In this document: in pieces, positions 1-64,000 of the stretch
Layout of the letters: every line of letters starts with the position of its first letter
Numbering within the stretch: the first letter of the stretch is position 1
Assembly: GCA_027493955.1 (NCBI GenBank)
Contig: JAOSJT010000001.1
Span: forward strand, 4,138,552-4,202,551
Reading direction: 5' to 3'
DNA from: Bacteroidia bacterium
Lineage (GTDB): Bacteria; Bacteroidota; Ignavibacteria; SZUA-365
Length of the DNA stretch: 64,000 nucleotides
Made by a program: the position numbers and the translations under genes
The notes under the pieces: generated by a model
Databases searched by the model: none
What the model was told of the DNA's origin: nothing
Seen by the model: only the letters and a program-made list of their open reading frames with translations

Positions 1-633
1 GCCCAGATACTGTGCCATGGTCGGGCGATTGAAATTATTGATGTCCCAGATGCCAAGGAAGGATGGGACGTTGAAACCCGCCATTTCGATGCCGTTGTGT
101 GGTGTGGCGAAGGTAAAGACCTTGTCCACCATCGCTTTGCTCTCTTTGCTTCCGATGGTGGGATTCTGCAGAAACGCGCGGCAAATCAAGCCGCCCATCG
201 AATGCGCCACCAGATATACACGAAAATCCTTCAGCGCCTGCGCGTCGTCGCCGCACACCTGCTCGCGGGTTTTGAGGATGAGGGCATGCAGTCCCTCCGC
301 CGCCTTGACGATGGAAGGCGGATCACCGCCGCCGAAATCCTGATCGGCCTCCTCATAGTAGCGGTAAATGAGAATGCTCCTCGCGGGGAGCTGGTCTGTT
401 ATTTCTCTGCCGCCGCGATACATGTCCTGATAGCCATGATCCTTCATCAGGCGGATCAAGGGTGATTCAAAGATGTGACGCAGTACACGGCCGTCCCAGG
501 CCTGCCGTACCTTGGTAGAGCCGAGATTGAAGCCCATATACGGCGTCGCGACGGTGGCGTCTATTTCGGCCTGCGTCATGGCGTAGCCGCGGATGTAGAT
601 AATGGGATAATACGGTCGCTGTATGAGGGCCAT
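1..633 (-). CDS. alpha/beta-hydrolase fold protein, lipase/esterase-like (N-terminal part only; gene runs off window start)
   Basis: Minus-strand ORF absent from the supplied track because it is truncated by the window edge. Translation begins MALIQRPYYPIIYIRGYAMTQAEID... and contains LVAHSMGGLICRAFL, a GxSxG nucleophile elbow. Start ATG = complement of 631-633; an in-frame stop lies ~40 codons upstream. Confidence 0.6.
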   Translation of the reverse strand, partial: MALIQRPYYPIIYIRGYAMTQAEIDATVATPYMGFNLGSTKVRQAWDGRVLRHIFESPLIRLMKDHGYQDMYRGGREITDQLPARSILIYRYYEEADQDFGGGDPPSIVKAAEGLHALILKTREQVCGDDAQALKDFRVYLVAHSMGGLICRAFLQNPTIGSKESKAMVDKVFTFATPHNGIEMAGFNVPSFLGIWDINNFNRPTMAQYLG

Positions 634-949
634 GGCGGATTCTCCGGACGGTGAACAGGCGTGGCAGTATGGCCGCTCTTTCCAGATTCGGAACGAAAAA
701 TGGGGTCGGTGCTGCCTGATGACAGCGTTTCCCGCCCTGTACGGGCATCGTTCGGCGGAAATGGAAAAACGGTTGAATGTCGATTACGGATACAAAATAT
801 GCTGTTTCGGGTGAAATGCAAACAGTGCGGCAGTACCGGTTTTCAGCGCTGTGCGCATCCGTCGTTTCGTGCGCGGACGGTACAGGAGTTGTGTCCCGCT
901 GGTATATTCCCTTTCCCGATACGTAATTTAGAGGAGTACCTTGGAGCAC

Positions 950-1912
950 ATGGTGAACAACGCATCCGAAAAAGCCACCCAACACCTGCACACCGTTCTC
1001 GATCGCTGCCGTGACGCCGGTTGTGAAACGGATGCAGTCACATCCAAAGCATGGAATGTTGAAGCGGATGTCCGCTCCGGCAAAGACACAGTCAAGGTGC
1101 TGATCTATTTCAACGCCAAGGGCGTGCTGACGCCGCGGGTACAGGGGAAGTCTTCGGCATTGAAGGAGCTTGTGGAATTGCAATTGCACGGCGACGAGCC
1201 TTTGCGCAGCGCATTTTTGCCTGATGATGTGGCACAGTGGATTGGTGTGGATGAGAGCGGGAAGGGAGACTACTTTGGTCCGCTCGTCGCAGCGGCGGTG
1301 TTGGTCACTCCGGACAGTCTGCTTCGCCTGAAGCCTGTCATGTTGCGCGACAGCAAGGAGCTTCATGCTGCGGTGATCAGCAAGGCGGCGGCACAGATCC
1401 GTGAGATTTGCGCGGAGCATTTCACCATAGTGACCGTGTTGCCGGAGCGGTATAACGACTTCATGAGCGGCAACAGCTTCGGGAAAAATTCACAGCGCAT
1501 CCTGGCCTGGATGCATGCGCGTTGTATTGAAAACCTTCTCGAAAAACATCACGGTGTGCACCATGCTGTGTGCGACAAATTCGCCGATACGTCGGTGGTC
1601 GGCCGGGCGTTGATGACACAGGGCAGGACGATCACCGTCCATCAGCACGTGCGTGCCGAGGCCGATCCCGCGGTGGCGGCGGCGGCCATACTCGCACGTG
1701 ACGAGTTCGTGCGGCGTATGAAGCAGCTCGAGGACAGGGCCGGCTGCCGGCTGCCGCTCGGCGCATCGGATGAACGGGGAATCATCGCTGCGGGAGGACA
1801 TATCATGAGCCACGAAGGGAAGGAAGCGTTGGGACGTTACGCCAAGCTGCACTTCCGCACCACACAGCAGGTATTGCGCCGTTGGTCCACCCGGGACGCG
1901 TTCGATGCGTAG
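950..1912 (+). CDS. rnhC: ribonuclease HIII
   Basis: The GVDESGKGDYFGPLVAAAV catalytic motif follows a ~90-aa N-terminal domain, and the ~320-aa length fits RNase HIII. AGGAG lies 13 nt upstream of ATG 950 (the track start at 941 is a TTG 4 nt after the SD). Confidence 0.75.
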   Translation: MVNNASEKATQHLHTVLDRCRDAGCETDAVTSKAWNVEADVRSGKDTVKVLIYFNAKGVLTPRVQGKSSALKELVELQLHGDEPLRSAFLPDDVAQWIGVDESGKGDYFGPLVAAAVLVTPDSLLRLKPVMLRDSKELHAAVISKAAAQIREICAEHFTIVTVLPERYNDFMSGNSFGKNSQRILAWMHARCIENLLEKHHGVHHAVCDKFADTSVVGRALMTQGRTITVHQHVRAEADPAVAAAAILARDEFVRRMKQLEDRAGCRLPLGASDERGIIAAGGHIMSHEGKEALGRYAKLHFRTTQQVLRRWSTRDAFDA

Positions 1913-1960
1913 TTCAGCGGGGCATGGCCAATCATTTCGGAATACACATCGGGAATTCGA

Positions 1961-2281
1961 ATGAAAGTCTTTCTCATTCTCATCACTTTGTTCCTGCTCG
2001 CCTGCAGCGGCGACGAAGGAACGGCACCCGCCACAACGTTTGCCGTAGCCATAGACAATCGCGTCGCGACGAGCTACGACGTGTATCACGCCACCGCACA
2101 GGAGGGCCCCTGGAAGAAAATCGGCCACGCCCTCTCCGGCATGACCTATTGGATACGCGGGCTGGACACCGGCGTGACTCATTATTTGCGTTTGGTACCA
2201 CCGGGGAGCGCTGCGGATCAATTCCACTTCGAGCGCAGCGCGACATCCACCGGGGCGGATGTTGTGTGGGTGGTGCGGTAA
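1961..2281 (+). CDS. small secreted/lipoprotein, hypothetical
   Basis: 106-aa ORF with signal peptide MKVFLILITLFLLACSGDEG (lipobox-like LLAC|S). No recognisable family. Confidence 0.4.
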   Translation: MKVFLILITLFLLACSGDEGTAPATTFAVAIDNRVATSYDVYHATAQEGPWKKIGHALSGMTYWIRGLDTGVTHYLRLVPPGSAADQFHFERSATSTGADVVWVVR

Positions 2282-2640
2282 AGTGCACATCCTGACGGAA
2301 GGGTGGGAGGATTGGAATCACATTGCGTGAGGGTGGGCGATTCATGTAACGCCACGCGTGCTGACACTCGAACGTGGCAATCTCTCAATGCATCACTGCC
2401 TACACATCGGATTATTTCGCGAAATACTCTCTCCCTCAATGCAGAGAGCGGCTCGGGTACTTAGAAGACAAGTCCGGCTCTGGCCTTGTTGCAGGCAATA
2501 CCCGTCGGCGCATCTCTGATATGTATTTGTCTGGAGGCAAAGGGACCGTGCTCGGTCGCAAAACTCTCCCTTTTTCCGTCAATGGCTTTTACGCTATCTT
2601 TCCAAGTTGCATCTCGTTCACACTGGCGCAGGAGAGAGTC

Positions 2641-5600
2641 ATGACAGCAGTTTTTCGCACCATGGCCGCAGTAGTGTTGTTCACTGCCGGCGCGTCGGGA
2701 TTGCTTGCCCAGGGCAGCTGGGTGCAGGTGCCGACCGCGCTGCAGTCCAATCCGAATACGCATGTACAGATAGGAGGCCTCTGGGGGATAGCCATGGCCG
2801 ATTCAGGTACGGGATTCGCTGCGGGCTATGCCTCGGTGGCAGGCGGTTTTTCGGGTGTGTTGCGAAAAACACCCGGTAATCCCACCTGGTTCGTTCTCCC
2901 GGCGTCCAGCTTCACGCTGCTCCCGGCAAACCATAGTCTGTGGTCAGCTGTCACCGTGGTGGGAACGCATGTCTGGGTGTGCGGTTCCAATGGACGATTG
3001 TACAAAAGCACAGACAACGGCAATAACTGGTTCTCTTCCGCCAACGGGATCGCAGGCACGAATACGCTGTTTGATATCCATTTCCGTACGCCCGATGAAG
3101 GCATGGTCGTCGGCAGCAGCGGAACGATATACTTCACCACCGACGGCGGCGCAAACTGGGTGCCGCAAACGCTGCCCGCCACCGTACCGGGAAATACCGA
3201 TCTGTACGGCGTGGACGACGCCGGCTCCGGCATGGGTTACTGGTACGTCACTGGAGGAACGCATACGCTGATCAGAGGCGTACCGCGTTCGTCGGCGACA
3301 AGCTGGGTCGATCTGAGTGCGAATGTGCCTTCAAATATCGGTATCATCGAGGGCTTGCAATTCTACAACGATAACATCGGAACTATCGCGGGCGTCATTG
3401 CAACCGGATCGCCGATACACCGGACCGTCAATGCGGGCGCCAGTTTCACCAGCATCGGCGCCAGTCTTCCATCCGGCACGTACAACGGCTTGCATTTCTT
3501 CGATCAGACCACAGGCTGGGTGGGAAGTGCCTCACCGGCTCTGTACTATACCTCGAACACCGGTACAAGCTGGACGCAAGCGACGATCACTCCGTTACCG
3601 TCGCAAAACATCACCAACTGGCTCACTCGCATCACCTTCGTTGGGACGGACGCCGGATATGCCTCCGGAGGCGCTCCGGGGACTTCCTCGACAGGCTGGA
3701 TACTCAAGTACGTGCCCGCTCAGGCACCGGATATCTCTTCCACCCCCACCTCGCTGGATTTCGGGACGTTTTCCTGCGGGACGTTCATCGAAAAACAGTT
3801 CACCATTTCCAACATCGGGGCGGGTCCGCTCAATATCAACGCGATCAATTTTTCGCATCCCGAATTTGCCTTGCTCGCGCCCTTACCGACGCCTGTTCCT
3901 CCCCTCGGCGGAGCGACATTCTCCGTTCGGTGGACGCCCACACAGCCGGGGCCAGTTCCTTCCGGCGCACGCATGACCATTCTGACCAACGATCCGGTGA
4001 ATCCTGCGTGGGACGTGGATCTCGCCGGCATTTTCAACAGCGGCACGGTAACGATTCCGAGCCCAGCCACCGCACCGGTCGCCTGCGTGAATGATTCTGT
4101 GGACATTGTCGTGAACGCCACGCTCACAGGGAACATCCAGCCGCAGCTTATCAACTTCGAACATATCAGTGGTTCGACGGGGGTGCGTCTTGTCTCTCCG
4201 CCCGTTGGGAGTAATCTGAGCGGCTCTCCCACGCTTACGTTCCGTTACGCGGCAGCTTCTCCCGGCACATGGTCCGGCACCTACAGAATCCTTTATGGCG
4301 ACCCTCTTTGTCCGAAAATTGCGGTGATCGTATTTGAGGGTACAGCAAATTCGTCCACACTGACCGCATCTCCGTCGCTCGTGGACTTCGGTGAAGTCTG
4401 CATCGGGCAGTTCAAGGACATGCTGATCACGCTCACCAACACCGGCACGGTGGACGCCGTAGTGTCGTCACGCACGCTCATCGGCGGAACGGATGCTTTC
4501 CCGAATCAGCACTTCTCGCCTTTCGGTCCCATCCCACCCAGCGGGAACAGACAATACACTGTACGTTTCGCACCCGGCAGCGGCGATTTGGGGCTTGTGG
4601 AAGGAACGTTCAAGTTACGCATCGATCCCTGCGGCGATAGCGTCATTATCGTGTTGCGCGGCACCGGCGTCAAACCCGCCATCACATTTACCCCGACGAA
4701 TCTCCTGGCACTCGGACCCGTCCCCATCGGACAGACGACCGACGAACAGGTGACCATTACGAACAGCGGAACAGGAAGTATTTCCATCGACGCCATTGCT
4801 CTCAAGCCGACGCACCCGCGCCTGACGCTCACAGGACTTCCTGCATTGCCGGCGCAGCTCGGCCCCTCTCAAAGCATTATTGTTACTGCGCGTTTTTCTC
4901 CCGACCGCATCGAAACGATTGTAAGCGAGCTGTCGGTGCGCTACAGCGGACCTTGCTCGGACAGCGCCCGTCTGCCGGTGATTGCTTCCAGCGCGAGTGC
5001 CCCGACAATCCTTGTGCAGTCCACGCTCGACATGGGGGAGAATGCCTGTCCCGATCCGCTCATCGACACACTGTACGTCAAAAATCTCGGTCCGGGAGTG
5101 CTCACCATGTCGCGTTTCACCATTGGTGGCCGCGATGCTTCGCATTTCCGTGTGCTCGCTCCGGGGACCCCGGCGTTTGTTGCTGTGGGTGATTCCACAC
5201 CGATCTATATATCCTGCGATGCCCCTGCGCCGGGCGTGAGTGAAGGAACGCTCACGATAGAACACGACGACCCCAAGACCTTCAATTCCTCTGTCGTTCA
5301 ACTGCGCTCTGAACGGATTCTCATCGGATGGCGTGTGGAAGGAGACAGCGTCAGCGTCATGACAAGCTGCGCGCATGTGGGAGTGAACAGGACCTTCGAC
5401 CTTCGCAATACCGGATTGCGGACGCGCACCATCAAAATGCTCAGAATGCTGAGTGGCGGAGAGGTTTTTCACATTGCGAGCAATCCCCTCCCCATGGATG
5501 TCCCCCCGGGCTCTGCGCGCCCTTTCGAGGTGACGTTCACGCCATCGGGGCAGGGTAATTTCAGCGGCATCCTCGAAGTCGTAATCGGACCGTGCAACGA

Positions 5601-8600
5601 AACCATGTTGTTGACACTACGCGGGAGCGGCAGTGAATCCGAGCTTACGCTCGCGCCGACGCCTGTGGACTTTGGTTCGGTCAATGTTGGTGCCGACGTC
5701 ATGCGTTCTGTGCGGCTCAGTAATCCCGGCGCTTCCGTCGCGACAGTGACAGAAATACTATTCCGACCTCCAATGCCTGTCGGATCCGAGCACTTTACGC
5801 TCTCACCACCACCGTCATTGCCCTTCGCGCTGAATTCGGGAGCCAGCCGCGATCTGGACCTTCGTTTTTCACCACAAGCGATGGCATCGTACAGTGGGGA
5901 GCTCTGCATCATCGTCAGTACTCCGTGCCCGGATACCATCTGTGTGACGCTTTCGGGCCGTGGTACGTCGTCGGGACTCGGCGTGAGTCGCACTCGCCTG
6001 GATTACACACTCGATCCATGTACGCTTCTCGAAAAATGCGACACAGTGGAGGTGATCAACAACGGATCATCCCCGGTGCGCCTCACCGGTGCGGCCTTCG
6101 ATGATGCGGGTTGGTTTCAGCTCACCTTCCCGACCACATTTCCTCTGGATGTATTGCCCGGTTCACGGTTGATGTTTGTGGTCTGTGCGCAATCCGGATT
6201 CAGCGGAACGAGGAGCAGCTTTCTCCGGATAGGCACAAACGACGCCACGACACCGGAACTCCGCGTTATCGTGACGGCGGTGCGGGATTCTTCAGGATTC
6301 GCGACCTCCGAGCGCAGCTTCGACTTCGGCGCCATCGCTTCTTGCCAGATCGGTATGACGAGAACGCTGTCTTTGAGCAACACCGGTCTGATGATGGAAA
6401 TCATTGATACACTGGAAAACAACGCACCCTTCTTTGTGGAAGATGCCCTTCCCATAGTCCTGCAGCCGGGACAGCAGAAAACAGTGACGGTGCGCTTCTC
6501 GCCCGCGAGTTTCGGTGTTTTTCGCGACACACTCTTCTTCACCAACTCCCGCTGCGGGAAACGCATCGCGCTGGAGCTGCGAGGTGAATATCGCGCGGAC
6601 AACATCAGCGTCACGCCGGATCCGCTGCTGTTCAGCAATGTCCCCGTGGGATCATCCTCCATACGCAACATCACCTTCGGCAATGTTCATCTCGCACAGG
6701 TGCGCGTCGCCGACGTGCGTATTCAGCCGTCGGGAAGTTTCGCGTCCTCGGGAGCGTATCCCCGTACGGTGAGCCGTGGCGACACCATCGCCCTGCCGAT
6801 TCAGTTCGCTCCGCAAAGCGCCGGTCAGCACTCCGCGACCGCCTGCATCATCATAGATCAGCCCTGTGCGGACACCTTGTGCGTTACGCTGCAGGGGAGC
6901 ACCAGCGACGGAGAACTTCTTGCCCGTCCAGCGGTGCTCCATTTCGGTACCGTCGCGCAATGTGCGCAGACCATTCTTCAGGACACCATACGGAACATCA
7001 GCAGCGCGGACATACGGCTGCTGAGTTCTCGTATCGAAGGAAGCGGGGCCGCATTTTTCGAAATCCTGGATCCTGTCACTGCGGAAGAACTCCTGCCGCC
7101 GTCGGGCGAGCGGATTTTCACCATTCGCATCCTTCCTGCCGCGGCGGCGGATGGAAGTATGGACGCGCAGCTCGTGATCGAGAACACCGGAAGTCCCACC
7201 CTTTTCGCGATACCGCTTGCAGCGCAGCGTGTCACACTCATTGCAGCTGCCGGCGGGACTGTCGATTTCGGTTCTCTGTTCACCGGGGCTACCGAAAGCC
7301 GTCGTGTCACTCTGCGGAACAACGGCACTGCGCCTCTTCGCTATAGTACGCTGAATGCAACCCCGGGAGCGAGCATTGTACCGCAACCACCGTTCAGCAT
7401 CGCCCCGGGTGATTCTCTGGAGGTGGAGTTGTTACTCACACCTTCCATGAGTGGACAGTACCTGGGGAGTTTGCGACTTGATGCCACATCACCCTGCGCC
7501 GACTCCACGGTGTTCCTTCTCACGGCGGACGTTGCCGATGGTCTTGCCGCCGGAGCTCTTGATTTGGGGACGCGGCCAAGCTGTCTCCCGGCACAGGGGA
7601 GCGTGCTTGTCAGGAATACGCAAACCGTCGCTGCTGAGATCAGACAGCTGACCTTCACCGGATCGGATGCCGCCGCATTTCACGTGCTCGCTCCGTTATC
7701 GCTGCCGCTCACGCTTGCGCCCGGAGATTCGATCGAGGTGCTGATAGAATTTGCAGCCATCGGGGGTGAACGCGGGTACGGCGCGAACCTTGCCGTGCTG
7801 TTCCGAACCGGTTCTACCGATCTCATCGCCAATGCCGCCGTTTCGGCCGTCGCACACAGCGGTCGTTTATCGGGTCCGACAGTCGGGGATTTCGCCTCTG
7901 TCGAAATCAGTGCCGGAGGCGAATCGAGGAACTTCCTCTTCACGAACAACGCACCATTTGCTGTGCGCATTGCGAGCGCGACGGCTTCCGGGTCTGTGTT
8001 TACTCTCCTGTCCTCGACACCGCCCTTGCCAGCGACAGTGCAACCAGGCGCTACGGTGGAGTTCGCACTGCGCTTCGCTCCCGCTGCAACGGTCAGCTAT
8101 ACCGGGCAGCTCTCACTTACCTATGAATCGCCCTGTCCTCTTGTACAGGACATCCCGCTACGCGGAGACGGCATAGACACACGCCGACCGGTGGTACTGC
8201 GGCTGGCAAGCCTCGAAGGTGCCCCGGATGATGTGGTGGAAATACCGCTTTCCATTGACCGCGATCTCGGTGGACTCGTTACGGAATGGAGCGGCGAGAT
8301 CAGTCTCAATGCGAGCATGCTGTATCCGATGGAGGTAACTCTTGCCGGCACCCTGAGCGCGGATATGCAAGCGCAATTCAGCTACGATCAGACGAGCGGG
8401 ATAATCCGCGTCGCCGCCGCCGGCGCACCGCTGCGGAGCGGCAGCGGAGTGATCGCTATCGTGCGATGCCTTGTGCTGATAGGCGACGATACGACCTCGC
8501 CGTTACGCATCGAGCCTGAATTTTCTTTCGGCAGAGGAGCGCGCGTGGAGAGACGCGACGACGGCGAATTCACCCTGGTTGATTTTTGTGATGCCGACGG

Positions 8601-8886
8601 TCTGCGTCTCGTGCGCGACAGGGCAGGGCTGCGCATCGTATCTTCGTCACCCAGTCCCTTCACTGAAGCGCTGACGATAACCTTCGACATCGACAGCGAC
8701 GGGCCGGTGGATCTGCGCCTCTACGACGCGGCGGGTCGGGAAAGCGCAGTGCTCCTTGAGCGTGGCATGGAAGCGGGCAGGCACAGCATCACCCGCAGGA
8801 CACCCGACATAGGAGCAGGCACCTATTTCTGTGTTCTTCGCCACAATGGTCGTGCGGTCGCTACCCGCATCATCAGAGCGCGATGA
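2641..8886 (+). CDS. giant T9SS-secreted cell-surface protein (BNR/Ycf48-like beta-propeller plus ~12 tandem Ig-like 'choice-of-anchor/ASH'-type repeats, T9SS C-terminal sorting domain)
   Basis: Signal peptide MTAVFRTMAAVVLFTAGASGLLAQG at 2641 (the track ORF begins in the upstream leader at 2374). N-terminal WVCGSNGRLYKSTDNGNNW and YFTTDGGANW are BNR-like repeats. A ~105-aa module recurs about 12 times (LDFGxVxxGxxxxxxxTIxNxGxxxL...PCxDxxxxxLxGxG). The C-terminus ...PSPFTEALTITFDIDSDGPVDLRLYDAAGRESAVLLERGMEAGRHSITRRTPDIGAGTYFCVLRHNG matches the T9SS sorting domain pattern. Confidence 0.85.
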   Translation: MTAVFRTMAAVVLFTAGASGLLAQGSWVQVPTALQSNPNTHVQIGGLWGIAMADSGTGFAAGYASVAGGFSGVLRKTPGNPTWFVLPASSFTLLPANHSLWSAVTVVGTHVWVCGSNGRLYKSTDNGNNWFSSANGIAGTNTLFDIHFRTPDEGMVVGSSGTIYFTTDGGANWVPQTLPATVPGNTDLYGVDDAGSGMGYWYVTGGTHTLIRGVPRSSATSWVDLSANVPSNIGIIEGLQFYNDNIGTIAGVIATGSPIHRTVNAGASFTSIGASLPSGTYNGLHFFDQTTGWVGSASPALYYTSNTGTSWTQATITPLPSQNITNWLTRITFVGTDAGYASGGAPGTSSTGWILKYVPAQAPDISSTPTSLDFGTFSCGTFIEKQFTISNIGAGPLNINAINFSHPEFALLAPLPTPVPPLGGATFSVRWTPTQPGPVPSGARMTILTNDPVNPAWDVDLAGIFNSGTVTIPSPATAPVACVNDSVDIVVNATLTGNIQPQLINFEHISGSTGVRLVSPPVGSNLSGSPTLTFRYAAASPGTWSGTYRILYGDPLCPKIAVIVFEGTANSSTLTASPSLVDFGEVCIGQFKDMLITLTNTGTVDAVVSSRTLIGGTDAFPNQHFSPFGPIPPSGNRQYTVRFAPGSGDLGLVEGTFKLRIDPCGDSVIIVLRGTGVKPAITFTPTNLLALGPVPIGQTTDEQVTITNSGTGSISIDAIALKPTHPRLTLTGLPALPAQLGPSQSIIVTARFSPDRIETIVSELSVRYSGPCSDSARLPVIASSASAPTILVQSTLDMGENACPDPLIDTLYVKNLGPGVLTMSRFTIGGRDASHFRVLAPGTPAFVAVGDSTPIYISCDAPAPGVSEGTLTIEHDDPKTFNSSVVQLRSERILIGWRVEGDSVSVMTSCAHVGVNRTFDLRNTGLRTRTIKMLRMLSGGEVFHIASNPLPMDVPPGSARPFEVTFTPSGQGNFSGILEVVIGPCNETMLLTLRGSGSESELTLAPTPVDFGSVNVGADVMRSVRLSNPGASVATVTEILFRPPMPVGSEHFTLSPPPSLPFALNSGASRDLDLRFSPQAMASYSGELCIIVSTPCPDTICVTLSGRGTSSGLGVSRTRLDYTLDPCTLLEKCDTVEVINNGSSPVRLTGAAFDDAGWFQLTFPTTFPLDVLPGSRLMFVVCAQSGFSGTRSSFLRIGTNDATTPELRVIVTAVRDSSGFATSERSFDFGAIASCQIGMTRTLSLSNTGLMMEIIDTLENNAPFFVEDALPIVLQPGQQKTVTVRFSPASFGVFRDTLFFTNSRCGKRIALELRGEYRADNISVTPDPLLFSNVPVGSSSIRNITFGNVHLAQVRVADVRIQPSGSFASSGAYPRTVSRGDTIALPIQFAPQSAGQHSATACIIIDQPCADTLCVTLQGSTSDGELLARPAVLHFGTVAQCAQTILQDTIRNISSADIRLLSSRIEGSGAAFFEILDPVTAEELLPPSGERIFTIRILPAAAADGSMDAQLVIENTGSPTLFAIPLAAQRVTLIAAAGGTVDFGSLFTGATESRRVTLRNNGTAPLRYSTLNATPGASIVPQPPFSIAPGDSLEVELLLTPSMSGQYLGSLRLDATSPCADSTVFLLTADVADGLAAGALDLGTRPSCLPAQGSVLVRNTQTVAAEIRQLTFTGSDAAAFHVLAPLSLPLTLAPGDSIEVLIEFAAIGGERGYGANLAVLFRTGSTDLIANAAVSAVAHSGRLSGPTVGDFASVEISAGGESRNFLFTNNAPFAVRIASATASGSVFTLLSSTPPLPATVQPGATVEFALRFAPAATVSYTGQLSLTYESPCPLVQDIPLRGDGIDTRRPVVLRLASLEGAPDDVVEIPLSIDRDLGGLVTEWSGEISLNASMLYPMEVTLAGTLSADMQAQFSYDQTSGIIRVAAAGAPLRSGSGVIAIVRCLVLIGDDTTSPLRIEPEFSFGRGARVERRDDGEFTLVDFCDADGLRLVRDRAGLRIVSSSPSPFTEALTITFDIDSDGPVDLRLYDAAGRESAVLLERGMEAGRHSITRRTPDIGAGTYFCVLRHNGRAVATRIIRAR

Positions 8887-9053
8887 GGAAGTGTCCCGGG
8901 AAATTCACGCACGGGTTTCGGCATAGTTCGCTGATGCATCGGTGCGACGCATACGGCCTTCATCCTCGCGCGCTATCGGCACAGTGAAGTTTGAGCACTT
9001 GGTAAATGAAAAATAATCCTTACATTAGGCTTTTCCATCTCTTTTTCTCGCCT

Positions 9054-11079
9054 ATGAAATGCAAAATACTCCTCCCCGGCTTCTTCGTCCTCTGCACACT
9101 CCCGATGATGCTTCAGGGACAAACCGACAATCCCGGCCCACGCGACGTCGTTCGTTTCGGCCTGTTCGGTGGGCTGCAGTTCAACATGCATAGTGGAACA
9201 TACGAAGCGCTGGACAACAACGCCGTATGTGGTATCTGCGAGTTTGAGAACGGTGAAAAAACCGGCCTCCGGCTCGAAGGACTCTTCGAGTATCCGCTTT
9301 CACGTACGTTCCTGTTCAGCGGCCGCATCGGATACCAGGATTTCTCGGGTGCATTTGACCGGGACAAGTATCGTGTCGGTCCTGTGGCGCAACCGTCAGG
9401 GCCGCCGGTGGACATGATCGTGGATCAAACCTTCGACAACGCACTGTCGTATCTCACGGTCACACCCGGCATCCTGTATTTTCCGATCGATCAGGAACTG
9501 CACCTGAATCTCGGGCTTGGTTTCGCGTTTCCGCTGTCGAAGGATTACACGCTGCGCGAAGTGCTCGTTTCGCCCTCCGATAAAACCTTTGCGGATGGGA
9601 CAACCGATCACATCATTCGCGATGAGGAAATTCAGGAAGTCAATGGTCTTCGGCTCGCTCTCGAGCTTGGCGCCGGCTACGACATTCCTTTGACCCGGAA
9701 TCTGTTGCTCACGCCCGAGGTCGCCTACTCGCTTCCGCTCACGAAGGTGACGGGTCGCGGCGATTGGACAGCCGCCGCGTTTGCCGGTGGTCTTGGGCTT
9801 CGCTACGCAATGATTCCCCCGCCGAAGGAGCTACCGCCGCCGCCGCCTCCCGCCCCCGCCGCCGCCCCCGCCACCGAGGTTATTCCGCCCCCCGGCTGCG
9901 GACTTGGTGGTACGCGGAATCGATGCCGATGGGAAAGAAACGGATGCGAGTACGATTGTGGTGGAAGAGTTGCGCACCATCGAACGCTATCCGCTGCTGA
10001 CCTATGTGTTCTTCGCAGACGGCGACGGCAAGACGCCGCTGCGTCAAAACCTATTAGGGAACGAAGAAGCCAAAAGCTTTTTCATCGAAGATGCCAAAGG
10101 TCAGGAACTTGAAATTTATCGCAATATGCTCAATGTCATTGGCCGCAGAATGCTTGAGCGCCCAAATGCGAAGATTACTCTGACCGGTACCAATTCCGGC
10201 GCCGGCGCGGAGCGCAACAACACCACGCTTTCAAAACAGCGTGCCGAAACGGTCCGCGATTATTTCGTGAATACCTGGGGCATCGAATCCAGACGTATCA
10301 CTGTTCGCTCACGCAATCTCCCGGTGGACCCCTCCGCTGTGGACGATCCCAGAGGACAGGAAGAAAATCGTCGCGTTGAAATCACATCCGCTACCGAGGA
10401 AATCATTGCCCCGATCCGGCGAGATGAGATCGCCTACTCGACGTCCCTCGATGCCTTACTGCTCAAGCCCTCGGTGGACGCTCCGAATGGCGTCGAACGC
10501 TGGCTGCTGCAGGTCTCACAGGGTCCGCGCTCGTTGTTCTCCCAAAGTGGCACAGGCAGCGCGCCGGCGGCAAGCTATCGCTGGGATTTCGAAGGTGAAG
10601 CACTCGTTCGCAGCGGTGAAGCGCTGAAGGTGGAGCTCCTCGTGCGCGACCGACGTGCGCAGGAGGAAGATGTGCCGGTGAATATCGCTCTCAACACACT
10701 CACCCTCGAGCGCAAGCAGGAAGAGCGCATCGGAGACGTCCGCGTCAATCGTATCAAGCTGATTCTCTTCGACTATGACAAAGCTACGGTGTCGAAGCGC
10801 AATCTCGATATCATTGATGAGGTGACGGAAAGTATCACACCCACATCGCGTGTAGCCATCAATGGTTATACCGACGCCCTGGGCGATGCGGAATACAACA
10901 TGGGTCTGTCGCAGCAGCGCGCCGAAGCGGTGAAAGCGTCGTTTGGCGCAAAACTCGCGAACGTGGAAGTGACGACCAAGGGTCTCGGCAGCACACCGCT
11001 GCTCTTCCCGAACGATACACCCGAAGGCCGTTTCTACTGTCGTATGGTGCAGGTCATCATAGAAACACCCGTGCAATAG
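9054..11079 (+). CDS. OmpA-family outer membrane protein (N-terminal beta-barrel, poly-Pro linker, two OmpA-like C-terminal domains) with an apparent frameshift at ~9815-9900
   Basis: Frame 0 (9054 onward) gives signal peptide MKCKILLPGFFVLCTLPMMLQGQ, then a beta-barrel-like domain, then the linker PPPKELPPPPPPAPAAAP, then junk up to 10112. Frame +1 is open from 9814 (PPPPPPPPPRLFRPPAADLVVRGIDADGKE...) and continues into two OmpA-like domains (TLTGTNSGAGAERNNTTLSKQRAETV...; INGYTDALGDAEYNMGLSQQRAEAVKA) ending at 11079. The tract contains several C5 runs. Confidence 0.6.
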
Positions 11080-11328
11080 TATTGACGTGATGAGCCACGG
11101 GCGCTGTCTCCGTGTGCCCACGCCGCTGAAAATACCTGAGGGGGTCCGATACGTCGGGCCCCCTCTGTCATTGTGCACATATCGGTTGCCGCACTGTCCC
11201 GGCCATACTCTCCTTCGAACAGGACGCACTGATCGCACCGCGTCGGAGCGGCGGGTACCGCGAAGCCGACAGGGTGTTTACTGCTCCCCGCGTCGTCGTC
11301 GTCGTGCCAGCCTGCAGGGTGATATGTC

Positions 11329-11503
11329 CGCAATCCGCAATCACGCAGGCGGCCAGACGTGTCTCAACCGTGTTTCCGGATTATCGAATCCCTCCGCCTC
11401 AGACGAGCCGATTCCCGATTCCCGATTTCCGATTATCGATTCCCGATTCCCGATTATCGATTCCCGATTCCCAATTCCCGATTCCCGATTATCGATTCCC
11501 GAT
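11329..11503. repeat. partial copy of the dispersed repeat element (CGCAATC motif plus a 13-unit CGATTCC/CGATTAT heptanucleotide array)
   Basis: ccgcaatccgcaatcacgcaggcgg is followed by a period-7 array gattccc/gatttcc/gattatc (11410-11503). The same motifs occur at 26145-26506 and 28564-28725. Sits between convergent genes. The supplied ORFs 11087..11642 are repeat artefacts (IPDSRFPIIDSRFP...). Confidence 0.8.
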
Positions 11504-11538
11504 GAAATTCCGAGATGCATGCGCTCCGCTCTCCGCGC

Positions 11539-12384
11539 TCAAAACGAGTACACGAAGCTCACGGCGGGTCGGCCGTCAGCGATGCCGACGCCGAATGAAT
11601 CCAGAAAGGTGGGCGCGCCATTGTGAATGGCGGCATAGGTGAGATGGGAAATGAGTACACCGACGGCCGCACCAGTCATGACGTCACCGAGGTAATGTTT
11701 GTTGTCGCGTATGCGTGAATAGCCGACATAGCTGGCCCAACCGTAGGTGGATGCTGCCGCGGCAACTCGCAGGGCGTCACGCAAGAGAGGCCTCTCCCCA
11801 AGTGACTCCGACGCCATGATCGCATCATCCAATTCCATCTGCAGCCAGGAACAGGTCGCGAAGGCGACCGAGGTGTGACCACTGAAAAAACTCTTATCAT
11901 CACTCCCGTCAGGACGCATCCGATGTACGAGTGACTTCACCGTCTGTGTGGCGACCTGCGTGTACATCACACTGCGGTAGAGGCCGAAGGCGTGACGCAT
12001 TTCTTCCTCCGCGTCACCCTCTTCGCTCAGCAGCTCGATTGCGAGAATCTGAATCGTGCGCGCGCCGAGAATGGCGTGCGGCAATGCGAACGGATCCAGA
12101 CTGCCGAAGGACTCGGAGCCGCGCACGCCGAATTCTGTTGCAACTTCGCGTTCCAAACCGGTCGCGTGTATCAGGACGGGTTTACCAGCGGATTGAAGCG
12201 CCTCGTAACGGTTCACGAAATAAAAAAAGAACACCGGTGCGTCATACCAGGCGAATACGTCCCCCGCCGCATTCATCGAATGGGAGAGGAATCGGTTGAC
12301 GCGGTTCTCGTCACGATATTGTGCATGGGATATTGCTGGACCCAGAAGCCAGATCAGCAGGAGGGTGTGGAGTGTCGTCTTCAT
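11539..12384 (-). CDS. PAP2-superfamily phosphatase (secreted)
   Basis: Signal peptide MKTTLHTLLLIWLLGPAISHAQ. PAP2 motifs KSFFSGHTS (motif 2) and SRIRDNKHYLGDV (motif 3). Confidence 0.75.
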   Translation of the reverse strand: MKTTLHTLLLIWLLGPAISHAQYRDENRVNRFLSHSMNAAGDVFAWYDAPVFFFYFVNRYEALQSAGKPVLIHATGLEREVATEFGVRGSESFGSLDPFALPHAILGARTIQILAIELLSEEGDAEEEMRHAFGLYRSVMYTQVATQTVKSLVHRMRPDGSDDKSFFSGHTSVAFATCSWLQMELDDAIMASESLGERPLLRDALRVAAAASTYGWASYVGYSRIRDNKHYLGDVMTGAAVGVLISHLTYAAIHNGAPTFLDSFGVGIADGRPAVSFVYSF

Positions 12385-12402
12385 CGGCGAATCGTCAGCT
12401 GT

Positions 12403-13533
12403 TCATCGTGTCGTGAGTGTGTCTATGCTTCGCAGGAAAAAGTCTCGCCGCTCTATAAGATGCCGCCGGAGTGCGGCGGATTCGGCTTGCAGCGAAAAGC
12501 CCGCCAGGCCGAGCTTGGGATCGAGCGCCCACGCCGCGGCGATGGCCGCCTGGTACACCTCGAGCTGCGGGAAAAGTTGCCCCGGCACAATGACGGAGGC
12601 CAGCATATTCTTCGCCTCTCGCTTGTATATCGCGACGCAACTGTCGTTACGCAGTAAGGCTCGAATGATGTCGTTGTCTCCCGTCAGCCCCACATCTGCG
12701 TCCTCCGCCAGCAACTTGTCGAAATCCCACGGTATGATCTGATAGGGCGAAATGGGAGTGGGTTTGTAGAAGAGCATGTTGTTCGCGAAGCCATCTATAT
12801 GATTTAGTATGGACGCCGCGGCATGATAGCGCAGATAATTCGTAATGTCCAGATGACGGCCGACGACCTCGGGTATGCGGTCCGGCGGAGCGGTATCGAG
12901 AGCTTCGATCATTTCGCCGAGGGAATTCAGATTTCCGGATTCCGGAATGTCGAGAGAAAAATATTTGTCGAGATGCATGTTTTCCGAGAAGCTGAAGCGC
13001 GCACCGAAGCTCGCCTTGATCAGTTCATACACCATCATACCACGTTTGCGAAAAAATTCTTCTTCCACGCGCTCCACTTGCAGCAGCAGTCCTTTGTCCG
13101 TTCCGTTGATGCGCAGAAACACATGCGCGGTATTGAATGACGGAAAGCCGAGCCCTTCGAATATCATAGTCGCGAGCTTGCTTCGCAGCATGGTACGGTC
13201 GAACACCTGTGCGCTGAGATTGCAGGTGTTCATGCCATTGATCTGCTGCCCCGCATCGAGCTGCAGCTTGTACGACCAGCGCGCGTGGTAGCGTGAACCG
13301 GCGCCCTGCGGCTCGAAAGTGCCGCTGTACGATGTCTCGCCAACGAAAATGCGGGCCGGGGCCTTCTCGTTGCTCCACCGGTTCGAAAGCAGTGAACTGT
13401 AATACTCCTGTGGGATCCACACGTCGAGAACCGCAACCTCCCCCGTGTCGGGGAGATACGTGGAGTTGTCTGCGGTTTCACAAGCGCAAAACGTGAATAT
13501 GGAAAGGAGCGCTATGGATGCAAGTGCTTTCAA
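12403..13533 (-). CDS. CotH-family (spore coat protein H-like atypical kinase) secreted/lipoprotein
   Basis: Signal/lipobox-like N-terminus MKALASIALLSIFTFCAC. Length and conserved blocks (..GMNTCNLSAQVFDRTMLRSKLA.., ..NMLFYKPTPISPYQIIPWDFDKLL..) match the CotH Pfam pattern, including the WD(F/L)D block. 4-nt overlap with the upstream porin gene. Confidence 0.6.
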   Translation of the reverse strand: MKALASIALLSIFTFCACETADNSTYLPDTGEVAVLDVWIPQEYYSSLLSNRWSNEKAPARIFVGETSYSGTFEPQGAGSRYHARWSYKLQLDAGQQINGMNTCNLSAQVFDRTMLRSKLATMIFEGLGFPSFNTAHVFLRINGTDKGLLLQVERVEEEFFRKRGMMVYELIKASFGARFSFSENMHLDKYFSLDIPESGNLNSLGEMIEALDTAPPDRIPEVVGRHLDITNYLRYHAAASILNHIDGFANNMLFYKPTPISPYQIIPWDFDKLLAEDADVGLTGDNDIIRALLRNDSCVAIYKREAKNMLASVIVPGQLFPQLEVYQAAIAAAWALDPKLGLAGFSLQAESAALRRHLIERRDFFLRSIDTLTTR

Positions 13534-14537
13534 TAACGGAAAAAGGTCTCGATTGTTACGCTGGAACCCTCGGTGGAATAGGTGTCTGATCTGCCGTCCC
13601 GCGTTAGCAGCGCATCGAGCGAGAGGCGCAAACGGACGTCATCGTCTACAAACACATTCGCACCCGTCATTATTTCCAAGCGATGCGTTCCCATTTCCTC
13701 GAAGTCGGGAACAAACCAGGCGAGCATGAGATAAGGCTCAAGTACTTTCAGGAATGTACCGCCAAGATCGAAGCGCATTGCTGTCATGGACTTCAGTCCC
13801 GCCGTGTAGACGCGATCCTCACGCGCGAGCAGTCTCCGGCGTATGCCTTCCTCCGGATCCTGGAGAAGAACTGCTTCAAGGCCGCTCTCGAAGAGTGAAT
13901 CCTTGTACCCCGCATCGGCGGAGACGCCGAAGGTGGTAATTGCATTCTCGCGTCCCCGCTGCAATAGGGCGCCTCCGAGCGACGCCGTATATCCGGCGGA
14001 TGAATGCGCTGTGCCGCGCAGATAGGCGCTCGTCACATACGATTGATTCCGGAACACACCGGCGGCATAGGAAAAGGGAAATTCCGGATTTTTCTCTTTG
14101 TAATTGTAATACACCATCAGGCCGACGTTTCTGCCATCGTACCCCAGATCGGAAACCACCCGGTGCATGTAACTGTCGTTTACGGGAATGTACTCGTCCC
14201 GATCGCTGAGTCCTTCGAGGCTGAACGGCTTCTTGATGTTTCCGATCTTGATGCGCGCCTTGTCCATGTGCTTGAATGTGACGGTCGCCTCGCGCAGGAC
14301 TGCGGTCTTACTTTCTGAATGCCCGCGGAAATCCAGCTGTCCCTCTATCTTTTTGGAAAGCTCGATATCGGCCTGCAGCTTCCCCTCGTAATAAAATTCC
14401 TGATTGAATCCTGCGACGGGATTGCGGTCGAAAAAAGCGGCTCCCGTCGCTCCGAATCCGGAAAATGAAACTTTCTGCGCCTGGCTGTGACTCGTAAAGA
14501 ATGAGAGAAGCAGCAGGAGGAAGATATGTTTTTTCAT
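13530..14537 (-). CDS. outer-membrane beta-barrel porin-like protein
   Basis: Signal peptide MKKHIFLLLLLSFFTSHSQAQ, alternating amphipathic beta-strand pattern, C-terminal aromatic ending ...TIETFFRY. First gene of the operon with the CotH and PAP2 genes. Confidence 0.5.
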   Translation of the reverse strand: MKKHIFLLLLLSFFTSHSQAQKVSFSGFGATGAAFFDRNPVAGFNQEFYYEGKLQADIELSKKIEGQLDFRGHSESKTAVLREATVTFKHMDKARIKIGNIKKPFSLEGLSDRDEYIPVNDSYMHRVVSDLGYDGRNVGLMVYYNYKEKNPEFPFSYAAGVFRNQSYVTSAYLRGTAHSSAGYTASLGGALLQRGRENAITTFGVSADAGYKDSLFESGLEAVLLQDPEEGIRRRLLAREDRVYTAGLKSMTAMRFDLGGTFLKVLEPYLMLAWFVPDFEEMGTHRLEIMTGANVFVDDDVRLRLSLDALLTRDGRSDTYSTEGSSVTIETFFRY

Positions 14538-14720
14538 GAACCTGTTTGCAGTGCGTGTTGCTCTCCACGGCTGCGGCCTGCGTCTCAGGTGTCAGCAACG
14601 ACGTGGATGTCGGGGACAGGTGCTGTGTAGCGCGAAGGGAAAACCGCCGGACAACAAAACGGATATGCCCACATTCAGTAAATGTATCGAACCGGATCGG
14701 CCTGGGCAAGGCAGAAGGGA

Positions 14721-14759
14721 ATGTACGATCGACGAGTGACGAAGAGACGCATCGTACAT
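14721..14759 (-). terminator. candidate hairpin downstream of the GH31 gene, followed by a CGTCAAT heptamer array
   Basis: Inverted repeat atgtacgat-N21-atcgtacat at 14721-14759, 30-70 nt past the minus-strand stop at 14790. Followed (14762-14790) by cgtcaatcgtaaatcgtcactcgtcaat. No U-tract. Confidence 0.25.
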
Positions 14760-14789
14760 CCTACTTCGTCAATCGTAAATCGTCACTCG

Positions 14790-17267
14790 TCAATACCCTA
14801 TCGTCACGGTGCTCACGCCAGGAGCGAACGGTACAGTGATCTCGAAGCGACGGTGGGCGGCATCAACCCGTGCATCGGGTGGAACGGTGTTGGCGTCGGT
14901 GTCGAAAATGATGCGGTCGGCGGTCGCGACGCGGCGCGGCGAAGCGTCGGAACCGAAAAGCCGTAAACGTATCGCCTTGATATTCCGCGTTCGCACGCTT
15001 TCGGCGGCGTCAATGGTCAACCGCCAACCCCGCTCTTCCGCACCGAGGGAAAAACGCAGTACTTCGAAATCGCCCCGCTCATAACCATACCCCTCGCCGC
15101 TGTCAAGATACATCGTACCGCTGCCGCCGTCTTGTGGAACGATGTCCAGCACGAGTGTGTCGAGCTGTTTTTCACCGGTAAACTGCGGCGCATTTCTTCG
15201 CGGAATGATGGCTCCCGCTTTGTAGAACAACGGCAAACGACTCACGGGCGCATCGATGATCACGCGTTGACGGCCCTCGTAACTCTGGCCGGTCCAGGGA
15301 TCCAGCCACCGGCCCTCCGGCAGGTACACCTCCTGAAACCGCTGTCCCTCCTGTACCACCGGAGCGACGAGTATGTGATCACCGAACATCCATGTGTGTT
15401 GCCAGCGGCTGTCATATACCGCGGGATCGTTCTGATAGTCGTGCAGCAGCGGCCGCATCATCGGTGTGCCGCTTGTCGAGGCCTCGTGAAAAGCGCTGTA
15501 GATGTAAGGCAGGAACTCATAGCGCAGCGAAATGAAACGCCGGGCCAGCTCCTCCGTTTCCTCGCCGAAGGACCAGGGCTCCTGGTCGCGGGTGTTGATA
15601 TGCGTGTGCGATCGCATCAACGGAGTGAAAACTCCCGCCTGCAGCCACCGTACGTAAAGCTCCGGCGATGGCGAATCCATGAATCCGCCGATGTCCGTAC
15701 CGTTGAACGGCATACCGGACAAACTCAATCCGAGGCACATCCGTATACCCATGCGCAAATCGTCGAAACGTGCGGTATTGTCACCTGTCCAAATAGCCGC
15801 CCAGCGCTGTGTCCCCGCGAAGGCCGCGCGCGTGAGCACGAACGGTCTCTTATCTGGGTGACTTCGCCGCAGGCCATCAAAGGAGGCCTCCGCCATCAGA
15901 TGTCCGTACACATTGTGCATACGTTTGATCGTCGCAGGAGCGCCGTCGTTGTCGAACTGTACGAGATACGGAAATTCCCGGCCCCAGACTGCCGGCTCGT
16001 TCATGTCGTTCCAGAAGCCGTCCACGCCGATGTCCATCATTCGCGCGTATGCGTCTCCCCACCAGCGGCGGGTGTCCGCCCGCGAGAAGTCGGGGAAGTG
16101 ACACCAGCCAGGCCAGACCTGCCCGCTGTACAGCGTCCCGTCCGGGTATTTCAGGAAATGATCGCGGGCGATTCCCTGCTCGTACACGTCATAGCCGCGC
16201 TCGATCTTGATTCCGGGATCGATGATGGGCACGACTTTGAATCCCATCGCTTCCAGGTCGCTCAGCAACATGTGTGGATTCGGAAAGGCGGCGCTGTCCC
16301 ACGTGAATACCTTGTAGTTGTCCATATAACGGATGTCGAGATACAGCACATCGGCGGGAATGCCGCGCTGACGGAAATTTTTCGCAAGATCGCGGACCTC
16401 ATGCTCCGGATAATAACTCCAGCGACATTGCTGAAAACCGAGCGCCCACAGAGGCGGGAGGGGCATGCGTCCCGTGAGACCAGTGTACCGTCGCACAACG
16501 TCCCTCACGGCCGGACCGAATATGAAGTAATAATCCATTTCACCATCCTCGGCGCCGAAGGAATACACGCGGTCGCTGGCGGCTCCCATATTGAAAACAC
16601 TGCGGAAGCTGTTGTCGAAATAGATGCCATAGGCCCCTGCATCGCGCACACCAATGAAAAACGGGATCGAAGCGTACAGGGGATCGCGGTCGTTTCCATA
16701 ACCGGGGACGTCGGAGTTCCACATCACCCACTGACTGCCGCGCTTATTGACATCGCCGGTTTTTTCCCCCAGCCCATAAAAGCGCTCGTCCTGATGCAGG
16801 GTTTTCCAGACGTGAATTTCCTTGCCGTCCCAGGCGTGTCCGAATGCGCGGTCGTCGGAGGCGATCTCGCGCCCCTCGCCGTCGCGGAACACCAGCCGCA
16901 GTGGACGCTTGAGAATGTCTACTCTTCCGCCTGGCATGACCAACACCAGAGCGCTGTCCGTATCGTCGAGGTTCCAGTTCACAGCCGGAATTGCTTCGTG
17001 TCGTACGGCATGGGAGGGGTCGTTCAGCAAGGTGCCGTCGCGGCCTACCTGTATGCGCAGAACGGCCTCTCCGACGATGCTGAGACGCAGGACGTTGTTC
17101 TCCGCCCGAATACTGACACCGGCTGCGTCGCGTTCGTGGGAGACGTAGTCGCCGAGAGAGGTGTACTGATCCGCGTTGGCGGGGAGGGTCATGCGCACGA
17201 GCAGCAGAAGCCAAGGAATGCAGGCATGCCAACGTGCGGCGCGTAATGCGGATACAATGTGTTGCAT
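14790..17267 (-). CDS. glycoside hydrolase family 31 alpha-glucosidase/alpha-xylosidase
   Basis: GH31 catalytic region ...GVDGFWNDMNEP... and ...WTGDNTARFDDL... Signal peptide if started at M 17267 (MQHIVSALRAARWHACIPWLLLLVRMTLPANA). The 12 codons upstream (to 17303) are AT-rich and probably promoter sequence. Confidence 0.85.
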   Translation of the reverse strand: MQHIVSALRAARWHACIPWLLLLVRMTLPANADQYTSLGDYVSHERDAAGVSIRAENNVLRLSIVGEAVLRIQVGRDGTLLNDPSHAVRHEAIPAVNWNLDDTDSALVLVMPGGRVDILKRPLRLVFRDGEGREIASDDRAFGHAWDGKEIHVWKTLHQDERFYGLGEKTGDVNKRGSQWVMWNSDVPGYGNDRDPLYASIPFFIGVRDAGAYGIYFDNSFRSVFNMGAASDRVYSFGAEDGEMDYYFIFGPAVRDVVRRYTGLTGRMPLPPLWALGFQQCRWSYYPEHEVRDLAKNFRQRGIPADVLYLDIRYMDNYKVFTWDSAAFPNPHMLLSDLEAMGFKVVPIIDPGIKIERGYDVYEQGIARDHFLKYPDGTLYSGQVWPGWCHFPDFSRADTRRWWGDAYARMMDIGVDGFWNDMNEPAVWGREFPYLVQFDNDGAPATIKRMHNVYGHLMAEASFDGLRRSHPDKRPFVLTRAAFAGTQRWAAIWTGDNTARFDDLRMGIRMCLGLSLSGMPFNGTDIGGFMDSPSPELYVRWLQAGVFTPLMRSHTHINTRDQEPWSFGEETEELARRFISLRYEFLPYIYSAFHEASTSGTPMMRPLLHDYQNDPAVYDSRWQHTWMFGDHILVAPVVQEGQRFQEVYLPEGRWLDPWTGQSYEGRQRVIIDAPVSRLPLFYKAGAIIPRRNAPQFTGEKQLDTLVLDIVPQDGGSGTMYLDSGEGYGYERGDFEVLRFSLGAEERGWRLTIDAAESVRTRNIKAIRLRLFGSDASPRRVATADRIIFDTDANTVPPDARVDAAHRRFEITVPFAPGVSTVTIGY

Positions 17268-17457
17268 ATACAAAAGAATAATCGTATTTTTATTAAATCT
17301 CATTGTTCACAAGACTCTGGTGATTCGGATCATGAGCTCGATTCTGCTCAATGTAGCCCTGAATACGATGTTCCGCAAGCATGCGGCAGCCCGCTGCAGC
17401 GTGATCCGTTTCCGCGCCGGCAGGCGCCGCTGATACTCCATACCTCGCCCTGATTTC

Positions 17458-17490
17458 CCTGAATATTTCATGATCCAAGCCCGATTCAGG
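17458..17490 (+). promoter_or_regulatory. palindromic TGAAT...ATTCA element upstream of the arg operon (ARG-box-like candidate operator)
   Basis: cctgaatatttcatgatccaagcccgattcagg: TGAATATTTCA core plus inverted cctgaat/attcagg, 17-60 nt upstream of the first gene start. Confidence 0.25.
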
Positions 17491-17506
17491 CGGTCAACCG
17501 CTGTTC

Positions 17507-18244
17507 GTGCATGTTTTCGTTCAATCCGCAAGGAAAACCCTGGAGACCATGGTCACATACATTATTGAAGTTGCCGGCGATACGCACGCTCCATATGCAG
17601 GCAGCATCTGTAAAGCAATCGAAGAAGCCGCCGCCGCCCGCGGGACGGGCATCGCCCGGCGCGATCCGGCCTACATCGAGCAGAAAATGCGCGAAGGAAA
17701 AGCCGTCATCGCCGTCGCACGGGACAGCGAAGCCGGCAGCGAAGAGCTGGCGGGTTTCGTGTATATCGAAACGTGGAGCGATAAACGCTATGTCGCCAAC
17801 TCCGGTCTCATCGTTCTCCCCGCGCATCGTCACGCCGGCCTTGCCCTGCGCATCAAGCGGCGGGTGTTCGAACTGTCTCGTGAGCGCTTCCCCAAGGCCC
17901 GGATTTTCGGCATCACCACCAGCCATGCCGTCATGAAAATCAACACGGTGCTCGGCTATGTACCCGCACCCTTCAGCGAATTGACGGCGGACGACGAATT
18001 TTGGAATGGTTGCCGGAGCTGCCCGAACTACGATATTCTCACACGCACCAACCGCACGATGTGTCTCTGCACGGGGATGCTCTTCGATCCCGAACGGCCG
18101 CATCCCGTTGCCACCATGGATGTGGATGGACGCCTGCGTGAGCGTGTGCATGCCGAGGTGACAGACGCAGCGCATCCCGATCATGCTCCCGGCTCCGGCG
18201 ACACCGCGGGGAGAACCCTGCGGGAGGAGGCGGAGTATGTCTGA
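17507..18244 (+). CDS. GNAT-family N-acetyltransferase, probable N-acetylglutamate synthase (short ArgA-like) heading the arg operon
   Basis: GNAT fold motifs (..GFVYIETWSDKRY.. LIVLPAHRHAGLALRIKR..). First gene of the overlapping arg cluster. Start is GTG 17507 or ATG 17549. Stop overlaps the argG start by 8 nt. Confidence 0.6.
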   Translation: MHVFVQSARKTLETMVTYIIEVAGDTHAPYAGSICKAIEEAAAARGTGIARRDPAYIEQKMREGKAVIAVARDSEAGSEELAGFVYIETWSDKRYVANSGLIVLPAHRHAGLALRIKRRVFELSRERFPKARIFGITTSHAVMKINTVLGYVPAPFSELTADDEFWNGCRSCPNYDILTRTNRTMCLCTGMLFDPERPHPVATMDVDGRLRERVHAEVTDAAHPDHAPGSGDTAGRTLREEAEYV

Positions 18245-19442
18245 AGGAACCCGCGTCGTCCTCGCCTTCAGCGGCGGACTCGACACCACCTACTGCGCCG
18301 TGCATCTGTCCGCCACCATGGATTGCGAACTGCATACAGTGACGGTAAACACGGGCGGCTTTTCTCCGGCGGAATGCACCGCCATCGAAATGCGCGCACT
18401 GTCGCTCGGTGCCGCCGTGCACCGCACCATTGACGCGACACAGGAGTTTTACTCCCGCTGTATCCGTCATCTCGTCTTCGGCAACGTGCTTCGCGGCGGG
18501 TTGTATCCATTATCGGTGAGCGCCGAGCGGGTATTCCAGGCCGAAGCCATCGCGCGCTACGCGAAGGAAATCAACGCGACGCATATCGTCCATGGATCCA
18601 CCGGCGCGGGCAACGATCAGGTGCGCTTCGATACGGTGTTCCACATCCTCGCACCCGGCGTGCGCATACTCACTCCCATCCGCGACAACAAACTCAGCCG
18701 CGACGAGGAAATCGCATATTTGCGTGAGCACGGCGTGGAAGGGAATTGGGAGCGCGCGCCGTATTCGATCAACCAGGGTCTGTGGGGTACGTCTGTCGGC
18801 GGCCGGGAAACACTGACGTCCGATACGCCCCTCCCCGAAGAAGCCTGGCCTGTGCCGGTAAGCAGCAGTGAGCCCAAATCCGCATCGCTGCGCTTCGTGC
18901 GCGGGGAGTTGGTGGATGTTAACAACGCAGGCTGCGCGGACAGCGTGGCGGCGATTCGCCTGCTCGAAAGCATGGCGGCGCCCTTCGGTATCGGACGCGA
19001 CATACACATCGGCGATACCATCATCGGAATGAAGGGGCGCGTGGGCTTCGCCGCCGCCGCACCGCTGGTGATTATCAAGGCGCATCATGCACTGGAAAAA
19101 CACACGCTCACAAAACAGCAGCTTCTGGTGAAGGAGCAGCTCGCCGCGGTGTACGGCGGCATGGTGCACGAGGCGCAGTTCCTCGATCCCGCCGCGCGGG
19201 ACATCGAAGCACTGTTCGAACGTTCGCAGCAATTCGTCACCGGAACGGTGTACGTTACGCTGGCTCCGTACCGCTTTCAGGTGACCGGCGTCGATTCTCC
19301 GCACGACCTTATGTCCCCGCGTTTCGGAGCATACGGCGAAGAAAATCGCGCATGGAGCGGCGACGACGTGCGCGGCTTCTCGCGCATCTATGCCAATCAG
19401 ACGATGATGCATCACGTCGTGAACAACGGAGCGGGCGAATGA
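18237..19442 (+). CDS. argG: argininosuccinate synthase
   Basis: MSEGTRVVLAFSGGLDTTYC (AFSGGLDTS PP-loop), ~400 aa. ATG 18237. Confidence 0.9.
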   Translation: MSEGTRVVLAFSGGLDTTYCAVHLSATMDCELHTVTVNTGGFSPAECTAIEMRALSLGAAVHRTIDATQEFYSRCIRHLVFGNVLRGGLYPLSVSAERVFQAEAIARYAKEINATHIVHGSTGAGNDQVRFDTVFHILAPGVRILTPIRDNKLSRDEEIAYLREHGVEGNWERAPYSINQGLWGTSVGGRETLTSDTPLPEEAWPVPVSSSEPKSASLRFVRGELVDVNNAGCADSVAAIRLLESMAAPFGIGRDIHIGDTIIGMKGRVGFAAAAPLVIIKAHHALEKHTLTKQQLLVKEQLAAVYGGMVHEAQFLDPAARDIEALFERSQQFVTGTVYVTLAPYRFQVTGVDSPHDLMSPRFGAYGEENRAWSGDDVRGFSRIYANQTMMHHVVNNGAGE

Positions 19443-20413
19443 TACGTGCCGGTATAGCGGGCGCATCGGGCTTCGCGGGCGGAGAACTGCTTCGCCTGCT
19501 TCTCGCGCATCCTGCGGTCAAAATCGCCTGGGTATCGTCGGAGCGCCTCGCCGGACAGCCGGTGTCGGTTTCGCATGCCGATCTCGCCGGCGAGACGGAG
19601 CTGCATTTCTCCGCCTCCCCGGATTCGGATGCTGATGTCGTATTCCTCTGCCTCGCTCACGGAGCTTCCGCGGAAGTGCTCGAGCGCCTGAAGTTGCCAC
19701 GCGAAACAACCATCATCGATTTGAGTCAGGACCATCGGCTCGCTGGAGCGTCGGGCTGGATCTACGGACTTCCGGAGCTCAACCGCGAACGCATCCGCGG
19801 AGCGTCCTGCGGCGGAGCGCGCATCGCCAATCCGGGGTGCTTCGCTACGGCGCTGCAAATCGGCATCCTGCCTGTGGCGGCAGCCGGATTGCTTCCCGAT
19901 GAACTGCACAGCAGCGCAGTGACGGGATCAACCGGCGCGGGCGCGGGCATGAGCGACACGCTGCATTTTTCCTGGCGCGCCTCCAACATGCAGGTGTACA
20001 AACCCTTCGATCACCAGCATTTGCCGGAAGTGCGGCAGTCGCTCGTGCAGTTGCAACCCGGCTTCACCGGCGCGCACCGCTTCATACCGTACCGTGGACC
20101 CTTCACGCGCGGCATCATCGCCTCGACATATTTCCGCTGGGACGGCGATGCCGACAGTGCAAAAAAACTGTACGCCGATTTTTACAGCGGACATCCTTTC
20201 GTTTCGATCGCCGATGAGCAGCCGGACCTCAAGCAGGTGGTGAACACCAACCGCTGCATCGTGCATCTTTCGTATGCCGACGGACAAGTACTCGCCGTCA
20301 GTGTGCTGGACAATCTTCTCAAAGGCGCCGCCGGGCAGGCGGTGCAGAATATGAACCTTCTGTGCGGTCGTGACGAGAGCGAAGGGCTTCGCCTCAAGGC
20401 CTCCGCCTACTGA
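19439..20413 (+). CDS. argC: N-acetyl-gamma-glutamyl-phosphate reductase
   Basis: MIRAGIAGASGFAGGELLRLL NAD-binding N-terminus; catalytic Cys region ..ANPGCFATA... ATGA overlap with the argG stop. Confidence 0.9.
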   Translation: MIRAGIAGASGFAGGELLRLLLAHPAVKIAWVSSERLAGQPVSVSHADLAGETELHFSASPDSDADVVFLCLAHGASAEVLERLKLPRETTIIDLSQDHRLAGASGWIYGLPELNRERIRGASCGGARIANPGCFATALQIGILPVAAAGLLPDELHSSAVTGSTGAGAGMSDTLHFSWRASNMQVYKPFDHQHLPEVRQSLVQLQPGFTGAHRFIPYRGPFTRGIIASTYFRWDGDADSAKKLYADFYSGHPFVSIADEQPDLKQVVNTNRCIVHLSYADGQVLAVSVLDNLLKGAAGQAVQNMNLLCGRDESEGLRLKASAY

Positions 20414-20419
20414 GCGACC

Positions 20420-21571
20420 ATGGAATTATTCGACGTCTACCAGCAATACGACATCGCTCCCGTCCGCGGCAGCGGTATGCATGTGTGGGATGAATTCGGC
20501 CGTGCCTACCTGGATTTCTACGGCGGGCATGCGGTGATATCCATCGGACACGGGCATCCGCATTACCTGGAGGCGCTGCGCGAGCAGCTCGACCGCCTCG
20601 TGTTTTATTCCAACGCCGTGCGAAATCCTTTGCAGGAGCGACTCGCCCGCTTGCTGGGTGAGCAATCCGGCTATGCCGATTATCGCCTGTTCCTCTGCAA
20701 TTCCGGAGCCGAGGCAAACGAGAACGCGCTGAAAATCGCCTCCTTCCATGGCGGGAGGAGCGGCGTGATCGCTTTTACCGGCGCCTTTCACGGCAGAACC
20801 TCCGCGGCCGTGCAGATTACCGACAATCCGGGGATACGCGCTCCGCTGAATCACGATATGGATGTCCGTTTTATACATATGAACAGCGCAGAGGCACTGG
20901 AACAGGCGCTGCGCGAGCGTCCCGCGGCAGCCGTGATTGTGGAGGGCATTCAGGGTGTGGAAGGTGTGGTGGAGGCCGGGGACGAATTTCTCCGCGATGC
21001 CCGCGCGCTGTGCGACTGCTTCGCCGCGATGCTCATTCTCGACGAGGTGCAGTCGGGCTACGGCCGCACCGGCGATTTTTTCGCGCATCAGCGCTCGGGC
21101 ATACGTCCGGACCTGATCACCATCGCGAAGGGTATGGGCAACGGATTTCCGGTGGCGGGCGTGTTGATCCATCCCGATATCGCCGCGAAGCGCAATATGC
21201 TGGGAACGACCTTCGGCGGCAGCCATCTGGCATGCGCCGCCGCCATCGCCGTGCTCGAAGTTCTGCGCGACGAAAATCTTGCCGAAAGGGCCGCCGCCAT
21301 GGGCGAAATCCTTCGCAGTGCCGTCGGCTCCTTGCCCGGTGTGCGCGAAGTGCGTGGTCGCGGTTTGATGCTGGGCATCGCTCTCGACCGACCCGCAGCG
21401 CCGCTGCGAAAGGCGCTGCTGCAAACCCACAGCATCTTCACCGGCTCGGCGACGCGTACGGATACCATCCGTCTGCTGCCGCCGCTCGTGCTCACGGAAG
21501 AGCATGCCATGGAATTCGCCGGCGCGTTCGGCTCCGTGCTTTCATCAACCTTTCAGAGTGCAACCGCATGA
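20420..21571 (+). CDS. argD: acetylornithine (or succinylornithine) aminotransferase, class III PLP enzyme
   Basis: Class III aminotransferase blocks (LILDEVQSGYGRTG, TTFGGSHLACAAA), ~383 aa. Confidence 0.9.
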   Translation: MELFDVYQQYDIAPVRGSGMHVWDEFGRAYLDFYGGHAVISIGHGHPHYLEALREQLDRLVFYSNAVRNPLQERLARLLGEQSGYADYRLFLCNSGAEANENALKIASFHGGRSGVIAFTGAFHGRTSAAVQITDNPGIRAPLNHDMDVRFIHMNSAEALEQALRERPAAAVIVEGIQGVEGVVEAGDEFLRDARALCDCFAAMLILDEVQSGYGRTGDFFAHQRSGIRPDLITIAKGMGNGFPVAGVLIHPDIAAKRNMLGTTFGGSHLACAAAIAVLEVLRDENLAERAAAMGEILRSAVGSLPGVREVRGRGLMLGIALDRPAAPLRKALLQTHSIFTGSATRTDTIRLLPPLVLTEEHAMEFAGAFGSVLSSTFQSATA

Positions 21572-22515
21572 AACAGTTTTTATCCGCGAACGACCTGCCC
21601 GATTTCGCGTCCGGTGTGAGCGAGGCCCGTGCATTGAAAGCTTCACCGTTCTCCTTTCAGGATCTGGGGAAGAACAAAACGCTCGGCATGGTGTTCTTCA
21701 ATTCCTCGCTGCGCACGCGTCTGAGCACGCAGGTCGCCGCGCAGAATCTGGGAATGAACGTCATCGTGCTCAACACTGGCCAGGACGCATGGCAACTGGA
21801 ATTCGCCGACGGCACCGTCATGGACGGCGGAAGCGCCGAGCATATCCGCGAAGCGGCCGCGGTGCTGGGCGAGTACTGCGACATCATCGGCGTGCGCGCC
21901 TTCGCCGGACTCAAGGATAAGGCGACCGATCAGCGCGAAGAAGTGCTCACAAGCATGGCCGCGTACAGCGGAATCCCGGTTATCAGTCTCGAAGCCGCGA
22001 CCAGGCACCCGCTGCAGTCCTTCGCCGATCTCATCACCATCGAGGAATGGAAAACCCGGCCCCGTCCGCGCGTGTTGCTCACCTGGGCACCGCATCCGCG
22101 TGCGCTGCCGCAGGCCGTTCCCAACAGCTTCGCCGAGTGGATGCGCCGCGCGGATGTCGACTTCGTCGTGACGCACCCCGAGGGCTACGAACTCGACGAA
22201 GCCTTCGTACCGGCGGAACTGATCGAGTACGACAGGGACAAGGCCTTCGATGGAGCGGATTTTGTATATGCGAAAAACTGGTCCAATTACAAGCAATATG
22301 GCGCCGTAATCTCACAGGACCGCCCCTGGATGGTGACGCAGCGCGACATGGCGCGGACGGCCGGCGCAAAGTTCATGCACTGTCTCCCGGTACGCCGCAA
22401 CGTCATCGTCGAGGATGCCGTGCTCGACAGCGACGCATCCATCGTCATTCCACAGGCGGGCAACCGCGTCTGGTCCGCGCAAACCGTGCTTAAACGCATG
22501 CTGGAGGTGCTGTGA
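21568..22515 (+). CDS. argF': N-acetylornithine/N-succinylornithine carbamoyltransferase (ArgF'-type transcarbamylase)
   Basis: MKQFLSANDL...FFNSSLRTRLS (SxRTR carbamoyl-phosphate motif), HCLP motif, ~315 aa. Lacks the canonical OTCase ornithine-binding signature, consistent with the acylornithine-specific family of Bacteroidota/Xanthomonads. ATGA overlap with argD. Confidence 0.8.
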   Translation: MKQFLSANDLPDFASGVSEARALKASPFSFQDLGKNKTLGMVFFNSSLRTRLSTQVAAQNLGMNVIVLNTGQDAWQLEFADGTVMDGGSAEHIREAAAVLGEYCDIIGVRAFAGLKDKATDQREEVLTSMAAYSGIPVISLEAATRHPLQSFADLITIEEWKTRPRPRVLLTWAPHPRALPQAVPNSFAEWMRRADVDFVVTHPEGYELDEAFVPAELIEYDRDKAFDGADFVYAKNWSNYKQYGAVISQDRPWMVTQRDMARTAGAKFMHCLPVRRNVIVEDAVLDSDASIVIPQAGNRVWSAQTVLKRMLEVL

Positions 22516-23312
22516 TGGATGAACGCTTCGTACTGCATGTGGTGAAAATCGGAGGAAACGCCGTCGACAATCCTTCGACGCTGGCGTCCATACTCGCTGC
22601 CATCGCAAAAATGCAGGAAGGGGTGATACTCGTCCACGGCGGGGGAGGCGAGGCGACGACGCTCGCACGCCGTCTCGGTCTGGAGCCGGTCATGGTGGAG
22701 GGCCGCCGCATCACCGACGCCGCGATGCTGGACGTGGCGGTGATGGTGTATGCCGGCCTGATCAACAAGCGCATCGTCGCGGCCTTCGCCGCGCATGGCG
22801 TCACTGCGATCGGTCTCTCCGGCCCCGATGGAGATCTTATCACAGCAAGCAAGCGGACCAAATCGAAGGTGAAATACGGATACGTCGGCGACATTACCGC
22901 GGTGGATGCCGCATTGCTCGAGTCCCTCCTCGATTCCGGACTTCTGCCGGTGATTGCTCCCATTACGCATGATGGAAAAGGCCAACTGCTGAATACCAAC
23001 GCGGACACCGTAGCCGCCGCGATTGCCTCCGCGTTCGCGCGGGAGTATCGCGTGCTGCTCCATTTATGCTTCGACCAGCCGGGCGTATGTCTGGTCCCGG
23101 GCGACGAAAGCAGCGTGCTGCCAGTGCTCGACGCGGCACGGTTCAGGGAATTGAGCGCGTCGGGCGTCATCACCAGCGGTATGCTGCCGAAACTGGAGAA
23201 CGGTTTCGCGGCGCTCGCCGCCGGAGTGGATAGCGTGCGTTTGCTGCATGCCGATGCATTCGCGTCCTTCGTTACACATGAAAGCGAACCCGGAACGGAA
23301 CTCGTCGAATGA
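22515..23312 (+). CDS. argB: acetylglutamate kinase
   Basis: VVKIGGNAV...VLVHGGG amino-acid-kinase motifs, ~265 aa. TGATG overlap with argF'. Confidence 0.9.
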   Translation: MDERFVLHVVKIGGNAVDNPSTLASILAAIAKMQEGVILVHGGGGEATTLARRLGLEPVMVEGRRITDAAMLDVAVMVYAGLINKRIVAAFAAHGVTAIGLSGPDGDLITASKRTKSKVKYGYVGDITAVDAALLESLLDSGLLPVIAPITHDGKGQLLNTNADTVAAAIASAFAREYRVLLHLCFDQPGVCLVPGDESSVLPVLDAARFRELSASGVITSGMLPKLENGFAALAAGVDSVRLLHADAFASFVTHESEPGTELVE

Positions 23313-24427
23313 GCAACACAACATCCGTCCGGCAGCTTGAAATTATTCCGACACGTTCCGTCGAAATCGAGGAGAGCGAAGCGCTCGCGTTGCTGAGGTT
23401 GTTGATCTCCACACCCTCGCACAGCCGCGAGGAGCACGACAGCGCGGTAGTTCTTGAAAACTATTTTGCTTCCAGCGGATTCACACCGCAGAGGATCGGG
23501 AACAATGTCTGGGTCGAGCATCCCTCCGCAGACGCGTCGGCACCCACCGTGATGCTGCTCTCGCATCACGACACGGTACGGCCCACACAGAGCTGGACGC
23601 TGGAGCCCTACACGGCGATCGAACGCGACGGAAAGCTGTACGGACTCGGCAGCAACGACGCGGGCGCTGCGATGTGCGCCATGGCTGCCGCCTTCGTTGC
23701 GCTGAAAAATGAATCCTTGCCCTTCCGTCTGCTCTGCGTTGCCGCCGCCGAAGAAGAAATCGCCGGCGCCGGTGGCATAGTCGCCGCGCTGCCATTGCTT
23801 GGAGGCGTGGATATGGCCATCGTAGGCGAGCCCACGGGACTCGAAGCCGCGATCGCCGAAAAGGGACTGCTGGTGCTGGACTGCACGGCGCGCGGGGTGC
23901 CCGGGCATGCGGCTCGGAGCACCGGCGTCAACGCCATCGACATCGCAGCGCGCGACATCGCCTGGTTTCATTCCTTCCGCTTCCCTAAGGAATCCGCAAT
24001 GCTCGGTCCCGTAAAAATGACCGTGACGCAGATACAGTCGGGCACGCAGCACAATGTGGTGCCGGATCGCTGCGACTTCGTGGTCGACATACGCGTCACC
24101 GACGCATACACGCATGAGGAAGTGCTCGACCTCGTTCGCGCGAACATCGCGTCGGATGCGCAGCCGCGCTCGATGAATCTGCGACCCTCGGCCATCGACG
24201 AGGCCCATGTGCTCAGACGCGCGACCGCATCGCTGGGCATTCCCTGTGTCGCCTCTCCCACGATGTCCGATCAGGCGCGGCTGCTTATGCCGTCCATAAA
24301 AATCGGTCCGGGGCGCTCCGAGCGTTCGCACACCGCCGACGAATTCGTGTACATCGACGAGGTGCGCCATGGCGTGCGCACCTATCTGGATCTGCTGCAT
24401 GCATTGACAAAGGAAATGCGGACATGA
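23309..24427 (+). CDS. argE: M20-family acetylornithine deacetylase-like hydrolase
   Basis: M20 peptidase metal-binding blocks (LLSHHDTV, GSNDAGAAM, EEE.AGAGG). Position inside the arg operon. ATGA overlap with argB. Confidence 0.75.
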   Translation: MSNTTSVRQLEIIPTRSVEIEESEALALLRLLISTPSHSREEHDSAVVLENYFASSGFTPQRIGNNVWVEHPSADASAPTVMLLSHHDTVRPTQSWTLEPYTAIERDGKLYGLGSNDAGAAMCAMAAAFVALKNESLPFRLLCVAAAEEEIAGAGGIVAALPLLGGVDMAIVGEPTGLEAAIAEKGLLVLDCTARGVPGHAARSTGVNAIDIAARDIAWFHSFRFPKESAMLGPVKMTVTQIQSGTQHNVVPDRCDFVVDIRVTDAYTHEEVLDLVRANIASDAQPRSMNLRPSAIDEAHVLRRATASLGIPCVASPTMSDQARLLMPSIKIGPGRSERSHTADEFVYIDEVRHGVRTYLDLLHALTKEMRT

Positions 24428-25773
24428 AACTCTGGGAAAAAGGACTGCCGCTGGAAAAGGAGATCGAGGATTTCACCGTCGGCAACGACCGCGTGCTCGA
24501 TCTCGAACTTGCGCCCTACGATGTGCTCGGTTCGCTGGCCCACGCGCGCATGCTCGCATCGTGCGGACTGCTCTCGGAGGATGAGCACGCACAGCTTCGG
24601 CAGGGGTTGCTCGCGATCATGGCGGAAATCGAGGCGGGCAGCTTCATCATCGAGGACGATGTGGAGGATGTGCATTCGCAGGTCGAGTTGTCGCTGACGC
24701 GCAGCTTCGGCGAAGCGGGGGAGCGTTTGCACACCGCGCGCTCGCGTAACGACCAGGTGCTGCTGGATATGAAGCTGTATCTGCGCGACCGCATCCGCGC
24801 TGTGGTGGAAGCGTCGGGAGCGCTTGCGGAGCGTCTGCTGGATCTGAGCAAGCTGCACCGCGAGGTGTTCCTCCCCGGCTACACGCATATGCAGATCGCC
24901 ATGCCGTCCAGCTTCGGGCTGTGGTTCGGAGCCTGGGCAGAGAGCCTTACCGACGATCTCGCAGCCTTGCGCGCCGCGTATCGGCTCGCGGACCGCAATC
25001 CCCTCGGCTCGGCTGCGGGCTACGGTTCGTCCTTCCCCATCGACCGCGGGATGACCACCGAACTGCTCGGCTTCGAAGGACTACATGTGAACTCCGTACA
25101 TGCGCAGCTCTCGCGCGGCAAGACCGAGCGCGCAGCCGCGCACGCCATCGGCATGACCGCCGCCACACTGGCCCGCTTCGCCATGGACGTGTGTCAGTTC
25201 ACCTCCGGAAATTTCGCCTTCCTCTCGCTCGATGCCGCGTTCACCACCGGTTCGAGCATCATGCCGCACAAGAAAAATCCCGATGTGTTCGAATTGATCA
25301 GGGCGAAGTGCAACCGCGTACAGGCGCTGGCAAACGATATTACGCTCGTGACTGCCAATCTACCCTCGGGCTATCACCGCGACCTTCAGATCCTCAAGGA
25401 CATGCTTTTTCCCGCATTCGGCGACATGCTCGCGTGTTTGCGCATCGCGGCGCATGCATTGGAGGGCTTGCGCGTCCGCAGGGACATCATCGACGACGCC
25501 CGCTACCGCGACGTATTCAGCGTGGATGCCGTGCATGGAAAGGTGATGGAGGGCATGCCTTTTCGCGCCGCGTACAAGGCCGTCGCCGACGACATCGCCT
25601 CCGGGAGCTACGATGCAGCGCTGCGACTTCAGCACACGCATATCGGCAGCATCGGCAATCCCGGCAGCGATCTCATCCGCGACCGACTGCGGCGGGAGAT
25701 CGCGGAATTTCCGTTCGGGGTATGGGATGACGCACGGAGCAAATTGTTGGCTTCTTCGCCAGGAAGTGACTGA
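24424..25773 (+). CDS. argH: argininosuccinate lyase
   Basis: Fumarate-lyase signature GSSIMPHKKNPD, ~449 aa. ATGA overlap with argE. Confidence 0.9.
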   Translation: MKLWEKGLPLEKEIEDFTVGNDRVLDLELAPYDVLGSLAHARMLASCGLLSEDEHAQLRQGLLAIMAEIEAGSFIIEDDVEDVHSQVELSLTRSFGEAGERLHTARSRNDQVLLDMKLYLRDRIRAVVEASGALAERLLDLSKLHREVFLPGYTHMQIAMPSSFGLWFGAWAESLTDDLAALRAAYRLADRNPLGSAAGYGSSFPIDRGMTTELLGFEGLHVNSVHAQLSRGKTERAAAHAIGMTAATLARFAMDVCQFTSGNFAFLSLDAAFTTGSSIMPHKKNPDVFELIRAKCNRVQALANDITLVTANLPSGYHRDLQILKDMLFPAFGDMLACLRIAAHALEGLRVRRDIIDDARYRDVFSVDAVHGKVMEGMPFRAAYKAVADDIASGSYDAALRLQHTHIGSIGNPGSDLIRDRLRREIAEFPFGVWDDARSKLLASSPGSD

Positions 25774-25924
25774 CCCACATCCGCGACCGGACACGGTCCA
25801 CACCGTACCATAGGCATGTTTTCGCAAAGTTCTGAATTCTGACAGCAGAACGCGGAGAGCAGAGAGCAGAGAGAGCTGAGCGCGTGCATCTCGCCGGCGT
25901 TGTGCGTTGTTGGTTCGAGATGCT

Positions 25925-26506
25925 TTCGCAAGGCGCTACGCCCTCTGCGCTACGTGAGCCTTTCACATCTCATTATTCACATCTCGACGGGAAGTTGCGC
26001 CCTCCGGGCTATTCTTCAAAAAGGGGGCGCATATCCCCTACACTGAAGTGTAGGTCGAAGACTCGCCGCGGCGGGGTTAGAGGAGGTTGCGTCAGCCTCA
26101 GGCTGAGCTTGGGACGCAATCAATTCTCTTCAATACGCAGCAACGCGGGCACGGCCCGCCGTAGGCCTACCGAGATTTCCGATTATCGATCCACAATCCG
26201 CAATTCGCAATCCGCAATCACGCAGGCGGCCCGCTGTGCCCCTACAGGCCCGGATGTAATGATCCGAAATCCGCAATCCCCAATCCGCAATCCACAATCC
26301 GAAATCCGCAATCACGCCGGCGACTCGCCGTGCCCCTACCACGATTTCCGATTATCGAGCCGCAATCCGCAATCCGCAATCCGAAATCCGCAATCACGCA
26401 GGCGCCTCGCCGTGCCCCTACCGGGATTTCATGATTCCGCGATTCCCGATTCCCGATTCCCGATTCCCGATTCCCGATTCCAGATTCCAGATTCCAGATT
26501 CCAGAA
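25925..26506. repeat. dispersed non-coding repeat element, copy A (unique ~250-bp head, GGGCACGG-CCCG-CCGTGCCC hairpin motifs, CGCAATC and CGATTCC/AGATTCC heptamer arrays)
   Basis: The head (gcgctacgccct.tgcgctacg.gagcc ... ttcacatctca ... gcgccct.cgggct ... cttgggacgc ... gcgggcacggcccgcc) aligns with 28366-28590. Three ~75-bp sub-repeats each carry (CGCAATC)n, then (CGATTCC)5(AGATTCC)4. All six reading frames are open, so the supplied ORFs here are artefacts. Confidence 0.8.
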
Positions 26507-26547
26507 AAACAATGTACTTCCTGGAAATTGGACATATCGGGGTTGCA

Positions 26548-28152
26548 TTACCCCAGCCACCGCCACAGCACGGTCAGCGTACTCAGCAGTACAATCGATG
26601 CCGCGATGTTCGCTGCGCGCATGGCGGTGCGCGGCTGATGGCGGTCCGCTGTGTCGGAGAAGGTGAGATTCACGAGACTTCCGGTGGCGGGAGATTCGCT
26701 GGCGAAACTCACACCGATGAGCACCAGCGAGCAGACGACAAACAGAAGTATCGCCACGTGCAGGAAGTTCACCGTTGCGGCCTGTAGCAGCAGCGGGTTC
26801 TCGAAAGGGTTGAGCTTGTGCATGATTTCAAGAATGAAGCGCAGCGCGCCCAGTACCAGACCGGTGAGCAGCGAGGCAAGAGCGCCCTTCGCGTTTACCC
26901 TCCTCCAGAAAATCCCGAACAGAAACACCGCAGCGATAGGCGGTGATATGTAGCCCTGTACGCTCTGGAGGTAGACGTACATGCGCTCGTCGCTCAGCAA
27001 CCCGATGAAAGGAATCCACAGCAGCCCCAGCAGCACCATCGCCGCGGTTACGTACCGGCCCATGCGAACCGTCTGCCGCTCATCCGCGTGCGGGCGCAGC
27101 TTCTGATAGATGTCAATGGTGAAGAGCGTGGACGTGGAGTTGAACATGGCGCTCAGCGAGGACATCAGCGCAGCGAGCAGACCGGCCACGACCAGACCTT
27201 TGATGCCATTCGGCAGCAGCGTTGTCACCATCCATGCATAACTGCGGTCGCCCGTCACTGTGCCGTCGGACAACGCGTAGCCGACGACGCCGGGAAGTAC
27301 GAGAATGAACACCGGGAGGATTTTCAGAAAACCCGCAAACACCGTGCCGGCCTGTGCATGATCGAGGTTACGCGCACTCAGCACCCGTTGCACAATGTAC
27401 TGGTCCGTGCACCAGTACCAGATGCCCAAAATCGGAGCGCCGAACACTATCCCTGTCCACGGAAAATCCGGATCGCTCATCGGCCTGAACATGTGCCAGA
27501 AATCCGGCGGTGTGGCGGCCACCACGGCATCCCAGCCGCCCGCCTTCTCGAGACCCAGCAGGGTGAGCGCGAGCGATCCGACGATCAGAATCACCATCTG
27601 CACGACGTCCGTGTAGATGACGGCGCTCAGGCCACCAAGCACGGTATACAAGCCGGTGACGAGCACGATCACCACCGCCGATGTGTACATGTCCCAGCCC
27701 ACGACCGCATGCAGCAGTATGCCTCCGGCGTACAGCGAGATGGATATCTTTGTCAGCACATAAGCGACGATGGAGATGCTGCTCAAATACCAGCGGGTGG
27801 CGCTGTTGTAGCGGCGCTCGAGAAACTCGGGCATGGTAAACACGCCCGAGCGCAGATAGAATGGCGTGAACACCCATCCGAGCAGCAACACGATGAGACA
27901 GGCCAGCCATTCGAAATGTCCCACGGCCAGTCCCGACTTCGAACCCGTGCCCGCAAGTCCGAGCAGGTGTTCACTGGAGATGTTCGTAGCAAACAGCGAA
28001 GCACCTATCGCTATCCAACCCACCGAGCGTCCCGCGAGAAAATATCCCTCCCGCGTCTTTCCCCTCCGTGTAAAGTACACACCAATGCCGATGACCAGCA
28101 GAATGTACGCAACGACAATGATCAGATCGAGCCTGGAGAATGCTTCGGACAT
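26548..28152 (-). CDS. sodium:solute symporter family (SSF/SGLT-like) transporter
   Basis: 534 aa, ~13-14 TM helices, typical SSF blocks (GRSVGWIAIGASLFATNISSEHLLGLAG..., ...GGLSAVIYTDVVQ...). Confidence 0.85.
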   Translation of the reverse strand: MSEAFSRLDLIIVVAYILLVIGIGVYFTRRGKTREGYFLAGRSVGWIAIGASLFATNISSEHLLGLAGTGSKSGLAVGHFEWLACLIVLLLGWVFTPFYLRSGVFTMPEFLERRYNSATRWYLSSISIVAYVLTKISISLYAGGILLHAVVGWDMYTSAVVIVLVTGLYTVLGGLSAVIYTDVVQMVILIVGSLALTLLGLEKAGGWDAVVAATPPDFWHMFRPMSDPDFPWTGIVFGAPILGIWYWCTDQYIVQRVLSARNLDHAQAGTVFAGFLKILPVFILVLPGVVGYALSDGTVTGDRSYAWMVTTLLPNGIKGLVVAGLLAALMSSLSAMFNSTSTLFTIDIYQKLRPHADERQTVRMGRYVTAAMVLLGLLWIPFIGLLSDERMYVYLQSVQGYISPPIAAVFLFGIFWRRVNAKGALASLLTGLVLGALRFILEIMHKLNPFENPLLLQAATVNFLHVAILLFVVCSLVLIGVSFASESPATGSLVNLTFSDTADRHQPRTAMRAANIAASIVLLSTLTVLWRWLG

Positions 28153-28365
28153 GCCTTCTCTCCGTCATGATGGAATGCGCAAATCTGCGAAATCCGTCGG
28201 CAACATACAATGTGGTCGGCGGAGAGGGGGTGAAGAGGGGGTGAAGGGTAAAGGGTGCAGGGGTGCCTGTCTGCAGTCGAAAAGTAGATAAAAGACCAGA
28301 TAACCCCGAATATAAAAATGCGCTCTGCCTGTGAGACTTCACGCCTGGAGAAATCCGCCTGGGCT

Positions 28366-28725
28366 AAGCGCTACGCCCTTTTGCGCTACGCGAGCCGTTT
28401 ACTCAACCGAAGGCTGACACTTTTCACATCTCACCTGGAGTGGCGCCCTTCGGGCTTGGGAGCTCTTTGCTGGCTGCGTGCCCCCCACACTCACGTGTAG
28501 GGTTTTGGGAAGTGTCGCCCTTCGGGCTTGGGACGCGTATGATTTTCATTTGGATGTGACGACGCGGGCACGGCCCGCCGTGCCCCTACCGCGATTTCCG
28601 AGTATCGATCCGCAATCCTCAATCCGCAATCATGCAGGCGGCTCGCCGTGCCCCTACCGCGTTTCCGTGATTCCTGTTTCTCGATTCCCGATTCCCGATC
28701 CGAAATCGTCAATCGTCAATCGTAA
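28366..28725. repeat. dispersed non-coding repeat element, copy B (same orientation as copy A)
   Basis: Collinear with 25925-26240 (gcgctacgcccttttgcgctacgcgagcc, ttcacatctca, gcgcccttcgggcttggg, gcgggcacggcccgccgtgcccctacc). Ends in CGCAATC / CGATTCC / CGTCAAT heptamer runs abutting the stop of the next gene. Confidence 0.8.
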
Positions 28726-28726
28726 A

Positions 28727-31189
28727 TCAGCTCACCCTCACCACCACCATCGTCATGTCGTCGTGCTGCTCGGCTTTGCCGGCGAAGCGGCGGGTTTCGC
28801 GGTAGAGGCCGTCGAGGATTTGCGCGGCGCTGTCGCCGGCGTGACGCTGCAGGGTGACGGCCAGTCGCTCCTCGCCGAACTCCTCGCGCTTCGTGGTCAT
28901 CGCCTCGGGATAACCGTCTGTGTACAGCACGAATATGTCTCCCGGATGTATGGGCAGCGTCACTTCCTCGATCGTCTGCTCGAATTTCTCACCGCCCTCG
29001 AAACCCAGCGCCATACCGCGCGACTGTATCACATCCACATGGTGATCGGAATCCATGCGCATCACCGGCGTGTGTCCCGCGCGCGCGATGGTGACGCTGT
29101 GCGTCTTCAGATCGAACACGGCGTAAATCATGCTGATGAAATTGCCGCGCTCCACGTTCTCGTAAAACAGGCGGTTCATTTCCACGAGCACGCGCGAGGG
29201 CGAGGTGGAAAAACGTCCCAGCGCTTTGAGAAATCCTTTGGTCAGCGTCATGTAAAACGCGGCCTGCGTGCCCTTGCCGGATACGTCTCCTATGGCGATG
29301 CCGATTTTATCCGGTCCCAGGTCGATGAAGTCGTAGTAATCCCCGCCCACCTCCATCGCCGGCGCACAGCGCGAAGCGATATCCAGGCCGGGGAAATGCG
29401 GATCGTGCTTCGGCAAAAAGCCCATCTGCACATCCCGCGCAATCTCCAGCTCGCGCGACAAACGCTGCCGCTCCGAAATATGCCGCTGGAAGCGGGGCGC
29501 GATCTTTTCGAAATCGCTCACCGTATCGCGTGTGACGAGGGCCAGCACGGCGAACAGCAGCATCGCCAGACCCACAGCCAGCAACAGCATTCCCTCGGAT
29601 TGATACGCGGTGTTCCAGGGCAGAAGCAGCAAACCACCTTTATGGACAATCAGACCCGCACTCAGTCCGCTGATGCCGGCCATGACATCCGCGGATACAA
29701 ACAGCAGTATCACAACGAGCGCAGGAAGCAGAGTAAGCGCTATTCCGCTCCAGAGAGGTTGCAGAGCGAGCGGATTCGGCAGAGCAAGCACCAATGCGCC
29801 CATCGGGAGCAGCAACCAAGGGGTGCGTAGTCGTTGACGGACCAGGGACACAACGAACATCACCGCGAAAGCGAAAGCAAACACACCGCTGTTCAATGAA
29901 TCGCCGAGCACAAAAAGCGCCGGCATACCGGAACTGAACATGTCGAAGGCATTATCCGATTTGTGCACGATACCAATGCCGCCGTCAGGAGCGAACAACC
30001 CGAGCGCGGTCACGCCAATACCCGTCATGAGTAATCCGCCCGACAGACCGCGTAACAGTGCATGCCCGATACGCGAATGAAGGACGTGCCCGCGCGTAAG
30101 CAGATCCACAGTGATGAATTTCTCTTTCCACGTTTCCCGCCCCACCGACTCTCCCACAGCCCAGACGACGAACATTGCGCCGCCGACGAGCAACGGAGCG
30201 AGCAGGAGTGGGAACAGGAGTTCCGGCTCCCAAACCGCCTCCGCGCGGAGCTGGAGGTAAAACCACGTGCCGAACAGCAGCGCCGTGACACCGCTGATAA
30301 GAAGGGCCGTTCGAAAACCGATCTCATACGCCCGCAGTCTCCGGATACCGGTCACAATCAGCAGTATCGAGAGGCCAACGTAAAAGAGCACCTGCAGTAT
30401 CTCTCCCATGTATCCGCCCTCACTCCCGGCCGCTGATGACGTTGCTCTGGGTTCAAGGGAGAAGCGGGTCACGGTACCACCGGCAAGATCCACGCGTACG
30501 TCGATGCTGTCACCTGTCCGGGCATCAAATGCGGCCCAGGAAGCCGAATAGTTTCTTCGCGCAGGTGATTCGTTCCGCGTCCAGCGAACACTGTCGCCGG
30601 GTGCGAAACCGCGCTGTGTGCGTGCAGCGGCATTCAGCCCGAGCGGACCGCGGTACATCGAGTCTGCGTGCGTCCGTATCAGACGCTCCACTGTACCGAG
30701 CGCCTCGTGCGGCGAGAGAGACGGAAGCGAAACCGAATCGGGTACGGGAACGAGCAAGTAGAGCAGTGATCCGTCAGTGTGGAATCGCATCTGAATGTCG
30801 CCCTTGAGAATGCGGTCCACGATGCGTTCTTCGGAATTCGAAATGCGCAGGGAGGTAGCTCCGTCGGGGTCGGCGCGGAATATGCGGACGCGCCAGTGAT
30901 ATGCCGAAGAGGAGAGTGCAGCCGGGACCGCGTCGGTGGGCGGCCCCTTGCGCGCGCCCATCTCCTCAGAAGAGCTCTGACGTAGCCTCGGAAGAATGGT
31001 GAAGCGCACGGAATCGAGATGCAGATCCGCAAGCACAGCTTGCGAGCGGAAGCGGATACTGTCGCTGTTCACAGTGAGACGCATCATGGACCAGGGGTGG
31101 GCGGTGGGATAGAAGTACAGCAGAAGAATCAATCCCGCGACTCCGCCGGCGAGCCAGAGCCAGGTGATAGCGCGTTCGCTCTGTAACAT
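28727..31189 (-). CDS. membrane sensor serine phosphatase: N-terminal TM plus ~250-aa extracytoplasmic domain, multi-pass (7TM-receptor-like) region, C-terminal PP2C/SpoIIE domain
   Basis: The C-terminal ~230 aa (..AMEVGGDYYDFIDL...GDVSGKGTQAAFYM...ARAGHTP...YTDGYPEA...HDDMTMVVVRV) is a SpoIIE/RsbU-type PP2C. The upstream half has ~7 hydrophobic helices. Start assigned to M 31189 (MLQSERAITWLWLAGGVAGLILLLYF). The track ORF extends to 31453 through the divergent promoter region. Confidence 0.8.
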   Translation of the reverse strand: MLQSERAITWLWLAGGVAGLILLLYFYPTAHPWSMMRLTVNSDSIRFRSQAVLADLHLDSVRFTILPRLRQSSSEEMGARKGPPTDAVPAALSSSAYHWRVRIFRADPDGATSLRISNSEERIVDRILKGDIQMRFHTDGSLLYLLVPVPDSVSLPSLSPHEALGTVERLIRTHADSMYRGPLGLNAAARTQRGFAPGDSVRWTRNESPARRNYSASWAAFDARTGDSIDVRVDLAGGTVTRFSLEPRATSSAAGSEGGYMGEILQVLFYVGLSILLIVTGIRRLRAYEIGFRTALLISGVTALLFGTWFYLQLRAEAVWEPELLFPLLLAPLLVGGAMFVVWAVGESVGRETWKEKFITVDLLTRGHVLHSRIGHALLRGLSGGLLMTGIGVTALGLFAPDGGIGIVHKSDNAFDMFSSGMPALFVLGDSLNSGVFAFAFAVMFVVSLVRQRLRTPWLLLPMGALVLALPNPLALQPLWSGIALTLLPALVVILLFVSADVMAGISGLSAGLIVHKGGLLLLPWNTAYQSEGMLLLAVGLAMLLFAVLALVTRDTVSDFEKIAPRFQRHISERQRLSRELEIARDVQMGFLPKHDPHFPGLDIASRCAPAMEVGGDYYDFIDLGPDKIGIAIGDVSGKGTQAAFYMTLTKGFLKALGRFSTSPSRVLVEMNRLFYENVERGNFISMIYAVFDLKTHSVTIARAGHTPVMRMDSDHHVDVIQSRGMALGFEGGEKFEQTIEEVTLPIHPGDIFVLYTDGYPEAMTTKREEFGEERLAVTLQRHAGDSAAQILDGLYRETRRFAGKAEQHDDMTMVVVRVS

Positions 31190-31235
31190 GCAGTCTCCGA
31201 AATGCTGGAAAAACAGGATCAGTCCACGGCTGCGA

Positions 31236-31250
31236 GATGCAACAGTTGCA
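31236..31250. promoter_or_regulatory. palindrome ATGCAAC-A-GTTGCAT in the 262-bp divergent control region between the two PP2C sensor genes
   Basis: atgcaacagttgcat at 31236-31250. Half-site GATGCAAC recurs at 31396-31403. Confidence 0.2.
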
Positions 31251-31451
31251 TGGGGCGTCCGTATACGGATTGTTCGGCATAAGGTTGCTTTCACGAACAG
31301 AATCACGACAGGGCGGCCTGAGAACGAATTCCGCGAATACTGTGTGATTCCTTCGTGTAAAATCGCGATATTATGCGACTGAAAACAACCCGAGCGATGC
31401 AACGCGTCCCGTGAGTTCTCTCTTCTGTACTTCTCACTTTCAGGCGCCGCC

Positions 31452-34244
31452 ATGTCCCGACTGATGGATTCTCTTTCACCGCGTGCGATACGAATTCTCT
31501 ACTCCGTTTTTGCCATTCTCGTCCTGGCTATCGCCGTGTACAATCTCCTGCACATCCTTGTGTGGCGCGTGCCGAGCAATGATCAATGTGAGTGGAGAAT
31601 GGTGTTTTCCGATACAGCGGCCGTGCATCTGGATTGGGATGTGCGCAAGCCGCATGCGTCAATGCTCGGTTTCGAACGGGGAGACCTGGTTCTCGCTGTC
31701 AATGGCATCAGTGCCGACAGTGCGAGCGATGCGATAAAGAACATACTGCGTGCGGCCGGCGGAGATACGGTTCGGGTACTGATTGACAGGGACCGGCGGC
31801 AGCGGACCATCCCGCTCGTGCGCGATCCCGGGTGGAAAGAACTTCCGTTCAAGTTGTACGACAGGCCTGTCGAAACCCTCGTCATAACGAACATCGTTCC
31901 CGGAGGGGTGACGGAGCAGGCCGGCGCACAGGAAGGCGATCTGCTGCTGCGTATCGACAGCGTCAGTACCCGCTATCAACTCGGCGCTCAGAATCTTCTC
32001 AACAGACATCATGCGGGTAGCATCGCCCGCTTTACCATTGAGAGAGATGGAGAGCTGCGCACACTGAACGTTCGTGTGCTCAAGGCCTTTAATTACATGT
32101 ACTTCGGCCTGTTTCTCCTTGGCCTGGGTTTCTTCGTCGTCGGGTACGTGGTCGTGATGGCCAAACCGGAGGGTCGTATCCAACGACGTTTCGGGCGCTA
32201 TGGTATCCTCGCCTTATTCCTGTTCGGAATGCAGAGCGTCGCAGTGGGTCCGGTACTGGATTCGTATTTCAAAGTGTACAGCATGCTATCGCTGGCGCTC
32301 CTTTCGCGTATTATCGCACCTCCGGCCTTCGTGATGTTTTTCTTCCACTTCCCGTATCACAAACGGCGTGTGGATCGCTGGTGGATCATTACCGGTCTTT
32401 ACGGACTCTGCGCTCTCGCCGCTTTCGTGCTCTTTAATTGGTCCTTCCATATTCTCGAATGGAGGGCGGCGCTCTGGATGATCCGTCTCGCCGATCTTTT
32501 GCCCATGTCGCTGCTCTTCGTCGGGCTCCTGGTCTTTGCGCACAGCTACTTTCATGTCGGGGACCGACTGCAACGCAAGCAACTGCGTCCCATTTTGTAC
32601 TCCACCCTCATCGGTGTCGCGGTCTTCATCTACATGACAGTGGTGAGCACGACCTATCCTCTTGCGATTTACCTTCAGCCCTATCTTCTGCTCCCGGCAC
32701 TATTGTTCATCGGCATTCCTCCTGCCTTTGCCTATGCGATTTTCAAGAATCGCCTCATGGACGTGACCGTTATCGTCAAGCGCAGCATCATATATGCGCT
32801 GATTACCGCCACCATCGCGGCGATTTACCTCATGTTCGTGTTCGGTCTTGGGAGTGTGCTCGGGGTAATGCTGGGTGAAACGGACAACACTCTGCTCATA
32901 CTCGTCGCCTTCATCGTCATCGCGCTGGTCTTCGATCCGCTCAAACGAAGATTGCAGGAGTGGGTGGACCGTATATTCTATCAGGAACGCTACAATTACC
33001 AGAAAGCGTTGCTCGAGTTCAGCCGTGAACTCCCGCGGCAAATCAAGATGGAGGAAATTCTTTCTTCCATGGTGTCGCGTATTTCATCCACCATGCATGT
33101 CGAGCGCGTGGCCGTGGGGCTGTGCGATGATACGCATGGCTGTCATGTGCTGAGTAAAAATATTCCGGACCGCTGCTGTGAATTCGGACATGTGGATGGC
33201 GGGCTGTTGCAGGCGCTGAAGGACATGCGTATCCCTCTCTCCGTCGCGCTGGTCAACGAGGATCCGCGCATCGTGGATCCTGAGGACAGACAGCGCATTC
33301 GTGAGGCCGGTATCGTGTTGGTCGTGCCGATGTTTTTGCAGGATCGTCTCATCGGCGCCATCATGGTTGGTTCCAAGATGAGCGGCAAGGTCTACTCGCA
33401 GGAAGACATTGATCTGCTTTCCACCGTCGCGGGACAGGCCGCGATAGCCATCGAAAACGCCCGTCTGCACTCATCGGAACTGGAGAAACAGAAGATCACC
33501 GAACAATTGCAGATCGCACAGCGCATACAGAAAAGTCTGCTCCCGCGCAGCAGTCCCGAACTATCCCAACTCGACATCGCCGGCGTGTCGATTCCCGCGA
33601 TGACGGTCGGTGGTGATTATTATGACTACATACACCTGCCGGACGACCGCCTGCTCGTGGTCGTGGGCGATGTATCCGGGAAAGGCATATCCGCCGCGCT
33701 GTACATGTCCAAGGTGCAGGGTATTCTCCGTTTTGCCGCGTCGGTGTGCGCCACACCGCGCGACATGCTCATCAGCACCAACCGCCATTTGTATGAAGGT
33801 ATGGAGCGGAACACGTTCTTTACCGCGGTACTCGCCTTATTCGACTTCCGGGAGGGGACCGTGACCATGTGCCGCGCCGGACACACGCAACCGCTGGTCG
33901 GTCTGAACGGCGATTTGCACTATATGCACATGGAAGGCATGGGGCTCGGTCTCGAGCCGGGTGCCGTGTTCGACACCTCCCTGCAGGAGGTCACCTGGCC
34001 AATGAAACCCGGTGGGCTGGTACTGCTGTATTCGGACGGACTGACCGAGGCCATGGACGGGGGCATGAATCTATTCGGCGAAGACCGTCTTTTCAGCCTT
34101 TTCCGCAGTGTGCGTCATGAAGACGCCGAAGACATACAGCGGCGCATCTTAGGGGAGGTGGCCTTGCATCGCGGTGCCGCCGAGCAAAACGATGACATCA
34201 CCATGGTGGTCATTCGGATTAAGCAGAAAAAGGTATCTGAATAA
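31452..34244 (+). CDS. membrane sensor serine phosphatase: TM anchor, two PDZ domains, multi-pass TM region, GAF domain, PP2C/SpoIIE domain
   Basis: PDZ-like blocks (GDLVLAVNGIS..., GDLLLRIDSVS...), ~8 hydrophobic helices (res ~230-480), a GAF-like region (..VAVGLCDD...IVLVVPMFLQDRLIGAIMVGSK..), and a C-terminal PP2C paralogous to the previous gene (VGGDYYDYIHL...GDVSGKGISAALYM...RAGHTQ...YSDGLTEA...NDDITMVVIRI). Confidence 0.8.
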   Translation: MSRLMDSLSPRAIRILYSVFAILVLAIAVYNLLHILVWRVPSNDQCEWRMVFSDTAAVHLDWDVRKPHASMLGFERGDLVLAVNGISADSASDAIKNILRAAGGDTVRVLIDRDRRQRTIPLVRDPGWKELPFKLYDRPVETLVITNIVPGGVTEQAGAQEGDLLLRIDSVSTRYQLGAQNLLNRHHAGSIARFTIERDGELRTLNVRVLKAFNYMYFGLFLLGLGFFVVGYVVVMAKPEGRIQRRFGRYGILALFLFGMQSVAVGPVLDSYFKVYSMLSLALLSRIIAPPAFVMFFFHFPYHKRRVDRWWIITGLYGLCALAAFVLFNWSFHILEWRAALWMIRLADLLPMSLLFVGLLVFAHSYFHVGDRLQRKQLRPILYSTLIGVAVFIYMTVVSTTYPLAIYLQPYLLLPALLFIGIPPAFAYAIFKNRLMDVTVIVKRSIIYALITATIAAIYLMFVFGLGSVLGVMLGETDNTLLILVAFIVIALVFDPLKRRLQEWVDRIFYQERYNYQKALLEFSRELPRQIKMEEILSSMVSRISSTMHVERVAVGLCDDTHGCHVLSKNIPDRCCEFGHVDGGLLQALKDMRIPLSVALVNEDPRIVDPEDRQRIREAGIVLVVPMFLQDRLIGAIMVGSKMSGKVYSQEDIDLLSTVAGQAAIAIENARLHSSELEKQKITEQLQIAQRIQKSLLPRSSPELSQLDIAGVSIPAMTVGGDYYDYIHLPDDRLLVVVGDVSGKGISAALYMSKVQGILRFAASVCATPRDMLISTNRHLYEGMERNTFFTAVLALFDFREGTVTMCRAGHTQPLVGLNGDLHYMHMEGMGLGLEPGAVFDTSLQEVTWPMKPGGLVLLYSDGLTEAMDGGMNLFGEDRLFSLFRSVRHEDAEDIQRRILGEVALHRGAAEQNDDITMVVIRIKQKKVSE

Positions 34245-34326
34245 TCCGGCATGCGGGGCCGGCGGACACATTTTTCCCTTCCAGGACTTTTCCCGATGTT
34301 GGAGCATTGACAATACCGGATGCTCC

Positions 34327-36123
34327 ATGACACGTCTCATTTTTTCCACTGCGATCGTACTCCCCCTGCTGCTCACAACGTGCACTACAGACCATCGTAG
34401 TGCCGCCGACCGTCACTTCGAGGAGGTTGCCGCGCACTTCATCGAAGCCTGGCTCGTTTCCCATCCCGAACAGGCGACAGCGCTGGGGGACCGCCGTTTC
34501 GACGACCGACTGAATGATTACTCCCACAATGGGATACAGAACGACATCGCGCTGTATCGTGCATATCTCGACACTTTGCGGGAAATACGCGTCGAGGATC
34601 TTTCGGCAGCACACATGATTGATTACGACATTATGCTGCAAAGTGTCACAGGAAGTCTTTTTACACTCGAAGAATTGCGCGAGTGGGAATGGAACCCCTT
34701 GTCATACAATCCCGGGGAGGCTATCTACGGCCTGATCGCGCGCAATGGAACGACGTTCAGCGCAAGAATGAAGGCCTTGGCCGCGAGACTGCGCGGTGTA
34801 CACGCTCTGCTCGACGCGGCCCGCGCGAATTTGACGAATCCTCCTGCAATTCACACCGAGACCGCGATCATTCAAAACGAAGGCGTCCTTGCACTGCTGA
34901 CCGGCATCGTGCAGGCTTGTATCGACAGCGTGGACAGTCCGCTGCGCGCCGAGCTCTCCACAGCTCGCGATTCCGCATTATTGGCACTCAGGGACTATGG
35001 TGCCTGGTTGTCGGAGGACTTGCTCCCGCGCTCACGACGTGACTTCCGACTTGGCGCGGCGCTGTACGCCAGGAAGTTTCAGTATAAACTCGATACGGAC
35101 ATGAAACCGGAAGATCTGTTGCAGGAGGCCTGGCTCGATCTCGCCCGTACCACAGAGGACATGTATCAGGTCGCACTTCCATTGTATGCGGAGCTGTTCG
35201 ACAGTCGTGACGCCGCGAAACTCGAGCGCGACGCACTCATACGCGCGGTACTCGCCAAGCTCAGCGATCAGCATTCCAACGACGATCGCATCGTTGAGCA
35301 GGCGCGGCGTGACCTCGTGGCGGCCACGGATTTCGTAAAGGCACAGGGCTTGGTGACCGTGCCCGCCGAGCCATTGGAGATCATCGTGATGCCGGAATTT
35401 CAGCGTGGTGTCGCGGTGGCTTACTGCGACAGTCCCGGAGCACTGGAGAAAAACGGAAAAACGTTTTTCGCCATCGCTCCCACTCCGGCATATTGGACCG
35501 ATGCACGCAAGGAGTCGTTCTACCGCGAATATAATGACCACATGCTGCGGAATCTTGTTGTGCACGAAGCGATGCCGGGGCACTATTTGCAGATAGCCGC
35601 ATCGCATAAGGCAGAGGCCCCGACACTCCTGCGTGCGATCACACCCAGCGGTGTGTTTGCCGAAGGGTGGGCGACCTACAGCGAGCAGCTCATGGCTGAC
35701 GCCGGTTTCGGCGGAGCGGCGATGAAGATGCAGCAACTCAAGATGCGTCTCCGTCTGTTGATCAACACCATTCTCGACCAGAGTGTCCACACGATGGGCA
35801 TGAGCGAACGCGATGGCATGGCGCTGATGATGGAGCAGGGATTTCAGGAGGAGAGCGAGGCGGCGGGTAAATGGCGCAGGGCCTGTCTCACCTCGGTGCA
35901 GCTCAGTTCCTACTATTACGGCAACCGGAGAATCAACGACATACGCGCACGCTATCAACAGCAGGCGGGTGAGCGCTTCGACCTGCGGGCGTTTCACGAT
36001 ACCCTGCTTTCCTTCGGCACCATTTCGCCCAAATATCTGCCCGTGTTGCTCAAGCTGCCCTCCGATGCCGCATCGGCACCGTCGGCAGCGGAACGGGAAA
36101 ATTTGGAACGCCGACCAGGTTGA
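34327..36123 (+). CDS. DUF885-family lipoprotein (zinc-metallopeptidase-like HEAMPGH motif)
   Basis: Signal/lipobox MTRLIFSTAIVLPLLLTTC; length ~600 aa; conserved HEAMPGHYLQ block typical of DUF885. Confidence 0.7.
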   Translation: MTRLIFSTAIVLPLLLTTCTTDHRSAADRHFEEVAAHFIEAWLVSHPEQATALGDRRFDDRLNDYSHNGIQNDIALYRAYLDTLREIRVEDLSAAHMIDYDIMLQSVTGSLFTLEELREWEWNPLSYNPGEAIYGLIARNGTTFSARMKALAARLRGVHALLDAARANLTNPPAIHTETAIIQNEGVLALLTGIVQACIDSVDSPLRAELSTARDSALLALRDYGAWLSEDLLPRSRRDFRLGAALYARKFQYKLDTDMKPEDLLQEAWLDLARTTEDMYQVALPLYAELFDSRDAAKLERDALIRAVLAKLSDQHSNDDRIVEQARRDLVAATDFVKAQGLVTVPAEPLEIIVMPEFQRGVAVAYCDSPGALEKNGKTFFAIAPTPAYWTDARKESFYREYNDHMLRNLVVHEAMPGHYLQIAASHKAEAPTLLRAITPSGVFAEGWATYSEQLMADAGFGGAAMKMQQLKMRLRLLINTILDQSVHTMGMSERDGMALMMEQGFQEESEAAGKWRRACLTSVQLSSYYYGNRRINDIRARYQQQAGERFDLRAFHDTLLSFGTISPKYLPVLLKLPSDAASAPSAAERENLERRPG

Positions 36124-37148
36124 TGGAACCTTCGCACGATACCGACGCGCTAGCAGCCCTCGGAACGGAGTTCACCGGCACCGCTCCGAACGCGGTGATC
36201 GCGCTCAAGGGTGACGCTTCCGACCGCAGGATTTACCGGCTTGTGTATTCTTCGCAAAGTCTGATCGGCGTCGTCGGACCCAATGTGGCGGAGAACCGCG
36301 CCTTCATCGGCTTCGCGCGCTCCTTCCGCGCCGCAGGATTGCATGTGCCGGAAGTGTATCGCGTATCGGAACACGAGCAGGCGTATCTGCAGGAGGATCT
36401 CGGAGACGCGCTTTTCAGCGACTGGCAACGGACACATACGACAGCCGAGGGTGTGGATGGCGAGGCCATGGCCCTGTACGGCATCGTATTGCAAGAGCTG
36501 CTGCGTTTTCAGCACGACGCCGCCTCCGCAGTGGATTATTCACTGTGTTATCAGACCCGCGAGTTCTCGACCGAAGCGATGCTTTTCGACATCCGTTATT
36601 TCCGCGACAACTTCCTTGCACGTCTCGCAGAAGTTCCGTGGGACGAGCGGCGTTTCATGGCCGATTGCAACCTGCTGGTCGAAATGCTGTGCCGGGAGCC
36701 GCGCAACGGTTTCCTCTACCGAGATTTTCAATCCCGCAATGTCATGCTGCGCGATGGCACACCCTGGTTCATAGATTTCCAATCCGGCCGAAAGGGCGCT
36801 CCGCAGTATGACCTCGCGTCCATGCTGTACGACTCAAAGGGCGGGCTTACAACCGCGCAGCGCGAGACGCTCATCGATCAGTACATTGCCGGCCTGAGGT
36901 CGCGGTATGATGTCGATGAAGTCGTTTTCCGGCGCCGTTTCGCCGGTTTCGCCGTGTTGCGGCTCATGCAGGCACTCGGCGCTTTCGCCAACCTCGGTCT
37001 GAACAAAGGCAAACCAACGTACCTCGAGTTCATTCCGTCACGTTTGAGCACAATGCGCGAGGTCGTTTCCTCAGCGGTAATTCTCGACGAAGTCCCGTAT
37101 CTGAGGGGTTTGTTGCTGCGGTGCGGTGATGGTGGTGATTCAGAGTGA
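36123..37148 (+). CDS. aminoglycoside-phosphotransferase-fold sugar kinase, AmgK-like (anomeric MurNAc/GlcNAc kinase); LicA-type alternative not excluded
   Basis: APH/ChoK-family catalytic loop YRDFQSRNVML (Brenner motif HxDxxxxN with Y) and IDFQSG metal-binding loop; 341 aa; a nucleotidyltransferase gene follows in the same direction. Starts TGATG-overlapped with the DUF885 stop. Confidence 0.6.
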   Translation: MEPSHDTDALAALGTEFTGTAPNAVIALKGDASDRRIYRLVYSSQSLIGVVGPNVAENRAFIGFARSFRAAGLHVPEVYRVSEHEQAYLQEDLGDALFSDWQRTHTTAEGVDGEAMALYGIVLQELLRFQHDAASAVDYSLCYQTREFSTEAMLFDIRYFRDNFLARLAEVPWDERRFMADCNLLVEMLCREPRNGFLYRDFQSRNVMLRDGTPWFIDFQSGRKGAPQYDLASMLYDSKGGLTTAQRETLIDQYIAGLRSRYDVDEVVFRRRFAGFAVLRLMQALGAFANLGLNKGKPTYLEFIPSRLSTMREVVSSAVILDEVPYLRGLLLRCGDGGDSE

Positions 37149-37149
37149 T

Positions 37150-37705
37150 AAGCGAAGTAAAGAGTGAAGAGTAAAGAGTAAAGAGTGAAGAGCGTCAACC
37201 AAGGAGCTAGCGCTGTAACTGCAGAATATACGAAAACGAACCCCTTTACTCTTTACTCTTTACCCTTCACGAATCCTATGAGTTTATAGATTCACATCCC
37301 ATCATGAGCAGACGTTCTGAAGTTACAGAAATATATGCGTAACAGAACCCCTTTACCCTTTACTCTTTACCCTTCACGAATCCAAGGAGTTTATCGATTC
37401 GCATTCCATCCTGAGCAGACGTTTTGAAGTTACAGAAATATATGCGTAACAGAACCCCTTTACCCTTTACTCTTTACCCTTCACGAATCCTATGAGTTTA
37501 TAGATTCACATCCCATCATGGGCAGACGTTCTGAAGTTACAGAAATATATGCGTAACAGAACCCCTTTACCCTTTACTCTTTACCCTTCACGAATCCTAT
37601 GAGTTTATAGATTCACATCCCATCATGAGCAGACGTTCTGAAGTTACAGAAATATATGCGTAACAGAACCCCTCTACCCTTTACTCTTTACCCTTTACGA
37701 ATTCC
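37150..37705 (+). repeat. 107-bp tandem repeat array (~4.5 copies) preceded by an inverted GTAAAGA/GTGAAGA heptamer block; lower GC than surroundings
   Basis: cagacgttctgaagttacag recurs at 37309, 37416, 37523 and 37630 (period 107). Each unit contains ..cctttaccctttactctttacccttcac.. and atgagcagacgttctgaagttacagaaatatatgcgtaa. The final copy merges into the start of ORF 37706. Confidence 0.85.
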
Positions 37706-38104
37706 ATGAGTCTGTTGATTCACATCGCATCATTCGGATACAGAAAATCCGGTATCCCCGCAGACGAGTCCGGCCATGGCGGCGGGTATGTGTTCGACTG
37801 CCGCGGTTTGCCGAATCCCGGACGCGAAGAGCGCTTTCAGGCGCTGACGGGATTGGACGCGGAGGTGGAACTGTTTCTTGCGGCTGAGGAGGCGGTAGAG
37901 GATTTTCTTGCGCACTGCCTTGCGCTCTGTCTGAGTACGGCGGAGGCGCATCGGCGCAGGGATTTTACGCAGCTGTCCGTAAGCTTCGGCTGCACGGGAG
38001 GTCAGCATCGCTCGGTGTACTGCGCCGAACGGACGGCACAGGCCCTGCGCGATGCGGGGTATGATGTCGTCGTGACGCATAACGAACGGGAGCATTGGCC
38101 ATGA
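37706..38104 (+). CDS. RapZ (YhbJ/YvcJ) C-terminal-domain-like protein lacking the P-loop NTPase half
   Basis: 132 aa; ...VSFGCTGGQHRSVYCAERTAQALRDAGYDV matches, as recalled, the GCTGG(Q/K)HRSV block of the RapZ family C-terminal domain; no Walker A. Stop overlaps the start of the next gene (ATGA). Confidence 0.45.
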   Translation: MSLLIHIASFGYRKSGIPADESGHGGGYVFDCRGLPNPGREERFQALTGLDAEVELFLAAEEAVEDFLAHCLALCLSTAEAHRRRDFTQLSVSFGCTGGQHRSVYCAERTAQALRDAGYDVVVTHNEREHWP

Positions 38105-38808
38105 AGGGCATGATACTTGCCGCGGGGTTCGGGACGCGACTCGGTGCGCTGACGAGCGATATTCCCAAGCCGCTGCTCCCGGTCGCCGGGAAACCCATGA
38201 TAGCGTCAGCGGTCGAAGCGCTCAAACGAGCCGGTTGTACCGATATCATCGTCAACGCGCATCATCATGCCGGTATGATCGTCGCGCACTTCAGGGAAAC
38301 GGATTACGGAGTCCGGATACGCGTGAGCGTCGAGAGCGATATTCTCGGTACCGGAGGAGGGATTGTGCATGCGCGTCCGTTGCTCGGAGATGCTCCCTTT
38401 TTTCTTTTACATAACGCCGACATCGTCACCGGCGCGATTCTTTCCGCGCTGGTGGAGGAGCACCGTCGGCACGCGCCGCTTGCGACGCTGCTTGTGCACC
38501 GCAGGGAAACGAAGCGTGCCGTGCTGTTCGATGAAAGTATGCGCTTTCTCGGCAAGGAAGTGTGGCGCGAAGAAGGCATGGAGTTTCCGGACGATGCACA
38601 GCGCTTCAATTACTGCGGTGTGCAGGTGATATCGCGGGAGTTTTTCGATCTCGCTTTTCCGGATGGTTTTTCAGATCTGTTCGATTGCCACCGCATCGCA
38701 CTCTCGTCCGGGCGGATGATACGGGGGATGGAACATAACGCGTATTGGACGGATCTTGGAACAGAGGAACGGATTCGCGAACATGAGCAACATGAGCATA
38801 TCCGATAG
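38101..38808 (+). CDS. sugar-1-phosphate nucleotidyltransferase, MurU-like (MurNAc-alpha-1-P uridylyltransferase)
   Basis: [34 protein letters not shown] N-terminal NTP-transferase motif, ~235 aa, downstream of the AmgK-like kinase. ATG at 38101 (the track start at 38095 is TTG). Confidence 0.6.
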   Translation: [235 protein letters not shown]

Positions 38809-40783
38809 CATAAGAACATCGCGGCTGGACGTCGCCATGGTGCTTTGGTTGTTCGTTGCGGCGCAGAGCTTGTTCGCACAGGATGCGATAATAGTAGACC
38901 GGGTCGACGCATCGCAGTGGCCGACCCTGCAATTCAGACTTCGCCTCCTGACGGCCGGCACCGATACCATTCTTCCGGATCCGGGACGTCTGGTTTTCTT
39001 CGAAGAGAATCTTCCGCTGACGTATTCGATGCGCTGTGATGCTCCCGCGCCCACGCCGCTCGCCCTCGCACTGGGTCTGGAACTGAGTCTCGACAGCTAT
39101 TTCCCCCAGGCCCGCGATGCCGCGCTGCGGGCGCTTGCGCTCGTTCGGTGCACGGATGCCGCCGACAGAGTATCATTATGGACGTTTGCATCCTCTATAG
39201 GTCACGACCTGCCCCTCACTCACGACAGCGGCCGCGTTGCATCGTTGATTCTCGGAAAGAGCGAAGCGCAGTGGCCTTTCAACGGCACCATGCTGTTCGA
39301 GACCATGTACAGAGCGGTTGAGGAAGCAGGAGCGGCTTCGGAAACGAACAAAGCCGTGCTGTTTGTGACGGATGGAGTCAACAACACGATCTATTCGAAC
39401 CGCGACGCGGCGGACGTCATCAACCGCGCTGTTGGACTCGGCGTGCGCGTACATAGTATCGGCATTCGTCAGGTCGCCGCCGGGCTTGCGGAGTTGCGAT
39501 CCATCGCCGCAGCGACCGGTGGAATATACCACCGTGTGACGGATGCCGGAGTATTCGATTCCCTTGCCCGCGCGCTGCGTGCATCGATCATTCCCGAGCA
39601 CTGGTGCGACATCGAAACGCAATCGCGATTCTGCGCGAACGGAGCGGTACGCCGCATGTTCTGCCGCTATATCACGGAGCAGGGCGATACGCTGTCGACC
39701 TCGGTGAGCTACGTTTCGCCACTATTGCCCGGAGAACTCGACACGCTCGCGCTGTGGAGTTCGCCTCCCCGCATGATGCTCACCGCAAACGACACCGCAG
39801 TCGTTGTGCTTGGTGTGTCGCTGAACAATGGGGTGCAGCCGCCGTCGTTTACGCTGGCGCTACCGTTGCAGGGTATGCGAATTGTCTCCGCACTTCCAGT
39901 GCAATGGCAGGCAACGACACGAACGTCGGGCGACACTCTGTACCTCGATGCCACGCCTCCGGCCTCCGGTCTCACTGCTGGGGACTATTCCGTCCTTCGC
40001 GTGACGCTGACCGCATCCTCGGCAATCTCGCGCGATCTGCAACCGACATTTCAGACGCAAGCATCGTCGTGCATCTTCGCCACGCCCGGGACGGTGAATC
40101 GCGCCGTGTTGATTGCGCTCGACACGATGCGCACCGAGCGCGGTGCTACAGCGGATATGCCTATCCGTATATATGACTCCGGGTTGCCTGAAGGTGTGCA
40201 GGATGTTGTGTTCCGTGTCAGCATCGATACCGCGTATGCCCGATTCAATGCCGCTGCCCCATGGACGGACGAGCCAGGTTGGCAGGGATCGTGGGCCCTC
40301 ATCGATGCGGGTACACTTGTCATGCGGCTTGACCGCCTCACGACCGATGGGACTGTTCCGGCCGGCCGGGCAGGCATCACGACGTTGTATACTTCGCCGC
40401 TTCATATTCCTGTAGCAATCGATCTTTCCGTTGTCAATGCGTTCGGCACACCGCCACAATTCCGGTCCGAAGCAGGCCTGATCGTTCTGAGTGATTCCTG
40501 TCATCCCGGTATCGTCATGCTCAGCGGACTCTCCATATCTCCGCCCCGACCGAATCCGGCGAATTACGAGGTACTCCTTGATGTCGATGTCCTCGGGGAT
40601 ACATCTATCCGACTGCAGTTGCTGGATGCGGGCGGTAAACCAGTGAATGAAAGAACCATGGAGATGAGAAAAGGTCTGTCAACCGTGCGCCTGGGGGTGT
40701 CATCTCTGCCATCGGGCAGCTACAGCATTCTTTGCCAGAGTGTATACGGCATTACGGTACAGCCGCTTCGCATCATTCGGTGA
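38783..40783 (+). CDS. secreted von Willebrand factor A domain protein with T9SS C-terminal sorting domain
   Basis: Signal peptide ..MSISDSIRTSRLDVAMVLWLFVAAQSLFAQ; vWA block ..NKAVLFVTDGVNNT..; C-terminus ..PNPANYEVLLDVDVLGDTSIRLQLLDAGGKPVNERTMEMRKGLSTVRLGVSSLPSGSYSILCQ is T9SS-CTD-like. Start overlaps the MurU-like gene end. Confidence 0.65.
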   Translation: MSNMSISDSIRTSRLDVAMVLWLFVAAQSLFAQDAIIVDRVDASQWPTLQFRLRLLTAGTDTILPDPGRLVFFEENLPLTYSMRCDAPAPTPLALALGLELSLDSYFPQARDAALRALALVRCTDAADRVSLWTFASSIGHDLPLTHDSGRVASLILGKSEAQWPFNGTMLFETMYRAVEEAGAASETNKAVLFVTDGVNNTIYSNRDAADVINRAVGLGVRVHSIGIRQVAAGLAELRSIAAATGGIYHRVTDAGVFDSLARALRASIIPEHWCDIETQSRFCANGAVRRMFCRYITEQGDTLSTSVSYVSPLLPGELDTLALWSSPPRMMLTANDTAVVVLGVSLNNGVQPPSFTLALPLQGMRIVSALPVQWQATTRTSGDTLYLDATPPASGLTAGDYSVLRVTLTASSAISRDLQPTFQTQASSCIFATPGTVNRAVLIALDTMRTERGATADMPIRIYDSGLPEGVQDVVFRVSIDTAYARFNAAAPWTDEPGWQGSWALIDAGTLVMRLDRLTTDGTVPAGRAGITTLYTSPLHIPVAIDLSVVNAFGTPPQFRSEAGLIVLSDSCHPGIVMLSGLSISPPRPNPANYEVLLDVDVLGDTSIRLQLLDAGGKPVNERTMEMRKGLSTVRLGVSSLPSGSYSILCQSVYGITVQPLRIIR

Positions 40784-40919
40784 TCTGTACCTGCCGTTCG
40801 ATCGTAGCACGTTGTGCGCCCCTGTCCAGGGTCTCGAAAATCCTTTCGCGTTCAGAGTGCGGTGAGTATTTTGATACGATTGAATATCGCTCCGGATTTC
40901 CAACAGGTTTGCAAGCATT

Positions 40920-42287
40920 ATGAATTATCTTTCTCTTTGTTCCACACTGCTTCTTCTCCTTGCCTCCACGGTTTGTACAGATCCACTCGCCGCACAGACA
41001 CCCGCACAGAAAGCCGCCGCGTCCGCCTTCGTGGATGCCTTCGCCGCGCGTAACTGGGATGCGTTGCGCGCCATCGCCCATCCGGATTTTCAGCAAAAAG
41101 TGACCGTCGAACAACTCGAGAAATTGCTCGACGATATGGAAAGCCGGGCCGGGAAGTTACAGCGGCACAGCTTCTACAGCGGTGAATTCAATCGCAGCTA
41201 TGCCAACGTCGTGCACCGGCTCCATTTCAAAAAGGATTCCATCGGTCTCCGCATCGTTGTGGATTCGCTGAATTTCGTCGGCGGAATGTGGATTGAGCCG
41301 ATTCAGAAGGTGTATGCTTTCGCCCCACCGCCTTATGCGGACAGTACGCGGTTTTTCGAGGAAACGATCAGCTTCGGAGGAGAGCAGGCGCTTCCGGGTG
41401 TGATCACGGTGCCTAAGGGCAAGGGACCGTTTCCTGCTGTCGTGCTCGTTCACGGATCGGGACCGCAGGACCGGGACCAGACGGTGAATGGAAATAAGAT
41501 GTTTCGCGACCTGGCCTGGGGCCTGGCCTCGAAAGGCATCATGGTATTGCGCTACGACAAGCGTACACGGGTACACGGACCGAAAATGAATCTGCTGAAG
41601 CTCACCGTGCAGGAGGAAAGTATCGACGATGCTGTCGAAGGGCTTCGTCTTCTGCGTGGGCACAGTGCCGCGGATACCAATCGCCTCATTCTGCTGGGAC
41701 ACAGCCTGGGCGCCGCTCTCGCTCCCGAAATCGCGACGCAGTCAGGTGTAACCAAGGGCGTCGTCATGCTTGCGCCCATCGCCCGTCCGCTGGAGGTGGT
41801 GATATCCGATCAGCTTCGCTACATCGCCTCGCAGCAGGATACATTGACCGAGCAGGAATCCGTGAAACTCCATACCGAGCTGCAGAAGGCAGCACAGATA
41901 GCCGACGAGTCGCTGGGCGCGAGCCGTCTTCTGCTCGGTGTGCCCGCGTCCTACTACTACGACATGCACAAGCGCGACCAGAAGGCCTACGCCCGCGCTC
42001 TCGGTGTGCCGATATTCATTGCACGTGGCGAAAAGGACTATCAGGCGCCGCAGATGGAATACGTGCTCTGGCAGGACTATCTGAAAGACATTCCGAAGGT
42101 GACGTTCAAAACCTATCGGAACTGCTACCACCCCTTCATCGAAACCGATGCGAAACCCGGACCATGGAATTACACCATGGAAGGGCATGTCACGGAGGAA
42201 TTGATCAACGACCTTGTCCGCTGGTGTACGTCTTTTTCGCTCGATGCAGCGGACGCGACTCAGGAAAAGGAGTACAGGGTCCGATGA
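40920..42287 (+). CDS. alpha/beta hydrolase (dienelactone-hydrolase/peptidase S9-like) with N-terminal DUF3887-like domain
   Basis: Signal peptide MNYLSLCSTLLLLLASTVCTDPLAAQ; nucleophile elbow LLGHSLGAAL; ..VVLVHGSGPQDRD.. block. Confidence 0.7.
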   Translation: MNYLSLCSTLLLLLASTVCTDPLAAQTPAQKAAASAFVDAFAARNWDALRAIAHPDFQQKVTVEQLEKLLDDMESRAGKLQRHSFYSGEFNRSYANVVHRLHFKKDSIGLRIVVDSLNFVGGMWIEPIQKVYAFAPPPYADSTRFFEETISFGGEQALPGVITVPKGKGPFPAVVLVHGSGPQDRDQTVNGNKMFRDLAWGLASKGIMVLRYDKRTRVHGPKMNLLKLTVQEESIDDAVEGLRLLRGHSAADTNRLILLGHSLGAALAPEIATQSGVTKGVVMLAPIARPLEVVISDQLRYIASQQDTLTEQESVKLHTELQKAAQIADESLGASRLLLGVPASYYYDMHKRDQKAYARALGVPIFIARGEKDYQAPQMEYVLWQDYLKDIPKVTFKTYRNCYHPFIETDAKPGPWNYTMEGHVTEELINDLVRWCTSFSLDAADATQEKEYRVR

Positions 42288-42300
42288 CGACATCCATCAC

Positions 42301-43390
42301 ATGAGCGGCGGTGACAAGGGCGGCAAGATTCACCGCCGTGTGCAGAAGCGCAAGGATATAGAGAAACAGTGGCGTAAAGGTGAGGCGCGCTGGTCCTACG
42401 AGGGGGATGCGGAAGCGGACGAAAACAGTCTTCAGCATGTGCTCGGCGCTCCGCGGCGGCATCACCTTGTGGATACACACGGTGAGCACGAAGCCGTTGT
42501 CGTGCAAACGGGAGGGACGCATACGCTGCTGCAGGATGGGACGGTCATTCTTCGCGCCAAACCCCGCCGTTCCACCACCAGCGAGAACCGCAAAAGCACT
42601 CTCATCGCCATCGGCGACCGCGTCCGCTACCGCCCCGCGAGCGCGGATGAAGCCATCATCACGCACGTGTACGAACGCAATTCCTGGCTGCTTCGCCAGT
42701 CTATCCGTGATGCCGAGTATGCGCAGGTGCTCGTGGCGAATATCGACATGGTGGTGGTCACGACTGCGGCGACCGCCGAATTGCTTCGTCCCGGCCTCAT
42801 CGATCGTTATCTCATCGCAGCCGCCATGGGCGGGATGGACACCTGCGTGGTCGTGAATAAGATTGATTTACCGGACGAAGAAGACCGCGCGTGGGTGGAG
42901 GAAGTGGCCGCCATGTACCGCGACGCCGGGTATGAGGCGGTACTGACGAGCTGCGTGACGGGCGAGGGGATGGAAGAACTCCGGGTCGTACTGAAGGATA
43001 AACTCAGCGCGTTTTCCGGTCACAGTGGTGTTGGTAAAACCAGTATTCTCAACGAACTTCTCCCGGAGCTCCGGGAAAAAACCGCAGATCTGAGCGAGCA
43101 AAGCCAGCGCGGCATGCACACCACCACGCGCAGTACCCTGTACGCACTACCCGGCGGGGGCGCCATCGCCGACACGCCCGGCATACGCGAGTTCGGACTC
43201 TTTTATTTTGACCCCGCAGAGCTGCACAGCTACTACCCGGAGTTTGTTGCTCTCTCGCGCGACTGCCGCTTCCCCCATTGCACCCACACACATGAACCCG
43301 GCTGCGCCGTCCGCGACGCCGTAGACCGCGAAGAAATCCATCCCCTCCGCTATCGCAACTACCTCCAGATACTCGAAAGTCAGCAAGCGT

Positions 43391-43392
<2 letters not shown>
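42301..43392 (+). CDS. rsgA: ribosome small-subunit-dependent GTPase A
   Basis: Circularly permuted GTPase motifs (VVNKIDL ... GHSGVGKTSILN ... DTPGIREFGL) and C-terminal zinc finger CRFPHCTHTHEPGCAV. Carries a ~40-aa Lys/Arg-rich N-terminal extension. Confidence 0.85.
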
Positions 43393-43893
<501 letters not shown>

Positions 43894-43895
<2 letters not shown>

Positions 43896-44265
43896 ATCTT
43901 CTTCGTGACGGATTCCTGGGGATCTGCCTGTGAAACTCCAGAATCATGCGTGATAGTTCGTCGAGTTGTCCAACGAGCGGCATCATACGTTCCTGTGATG
44001 TAAGACCGATCTTTGGAATGGTCAGACACATGTTGGCTGTTTCAAAGGTTGATCGTCGTGCGATGTTCAGGAAATTGCGGAACTCATTGTTCGACAAGCT
44101 GCCGGAGCCTTCCGCGATGTTGTTTGTGATGGACAACGAGGCGGATCGAACCTGCTCAGCGAAACGATACATCCTTTGCTGATCGAGGAAATCAGCAAGG
44201 CGGAATGAACGCACAACCACATCCGTCCCCCGTTGCCAGATATCGAGATTCTGAAATCGAAACAT
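43894..44265 (-). CDS. four-helix-bundle protein (PF05635, '23S rRNA intervening sequence protein'/Avd-like family)
   Basis: 123 aa; ..FAEQVRSASLSITNNIAEGSGSLSNNEFRNFLNIARRSTFE.. matches the family signature (Q..RAa.SI..NIAEG ... iArGS..E). Local GC (~50%) is well below the window average. Confidence 0.7.
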
Positions 44266-44356
44266 GTCATACTCCCAAAGTGAGTGGAATGAAAAAAAAC
44301 ATCAATACCTGTGCGGTATTAACGAAATGCGTAAATCTTTCCTGGATACAAATAGA

Positions 44357-45120
44357 AGAGAGCAGAGAGCAGAGAGCAGAGAGCAGAGAGCAGAGAGCAG
44401 AGAGCACGTCCATAGAAGACCAGGAAATCCGCACAAGATCCTGACTCCGCTTCCTGCACGACCGTCCGACCTGCACGACCATGCTCCCCGCTCTCTGCTC
44501 TCCGCTCCTGCACAAGCGTTCGACTCGCATGGCCGTGCTCTCTGCTCTCCGCTCCTGCACAAGCGTTCGACTCGCATGGCCGTGCTCTCTGCTCTCCGCT
44601 CCTGCACAAGCGTTCGACTCGCATGGCCGTGCTCTCTGCTCTCCGCTCCTGCACAAGCGTTCGACTCGCATGGCCGTGCTCTCTGCTTTCCGCTCCTGCA
44701 CAAGCGTTCGACTCGCATGGCCGTGCTCTCCGCTCTCCGCTCCTGCACAAGCGTTCGACTCGTATGGCCGTGCTCTCTGCTCTCCGCTCCTGCACAAGCG
44801 TTCGACTCGCATGGCCGTGCTCTCTGCTCTCCGCTCCTGCACAAGCGTTCGACTCGCATGGCCGTGCTCTCTGCTCTCCGCTCCTGCACAAGCGTTCGAC
44901 TCGCATGGCCGTGCTCTCTGCTCTCCGCTCCTGCACAAGCGTTCGACTCGCATGGCCGTGCTCTCTGCTCTCCGCTCTCCGCTCCTGCACAAGCGTTCGA
45001 CTCGCATGGCCGTGCTCTCTGCTCTCCGCTCCTGCACCAGCATCCGACTCGCATGGTCGTGCTCTCCGCTCTCTGCTCTCCGCTCCTGCACGACCGGCCG
45101 ACCTGCACGACCGTGCTCCC
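44357..45120. repeat. composite minisatellite, right copy: (GCAGAGA)x7-8, identical 85-bp linker, 47-bp unit x ~12
   Basis: Same orientation and linker (agcacgtccatagaagac.aggaaatccgcacaagatcctgactccgcttcctgcacgaccgtccgacctgcacgaccatgctcc) as the left copy. The heptamer differs by one base (GCAGAGA vs GCGGAGA). Ends at the stop of the next minus-strand gene. Confidence 0.9.
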
Positions 45121-45122
45121 CC

Positions 45123-47144
45123 TCACAGCATCACCTCAACCTGCAGCGTCCCTTTCCCCAGAGCGTCGCCATCGACGGCATCCGCACCGTCACCCATGGA
45201 ACGCACCCCGTCGCGTATGCTGATGCCGTACTTCACGCCGAGGCGCAGCCAGGGCCAAGGACGCCAGTCGGCCACAAGATAGCTCCGCAGTCCTCGTCCG
45301 TACAGCGCAATGTTCTGCATCACGCCCGGAACATCATGCTCGAATTGATACACGCGTCCGTCGTAGCCGCCGCTTTCAATAATAGCGATGCGTCCGGTGA
45401 GAACGAGTTCCGGAGTGAGAGTTGCACGACAGTCGGCGAGCAGGAGCAGTCCGTCGTCACCCTCTTTCCACGCGTCATAGCGCACCATGCTGCGGTCTGC
45501 ACGGAAGCGCAGCCGCACACCGTTCTCCATCTCCGCGATCAGTTCGACGCGCAGGGCAGTGGACTGCCGTCGGGCAAGAGGCCGGATGTCGCGCCCTTGC
45601 GCGTCGATGGCGGCAACGGTGTTGTCTTTCTCCCCGTGGGTGCATCGCATGTTGAGGATGAGAGATTCCGATATCTCCCAACCTGCAGCGAGCAACATTT
45701 CCCCGCCCGAGGTCGGCAAATGCAGTAAATATGTGCGGTTCGGAAACGCGAAAACGTCCACCCATGCATCGATGCGGAGTTCCGGTACGGGACGAACCCG
45801 CAATCCGAGGTACAATCCCTGTTCGTTCTGCAGCTCGCCTCCCCGTTCGCCGAAACCGAAGCCGTGAATGTTGACGAAGCGCTCATTGTAGGATCGCCAT
45901 AGAAGCACTGCCTCGGCCTGTGCATGCAACGGAGCCCGTAAACCCAGCAACGCCGCTCCGCGGTCGAGATGACACAGCGCCATTTCGCCGAACACCTGCG
46001 TACGGCCATAGCTATAAGACGCGTCACCGCCTACAACCCACGCTCTGTCACCGCGAAAACCGAAGGGCGTGTTGGGATCGGACGGCACAGAATACCACGC
46101 ATGCCATGCGGACACTCCCCCACGCATGGCAGTAGCTGTACCAACCTTCTCCCATTGCGCGCGAGCGCCATACAAGTCCTCGCGCACGCTCTGTCTCCTT
46201 TGGCTTTCGCTTGGGGAGCGATGCATTCCGTCTATGCCGAAGGCTCCGGCGGTTCCTGTACTTTCATCGATCGTGGCATCCAGCGCGTTACGGCTCGCGA
46301 ACGTGAGCAGCGATACCGCGCCGAATCCCAACTGCACCGCCGCGCCGCGATAGAACAGGCCCTCCGTCGCCGAAGCGTACGGTGCGAGCATGCGCGTCCC
46401 GCGACGGCCGGCGGCGAGAGCGTCCGAACCTTTGGACAGACCGAAGGACTGCCAGAACACGAGCCCGTTCCCCGCCGCCACCGTGAAGTCTCCGAGCACC
46501 GCCTGATCCACGATGCCCAAAGCCTCCGCGCTGACATAGCCACACAGATGATCGGCAAAATCGCTCTCTCCCGCATCGCGCTCTTGCAACAGACCGGCGC
46601 GTACATGTCCGAGACCCTGTGCGGTGATGCGTTGTTGTATGCGCGCCCGCCCGCCTGGGTAACGTCCGTCCAGAAATCCGGAACGCGGCCTGTCCTCCTG
46701 CTGAACTCTACCGCGGTATTGCAGGACATCAGCCAATGCTGTTGTCTCTTCGCAATCGAGTGACGCGCAGAATCGCAGCAAAGCGTACGCGTCCCGATCC
46801 ATCCCTTGCAGGCGTCGGAGGCTCTTCCAGCCCGGAACGCTGTCAGAGCGCATTGCGCCGTGTATGGCCAGCGCCAGGGTCGGAGAAACCAATGGAATGG
46901 ACTCCAGCTCCTCCAGTGTCGCTGATCGAAGGCATAGCGGATCTTCGGCAAAACGTTCGATTTGTTCGACGAGCAGTGAGGCATCCTCCTCGTCGCTGCG
47001 TTCCAGCAGGCGTTCGAGCGCCCGTTCCACAGCGGCACCGCGCCGGCCATTCTCCTGTCCGCAGAGGGGTGATGGAGCAAGAAACAGAATAAAAGCCACG
47101 AAGGCGAGCGCACCGTGCGCCCGAAATGTGATACATGCTGACAT
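45123..47144 (-). CDS. secreted helix-hairpin-helix domain protein with large beta-rich C-terminal region (hypothetical)
   Basis: Signal peptide MSACITFRAHGALAFVAFILFLAPSPLCGQ from M 47144. HhH-like ..LEELESIPLVSPTLALAIHGAM.. near the N-terminus. C-terminal ~500 aa rich in alternating Gly/aromatic beta-strand-like segments. No confident family assignment. Confidence 0.5.
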   Translation of the reverse strand: MSACITFRAHGALAFVAFILFLAPSPLCGQENGRRGAAVERALERLLERSDEEDASLLVEQIERFAEDPLCLRSATLEELESIPLVSPTLALAIHGAMRSDSVPGWKSLRRLQGMDRDAYALLRFCASLDCEETTALADVLQYRGRVQQEDRPRSGFLDGRYPGGRARIQQRITAQGLGHVRAGLLQERDAGESDFADHLCGYVSAEALGIVDQAVLGDFTVAAGNGLVFWQSFGLSKGSDALAAGRRGTRMLAPYASATEGLFYRGAAVQLGFGAVSLLTFASRNALDATIDESTGTAGAFGIDGMHRSPSESQRRQSVREDLYGARAQWEKVGTATAMRGGVSAWHAWYSVPSDPNTPFGFRGDRAWVVGGDASYSYGRTQVFGEMALCHLDRGAALLGLRAPLHAQAEAVLLWRSYNERFVNIHGFGFGERGGELQNEQGLYLGLRVRPVPELRIDAWVDVFAFPNRTYLLHLPTSGGEMLLAAGWEISESLILNMRCTHGEKDNTVAAIDAQGRDIRPLARRQSTALRVELIAEMENGVRLRFRADRSMVRYDAWKEGDDGLLLLADCRATLTPELVLTGRIAIIESGGYDGRVYQFEHDVPGVMQNIALYGRGLRSYLVADWRPWPWLRLGVKYGISIRDGVRSMGDGADAVDGDALGKGTLQVEVML

Positions 47145-47301
47145 GACAGTACTCCCTGACTGTAATGAAAAATGGTAGTCGTGCTTGTCCCTCGACAAAC
47201 GGATAATCCGTCTGCGCGCAGGCGTACGTTATAATCGGTGCACGGCGGAGCGTGCTGTAGTCTCTATGGTCATGCTGCTCTCCCGTGCAGCCGGTAGTCC
47301 A

Positions 47302-48279
47302 TCAGGACGTGATGGAGTCGAGCGGTATTTCGTCGATGTTGACGTTGAGACGATGCTGGAACACAAACGTCACAACAATCCCCAGTACCACGGCGAACCA
47401 CAGCGTGGCGACCCGGATAATGAAGGTCGAGGCCACGGCCACGTCGCGTGTCGCACCGGCCAGTATGCTCAAACCGGTCAGACTGCCTTCGGTGGTGCCC
47501 AGTCCGCCAGGCAGCATGCTCGCCGCCCCGATGACGGTGGAAAAGGCGTAGATAAACGTTGCTTTCAGCACTGTCGGCGGCGCCTCGAACACATGCAGAA
47601 TGATCCAGAAACCGAAGCATTCAAAAAACCACGCGATGATGCTCAATACCGTCGCTGCGGCCAATGGACGCGGACGCAGCAGCGCATGGATGCTTTCGTA
47701 GGCGTTGTGCCCATGCTGGGCGAAGCGGCGGATTACGGGCATTCGTCCCAGGAAATCAATGACGTACAACGATCCTCTCCGCCAGGCCAGAAGCAGCGTC
47801 ACCGCAAAGAAAAACACTGCGAAGCCCACCACCGCCATTCGGCTGATGTCGAACACGTACGCTCCCACGATAAGCAGCAACACCAGTCCGATAAAATCCG
47901 TCAGGCGCTCCGCCACGACTATCGGCGCCGAGCGGCTTACCGGCGTGCCGTTGACCTGTTTCAGGAGATAGGACTTCAGAACCTCACCGAGTTTCCCCGG
48001 GGTCACCGCCATGGTAAACGCGGAAAAGAAGATGATCAGGTTCTTGCCGCGCCCCGGATGCATGCCGAGTACGCGCGTGTAGTACTCCCATTTCGCGTAC
48101 CGGAATACGTAGTTCAACAGCGTGCAAAGAAGAATGACGGGCGCCCAGGCCCAGTTGAAATCCATGAACGCTGCCACGAGCTTGTCGAAGTCCGCCCATA
48201 TCGTCAGCGCGATGAACACCACCGCGCCGAAGGCCACCGAAAAGAGAAGCTTGCTACGCCAGCTGCCCGTCATCGGCAC
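47302..48279 (-). CDS. lysylphosphatidylglycerol-synthase-TM-region/flippase-like (UPF0104) membrane protein
   Basis: 325 aa, ~8 TM helices, composition and length typical of the TIGR00374 family. Confidence 0.55.
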   Translation of the reverse strand: MPMTGSWRSKLLFSVAFGAVVFIALTIWADFDKLVAAFMDFNWAWAPVILLCTLLNYVFRYAKWEYYTRVLGMHPGRGKNLIIFFSAFTMAVTPGKLGEVLKSYLLKQVNGTPVSRSAPIVVAERLTDFIGLVLLLIVGAYVFDISRMAVVGFAVFFFAVTLLLAWRRGSLYVIDFLGRMPVIRRFAQHGHNAYESIHALLRPRPLAAATVLSIIAWFFECFGFWIILHVFEAPPTVLKATFIYAFSTVIGAASMLPGGLGTTEGSLTGLSILAGATRDVAVASTFIIRVATLWFAVVLGIVVTFVFQHRLNVNIDEIPLDSITS

Positions 48280-48955
48280 CTCCCCGGGGCTTGATGAATT
48301 CCTTGTACGCGCACCAGAAGCTCGACAACGGAAGACCCATCACGTTGTAGAAATCCCCGACGATGCGGCTCACGAACACCGCGCCGAAATCGTCCTGTAT
48401 GCCGTACGCGCCCGCCTTGTCCATGGGACTGCCGGAGCGCACATAGTCCAGTATTTCCTCGTTGCCGAGCTTGCGGAACCACACCTCCGTGCGCTCGAAT
48501 TTCGTCACCGTGCGCAGGCCCGGCATTTCCACCAGCGAATAGCCCGTGTACACTTCATGCCGCTGATCACTGAGCCGATGCAGGATGCGCACGGCGTCGG
48601 CCTCGGATTCCGGCTTGTTGATGATCTCGTCGTCGTGCACAACGATGGTATCCGCCCCGATGACGATGCCCGCAGGTAGTCTGAAAGCCACGTCACGCGC
48701 CTTGCGCTCGGCGAGTATGGTCACATGCTCTTCCGGCGTCACCGCTTCGGTTATCGTTTCATCCACCCCGCTCGGAATGCAGTCGAATATCAGACCGACC
48801 TGCCGGAGCAGATGCTTCCTTCGGGGCGATGCCGATGCGAGGACGAGAAATGACGGTTGCACGCGGGCCTGTAATGATGGTTCGTGGACTCGACACGAAA
48901 CATCCAATATCGCATACGCGCACCAAAGGCGAAAGTCCCTCGCAAATGACCGCAT
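48254..48955 (-). CDS. maf: Maf-family nucleoside triphosphate pyrophosphatase
   Basis: ..LVLASASPRRKHLL.. and ..DKAGAYGIQD.. Maf signatures. The true start is probably internal (GTG/TTG near VQPSFLVLASAS), since the 233-aa ORF is ~35 aa longer than typical. Confidence 0.75.
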   Translation of the reverse strand: MRSFARDFRLWCAYAILDVSCRVHEPSLQARVQPSFLVLASASPRRKHLLRQVGLIFDCIPSGVDETITEAVTPEEHVTILAERKARDVAFRLPAGIVIGADTIVVHDDEIINKPESEADAVRILHRLSDQRHEVYTGYSLVEMPGLRTVTKFERTEVWFRKLGNEEILDYVRSGSPMDKAGAYGIQDDFGAVFVSRIVGDFYNVMGLPLSSFWCAYKEFIKPRGGADDGQLA

Positions 48956-49275
48956 CTCCGAGTGGATCGGTACACATCGATAACATGGTGGCTTGCGTAC
49001 TCGATCGGATGAAAGTGAATGTCCGCGGAAAAGTATTTCCGGAGATGATCACGGCGCTTCCCGTTCCCACGGTGCTTCACGTGCCGCGATAGAGGCTTGT
49101 AGGTGACGCTGTAACCTTCTCCGCATGGTCGAAATGGAAGTACGAACCCAGCGTGTCCGCGTCCATCCCTCCAGGGCCGTGATCAGACACGGACACCGTC
49201 CGCGAAATTCGCTGAAAATTCGTATCATTTATGTCGGATTTGACAGTCACACAACGAATGTATATTGGAGCACAC

Positions 49276-49878
49276 ATGAACACGCAGCGTCTCTACCTCA
49301 TCATCGGTCTCATTCTCGTCGCGGCTGTGGTGGTATTTATATTGGTCCCCGAAGATTCAGGCACGCCGGAGCAGCCCGCTGCCGAGCAAATGCCGCCCGG
49401 ACATCCGGATATCAACGGTATGGAGCAGGGTATGGGCGACGGTCAGCCCAGCGCATCCAATGTACGCGGCGATTTCATGACCGAGTACCGCCGTCTGAAG
49501 GAAAAGGTCGCCGCACAGCCCGCAAGCGATACCAGCGATGTGCTCTCCTTTGCACGCATGCTTCTCGACGCGCACCAAGCCGCGAACGCTCTGCCCTTGC
49601 TTGAGCGCTACCATAAAGCCGCTCCGAAAAACGTCATGGTCATGCTCGATCTCGCGTTGGCGTATTACGACACGCAGAGCATAGACAAAGCGGAATCCAT
49701 TACGAAAAAGGCGCTCTCCATCGAACCGAACAACACCACGGCCATGTACAACCTCGGCGCGATCTATGCCAAAACCGAGCGCAAAGCCGAGGCGAAAAGC
49801 ATGTGGCAAAAACTCATCGCGCAAAGTCCCGATTCGAAAGACGCGCAACGCGCCAAAGAACTCATGAAGGAGCTGTAA
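49276..49878 (+). CDS. membrane-anchored TPR-repeat protein
   Basis: N-terminal TM helix LYLIIGLILVAAVVVFILV, then TPR-like repeats (..LDLALAYYDTQSIDKAESITKKALSIEPNNTTAMYNLGAIYAKT..). Alternative upstream start at 49231. Confidence 0.6.
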   Translation: MNTQRLYLIIGLILVAAVVVFILVPEDSGTPEQPAAEQMPPGHPDINGMEQGMGDGQPSASNVRGDFMTEYRRLKEKVAAQPASDTSDVLSFARMLLDAHQAANALPLLERYHKAAPKNVMVMLDLALAYYDTQSIDKAESITKKALSIEPNNTTAMYNLGAIYAKTERKAEAKSMWQKLIAQSPDSKDAQRAKELMKEL

Positions 49879-49896
49879 GCTGCAGCATCTGATCGT

Positions 49897-50916
49897 ATGA
49901 CGTTCTGCGTATTCAGAACAGACCGCATCGGCGACGTGCTGCTCACGCTGCCCCTCGCGGCGGCACTCAAACGACACGATGCCTCGTCGCGTGTGCTGTT
50001 CTGTGCCCGGGCGTATACGGCCGATTTGCTCCGTCTCAGTTCCGATGTGGATGAGGTGATTGTCGTCTCTGACACCGACGTGTCTCTGTACGCGCCGGGT
50101 TTCGTCACCGAACTGCGGGACCGACGTATCGATGTGACGTTTTTTGCCTACCCACGACCCGGACTGGCGCTCGCGGCGCTACGCGCGGGCATACCCGTGC
50201 GCGTCGGCACCGCATACCGCTGGTTTTCACCCATGTTTACGCACAGACGCCGGGAACATCGTCGCACGGGCATGGCGCATGAAAGCGAGTACAACCTGGC
50301 GCTGCTGAACCCCCTCGGCTTCGAATACACCAAGCCTCCGCCTCCGCGCTTGCGGATCACGGACGCACTCTCTTCAACCGCGCGGGAGCTGCTCGCGGCA
50401 TCGGGTATTCGGGAAGACGAACGTTTCGTCGTGCTGCACCCCGGAAGCGGAGGCAGCGCAAAGGATTGGCCGCCGGAGTACTTCGGCGAATTGGCGGCAC
50501 ATCTGCTCCGGGATGTATACGGATTGCGTGTTCTCGTGACCGGCACGGAAGCCGAAGACGGGCTGAAGCGCAGCGTGCTCTCCATTGCCGGTGCGCGTGC
50601 CGCTGCCTTACCTGCCGATGTTTCTCTGCCCCTCCTCGCCGCCGTGTTCGAACGGGCTGCGCTGGTAGTAGCCAATTCCACCGGACCGCTGCATCTCGCT
50701 TCGGCGGTCGGACGCCCTGTCATCGGCCTGTATCCCTTCCTCCATCAATGCCACCCGAGGCGCTGGGGTCCGCTTGGCGAGGCGGACATTTTCACGCCCG
50801 CGCAGCAATCGGATTGCGAGGACTGTGCGAGGGAGAATTGCGACCGGCATGACGACATGCGGAGGATTTCCGTCGGCGACGTACGGGATGCCGCGATGAA
50901 ACGGCTTGTGCCATGA
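49897..50916 (+). CDS. glycosyltransferase family 9 (LPS heptosyltransferase-like)
   Basis: ..RTDRIGDVLLTLP.. and ..VLHPGSGGSAKDWP.. GT9 motifs. Confidence 0.75.
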   Translation: MTFCVFRTDRIGDVLLTLPLAAALKRHDASSRVLFCARAYTADLLRLSSDVDEVIVVSDTDVSLYAPGFVTELRDRRIDVTFFAYPRPGLALAALRAGIPVRVGTAYRWFSPMFTHRRREHRRTGMAHESEYNLALLNPLGFEYTKPPPPRLRITDALSSTARELLAASGIREDERFVVLHPGSGGSAKDWPPEYFGELAAHLLRDVYGLRVLVTGTEAEDGLKRSVLSIAGARAAALPADVSLPLLAAVFERAALVVANSTGPLHLASAVGRPVIGLYPFLHQCHPRRWGPLGEADIFTPAQQSDCEDCARENCDRHDDMRRISVGDVRDAAMKRLVP

Positions 50917-51053
50917 ATCATCCCTTCGGCAATGCGGTCACGCGCAACTTCCTTGCTTCTCTCGCGAATACTGACGAGTATACATGTTCGATCAATCGAA
51001 AGGAACCCGCGTCAATGGAAGGGCATATAACGGGAACCATCTGGAGAAGCACA

Positions 51054-51881
51054 ATGAAACGCATCCTCGCATATAGTATCGCCGCAGTCCTCTACTCGAC
51101 ACTCGCTTTCCCTTCGCTGCTGGCGCAGAAAACAGCCGATGTGACGCGGGACGGAGCGAAGCCGCCGGTATACCGCACGGTGGAGAACAATGCGTTCGAT
51201 GTGGGCGAAGAGTTGACATTCGACGTCAATTACGGGTTCGTCACCGCCGGAGAGGCGAGAATGTCCATACCGTCGTACTCCTGGCAGAAGGGACGCAAAT
51301 GCTACAATCTGCAGTTCCTGGTGAAGTCCACCTCGTTTTTCGATTCGTTTTACCGTGTGCGCGACCGCTACGAGTCGCATCTCGATGTGGAGGGACTCTT
51401 CCCCTGGCGCTTCATTCAGCAAATTCGCGAAGGCAAGTACAAGCGGGATTTCAGTGCGCGCTTCGATCATGATGCGAAGAAGGCGTATACCACGGAAGGC
51501 GTGTACCCTCTGCCGCCTTTCACCCAGGATGTGCTCTCCGCCTTTTACTACATGCGCACATATGACTACAGCAAGCTGAAACCCGGACAGAAAGTGACGC
51601 TGCAGAATTTCTATAAGGACAGCACCTACACACTCACCGTGGTGTACCACAAGCGTGAGACCATAGAGGTCAAGGCCGGGACATTCAGAACCATCGTGCT
51701 GGAACCCATCATGGAGGAAGGCGGCTTGTTCAAGGCCTCGGGCCGCATCCTCGTCTGGGTAACCGACGACGAGCGCAAAATCCCCATTCAGGTGGATGCC
51801 GAAATACCCATCGGATCCATCACCTCCGAACTCACCGAAATGAAGGGAATCAAAGGACCGGTGCGGGCGCGGGTAAAATAA
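51054..51881 (+). CDS. DUF3108 domain protein (secreted)
   Basis: Signal peptide MKRILAYSIAAVLYSTLAFPSLLAQ; ..FDVNYGFVTAGEARM.. block typical of DUF3108. Confidence 0.55.
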   Translation: MKRILAYSIAAVLYSTLAFPSLLAQKTADVTRDGAKPPVYRTVENNAFDVGEELTFDVNYGFVTAGEARMSIPSYSWQKGRKCYNLQFLVKSTSFFDSFYRVRDRYESHLDVEGLFPWRFIQQIREGKYKRDFSARFDHDAKKAYTTEGVYPLPPFTQDVLSAFYYMRTYDYSKLKPGQKVTLQNFYKDSTYTLTVVYHKRETIEVKAGTFRTIVLEPIMEEGGLFKASGRILVWVTDDERKIPIQVDAEIPIGSITSELTEMKGIKGPVRARVK

Positions 51882-51911
51882 CGTACGATGTACGAATGAC
51901 GAATTGCGATT

Positions 51912-51947
51912 TCCCGTGGTGACGTTGCATGCAACGTGTCTACGGGA
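51912..51947 (+). terminator. long hairpin containing a perfect 16-bp palindrome ACGTTGCATGCAACGT, 30 nt after the DUF3108 gene stop
   Basis: tcccgt-ggtg-acgttgcatgcaacgt-gtct-acggga. Followed by an A-rich stretch and a CTTTTCAC-type repeat block (51995-52075). Confidence 0.3.
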
Positions 51948-52160
51948 AATCGTGTAAAGGAAAAAGGGTAAAAAGCTTGGGATCGAAAGAAATCAGTCCC
52001 TCTTACCTTTTTTCCTTTTCACCCTTTTCCCTTTTCACGATCCACCCCTTTTCACCTTTTCACGATCCCCACCCCTCACACAAGTGCACCGCGCCACAGA
52101 TTTTCGTACCTTACGGCTGATGATGGTCAACGCACGCATCACGTACCGGTCGAGAGCAGC

Positions 52161-53120
52161 ATGTTTCCCCAACTGGATTTTTCGGATATTCGCACGCAGT
52201 CCGTCGCGGAGCGCCGCAGCAAGGTGACGCTCGGGGATTGCGCATCGCCGTTCGACGGAAAAAGCTCGTTCGGAGCTTTTCTCGATACGCTCCCGAATAT
52301 TCTTAAAGCCGCGGAGCTGAAGGATTTCGCCGCAGGCATCGTCAACGCGCACCGGAACGGAGGACAGTGCCTCCTTCTCATGGGGGCGCACGTGATCAAG
52401 ACCGGTCTGGCGCCGATTGTGATTGATTTGATGGAGCGGGGTGTGCTCACACATGTGGCGATGAACAGCGCCTGCGCCATACACGACGCGGAGTCGGCGC
52501 TCTTCGGTGTCACCTCCGAAGATGTGGCGGCCAATCTACAGGATGGGAGTTTCGGCATGTGGCGTGAGACCGGCGACTTCATCAACAACACATTGAAGAC
52601 GGCGTACCTTTCGCAGCCCTGCGGCTTTGCCGAGGCGCTGGGACGAGGGCTCATCGATCAAAACGCTCCGCATCTGCATTACTCCATCATGGCAGCCGGA
52701 GTGCGCAGCGGCGTGCCGGTCAGCGTGCATGCGGCCATCGGAACTGACATCGTGCATCAACAAGCGAGCATGGACGGAGCCGTAACGGGCGAAATGAGTT
52801 TCCGCGATTTCCGCGTGTTGGCGCATTCGGTTTCGCGGCTCGATGAGCACAGCGTGGTGATGAATGTCGGCTCCGCGGTGATCCTACCCGAAGTCTTCCT
52901 GAAGGCGCTCACCGTTGCGCGTAACCTGGGTAATCCGGCACGGGGCTTTCTCGCGGCCAACTTCGACATGATTCAGCATTATCGTCCCAATCAGAATGTC
53001 GTAACCCGCCCGACGATGGGTGCCGGTCGGGGGTATACCTTTACCGGCCACCACGAAATCATGCTGCCTCTGCTTGCGGCAATGGTGCGGCTGGGATTGG
53101 AGGGCAGGGACGATGCGTGA
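52161..53120 (+). CDS. deoxyhypusine-synthase-like (DS family) protein, tentative
   Basis: 319 aa. Central region ..GGQCLLLMGAHVIKTGLAPIVIDLMERGVLTHVAMNSACAIHDAE.. and C-terminal ..VMNVGSAVILPEVFLKAL.. resemble the DHS Rossmann-like blocks. Assignment from memory only. Confidence 0.3.
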   Translation: MFPQLDFSDIRTQSVAERRSKVTLGDCASPFDGKSSFGAFLDTLPNILKAAELKDFAAGIVNAHRNGGQCLLLMGAHVIKTGLAPIVIDLMERGVLTHVAMNSACAIHDAESALFGVTSEDVAANLQDGSFGMWRETGDFINNTLKTAYLSQPCGFAEALGRGLIDQNAPHLHYSIMAAGVRSGVPVSVHAAIGTDIVHQQASMDGAVTGEMSFRDFRVLAHSVSRLDEHSVVMNVGSAVILPEVFLKALTVARNLGNPARGFLAANFDMIQHYRPNQNVVTRPTMGAGRGYTFTGHHEIMLPLLAAMVRLGLEGRDDA

Positions 53121-54123
53121 CATCAACGAACATAGTTCCCCCGAATCCGACCCGCCATTGACCGAATCCCCGGAAACGTCGGGGCATGTTGGAGAGACGA
53201 TGCATGCATCATCTCCACAACATGCATCGTCTGTACAAATCCCAAATTGGACGATACATCCCGTCGGTTTCGGAATCGCGGTGCTGGCCATTGCGTTTGT
53301 GGCGTATCAATTGATCGGCGGACTGATCACCTATTTTCTTTTCGGTGTGGACGTTGCCGGGAATGTCCAATCCATGCGCGTGGTAACGGTGGTCTCGCAG
53401 GTATTATTTCTCGTAGGTCCCGCAGTGGCGCTGCTGTATCTTCAGCCGTGGAACGCGGTGGAGGTGTTTCGATTGCGCGCGCCAGCCCTGGCACCGTTGC
53501 TGCCTGTCGCCGTTGCGATTATCGGGGCGCAGTTTTTCGGGCAGGTGTATCTCGACGTGCAGCAGCACGTCCTGCGCAGCTATCTGCTGCCAGACGGACT
53601 GTTACCGCTGCTCGACAGCTTCGAGGAGATGTTAAGCGAGTTGTACGAGTCGCTGCTTATCATGCGCTCGCCGGCGGAGGCGCTGTTTGTACTCTTCGTC
53701 GTCGGATTCACACCGGCTGTGTGCGAGGAGGCGTTGTTCCGCGGTACGGTGCAGTATTCCTTCGAGCGCGTGTTGCGCATGCGCTGGGTGCTGCTGCTCA
53801 CCGGTTCGATTTTCGCGATGTTTCATCTCAATCCCCTTACATTCGTCCCTTTGACGTTGCTCGGCGCGTGGCTGGGTTTCGTGGTCTGGCGGGGCGGTTC
53901 GATATGGTATGCCGTGATCGGACACGCAATGAACAATAGTCTCGCCGTCTTCTCACTGTATATGCTCGAATCGGATTCTTTTGTCCCGAAGCTTGATCCC
54001 GGCGCCATGCCCGATACCGCAACACTGCTGATCGGCGCGGCGGGTCTGGCGGCATTTCTCTTATCCGTGCTGTGGTTCTGGCGGCTGACCGCCAATCCGC
54101 GGCATGATATCCCTTCATCTTAA
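53113..54123 (+). CDS. CPBP-family intramembrane metalloprotease (CAAX protease-like)
   Basis: Conserved motifs EEALFRG, FAMFH and HAMNN; multi-TM. Start ATG 53113 overlaps the upstream stop. Confidence 0.75.
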   Translation: MRDINEHSSPESDPPLTESPETSGHVGETMHASSPQHASSVQIPNWTIHPVGFGIAVLAIAFVAYQLIGGLITYFLFGVDVAGNVQSMRVVTVVSQVLFLVGPAVALLYLQPWNAVEVFRLRAPALAPLLPVAVAIIGAQFFGQVYLDVQQHVLRSYLLPDGLLPLLDSFEEMLSELYESLLIMRSPAEALFVLFVVGFTPAVCEEALFRGTVQYSFERVLRMRWVLLLTGSIFAMFHLNPLTFVPLTLLGAWLGFVVWRGGSIWYAVIGHAMNNSLAVFSLYMLESDSFVPKLDPGAMPDTATLLIGAAGLAAFLLSVLWFWRLTANPRHDIPSS

Positions 54124-54139
54124 CCTGCAGGAGGACCTT

Positions 54140-54727
54140 ATGTCATACTGTCCGCAATGCCACACGGAATATCAGTCCGGCGTCACCGATTGCGCGGATT
54201 GCAACGTACCACTGGTGGAGGGCACGCCGCGCTTCTGCCCGAACTGCGAAGAATTTGTCACCGAAGCGGACACATTCTGCAATAACTGCGGGATATTACA
54301 GGAAATCATTCCTGCCGAGGATGTTCCGGAATGTGAAAACCACCCTGACGAACCCGCCGTCGGCGGCTGCGTGATCTGCGGCAAGCCGGTATGCGCCGAC
54401 TGTGCGACGGAACAGAACGGCCGCATTTTCTGCGAGCAGGATGAGCACCTCAACGTGCATTCCGGTTTCGTCGTGGCCTACACCACAGCCACCGATTACG
54501 AAGCGGAGATGATCAAGGCGAACCTGGAAGGCGCCGGCATACACGCACTTGTGTTCAATCAGCACGACCATGTGTATTTCACGACCATGGGCATGCTCGC
54601 GCTGGTCAACGTCATGGTGCCGCCGTCGCAGCTCGAGGCCGCTCTGGAAATCATCGGCGCGCTCATGAGCGAACAGCAGGACGAGAACGAGGCGGGCGAC
54701 GAAGAAGAAGGCGGAGCGACCGCGTGA
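54140..54727 (+). CDS. zinc-ribbon protein with C-terminal DUF2007-like domain
   Basis: Repeated CPxC pairs (CPQCHTEY..CADC; CPNCEEF..CNNC; CVICGKPVCADC), then ..FVVAYTTATDYEAEMIKANLEGAGIHAL... AGGAGG SD 6 nt upstream of ATG 54140. Confidence 0.55.
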   Translation: MSYCPQCHTEYQSGVTDCADCNVPLVEGTPRFCPNCEEFVTEADTFCNNCGILQEIIPAEDVPECENHPDEPAVGGCVICGKPVCADCATEQNGRIFCEQDEHLNVHSGFVVAYTTATDYEAEMIKANLEGAGIHALVFNQHDHVYFTTMGMLALVNVMVPPSQLEAALEIIGALMSEQQDENEAGDEEEGGATA

Positions 54728-55653
54728 GCAATACCGGGACGCGCGTTCTCGTCGCGCTGATCGCGATACCGGGTATTCTCGTTCTGGCATGGTTTGGCGG
54801 CTATGCCTGGTTGCTGTTTATCGCCGCTGTGCAAATCGCAGCTCTCATCGAATTCTCCGCACTCGTGCGCGCCAAGGGCGCGGAAGCGCAAACGGGCGTC
54901 ATGATCGCGACATCGCTGCTGCTGCTCCTGGTGTTTCTGCACGAACGGCTCGAACATGATATTGCAGCCATCACCGGAGGGACCACCTGGCCCCTGCAGT
55001 GGCAGTCGCTGCTGTGGATACTGCTGCTGTTCATGCTGCTCGTTCTGCTTGTGGAATTGTTCCGCAACCGACCATCGCCGTTGCTCAATATCGGAGCAAC
55101 GGTGGCAGGTGTGCTGTATGTCGGACTCTTTCTGGCCTGCACGCTCGGCATTCGGGAAATTTTCAGCGTCATCGAATTTCCCGTCGGACGCGTGTTCGGC
55201 ACCGCGGAGTTGTCCGCAGCGCAAGCGGATCAACTGTGGAACTGGGGCGGATGGACTGTGATAGCACTGCTGGGCTCAATATGGATGTGCGACACTGCCG
55301 CGTATTTCGGCGGTCGGTCCATGGGCCGACATAAACTCTTTCCCCGGGTCAGTCCCAACAAGACCTGGGAAGGAGCGCTATGGGGCTTCGCGGCGGCTGT
55401 CGGCAGCATGCTCCTGGCCCGTGCGCTGGTGCTCGATTACCTGAGCATCGCCGATGCTATTACCCTCGGCTGCATAATCGGGGTGCTCGGACAGCTTGGT
55501 GATCTCGCTGAATCGCTTCTCAAACGCGACGCCGGTGTGAAGGATTCCTCGGCGCTTTTACCCGGCCATGGCGGAGTGTTCGACCGTTTTGACAGCTTGA
55601 TATTTGTTTCGCCCGCTGTCTTTCTCTACCTTGATTTCGTTGTGTTCGCATAA
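54724..55653 (+). CDS. cdsA: phosphatidate cytidylyltransferase
   Basis: CDS signature ..SPNKTWEG...GHGGVFDRFDS..; ~8 TM helices. GTG start at 54724 (internal ATG alternatives exist). Confidence 0.8.
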   Translation: MSNTGTRVLVALIAIPGILVLAWFGGYAWLLFIAAVQIAALIEFSALVRAKGAEAQTGVMIATSLLLLLVFLHERLEHDIAAITGGTTWPLQWQSLLWILLLFMLLVLLVELFRNRPSPLLNIGATVAGVLYVGLFLACTLGIREIFSVIEFPVGRVFGTAELSAAQADQLWNWGGWTVIALLGSIWMCDTAAYFGGRSMGRHKLFPRVSPNKTWEGALWGFAAAVGSMLLARALVLDYLSIADAITLGCIIGVLGQLGDLAESLLKRDAGVKDSSALLPGHGGVFDRFDSLIFVSPAVFLYLDFVVFA

Positions 55654-57360
<1,707 letters not shown>

Positions 57361-57399
57361 ACCGATTATGAATCACCGGTAGAATCGGAGGAGTGATCC

Positions 57400-58371
57400 A
57401 TGCGATTTCTTGCTGCTCTTTTCCTCGCCTGCTGTGCGGTGACGACCGTACACGCGCAGGTGGACACGCTGCAATACGACGGCATCACCAACATCTATGA
57501 CGGGAAGCTTCTGGCCGTCACGCGCTTCCCCGGCGAACTGGACGTGTTCTTCAATACACGTTTCTCCCCCGCTGAAAAATGTACCCTCACCACGGTACTC
57601 GTCGGTTTCAGCGTCGTGAAGTTTCAGGCGCTCACGGGCGAAGATACGCTGGTGGTCAAGGTATTCGAGAACAGCGCGGTTCCGCCGAACCTGGTCAACG
57701 TGGTGAAAACGTACAAGGTCAATCTCGGCGATGCCGGCTTCCCGAGCCCGAACATCCGCTTCAACAATCCGCTCGAAGCGGGAGCGAGGGATGTTCTCGC
57801 CGTCAACCTCAATCCACCCGTCATTTTCTCTCCCCGGCGCGATTTCATCGTTGGGGTGAAGTTGGAGGCGAAACAGAAACTTGCGGTGGGCGACGGTCTG
57901 TGGAATGGCCTCACGATGCTGTTCAATCCCGGCGTCACGGAATTTGATCGCTACCGTCGGTATTTCATCGCACCAAACCCCGCTGCGTCACGGAATACTC
58001 TCGCCACCGAAGCAGCCAATATCGGGCTGTTCATGCGCGCCGTCGTGTCGTACAATCCCAATCTCCCCAACGTCGATCTGACGGACGCCACCGGGGCACC
58101 GCAGCCCGCCGCGTTCGCGCTGCGGCAGAATTATCCGAATCCCTTCAATCCATCCACCGTGCTGGAGTACACACTCTCCTCGCGGCAACACGCGACACTG
58201 ACGGTACATGACGCGCTGGGACGCACGGTGTCCGTGCTCGCAGACGGCATGATGGATGCGGGGACGCACAGCACGCGCTTCGACGCCGACGGTTTGCCTG
58301 CCGGCGTCTATGTGGCGCGTCTCACAGTGAACGGTCAAATGCTCACGAGGTCCATGCTGCTCCTGAAATGA
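57400..58371 (+). CDS. secreted protein with T9SS C-terminal sorting domain (hypothetical)
   Basis: Signal peptide MRFLAALFLACCAVTTVHAQ. C-terminus ..LRQNYPNPFNPSTVLEYTLSSRQHATLTVHDALGRTVSVLADGMMDAGTHSTRFDADGLPAGVYVARLTVNGQ is a textbook T9SS CTD. GGAGGA SD upstream. Confidence 0.75.
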   Translation: MRFLAALFLACCAVTTVHAQVDTLQYDGITNIYDGKLLAVTRFPGELDVFFNTRFSPAEKCTLTTVLVGFSVVKFQALTGEDTLVVKVFENSAVPPNLVNVVKTYKVNLGDAGFPSPNIRFNNPLEAGARDVLAVNLNPPVIFSPRRDFIVGVKLEAKQKLAVGDGLWNGLTMLFNPGVTEFDRYRRYFIAPNPAASRNTLATEAANIGLFMRAVVSYNPNLPNVDLTDATGAPQPAAFALRQNYPNPFNPSTVLEYTLSSRQHATLTVHDALGRTVSVLADGMMDAGTHSTRFDADGLPAGVYVARLTVNGQMLTRSMLLLK

Positions 58372-60269
58372 GACTTTCGGAATCGCAGATCCAGCAGGTT
58401 CGCACAGCCGCCGACATCGTGGACGTTGTCGGCGGCTTCGTGCGTTTACGCAAAACAGGCCGCAATTTCACAGGGCTGTGTCCGTTTCACAAGGAGAAGA
58501 CGCCGTCCTTCAACGTCAATCCCGAGCGACAGATCTACAAATGCTTCGGTTGCGGCAAGGGGGGAGACGTGATCAGCTTCATCATGGATATGGAGCATGT
58601 GTCCTTCATGGACGCGGTGGAAGAACTGGCCGAGCGGTACGGAATAGCGCTGCAACACGATGATGGCATCCGTCCCGAGCGCAAGGAAGATATGGAGGCG
58701 CTGTACGCCGCCACGAGGCTCGCCGCGCGCTTTTTCTTCGACAGTCTCAGAGGGGCCTCCGGCGAGGCGGGACGGGAGTACTTCCGGCGTCGCGGATGGT
58801 CGGAAGAAACCATGAAAACCTTCGGCCTCGGTTACGCGCCGGCGGGCTGGAGCAATTTTCTCGACCACGCCCGCGCCGAAGGAATCGACGAGCACATTCT
58901 CGACCTCGCGGGCCTGATCAAGCTGCGCGAGGGCGGCGGGGCCTATGATCGTTTCAGGAATCGCGTCATTTTTCCCATCATTCACGTCACGCGCAAGGTG
59001 CTGGGTTTCGGCGCCAGGGCGCTGTCGCCCGAAGACGAGCCGAAATATCTGAACTCGCCCGAGTCCGCGATTTACAACAAGAGCAAGGTTCTGTACGGAC
59101 TTGCGCAGGCCTCCAACGCCATACGCGAGGCCGAGTCCATTATTGTGGTCGAGGGGTATGCCGACGTGCTGTCGCTGCATCAGGCCGGGATACGCAACGT
59201 GGTATCCACCAGCGGCACGGCCATGACGCCTGATCAGGTGCACGCCATCAGCCGCTACACGCGCAATATTTTCTTTCTCTACGACGCCGACTCCGCCGGG
59301 CTCCGCGCCATGCTGCGCGGCATAGACGTGATACTCGCCGAGGATTGCGACGCGCGCATCGTACAGCTTGCCGCGGGCGAGGATCCGGATTCCTTTGTCA
59401 TGAAATACGGCGTCGAAGCCGTGCGCGAACGCATGGAGCAGGCGGTGTCCTTCGTGGACTTCGTTACCGCGCAACTGCGGGCCGACGGCAAGCTCGACTC
59501 GCCCGAGGGACGCGCACAGGCCGTGCATCAAATCGTGGGCATGCTTTCGAAAATGGACGACGCGCTGCGCAGAGAGTTCTACATTCACCACATCGCGCAG
59601 ACCTACGGCATTTACGAGAATCTGCTGTACCAGGAACTGGCGAAGGTGATGAAGGGGGCGAAGCGCCGCGAGCGCGCCGCCGTCATCGAAGAACACGCAC
59701 CCCCTCCCGCCGACGCTGCCTCCGAAAGCGTGCCGAAGGAGGAGTTCGCGTTCTGCTCGCATCTCTTGCAGGCGCCGCCGGAAATTCAGGCCGAGGCCCT
59801 GCACTCTGTGCGTATCGGGCATTTTCGCAGCGCGCGCATCCGCGACCTGCTGCACATTCTGTTCGAGCAGGAAGAGCACGACGGCGCGGTGGACAGCAAC
59901 GCGCTGTGGAATTACGTGCAGGACGATGCCGGTATGCACACCCTGCTCGCCGACCTGCTGATGCCGAGGGATGAAGTCAGTAGCGGCTGGAGCAGAAGGC
60001 AGAATGTCAATCCCAAGGACCATCGCCGGGTATTGCGCGATTACTACAAAGAGGTGCTGGAGGCGCGCGTCGGGGAACAACTCTCGCGCCTGCAGGAGAG
60101 GCAAAAACAGGCATCGGGTCCAGACGAGGAGAACGAGCTTGCGCGACGTATCATCGCGTTGCAGAAGGCCGTATCGAGCCTGAACGGAGTCTCGCTGATA
60201 GCGAATTTTCCCGATATCGAAGGGGAGGATGAAATGAGCGATGGTACGGAGACGAGTTTCGGGTTTTGA
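58368..60269 (+). CDS. dnaG: DNA primase
   Basis: Zinc-binding CPFHKEKTPSF...CFGCGKGGDV and TOPRIM block IIVVEGYADVLSL. ATGA overlap with the upstream stop. Confidence 0.9.
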   Translation: MRLSESQIQQVRTAADIVDVVGGFVRLRKTGRNFTGLCPFHKEKTPSFNVNPERQIYKCFGCGKGGDVISFIMDMEHVSFMDAVEELAERYGIALQHDDGIRPERKEDMEALYAATRLAARFFFDSLRGASGEAGREYFRRRGWSEETMKTFGLGYAPAGWSNFLDHARAEGIDEHILDLAGLIKLREGGGAYDRFRNRVIFPIIHVTRKVLGFGARALSPEDEPKYLNSPESAIYNKSKVLYGLAQASNAIREAESIIVVEGYADVLSLHQAGIRNVVSTSGTAMTPDQVHAISRYTRNIFFLYDADSAGLRAMLRGIDVILAEDCDARIVQLAAGEDPDSFVMKYGVEAVRERMEQAVSFVDFVTAQLRADGKLDSPEGRAQAVHQIVGMLSKMDDALRREFYIHHIAQTYGIYENLLYQELAKVMKGAKRRERAAVIEEHAPPPADAASESVPKEEFAFCSHLLQAPPEIQAEALHSVRIGHFRSARIRDLLHILFEQEEHDGAVDSNALWNYVQDDAGMHTLLADLLMPRDEVSSGWSRRQNVNPKDHRRVLRDYYKEVLEARVGEQLSRLQERQKQASGPDEENELARRIIALQKAVSSLNGVSLIANFPDIEGEDEMSDGTETSFGF

Positions 60270-60271
60270 TA

Positions 60272-60512
60272 AGACGCAGGGGAGATTTTAACGCAGCCCT
60301 TCGACTTCGCTCAGGGGCCGGCGCAGGGACGCAGAGGAGGGGAATGTAACGCAGCCCTTCGACTTCGCTCAAGGGCCGGCACAGGGACGCAGAGGAGGGG
60401 AATGTAACGCAGCCCTTCGACTTCGCTCAGGGGCCGGCGAAGGGACGCAGAGGAGGGGAATGTAACGCAGCCCTTCGACTTCGCTAAGGGGCCGGCGAAG
60501 AGACGCAGAGGA
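60272..60512. repeat. 58-bp tandem repeat x4 immediately 3' of dnaG
   Basis: Unit taacgcagcccttcgacttcgctcaggggccggcgcagggacgcagaggaggggaatg starts at 60289, 60347, 60405 and 60463 with a few substitutions per copy. No spacers. Confidence 0.85.
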
Positions 60513-60883
60513 ATTTTTTAGGACTTCGAGCTGCCCCATCTCCATTTCACTCTGTGCCCTCCGCGCCCTCAGCGATCTCTGCGATAGAAGGGGCCCCGTA
60601 CAATCTGACCCCCGCTGAGATAACGCATGTCCTCGTTGAGGCTCATCGCCGGGGGCATCGAGGTTAAGCCATCTTAATTAGGATGTCACAGGTATGAAAA
60701 GCGGTTTACGCTTGATTATAAGAGAATTAACCCGTACTATGGCCTGAGAAATCTGAAGCCTGTCTCGATTTATCAGCAGCAACAGTACGGCAACCGCGTG
60801 GGAAGCGCGGAGTACCGTAGCGGATACCAGCGTGAGTTCGGAGAAGTGATGATAGAGGACCCGGACGTTGTAAGGAGTTTCGG

Positions 60884-61879
60884 ATGGAGAAGTTACGAAT
60901 AAAAAAATGTCAATGGAATGAGGGGCATACACGCTTGTTCCCTCGCTGGTTATTGGGGTGCTTGGTTGCTCTTGCAATATTGTTCAGATGGCAGGAATGT
61001 ACAGCGCAGCTACCGATATATTTCAGCGACCAGGAATGCGGAATAGTTGAATATGCCGACGTTCTGATTAAACCACCGTTGTCGACGTTTATGCCGTTAA
61101 ATGTAATGTACTCCTATATAGTGCTTGACAGCATTTGCAAGGTGGGGACCTTACAGGAAGTGCAGTCGAGACTGAACCTCATGTCAAACGACTCGATTCG
61201 GCTTGCGATGCGGTATTACTACGACGTTCTCGACTACGATCCTATTCTCTTCCACAAATATGCGCTGGCTACGATAGGAGATCCCAACTATACATGCAGT
61301 GTACCCGCGTTCATCAGTACACTATTTGATTTGTACGAAAAATCAGCAAATGCCGGACCGAAGGATAACTTGTTGATCTGGACCTCATATATCTATCATA
61401 TACGCGTACGCTCCCAAATTGCGCGAGAGGATAGTAATAAACATACCAAAATGCGAAAATTCTGTGCCAGAGCGGACGTTCTGAACAAAATAAAAGGAAC
61501 GGTGCTGCCTGATCCAAGTCGTATGGAGGATGGAGGAACTGAGCAGATCACTCTCTGGTGGGGAAGAGAGGTCCCAAGCTGGAACAATGGAATATACATC
61601 GTAGACAGTACTGCATATTACAATGCTCGCGAGGGATTCCTACTTCCGGAACGAGAATATATCGTCTTCGTGTTGGCTGAACCAACATATTTGGAAGGTA
61701 CTGTAAATTCGCAAGGGTACTTACTGAGCGGAACTTATGATTCCAATGAATTGGGAACATGGGTTCTGCCGGTTGTTAATGGGATGGTTATTGACGAATT
61801 TGGATATTTTGGCCTAGGGACAGAAATTGAAATGCAGACCTTCAAAGAGTTTGTAAGGTCATGGAGAGAGCACATTTGA
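60884..61879 (+). CDS. hypothetical secreted protein (no recognisable family), low-GC islet gene 1
   Basis: 331-aa ORF with signal-like N-terminus (..RLFPRWLLGCLVALAILFRWQECTAQ). AT-rich codon usage unlike the rest of the window. Confidence 0.5.
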   Translation: MEKLRIKKCQWNEGHTRLFPRWLLGCLVALAILFRWQECTAQLPIYFSDQECGIVEYADVLIKPPLSTFMPLNVMYSYIVLDSICKVGTLQEVQSRLNLMSNDSIRLAMRYYYDVLDYDPILFHKYALATIGDPNYTCSVPAFISTLFDLYEKSANAGPKDNLLIWTSYIYHIRVRSQIAREDSNKHTKMRKFCARADVLNKIKGTVLPDPSRMEDGGTEQITLWWGREVPSWNNGIYIVDSTAYYNAREGFLLPEREYIVFVLAEPTYLEGTVNSQGYLLSGTYDSNELGTWVLPVVNGMVIDEFGYFGLGTEIEMQTFKEFVRSWREHI

Positions 61880-61925
61880 TGATAATTTCGGTCGCTTGTT
61901 AAAGACATTACCCAACAGAATAAAT

Positions 61926-62132
61926 ATGAAGATACTATTGCTCCTGTTATTTGCACTAGCCAATTGCACACTGATGGAAGTTCACGCGCAGGACGGCTGG
62001 GATTGCTACGGTAAGCATTTTGTTTACTTCAAAAAGACTGGAAATGGAATTGTAGCAAAGTGCTCTTCCAGAGAGACGCCCAATCCAGCCGAGGTGACGC
62101 TTGGAATGCCATTTAGAACCATCTTTGGTTGA
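61926..62132 (+). CDS. small secreted cysteine-containing peptide (hypothetical), islet gene 2
   Basis: Signal peptide MKILLLLLFALANCTLMEVHAQ, then a ~47-aa mature peptide with 3 Cys (DGWDCYGKHFVYFKKTGNGIVAKCSS...). The track ORF starts further upstream at 61896. Confidence 0.4.
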   Translation: MKILLLLLFALANCTLMEVHAQDGWDCYGKHFVYFKKTGNGIVAKCSSRETPNPAEVTLGMPFRTIFG

Positions 62133-62220
62133 AGAGAATAGAGTTGATTGTGAAATATTGTTATTCGAATTTGGAAGTGTCGTAGATTCACGGTTGATCC
62201 AGTTTGTAGCGAGTAGCACC

Positions 62221-63018
62221 ATGAAGAAAACATGTGTCAATCTGTTGTTGGTTCTGGTATTACTTTCCGGCTTGGTCTTTGACGTCGTCGCGCAGGGCGA
62301 TGAGTTTGTCAATTACAAGCGCGCATTCGCGACACGTACAACACTGAAGCAGTCGATAGCGCAGCTCAAATCGCGGGATGGAGAGCGCTTTCATGATGTC
62401 GAGAGAGCGAACTCGTTGGTATTCGCCAAAATCACCCAGGCGGTACGCCCTCTGTCGGACGAAACAAGAGCTGCATTGTCGCTTACGAAGAGCATATACG
62501 GTATGGAGAACTTGCTCGACGTGTCGCGCAACGAAGTGGAGGTCGCCTATGGAGATGCAACACTCTGGATGGCGGTCCTCCGTATCAAAAAGCCGATGAT
62601 GCTCAGAGAGACGCAGCCGGATCGAGGCGTCTACCTCATGCTCAGACCGATAGGAAGGAGAGGGGATACACCGATTTTCGTCATCGAATTTTATTGCACT
62701 ATTGAAAATGTGGGTCTACAGCGCGTGTTGCAGGATGCGGTAGAATGCGCTACGAAACTGAACGACTTCACGGAAAGCGAGGATATCATAGAGGAGATCG
62801 GCAGGCATTGGTCTCATACGGGAGATTGGAACGAAGAAAAACACACCGTGGCCCTTTCGTACATCCGGGGTCTTGCCTGCTGGGACATGGGCGACCACGA
62901 GCGCGCGGAGAAGTATCTTGAAGCGGCGGAGCGATACATCAATTCCCGGCCCGATGATGTTCTCTCCTCCGCGATGACCGTCGGACTGGAAACAATGGGC
63001 AGGACGGCACGGAAGTAG
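62221..63018 (+). CDS. hypothetical secreted protein, islet gene 3
   Basis: Signal peptide MKKTCVNLLLVLVLLSGLVFDVVAQ (the track ORF begins at 62101). 265 aa, no recognisable motifs. Confidence 0.5.
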   Translation: MKKTCVNLLLVLVLLSGLVFDVVAQGDEFVNYKRAFATRTTLKQSIAQLKSRDGERFHDVERANSLVFAKITQAVRPLSDETRAALSLTKSIYGMENLLDVSRNEVEVAYGDATLWMAVLRIKKPMMLRETQPDRGVYLMLRPIGRRGDTPIFVIEFYCTIENVGLQRVLQDAVECATKLNDFTESEDIIEEIGRHWSHTGDWNEEKHTVALSYIRGLACWDMGDHERAEKYLEAAERYINSRPDDVLSSAMTVGLETMGRTARK

Positions 63019-63146
63019 AAGCCGCGCCCGCTCATCCAGGTCCCCAGCCATCACAGAAAATCCTCGTTGATGTTTATCGCCGAGGGCACAGACCCGCTAT
63101 CCGTGCTTTGATCCGGAAAAATGTCTCTTGATTCGCCCTTCATATT

Positions 63147-63371
63147 TCATAAATCCCTCGACCGGCTTTCCCGCACTGCGTTCACAATTTCATCCATGGA
63201 GAGATCGAGGTCCACGCCTTCGATGTCGAAAGGCGACTCGCTCTCCGTCACAGGGATGAGCAGGAATACCTGTCCGTCCCGCCTGCGGATACGTACCCGC
63301 CCTTCCTTTCTTGCGCGGTCCAGTAATTCGGCCAGGTTCTGTCGGGCCTCGGAATAGGTGTATGTTGTCAT
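63147..63371 (-). CDS. Phd/YefM-family type II antitoxin
   Basis: MTTYTYSEARQNLAELLDRARKEGRVRIRRRDGQVFLLIPV is a typical Phd/YefM N-terminal fold signature. 74 aa. Confidence 0.75.
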   Translation of the reverse strand: MTTYTYSEARQNLAELLDRARKEGRVRIRRRDGQVFLLIPVTESESPFDIEGVDLDLSMDEIVNAVRESRSRDL

Positions 63372-63766
63372 GGCAGCAACTCCAGAATTGGGATTCCTAA
63401 TTTCCTCGCCACTAATGATAGAGGTTCGTCAAGCGTAAGAAGTGGGGCATGCCAGGCTGTGGCAGCAGCAAGGACGTACGCGTCGGAAGCATACATTCCG
63501 TTTGCGGATGCGATGTTCAATGACGATTCCAGATCGACGTCGATAAGGCGGATTGGAATTTTCTTAAATTCGTTGACCGCGGCGATGGCGCTGTCGAGCG
63601 ACAAGCGACGTCGTTTCATCATTGCCGAGAACGCGTTGCCGATTTCCCAATGCAGCGATGTTGGGGCGAGCAGCTCAGCGCCCCGTGTCGCCTTCGCAAT
63701 CGCATATTTGTGCGGCTCGTTCGTGACGACGGCGATGACAGCTGATGTATCGACAAGTACTCGCAT
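63368..63766 (-). CDS. PIN-domain toxin (VapC-like)
   Basis: MRVLVDTSAVIAVVTNEP... (acidic D in strand 1), ..YASDAYVLAAATAWHAPLLTLD.. C-terminal PIN motif. 4-nt overlap (ATGA) with the downstream antitoxin gene. The track ORF starts at 63799, but the MRVLVDTS start at 63766 is preferred. Confidence 0.75.
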   Translation of the reverse strand: MRVLVDTSAVIAVVTNEPHKYAIAKATRGAELLAPTSLHWEIGNAFSAMMKRRRLSLDSAIAAVNEFKKIPIRLIDVDLESSLNIASANGMYASDAYVLAAATAWHAPLLTLDEPLSLVARKLGIPILELLP

Positions 63767-63935
63767 GGCGCATCCTTCTTGAACAATTGTACAAGACAAT
63801 GTGAGTATTAAGTTTTAGAAAGTCAATACCATTCTCGTGCCTGTCTCCCCCGTGTTGTTTTTGGCCCGCCGTCTGAACCTTAGCGCAATCTGTGATGTTA
63901 CGATGAATCAACAGAGATCATTCTCAGGAGTAATC

Positions 63936-64000
63936 ATGGCAGTACTGACACAGACGGAAATTGAAAAAAAATTGAGTGAATGTACCGGCTGGTCCATCGC
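63936..64000 (+). CDS. pterin-4a-carbinolamine dehydratase-like (PCD/DCoH), 5' fragment only
   Basis: AGGAG SD, then MAVLTQTEIEKKLSECTGWSI..., resembling the PCD N-terminus (L..EI..L..L.GW). Only 21 codons lie in the window. Confidence 0.35.
   Translation, partial: MAVLTQTEIEKKLSECTGWSI

Follow-up and report, generated by a model that had tools for sequence, protein, structure and literature searches.

A 107-bp tandem array at a heptamer-hairpin spacer between AmgK-like kinase and RapZ_C/MurU genes of an uncultured Bacteroidota bacterium

In the 64,000-nt window analysed here (the whole stretch of DNA), a 107-bp sequence is repeated head to tail between the gene of an AmgK-like kinase and that of a stand-alone RapZ C-terminal domain (RapZ_C), and each repeat includes a copy of the beginning of the downstream gene. 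What such an array could be doing in front of an operon is the question raised by this locus. The kinase, of the APH family, has 341 aa and is encoded at 36123–37148 (plus strand; Pfam APH, E = 2e-14; stop codon TGA at 37146–37148). RapZ_C (132 aa; MCZ7557885.1) is encoded at 37706–38104 (plus strand; Pfam PapZ_C, E = 1.5e-32). Its start at ATG 37706 is supported by the PapZ_C match, which spans residues 4–127, and by an N-terminus that coincides with those of 21 aligned homologues. A MurU-like nucleotidyltransferase gene follows at 38095–38808 (plus strand; Pfam NTP_transferase, E = 3.8e-24), overlapping the RapZ_C stop codon in a conserved gene order. We argue, with a probability of roughly 0.7, that the array is a species-specific minisatellite derived from tandem duplication at a spacer that contains a heptamer hairpin similar to the STRR elements of cyanobacteria. 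It was probably born of slippage or recombination and is probably neutral, and it is probably not a dedicated regulatory device.

Tandem Repeats Finder placed the array at 37238–37733, with 4.6 copies, 93% matches, 0% indels and a score of 873. A 37-nt marker core recurs at 37309, 37416, 37523 and 37630, exactly in three cases and with one mismatch at 37416, and none of 100 shuffles produced a match to it. The exact 107-bp period read from the sequence in the first-pass annotation is confirmed by these results, and the array has what defines a minisatellite, namely at least two head-to-tail copies of a unit of at least 10 bp with a constant period and high identity. Units 1 (37238–37344), 3 (37452–37558) and 4 (37559–37665), all on the plus strand, differ from one another at only 1–2 of 107 positions, and unit 4 is identical to the array consensus. 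Unit 2 (37345–37451, plus strand) is the most diverged, with 7–8 differences from the other three. The fifth copy (37666–37733, plus strand) is homologous over exactly 68 nt, with 8–9 differences, and beyond position 68 its matches are at chance level (5/39). It consists of right-arm heptamers (37670–37698; 37242–37270 in unit 1), a 7-nt leader and the genuine ATG at 37706, and it takes in 28 nt from the start of the RapZ_C gene, of which 26 nt are common to the repeat units. The unit comparison thus bears out that the last copy runs into the open reading frame at 37706 and that the array duplicates the upstream region and the 5′ end of the RapZ_C/MurU operon. The array is AT-rich (40% GC vs 58–62% in the flanks), and no long open reading frame was found in any of its frames.

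As repeats are error-prone in assemblies and the full-length region is represented by a single assembly, it should be asked whether the array is real. The units carry private substitutions that distinguish them from one another. Seven independent short-read contigs in Logan (L001–L007) all start at 37644. The first base that distinguishes the last copy lies exactly 30 nt further on, a pattern that resembles the branching of a short-read assembly graph at a repeat if the k-mer size is 31, as we assume. On the other side, the exact 341-aa kinase product is present on four Logan contigs (L094–L097), matched with the ATG that lies one codon downstream of the TTG start, and all four contigs end within the heptamer block that precedes the array. 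Because the units have private substitutions and short-read contigs from at least seven runs break on both sides exactly where the repeat boundaries are predicted, the array is no artefact of assembly, an explanation to which we give next to no weight.

The gene starts inside the interior units are dead, as each reads ATG AGT TTA TAG (37278–37289 in unit 1, from 37492 in unit 3 and from 37599 in unit 4) or, in unit 2, has AGG in place of the start codon. Each copy had also been credited with a 12-codon micro-ORF (MSRRSEVTEIYA). Such a frame, with an ATG and a stop codon, is indeed found in units 1 (37304–37342), 3 (37518–37556) and 4 (37625–37663), but in unit 2 the ATG is replaced by CTG. That it encodes a translated leader peptide or small protein is hardly credible. 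Its ATG is composed of the last two bases homologous to the gene 5′ end and the first base of the loop-derived segment, so that it straddles a homology boundary; unit 3, in which the frame begins ATGGGC, has a Ser-to-Gly change; the frame is absent from the orthologous single-copy sequence of the relative L093; and it has no run of regulatory codons. The lost start codon of unit 2, the absence from L093 and the straddling ATG equally speak against a leader-peptide attenuator or a conserved upstream ORF, and the micro-ORF reads as a by-product of the repeat.

The array is nested in a hairpin element. A purine-rich left arm of 5.3 copies of the heptamers GAGTAAA/GAGTGAA begins 8 nt past the kinase stop codon (37156–37192, plus strand; Tandem Repeats Finder, lag-7 scan and inverted-repeat search), and each unit contains a right arm of 3.4–4.1 heptamer copies. 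Between the left arm and unit 1 lies a loop segment, B0 (37193–37237, plus strand), which by alignment is orthologous to the hairpin loop of the relatives L008 and L011. The inverted-repeat arms are 27 nt long, and complementarity is 93% with the first unit and 85% with the remaining ones, in agreement with the earlier claim that an inverted heptamer block ahead of the array is able to pair with every unit. The predicted RNA hairpin has an energy of −43.6 kcal/mol (z = −6.0). Inverted heptamer blocks able to form an intergenic hairpin also occur in the relatives, with z = −3.4 in L008, but are weak in L011 (z = 0.04, not significant) and in L093 (z = −1.2). A heptamer block like the left arm is found in L008, L009, L010 and L011 with differing copy numbers; L093 has no GAGTRAA-type left block and has instead a GTGAAAG heptamer block at the 3′ end of the kinase ORF, which pairs imperfectly. 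Even among three samples that share an identical RapZ_C protein, the number and order of the left-arm heptamers differ, and the heptamer blocks therefore mutate fast. Across four species, the heptamers of the right arm and a large part of the loop show about the same degree of conservation as the coding sequence, and the only private substitution of unit 1 improves its pairing with the left arm. This conservation and this substitution give a hint that the hairpin, not necessarily the array, may be under selection.

Several known kinds of element could be set aside. A promoter/terminator scan found no Rho-independent terminator-like site in 36900–37900, and the hairpin does not resemble an intrinsic terminator, as its stem is AT-rich, its loop measures 53 nt and CGAATCC comes after the arm. 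No Rfam family reached the gathering score; the only matches were sub-threshold ones to plant miRNA precursors (26 bits vs 75–100), which are due to the length of the hairpin. An inverton, with an invertible promoter between the inverted repeats, was rejected given a loop of only ~53 nt and no recombinase gene nearby, and the loop has an identical orientation in all independent assemblies that cover it (the window and L008–L011). A CRISPR-like array (no spacers) and iterons or a replication origin (no rep gene; a unit far longer than iterons) were likewise rejected, and so was a G-quadruplex formed by the right arm, because the minus strand of each unit has no more than three G3 tracts. We would add that B0 and the B segment of the unit share a 13-nt reverse-complement match that resembles an extended palindrome; it lies in a near-palindromic CTGCAG context, and the flanking sequences do not agree.

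Comparison with relatives gives an order to these features. Three relatives with 77–78% amino-acid identity keep the gene order SpoIIE-DUF885-APH-RapZ_C-MurU and the heptamer blocks but have no 107-bp repeat, and their kinase-RapZ_C spacers are 219, 117 and 177 nt long, vs 557 nt here. On these comparisons, the heptamer hairpin is the older feature, common to related species, whereas of the species sampled this one alone has the 107-bp array. In relatives with 58–66% identity, the two genes meet in a stop/start overlap (TGATG, TAATG or ATGA) and are evidently co-transcribed. Further out, the kinase and RapZ_C form one fused ORF in 76 of 81 related loci among the matches listed (in L019, checked by eye, the ORF has 475 aa). 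Of these loci, 77 are among the matches listed in a GTDB genome scan by RapZ_C alignment, and 75 of the 77 are fused; the relatives listed in that scan all have at most 57% identity and come from outside the species and genus of the window. The fused ORF in 76 of the 81 loci places the array at a gene-fission junction, and the first-pass remark that the array separates the AmgK-like kinase from its partners holds more strongly than it was put. B0 is identical to the L008 loop at 41 of 47 positions, whereas in comparison with the B segment of the unit itself the figure is 30 of 37. That B segment matches the L093 upstream sequence at 35 of 41 positions; the kinase gene is closest to L008 (85% DNA identity) and the first 150 nt of the RapZ_C gene are closest to L093 (83%). 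This is the pattern that would be expected of a recombinant mosaic.

The genome has several repeat expansions of this kind. The design of the array recurs in the window at 43.4–43.9 kb and 44.35–45.1 kb, in two arrays of 47 bp (6.5 and 12.4 copies), with a single purine-rich arm, a loop, and an amplified pyrimidine-rich arm together with the adjacent loop. A fourth heptamer hairpin, at 51949–52041, is unamplified. In 3/3 arrays the amplified arm is the right-hand, pyrimidine-rich one, which suggests a directional process; the GC skew is too weak for assigning a direction of replication. Heptamer repeats are abundant in this genome generally. Tandem 7-nt repeats are found at many intergenic loci of the window, with 38 period-7 runs that are all intergenic, in comparison with 3–5 runs at lags 5 and 6 (depending on the filter) and none at lags 8–11. 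Their density is 5.9 per 10 kb, vs 0.4 per 10 kb over 1.28 Mb of sequence from distant relatives. By our reading of the gene map, the heptamers are confined to convergent and co-directional spacers and are absent from all of the ~7 divergent ones.

Taken together with what is known of simple repeats, these observations suggest how the spacer could have been built. STRR elements of cyanobacteria form hairpins of 7-bp repeats between co-transcribed genes; their copy number varies, their function is unknown, and roles in transcript stability or translational coupling have been proposed (PMC2670836). The element described here resembles those STRR, e.g. between hupS and hupL, in having 7-bp tandem units in inverted blocks in the spacer of an operon of co-oriented genes. 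It differs from them in that the host is an uncultured Bacteroidota known from a MAG annotated as Bacteroidia bacterium, not a heterocystous cyanobacterium, and in that one arm and its neighbouring sequence have been amplified into a higher-order 107-bp repeat. To our knowledge, the heptamers GAGTRAA/YCCTTTA are not classical STRR sequences, and in the strict sense of a cyanobacterial host with canonical heptamers the element is not an STRR. Heptamers are the commonest class of long simple sequence repeats, are attributed to polymerase slippage, and have been reported in a few Bacteroidetes (PMC4679880); according to Mrazek 2007 (cited in PMC4679880) and PMC4692102, long simple sequence repeats of 5–11 nt include TAACTGA and GGGNATC heptamers. 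The blocks found here share with them the period, a strong intergenic bias and positions near stop codons or just upstream of starts. The reports, however, concern direct arrays, whereas the blocks here are inverted pairs and have seeded minisatellites of 47 and 107 bp. As in bacterial minisatellites, or VNTR loci, the unit falls within 10–150 bp, is arranged head to tail in an intergenic region and is nearly identical among interior copies but more diverged in the edge copies, and short-read assemblies break at the locus; unlike in those, the unit contains the 5′ end of a gene and is nested in a hairpin element. The practical property that defines a VNTR is copy-number polymorphism.

We propose that the AmgK-like kinase and the RapZ_C domain were originally encoded by a single ORF, which would have been split into two genes whose stop and start codons overlapped. 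In this genus, inverted 7-bp blocks around a loop of ~50 nt could then have grown between the stop and the start. Head-to-tail duplication would have followed in this species alone, of a 107-bp segment made up of 39 nt from the loop, the whole pyrimidine-rich right arm with its leader, and 26 nt from the gene start. Amplification and homogenisation may then have produced the four full units that accompany the original. The heptamer blocks and the hairpin would have favoured slipped-strand mispairing or unequal recombination, which would account for these steps together with recombination between diverged alleles; the order of duplication and allele replacement is inferred. The interior copies would then be non-coding relics with dead starts and an accidental 12-codon ORF, and the last copy alone would drive RapZ_C/MurU. 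A regulatory consequence could take the form of lost translational coupling, of a 3′-terminal hairpin on the kinase message or of an RNase III site, but it would be incidental to the repeat and not its purpose.

We have considered whether the repeats might nevertheless act on gene expression. In the predicted RNA, the single left arm may form a stem of ~27 bp with any of the five right arms, the first being the most stable (predicted duplex energies of −39.5 kcal/mol for arm 1, −34.7 for each of arms 2 to 4 and −29.5 for arm 5). If the right arm next to the AUG were a translational enhancer, possibly an S1-type binding site, which the left arm sequesters, the extra right arms upstream could capture the left arm and leave the genuine leader free, and the copy number would tune the coupling of RapZ_C/MurU to the kinase. 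The duplex energies would favour the decoy that is transcribed first, and when the full-length region is folded, unit 1 is paired in the predicted minimum-energy structure with the inner (3′) part of the left arm. Moreover, the right arm is kept 7–16 nt upstream of the ATG in four species, the ancestral stop/start overlap implies translational coupling, and translational regulators have been proposed to act at heptamer repeats that lie just upstream of start codons (PMC4679880). Yet this model, which we consider unlikely, derives wholly from thermodynamic prediction. The 47-bp arrays, which are of like design, precede no start codon, and both L093, with its missing GAGTRAA-type block and imperfect pairing, and L011 have hairpins that would serve it poorly. 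It is doubtful, too, that the hairpin functionally replaces the stop/start overlap by joining the kinase stop to the RapZ_C start, or else by masking the leader, with the array as a copy-number-variable set of decoy arms and starts that adjusts the amount of RapZ_C/MurU made per kinase message.

The first-pass proposal of tandemly amplified promoters or leaders found no positive evidence and seems to us improbable; on such a reading, the number of units would set the level of RapZ_C/MurU transcription as in a contingency locus. Each AT-rich unit does hold the ~80 nt immediately upstream of the gene, where a promoter would be expected if the gene had its own. No sigma-70-like hexamer pair was found in the units, however, the sole match of the scan lying within coding sequence and being at chance level; this is a weak negative, as the tool does not cover Bacteroidota-type promoters. 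No TTTG/TAnnTTTG motif of that type was seen by eye, and the closer relatives with overlapping genes evidently transcribe RapZ_C together with the kinase gene. There is still less to recommend a mobile unit or hairpin of MITE or REP type, inserted between the genes and then multiplied. In its favour, the hairpin spacer fills a gap where relatives have a stop/start overlap, the genome carries other dispersed palindromic repeats, and L009 and L010 have the heptamer block joined to a different upstream sequence. Against it, the unit is in part the gene's own 5′ end, its core was found nowhere else in the 64-kb window with three mismatches allowed, and neither a target-site duplication nor a nearby transposase gene was seen. 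Neither the unit core nor the conserved loop/right-arm junction had an exact match among JGI metagenome contigs, a collection evidently without these samples, from which L008's own contig was not recovered either. In REP elements, a single conserved palindrome occurs in many dispersed places, moved there by RAYT transposases. The hairpin is like REP/BIME in forming a stable stem-loop right after a stop codon between co-transcribed genes, with effects on the stability of the mRNA 3′ end or partial termination being plausible, but its arms are locus-specific simple repeats and the unit has no dispersed copies in the window.

As a minisatellite, the array would make this locus an example of how an intergenic region can originate within a former single gene, in steps that lead from a fused ORF through overlapping split genes and a simple-repeat hairpin spacer to the minisatellite. 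It would also extend STRR-like heptamer hairpins to a Bacteroidota lineage. In practice, short-read assemblies of this operon break at the array, which could be used as a natural marker for strain typing, provided that its copy number varies. Should the hairpin or the array affect the coupling of the kinase to RapZ_C/MurU, simple repeats would constitute a control point for the recycling of cell-wall sugars; if the decoy arms were real, they would form a contingency-type switch, built of simple-sequence DNA, on the MurNAc salvage branch of peptidoglycan recycling. Two minor observations may be recorded. One gene of the relative L008 gives a weak Pfam match to the Por_Secre_tail (T9SS sorting) domain, and the window also contains (GATTCCC)n, which is the reverse complement of the GGGAATC repeat of Xanthomonas.

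A 107-bp tandem array at 37238-37733 (Tandem Repeats Finder: period 107, 4.6 copies, 93% matches, no indels, score 873) lies downstream of a gene for an AmgK-like kinase of the APH family (36123-37148, Pfam) and runs into the start of a gene encoding a stand-alone RapZ C-terminal domain (RapZ_C; 37706-38104, 132 aa; Pfam PapZ_C, E = 1.5e-32, residues 4-127), which is followed by a MurU-like nucleotidyltransferase gene (38095-38808, Pfam). That the array is real, as the first-pass annotation had proposed, is supported by the repeat finder, by comparison of the units and by the ends of short-read contigs. A pattern scan located the 37-nt unit core at 37309, 37416, 37523 and 37630, exact in three and with one mismatch at 37416, and gave zero matches in any shuffled sequence. 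The GC content is 40% in the array region and 58-62% in the flanks.

Each unit consists of segment A (68 nt: GAAC, the pyrimidine-rich heptamers CCCTTTA CCCTTTA CTCTTTA CCCTTCA, a 7-nt leader and 28 nt of homology to the 5' end of the gene, including 26 nt of coding sequence) and the 39-nt segment B, GAGCAGACGTTCTGAAGTTACAGAAATATATGCGTAACA. Units 1, 3 and 4 differ from one another at 1-2 of 107 positions and from unit 2 at 7-8 positions. In the partial unit 5, within which the genuine RapZ_C ORF starts, homology to the other units spans exactly 68 nt with 8-9 differences, and identity past this point is at chance level (5/39). The N-terminus of RapZ_C aligns with those of 21 homologues, and the protein is exactly NCBI MCZ7557885.1, annotated 'MAG: Bacteroidia bacterium'. 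AGT TTA TAG comes after the copied start codon in units 1, 3 and 4 and puts a stop at codon 4; in unit 2 the copied codon is AGG instead of ATG. A micro-ORF previously described in every copy was found in units 1, 3 and 4, but unit 2 has CTG for its ATG. That it is a meaningful feature is not supported: this ATG (unit positions 67-69) straddles the end of the gene-start homology, and the ORF is not conserved. No long ORF was found in the array in any frame on either strand.

An assembly artefact is ruled out by contig breaks at the repeat boundaries and by private substitutions in the units. All seven independent short-read contigs carrying RapZ_C start 62 nt upstream of its ATG, at a point exactly 30 nt ahead of the base at which the last copy first differs from the interior copies. 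Such a shared start resembles a repeat branch point of the short-read assembly graph, taking a k-mer size of 31 as an assumption. The four kinase-bearing contigs all end 37 nt past the kinase stop, within the heptamer block. Since short-read contigs break at the array, its copy number is not comparable across samples.

The array is preceded by an inverted heptamer block, and the complementarity claimed between this block and the heptamers in every unit was borne out. The left arm at 37156-37192 (GAGTAAA/GAGTGAA, x5.3) begins 8 nt past the kinase stop and could form a hairpin with 27-nt arms, its complementarity being 93% to unit 1 and 85% to the other units. The predicted fold of the left arm with unit 1 has -43.6 kcal/mol (z = -6.0) in plus-strand RNA and -47.5 kcal/mol (z = -6.7) in minus-strand RNA. 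The left arm is predicted to pair with right arms 1-5 at duplex energies of -39.5, -34.7 (three times) and -29.5 kcal/mol; unit 1 is the best partner because of its sole private substitution, a C-to-T change at position 13. A fold predicted for the full-length RNA pairs the region of the kinase stop codon, GAGUGAUAAGCGA (37143-37155), with RapZ_C codons 7-10, AUCGCAUCAUUC (37724-37735), which would enclose the entire array as one large loop.

Contigs of relatives were obtained by exact-protein look-ups of the closest homologues. The gene order common to the closest relatives is SpoIIE phosphatase, DUF885, APH, RapZ_C, MurU (with a VWA gene in L011 and another gene in L008), DUF3887 hydrolase and RsgA. 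The 107-bp array is in none of the related-species contigs L008, L011 and L093 and, among the species sampled, is confined to this one. The L008 spacer (219 nt) has a loop of 55 nt between about 17 left-arm and four right-arm heptamers, the last of these 16 nt before the ATG; that of L011 (117 nt) has about two left heptamers; that of L093 (177 nt) shares the right arm, placed 7 nt before the ATG, and has a different left block, (GTGAAAG)n, that intrudes into the kinase ORF at its 3' end. Left-arm heptamers vary in number and order among L008, L009 and L010 despite identical RapZ_C proteins; the heptamer blocks therefore mutate quickly. In L009:1-62 and L010:1-17, from two samples of the L008 species, the (GAGTAAA)n block upstream of RapZ_C is joined to non-kinase sequence (...ttcgcgctact[t/c]accagagt...), either in a rearranged strain or by a short-read mis-join via an identical copy of the block at another site in the genome.

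There is no spacer in relatives at 58-66% identity that share the gene order; in these, stop and start codons overlap as TGATG (L098/L099), TAATG (L100) or ATGA (L101/L102). A GTDB scan gave at least 80 genome loci among the matches listed, from Acidobacteriota, Bacteroidota, Elusimicrobia, Calditrichia and others. Among these listed matches, 77 of 80 loci have the expected kinase/RapZ_C domain order and 75 of the 77 a single fused ORF (76 of 81 after adding three close relatives and L100); one of them, of 475 aa (L019, 8972-10399), was confirmed by eye. A MurU-like gene usually comes next after the fused ORF among these matches (L013-L092). The sequences fit an evolutionary series from fusion, through a split with overlap and a split with a heptamer-hairpin spacer, to a spacer with a minisatellite, the last in this species only. 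The value of the locus lies in this clear series at a gene-fission junction. No paper mentioning RapZ together with AmgK and MurU was found in the literature searched, and RapZ_C, a sugar-phosphate-binding module, may be a hitherto overlooked component of MurNAc salvage.

Comparison with the relatives also suggests a mosaic. The loop between left arm and unit 1 (37193-37237) has its orthologue in the loop of L008/L011 (41/47 identical) and matches segment B poorly; segment B is orthologous to the L093 sequence directly upstream of the right arm (35/41 identical). The kinase gene is closest to L008 in DNA identity (85%; L093, 79%), and the first 150 nt of RapZ_C are closest to L093 (83% vs 79%). 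We infer that diverged alleles have recombined in or beside the heptamer blocks, before or after the duplication.

Period-7 repeats abound in the window, with 38 runs that total 1133 nt and are without exception intergenic. The corresponding numbers are 3-5 for each of lags 5 and 6, varying with the filter, and zero for lags 8-11. The density of period-7 runs is 5.9 per 10 kb, compared with 0.4 per 10 kb in 1.28 Mb of distant relatives. A purine-rich arm, a loop and a complementary pyrimidine-rich arm also occur at 43394/43560, 44360/44482 and 51949/52015. At the first two, the right arm and 28 nt of adjoining loop are amplified to 47-bp arrays (x6.5 and x12.4), which lack a gene start and are the product of the same process as the 107-bp array. 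The simplest explanation for the presence of the RapZ_C 5' end in the unit is that a mere 7 nt separate the right arm and the ATG. The 107-bp array is a minisatellite derived from heptamer repeats; it would have arisen by slipped-strand mispairing or unequal recombination seeded by the heptamer blocks and hairpin, and its interior units were probably homogenised afterwards.

As to function, the suggestion of amplified promoters found no support: a sigma-70 scan detected no promoter-like site in the units. Terminator-like sites were not detected in them either. The array region was also rejected as an intrinsic terminator, as a known RNA family (no Rfam family) and, the micro-ORF not being conserved, as a leader-peptide attenuator. 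The upstream copies might serve as decoys for the lone left arm, freeing the leader beside the true AUG from pairing; the predicted duplex energies are consistent with such a role, which we consider improbable. What may be relevant to function is the heptamer hairpin itself, whose right arm and loop are conserved in four species and whose stem lies between stop and start codons that once overlapped.

Cyanobacterial STRR hairpins have been proposed to act in transcript stabilisation or translational coupling (PMC2670836), and heptamer repeats immediately upstream of start codons as binding sites of translational regulators (PMC4679880). The heptamer component is a member of this known class of long simple sequence, or STRR-like, repeats. 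It does not belong to the cyanobacterial STRR sequence families, from which it differs in host and heptamers, the latter not being known among the canonical STRR sequences. The locus documents STRR-like hairpins with higher-order amplification in a Bacteroidota lineage. Four of the eight heptamer-bearing intergenic regions are convergent and four co-directional, and our own reading of a crude gene map shows no heptamers in any of the roughly seven divergent regions, in agreement with the orientation bias reported for GGGNATC repeats (PMC4692102).

Arrays of (GATTCCC)n or (CCGATTC)n lie at 11408-11490, 26436-26505 and 28676-28699, and at L093:951-977, where the heptamer falls within the 3' end of the kinase ORF. 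This is the reverse complement of the GGGAATC repeat, which has been described as G-quadruplex-forming and highly enriched in Xanthomonas (PMC4692102). Each block of (ATCCGCA)n at 26187-26400 and 28606-28631 precedes a GC-rich hairpin motif that is conserved, ACGCAGGCGGC..GCCGTGCCCCTAC, and the two form a composite REP-like module with at least four copies in two intergenic regions. The composite repeats at 43392-43879 and 44350-45090, near-identical and in direct orientation, comprise (GAGCGGA)x13 or (AGAGAGC)x7, a 75-nt loop and the 47-bp array (x6.5, x12.4). Between them, on the minus strand, is a gene for a 123-aa protein of the 23S_rRNA_IVP four-helix-bundle family (PF05635, E = 3e-25), which occurs in rRNA intervening sequences and includes DGR Avd proteins. 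The fourth heptamer/octamer hairpin (51949-52068, GTAAAGGAAAAAGGGTAAAAAG vs CTTTTCACCCTTTTCCCTTTTCAC, 27-nt arms, 89% complementary) lies between convergent genes, and the 25-bp x1.9 duplication of its right arm may be a first step to an array. Directly past the stop of a 633-aa gene (58368-60269) lies a 58-bp tandem array (60289-60512, x3.9, 95% identity), with a CCCTTCG...CGAAGGG stem in every unit; motifs of a similar kind, gcccttcgggcttggga, are present at 28440-28540.

Follow-up and report, generated by a model that had tools for sequence, protein, structure and literature searches.

A low-GC islet downstream of dnaG is probably the deletion-scarred remnant of a larger accessory island

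The 2.4 kb enclosed by two imperfect direct repeats in the DNA analysed here (a 64-kb stretch of a contig from the metagenome-assembled genome of an uncultured Bacteroidota-type bacterium, labelled Bacteroidia bacterium at NCBI; hereafter the window) are probably what deletions have left of a larger accessory island that occupied a variable hot spot between dnaG and a Pterin_4a gene. The island joints lie within ~28 nt at the 3′ end of a palindromic intergenic element (element E). Two internal deletions have reshaped the copy in the window: one fused the first ~24 codons of gene A, the head gene of the island, in frame to g1, and the other cut a metzincin gene after codon 64, giving rise to the g2 reading frame and joining it to the g3 region (Table 1). 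Expression of g1 and g3 probably persists, from a promoter in the island leader and with export by Sec (historical dN/dS about 0.1 for g1 and about 0.3 for g3).

Results

Composition, gene content and surroundings of the islet

The islet stands out from its host in base composition. Measured in 300-nt windows, GC is 0.57–0.66 across pyrG, a T9SS gene and dnaG (55.6–60.5 kb) and about 0.60 on the host side of the islet, falls to 0.41–0.46 at 60.85–62.35 kb and is back to 0.51–0.59 over g3 and rightwards. The GC3 values (0.74–0.77 in host genes, 0.48 in g1, 0.49 in g2 and 0.64 in g3) place g1 and g2 strongly and g3 moderately on the AT side of the host level. The drop in GC and GC3 bears out the AT-rich islet of ~2.4 kb described by the original prediction. 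Its three co-directional genes for secreted proteins were recovered as well: all are intact and on the + strand, the gaps between them are 46 and 88 nt, and no + strand terminator was found between g1, g2 and g3. All three have a Sec-type signal peptide; each N-terminus, as read from the sequence, carries a hydrophobic stretch closing in ..AQ. The ..AQ cleavage-type motif is of the same type as that of the neighbouring T9SS protein.

The 58-bp array reported downstream of dnaG is present (Table 1). It occurs in five copies in the closest relative (L092) and is part of the chromosomal context, not islet cargo. The neighbouring toxin–antitoxin module was likewise confirmed, with both domains scoring above their Pfam cut-offs and the genes overlapping by 4 nt as a type II pair. 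The antitoxin gene is present in L092 and only as a 3′ remnant in the more distant relative L010; the PIN toxin gene is missing from L092. An Rfam scan of 59.5–64 kb gave no family apart from one chance lncRNA match. No tRNA was found near the islet, whose target is not a tRNA, and tblastn searches of plasmid and phage collections with g1 and g3 gave no match.

Table 1. Coordinates of the islet and adjoining features in the window
Feature	Position	Strand	Description
58-bp tandem array	60289-60512		3.9 copies, 95% matches, directly past the dnaG stop
Palindromic intergenic element E	60549-60662		Terminal inverted repeats CTCTGTGCCCTCCGCG (60549-60565) and CGCCGGGGGCATCGAG (60647-60662)
Left direct repeat (attL-like)	60630-60657		TCCTCGTTGAGGCTCATCGCCGGGGGCA
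Island leader (5′ untranslated/regulatory)	60663-60883	+	Ends in AAGGAGTTTCGGATGGAGA
g1	60884-61879	+	331 aa, chimeric, Sec signal peptide
g2	61926-62132	+	68 aa, gene remnant: signal peptide and first 42 mature residues of a T9SS metzincin
g3	62221-63018	+	265 aa, Sec signal peptide
Right direct repeat (attR-like)	63061-63088		TCCTCGTTGATGTTTATCGCCGAGGGCA
Phd/YefM-type antitoxin gene	63147-63371	-	PF02604 (PhdYeFM), 40 bits (cut-off 29.8), E 3.4e-10
PIN-domain (VapC-like) toxin gene	63368-63766	-	PF01850, 32 bits (cut-off 23.6), E 2.1e-7

Direct repeats and the palindromic element

The two repeats are identical at 24 of 28 positions (24 of 30 on the coordinates first given for them), in agreement with the imperfect direct repeats that had been proposed to flank the islet. 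The best 28-mer match in 200 first-order Markov simulations reached no more than 22 across the region and no more than 21 between the two 300-nt flanks. Because 24/28 was never reached, we judged the repeat to be non-random. The left copy sits within the 3′ part of element E, and the right copy holds the better version of the element's right inverted repeat (63078-63092). The two copies share an open frame, and we considered whether the repeat forms the terminal part of a small coding sequence; this was rejected because L001, a locus in another chromosomal context, has a stop in that frame and L092 has indels there.

Element E is about 115–185 nt long with terminal inverted repeats of ~16 nt. 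Its length varies by tandem duplication (L010), it adjoins the tandem hairpin array, and its folding z-scores are modest (-1.5 and -1.7). Homologues were found in L010/L095, in L092 and, in another chromosomal context, in L001; the window holds no further copy within its 64 kb. Neither the repeat pattern TCCTCGTTGAN{5,6}ATCGCCGNGGGCA nor a pattern for the 5′ portion of the element had a single match in whole-collection scans of the JGI metagenomes. Outside the window the repeat was found in L010/L095, L092 and L001, and to date the element has been seen in just a few close lineages. It resembles REP/BIME-type and MITE-like elements in being intergenic, in having terminal inverted repeats and internal hairpins, and in occurring in at least two contexts with an island at the same internal point. 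It differs from them in its handful of copies and in that no RAYT or transposase is associated with it.

Empty and differently occupied sites in relatives

dnaG is followed within about 45–400 nt by Pterin_4a in L011, L012, L014, L016, L017 and L093/L094, and the adjacency seen in the seven outgroup loci is, judged by gene order, the ancestral arrangement. Neither these loci nor L010/L095 carry the islet genes at the dnaG position. L010 and L095 represent one relative (DnaG 78%) in which dnaG is followed by element E, a single copy of the repeat and then a homologue of window positions 63058-63176. This empty site aligns with the window to the left of the left repeat and not to the right of it; rightwards from the right repeat, the window aligns with the L010 empty site, with L092 and with L091. 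The single copy is a hybrid, with an attL-like left flank, whereas the 3′ part of the repeat and the right flank are attR-like.

The closest relative, L092 (DnaG 92%), is continuous with window positions 58000-60889 and resumes at 63067-63373. Between the same ends it holds a different island of 6.3 kb, with gene A (340 aa), a gene for a 366-aa protein and a T9SS gene for 1070 aa. The comparison of relatives that the original prediction had suggested shows an empty site in L010/L095 and other cargo in L092. In L001 the repeat, the leader and gene A stand behind a glyoxalase gene; L001 has no host genes in common with the window, and a second repeat copy was not found within the 10 kb that are readable there. 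We take the repeats as the islet boundary because L010/L095 is empty, L092 has the same ends around different cargo, and dnaG adjoins Pterin_4a in the outgroups. In these sequences, an insertion in the common ancestor of the window and L092 would look the same as an exact excision from L010 through recombination of one repeat with the other. The interval from dnaG to Pterin_4a cleanly illustrates a hot spot between core genes that gained a toxin–antitoxin module, repeat elements and exchangeable secreted cargo in succession.

The same synteny series contradicts a reading in which g1 to g3 are native, vertically inherited genes, with a low GC owed to their protein class and a repeat that is coincidental or belongs to a local repeat family. 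A gene-class bias is conceivable, since T9SS and secreted genes near g1 relatives are repeatedly low-GC in several lineages (the homologous cassettes in L001, L004, L096 and L097 are as low in GC as the islet, in hosts of 57–58% GC), and the repeat does lie inside a repetitive palindromic element. Against this, the genes are absent at this position from the seven outgroup loci and from L010/L095, homology to the empty site stops right at the repeat, the simulations never produced a 24/28 match, and g1 relatives sit in unrelated chromosomal contexts. We consider native inheritance very improbable.

Movement of the island

Integrase, transposase or other recombinase genes were found neither in the islet nor in the L092 island nor in the readable part of the L001 island, and g1, g2 and g3 matched no recombinase family in Pfam, NCBIfam, PHROGs or PADLOC. 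For this reason the mechanism of movement is one that we infer: recombination at the repeat, driven by homology or by an enzyme acting in trans, may have brought the island in or exchanged it.

Alternatively, the locus might descend from an autonomous or mobilisable integrative element. Its ~28-nt repeats would be attL and attR, produced when site-specific recombination targeted a repeated palindrome, and its recombinase would be encoded at an unlinked locus or by gene A, of which 24 codons remain here; the window copy would be an immobilised relic. Such an element would account for repeats that fall exactly at the boundary, for an empty site with one hybrid copy, for the recurrence of the same repeat, leader and gene A head behind another gene in L001, for the constant position of gene A as first gene in L092, L001, L005 and L004, and for the atypical composition. 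However, gene A resembles no recombinase family and no solved structure, the gene A islands of L004 and L005 lack both the repeat and element E, the repeats are degenerate (24/28 in the window and worse in L092), and the readable L001 sequence has no right-hand copy. On balance we think this origin unlikely.

Compared with genomic islands bounded by att-like repeats, the accessory remnant that we favour shares the atypical GC, the insertion between conserved core genes (dnaG and Pterin_4a), imperfect end repeats, an unoccupied site with one copy of the repeat, alternative cargo and an adjacent toxin–antitoxin module. It differs in lacking an integrase or transposase gene in cis and in having a palindromic intergenic repeat, not a tRNA, as its target; it is also very small and internally deleted.

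Island leader and the chimeric g1 gene

Identity of the leader is 85% to its L092 counterpart and about 75% to that of L001; in both loci gene A follows. A consensus fold of the three leader sequences had no net covariation support. Gene A is predicted to encode a cytoplasmic protein to which homology assigns no function. Fuller versions of the island consist of the leader, gene A and then low-GC genes for exported proteins, among them a g1-family gene immediately followed by the gene for a metzincin protease with a T9SS sorting domain.

In the window, positions 60711-60897 match the L001 leader and the start of gene A, and the match to the body of g1 starts at 60962; a weaker similarity to the 5′ end of gene A reaches to about 60950 in a global alignment. 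The start of gene A is the source of g1 codons 1 to about 24 (60884 to about 60955), which continue in frame into a g1-family protein at the hydrophobic core of its signal peptide; the extra N-terminal segment is visible in the protein alignment. The omega (dN/dS) of g1 is 0.10, compared with 0.11 for dnaG.

The g1 family comprises 316 representatives at E<=1e-3, Sec-exported proteins of about 320 aa. The consensus signal peptide ends in ..AQ, lacks a lipobox and is followed by about 290 mature residues; a T9SS tail was present in 3/83 members. The family has no match in Pfam, and a profile search of the PDB gave only chance matches (E>0.5). An AlphaFold2 model of g1, computed from a shallow alignment, had a pLDDT of 35 and was unusable. 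g1 itself matched no family in Pfam, NCBIfam, PHROGs or PADLOC.

g2 as the stump of a metzincin gene

The relatives of g2 are metzincins of 369–372 aa, and g2 aligns to their N-terminus only. Residues 1–64 are 80% identical to the N-terminus of the 372-aa protein encoded at L001 8991-10109. At the nucleotide level, window positions 60962-62118 correspond to L001 8028-9183 with 84.5% identity, and this correspondence ends about 13 nt before the g2 stop. From about 62119 onwards the homology to the full-length gene is lost; the last 4 codons and the stop of g2 are unrelated junction sequence.

The parent proteins (L001 8991-10109, L096 4969-6078 and L097 5965-7200) resemble the T9SS metzincin cargo proteases of Bacteroidota in carrying HExxHxxGxxH, Peptidase_M10 and Por_Secre_tail. 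The L001 protein matches Peptidase_M10 (1.7e-6) and Por_Secre_tail (9e-11) and contains HEIGHLLGLGH; its L096 counterpart also has Por_Secre_tail (5e-8). Karilysin of the KLIKK set is a known M10-type metzincin. The parent of g2 had no relative among PDB sequences at E<=0.01. HExxHxxGxxH lies at residues 225–257 of the full-length relatives, whereas g2 ends at residue 68. Unlike these proteases, g2 has no catalytic domain and no sorting domain, and it matched no family in Pfam, NCBIfam, PHROGs or PADLOC.

g2 had been described as a 3-Cys mature peptide with a signal peptide. The signal peptide holds up; the third cysteine lies within it, leaving two in the mature part, both of which are kept in the parent protein. 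g2 is probably a pseudogene stump. Against this, the reading frame is intact, the signal peptide is good and dN/dS against the full-length gene is 0.18, and a short secreted pro-fragment may be expressed.

g3, a secreted protein of narrow distribution

Only two other clusters of g3 homologues are known (88% and 57% identity), and omega is 0.29–0.33. The AlphaFold2 model, again from a shallow alignment, has an overall pLDDT of 48, with 54–66 at residues 161–200 and 79–90 at 201–260. It predicts TPR-like helices for the C-terminal ~100 residues and, at low confidence, a beta-rich N-terminal part. One TPR_8 repeat at residues 214–236 scored 19.9 bits, below the cut-off of 25.7, and Foldseek searches of the PDB with the model gave no match at E<=0.001 and TPR-like matches only at E>0.1. 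The suggestion that the three proteins carry no recognisable motif agrees with the empty family scans for g1 and g2; g3 has these sub-threshold TPR/helical matches. Similarity of g3 to CARF_HEPN (PADLOC, E 7.9e-6) and Csm6_6H (Pfam, E 0.085) was dismissed as helical/TPR-like, because g3 carries a signal peptide for Sec, the similarity is limited to about 80 helical residues and R..H in that stretch is not kept in the 57% homologue.

Outside this strain g3 is linked to g1 nowhere. In L090 it lies in another context, on a 2-kb contig with neither g1 nor g2, and in L091 it is preceded only by a 3-codon stump of gene A. Conversely, L001, L004, L005, L096 and L097 have g1 relatives and no g3. The g1-g2-g3 trio is confined to identical contigs from this one strain (L007-L009).

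This distribution bears on the horizontally acquired peptide-effector cargo proposed by the original prediction. In its full form that proposal is a functional, bacteriocin-like system of three secreted proteins acquired as a unit, with g2 as the active disulfide peptide and g1 and g3 as accessory or immunity proteins. Intact co-directional reading frames with short gaps and no + strand terminator between them, Sec-type signal peptides on all three, the conservation of both mature g2 cysteines in the parent protein and the foreign composition of the segment would all suit it. The truncation junction in g2 largely refutes it, because g2 fits only metzincin N-termini and loses this homology 13 nt ahead of its stop. 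Moreover, the trio is confined to one strain, g3 occurs without g1 or g2 in L090 and L091, and five loci hold g1 relatives and no g3. Scans of Pfam, NCBIfam, PHROGs and PADLOC turned up no family for bacteriocins, transporters, C39 peptidases or immunity; a stand-alone precursor gene, genes for processing, export and immunity, and co-occurrence were likewise all lacking. We regard such a system as highly unlikely. What survives of the proposal is an accessory, compositionally foreign segment bounded by repeats, in which g2 is a stump, g1 a fusion and g3 an unlinked gene. Recognizing this keeps a truncated protease gene from being mis-annotated as a system for a secreted peptide or bacteriocin.

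Pairing of g1-family and metzincin genes

Overall, the deletion remnant is in our view an ordinary islet decaying in a hot spot, and the pairing of g1-family and metzincin genes is a lead on the side. A T9SS metzincin gene lies directly behind a g1-family gene in L001, L096 (45% identity), L097 (25% identity) and a paralogous pair in L004, with gaps of 2 nt (L097), 38 nt (L096) and 45 nt (L001). Family members in L099, in L005 and in the second L004 copy have no adjacent metzincin. From this gene order, seen across five loci only, g1-family proteins may work together with the metzincin encoded next to them, for instance as its inhibitor, its chaperone or another kind of periplasmic partner. 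g1 in the window would then be an orphaned partner, because the gene for its metzincin has been destroyed.

A parallel exists in Tannerella forsythia, where potempins are described as lipoproteins of 98–132 residues with a lipobox Cys, encoded in operons with KLIKK peptidases (PMC9890683). As in the potempin/KLIKK operons of that account, the g1 relatives in L001, L096, L097 and the L004 pair place a gene for an exported protein immediately upstream of a co-oriented T9SS peptidase gene. The putative g1-family partners would be alike in logic to the potempins described there and are unrelated to them in sequence, size and anchoring: g1 has 331 aa, no lipobox and a signal peptide ending in ..AQ, and shows no detectable sequence similarity to those potempins. 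In the window the peptidase partner is reduced to a stump, and inhibition by g1 is putative.

A bolder and rather doubtful proposal is that the g1 family is an undescribed group of dedicated, Sec-exported partners of a T9SS-metzincin clade, which would move in low-GC cassettes headed by the leader and gene A and insert, with no recognizable integrase, at a palindromic repeat between genes; what the window preserves would be an orphan and a cassette fossil. As a modest lead, environmental Bacteroidota-like bacteria may have in the g1 family a new class of protease inhibitors or partners.

The islet and its flanking repeats

The islet lies at 60.5-63.1 kb, between dnaG and a Phd/YefM-PIN pair (coordinates are listed in the table). 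As originally predicted, the DNA becomes AT-rich after dnaG: in 300-nt windows, GC is 0.57-0.66 across pyrG, a gene for a T9SS-tailed protein and dnaG, falls to 0.41-0.46 at about 60.85-62.35 kb and returns to 0.51-0.59 over g3. GC3 is 0.74-0.77 in host genes, 0.48 in g1, 0.49 in g2 and 0.64 in g3; the shift therefore holds for g1 and g2, g3 being only mildly affected. The three ORFs are co-directional and, as predicted for secreted products, all open with a hydrophobic signal sequence, read from the sequence, that ends in ..AQ like that of the adjacent T9SS protein. The gene for this last protein shares 4 nt with the start of dnaG, and pyrG, the T9SS-tailed gene and dnaG stay together as a block in every relative down to 55% DnaG identity, an unusual and stable coupling of a secreted-protein gene to a primase gene.

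Features of the islet and of related loci (L numbers are comparison loci)
Feature	Position	Strand	Remarks
T9SS-tailed protein gene	window 57400-58371		323 aa
dnaG	window 58368-60269
58-bp tandem array	window 60289-60512; L092 9091-9371		3.9 copies, 95% matches; 5 copies
Array-related motif	L001 12940-13170		GCAGAGG.GGGGAAT.TAACGCAG
Palindromic element	window 60549-60662	.	ends are inverted repeats CTCTGTGCCCTCCGCG and CGCCGGGGGCATCGAG
Direct repeat	window 60630-60657, 63061-63088		left and right copies
Leader	window 60700-60884; L092 9545-9735; L001 6385-6578		core AACGGCAACCGCGTGGGAAGCGCGGAGTACCGTAGCGGATACC, with small hairpins
Gene A	L092 9729-10751; L001 6572-7620; L005 2044-2895; L004 5096-5404; window 60884 to about 60955		340 aa in L092; split (200 + 147 aa) in L001; truncated in L004; 24-codon stump in window
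g1	window 60884-61879	+	331 aa, signal sequence
g2	window 61926-62132	+	68 aa, signal sequence
g3	window 62221-63018	+	265 aa, signal sequence
Phd/PIN module	window 63147-63766; L092 15874-16098; L010 12214-12339	- (window)	intact; PIN missing; Phd C-terminal remnant only
Cassette	L001 8001-12842		metzincin HEIGHLLGLGH
Cassette	L096 3941-9538		g1-family member 45% identical; metzincin HEIGHILGLGH; 131-aa and ~440/529-aa genes kept too
Cassette	L097 3115-7200		g1-family member 25% identical; metzincin HEFGHIFGLHH; 2-nt gap
Cassette	L004 5573-8837		paralogous pair; metzincin HELGHFLGVAH
Insertion	L013 11890-14444		~2.5 kb, includes T9SS-tail-like sequence

The two repeat copies agree at 24 of 28 positions, whereas the best 28-mer match in 200 Markov simulations was 22 region-wide and 21 between the two flanks. 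The match exceeds all simulated maxima, and the imperfect direct repeats that had been noticed are therefore real. The left copy makes up the 3' end of the palindromic element; the right copy better matches the element's left end (15 nt, 93%). The element folds through its ends with modest z-scores (-1.5 and -1.7) and is kept in L092 and in L010, where it has a 42-nt internal tandem duplication. L001 carries a copy of the element's 3' part plus the repeat after a glyoxalase gene; the same leader and head gene come next, and a copy of the element's 5' part lies on the opposite side of the L001 island. Neither a tRNA nor an Rfam family was found at the element or repeat, and family searches of the islet and of the relatives' island genes gave no associated recombinase. 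Two metagenome-wide pattern scans returned no further copies. No relatives of g1 or g3 were found on sequenced plasmids or phages.

Exchange of cargo between dnaG and Pterin_4a

A synteny series was built from DnaG relatives in a one-genome-per-species collection and in metagenome assemblies. In L011, L012, L014, L016, L017 and L093/L094 (DnaG 55-72% identical) a Pterin_4a gene follows about 45-400 nt after dnaG; in the window's strain (contig L007) it is also the next gene after the TA pair. L010/L095 (DnaG 78%) lack g1-g3: after dnaG comes an element of ~180 nt, followed by what is left of the Phd 3' end. Aligned to both window junctions, L010 follows the left flank as far as the repeat and across it, has the repeat in a single copy, and from there onward follows the right flank (63058-63176). 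In the closest relative, L092 (DnaG 92%), homology to the window runs unbroken over 58000-60889, a stretch that takes in dnaG, the adjoining 58-bp array, the palindromic element, the left repeat and 225 nt up to the g1 start codon, and resumes over 63067-63373. The L092 cargo between these flanks differs from the window's (340-aa, 366-aa and 1070-aa HELAH/T9SS genes). The empty site and the different cargo at shared boundaries thus show a hot spot with the repeats as joints and exchangeable cargo. This comparison of related strains, which the original prediction had proposed, supports its view of the islet as horizontally acquired, here as repeat-bounded accessory DNA. Either a gain of the island before the window and L092 diverged or its loss from L010 by recombination of one repeat with the other would explain the pattern. 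Acquisition or exchange probably took place through recombination at the repeat, by way of homology or of an enzyme provided in trans; the islet itself encodes nothing able to do it.

The insertion between dnaG and Pterin_4a in L013 (DnaG 59%) is independent and suggests repeated use of this intergenic site. The Phd/PIN module is decaying within the clade too, and none of the more distant relatives has it: there dnaG abuts Pterin_4a. L010 (CAYJMN010000020.1) is titled 'uncultured Chromatiales bacterium'; its pyrG (91%), T9SS protein (77%) and DnaG (78%) are closest to the Bacteroidota-type window genome, and the bin is probably mislabelled.

Internal deletions

Homologues of g1 fall into three clusters of a word-indexed database (72-85% identity), all in other chromosomal contexts. 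In L001 the order is repeat, leader, gene A (the head gene of fuller islands), g1 homologue (314 aa), then 372-aa, 131-aa and 529-aa proteins; the 372-aa protein matches Peptidase_M10 (1.7e-6) and Por_Secre_tail (9e-11) and contains the metzincin motif HEIGHLLGLGH. Window 60962-62118 corresponds to L001 8028-9183 at 84.5% identity, spanning g1 and the first 64 metzincin codons. This homology breaks off at ~62119, 13 nt short of the g2 stop, so the alignment shows g2 to be a stump: of the metzincin gene only the signal peptide and the N-terminal pro-region are left, and the last four codons of g2 are junction sequence. The proposed peptide effector or bacteriocin-like system is not supported, and the mature peptide has two cysteines, not three. 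At the other end, 60711-60897 matches the L001 leader and gene A start, and weaker similarity to the gene A 5' region continues to about 60950 in a global alignment. The g1 body match begins only at 60962, and an extra N-terminal segment is visible in the protein alignment; by this comparison g1 is an in-frame fusion of about 24 gene A codons to its own signal-peptide core. With these two internal junctions, the alignments show that the islet arose from a larger island by deletion.

Locus L091, which shares the right repeat and whose g3 is 88% identical, lacks g1 and g2 and retains only a 3-codon gene A stump about 180 nt upstream of g3. In L090 a g3 homologue (57%) occupies yet another chromosomal context. 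These are the only two relatives of g3 (dN/dS 0.29-0.33); its TPR matches are sub-threshold and only the C-terminal helices of its predicted model are confident.

No + strand terminator was found between the islet ORFs, which are separated by 46 and 88 nt, and g1 and g3 would still be transcribed from the conserved leader and exported by Sec. The islet is an ordinary, decaying genomic islet.

The g1 family and its metzincin neighbours

An exhaustive profile search placed 316 representative clusters in the g1 family at E<=1e-3 (109 at 1e-10), nearly all of 310-350 aa, with a T9SS tail in 3 of 83 members. The family matched neither Pfam nor, as a profile, solved structures, in keeping with the prediction that g1 has no recognisable motif. 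The dN/dS of g1 against L001 is 0.10, like that of dnaG.

Gene order is informative here: in four loci (L001, L096, L097 and L004) a T9SS-tailed metzincin directly follows the g1-family member; none is adjacent in L099, L005 or the second L004 copy. All cassettes at these loci have 40-45% GC in hosts of 57-58%. Their order (g1-family gene, metzincin/T9SS, ~130-aa secreted protein, ~440-530-aa protein) and low GC are both retained even at 25-47% protein identity, which points to a common pool of mobile low-GC genes; the L096 cassette is broken by a DUF772 transposase fragment. This gene order is reminiscent of the potempin/KLIKK-peptidase operons in Tannerella forsythia, in which a small lipoprotein encoded immediately upstream inhibits a T9SS peptidase (PMC9890683). 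The size and lipobox features that define potempins are lacking in g1, so the likeness is one of analogy rather than membership. Proteins of the g1 family may act with the neighbouring metzincin. The partner protease is gone from the window, so g1 is probably an orphan, either heading for decay or serving some purpose of its own. As a modestly interesting by-product, the analysis brings out an unnamed protein family whose members consistently stand beside T9SS metzincins in low-GC cassettes.

Leader, gene A and the 58-bp array

The leader, a non-coding stretch ahead of the first island gene, is 75-85% identical across islands at two chromosomal locations. It has no Rfam match, and folding three sequences to a consensus brought no net support from covariation. 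A promoter, an operator and a 5' UTR element are possible roles for it. Gene A, a ~340-aa cytoplasmic protein without relatives in Pfam, PHROG or PDB, invariably comes first in the secreted-protein islands of four lineages and could be a regulator or something else. Each unit of the 58-bp array, directly after dnaG, contains a 7-bp hairpin (CCCTTCG...CGAAGGG), and the related motif in L001 adjoins the copy of the palindromic element's 5' part on the far side of the island.
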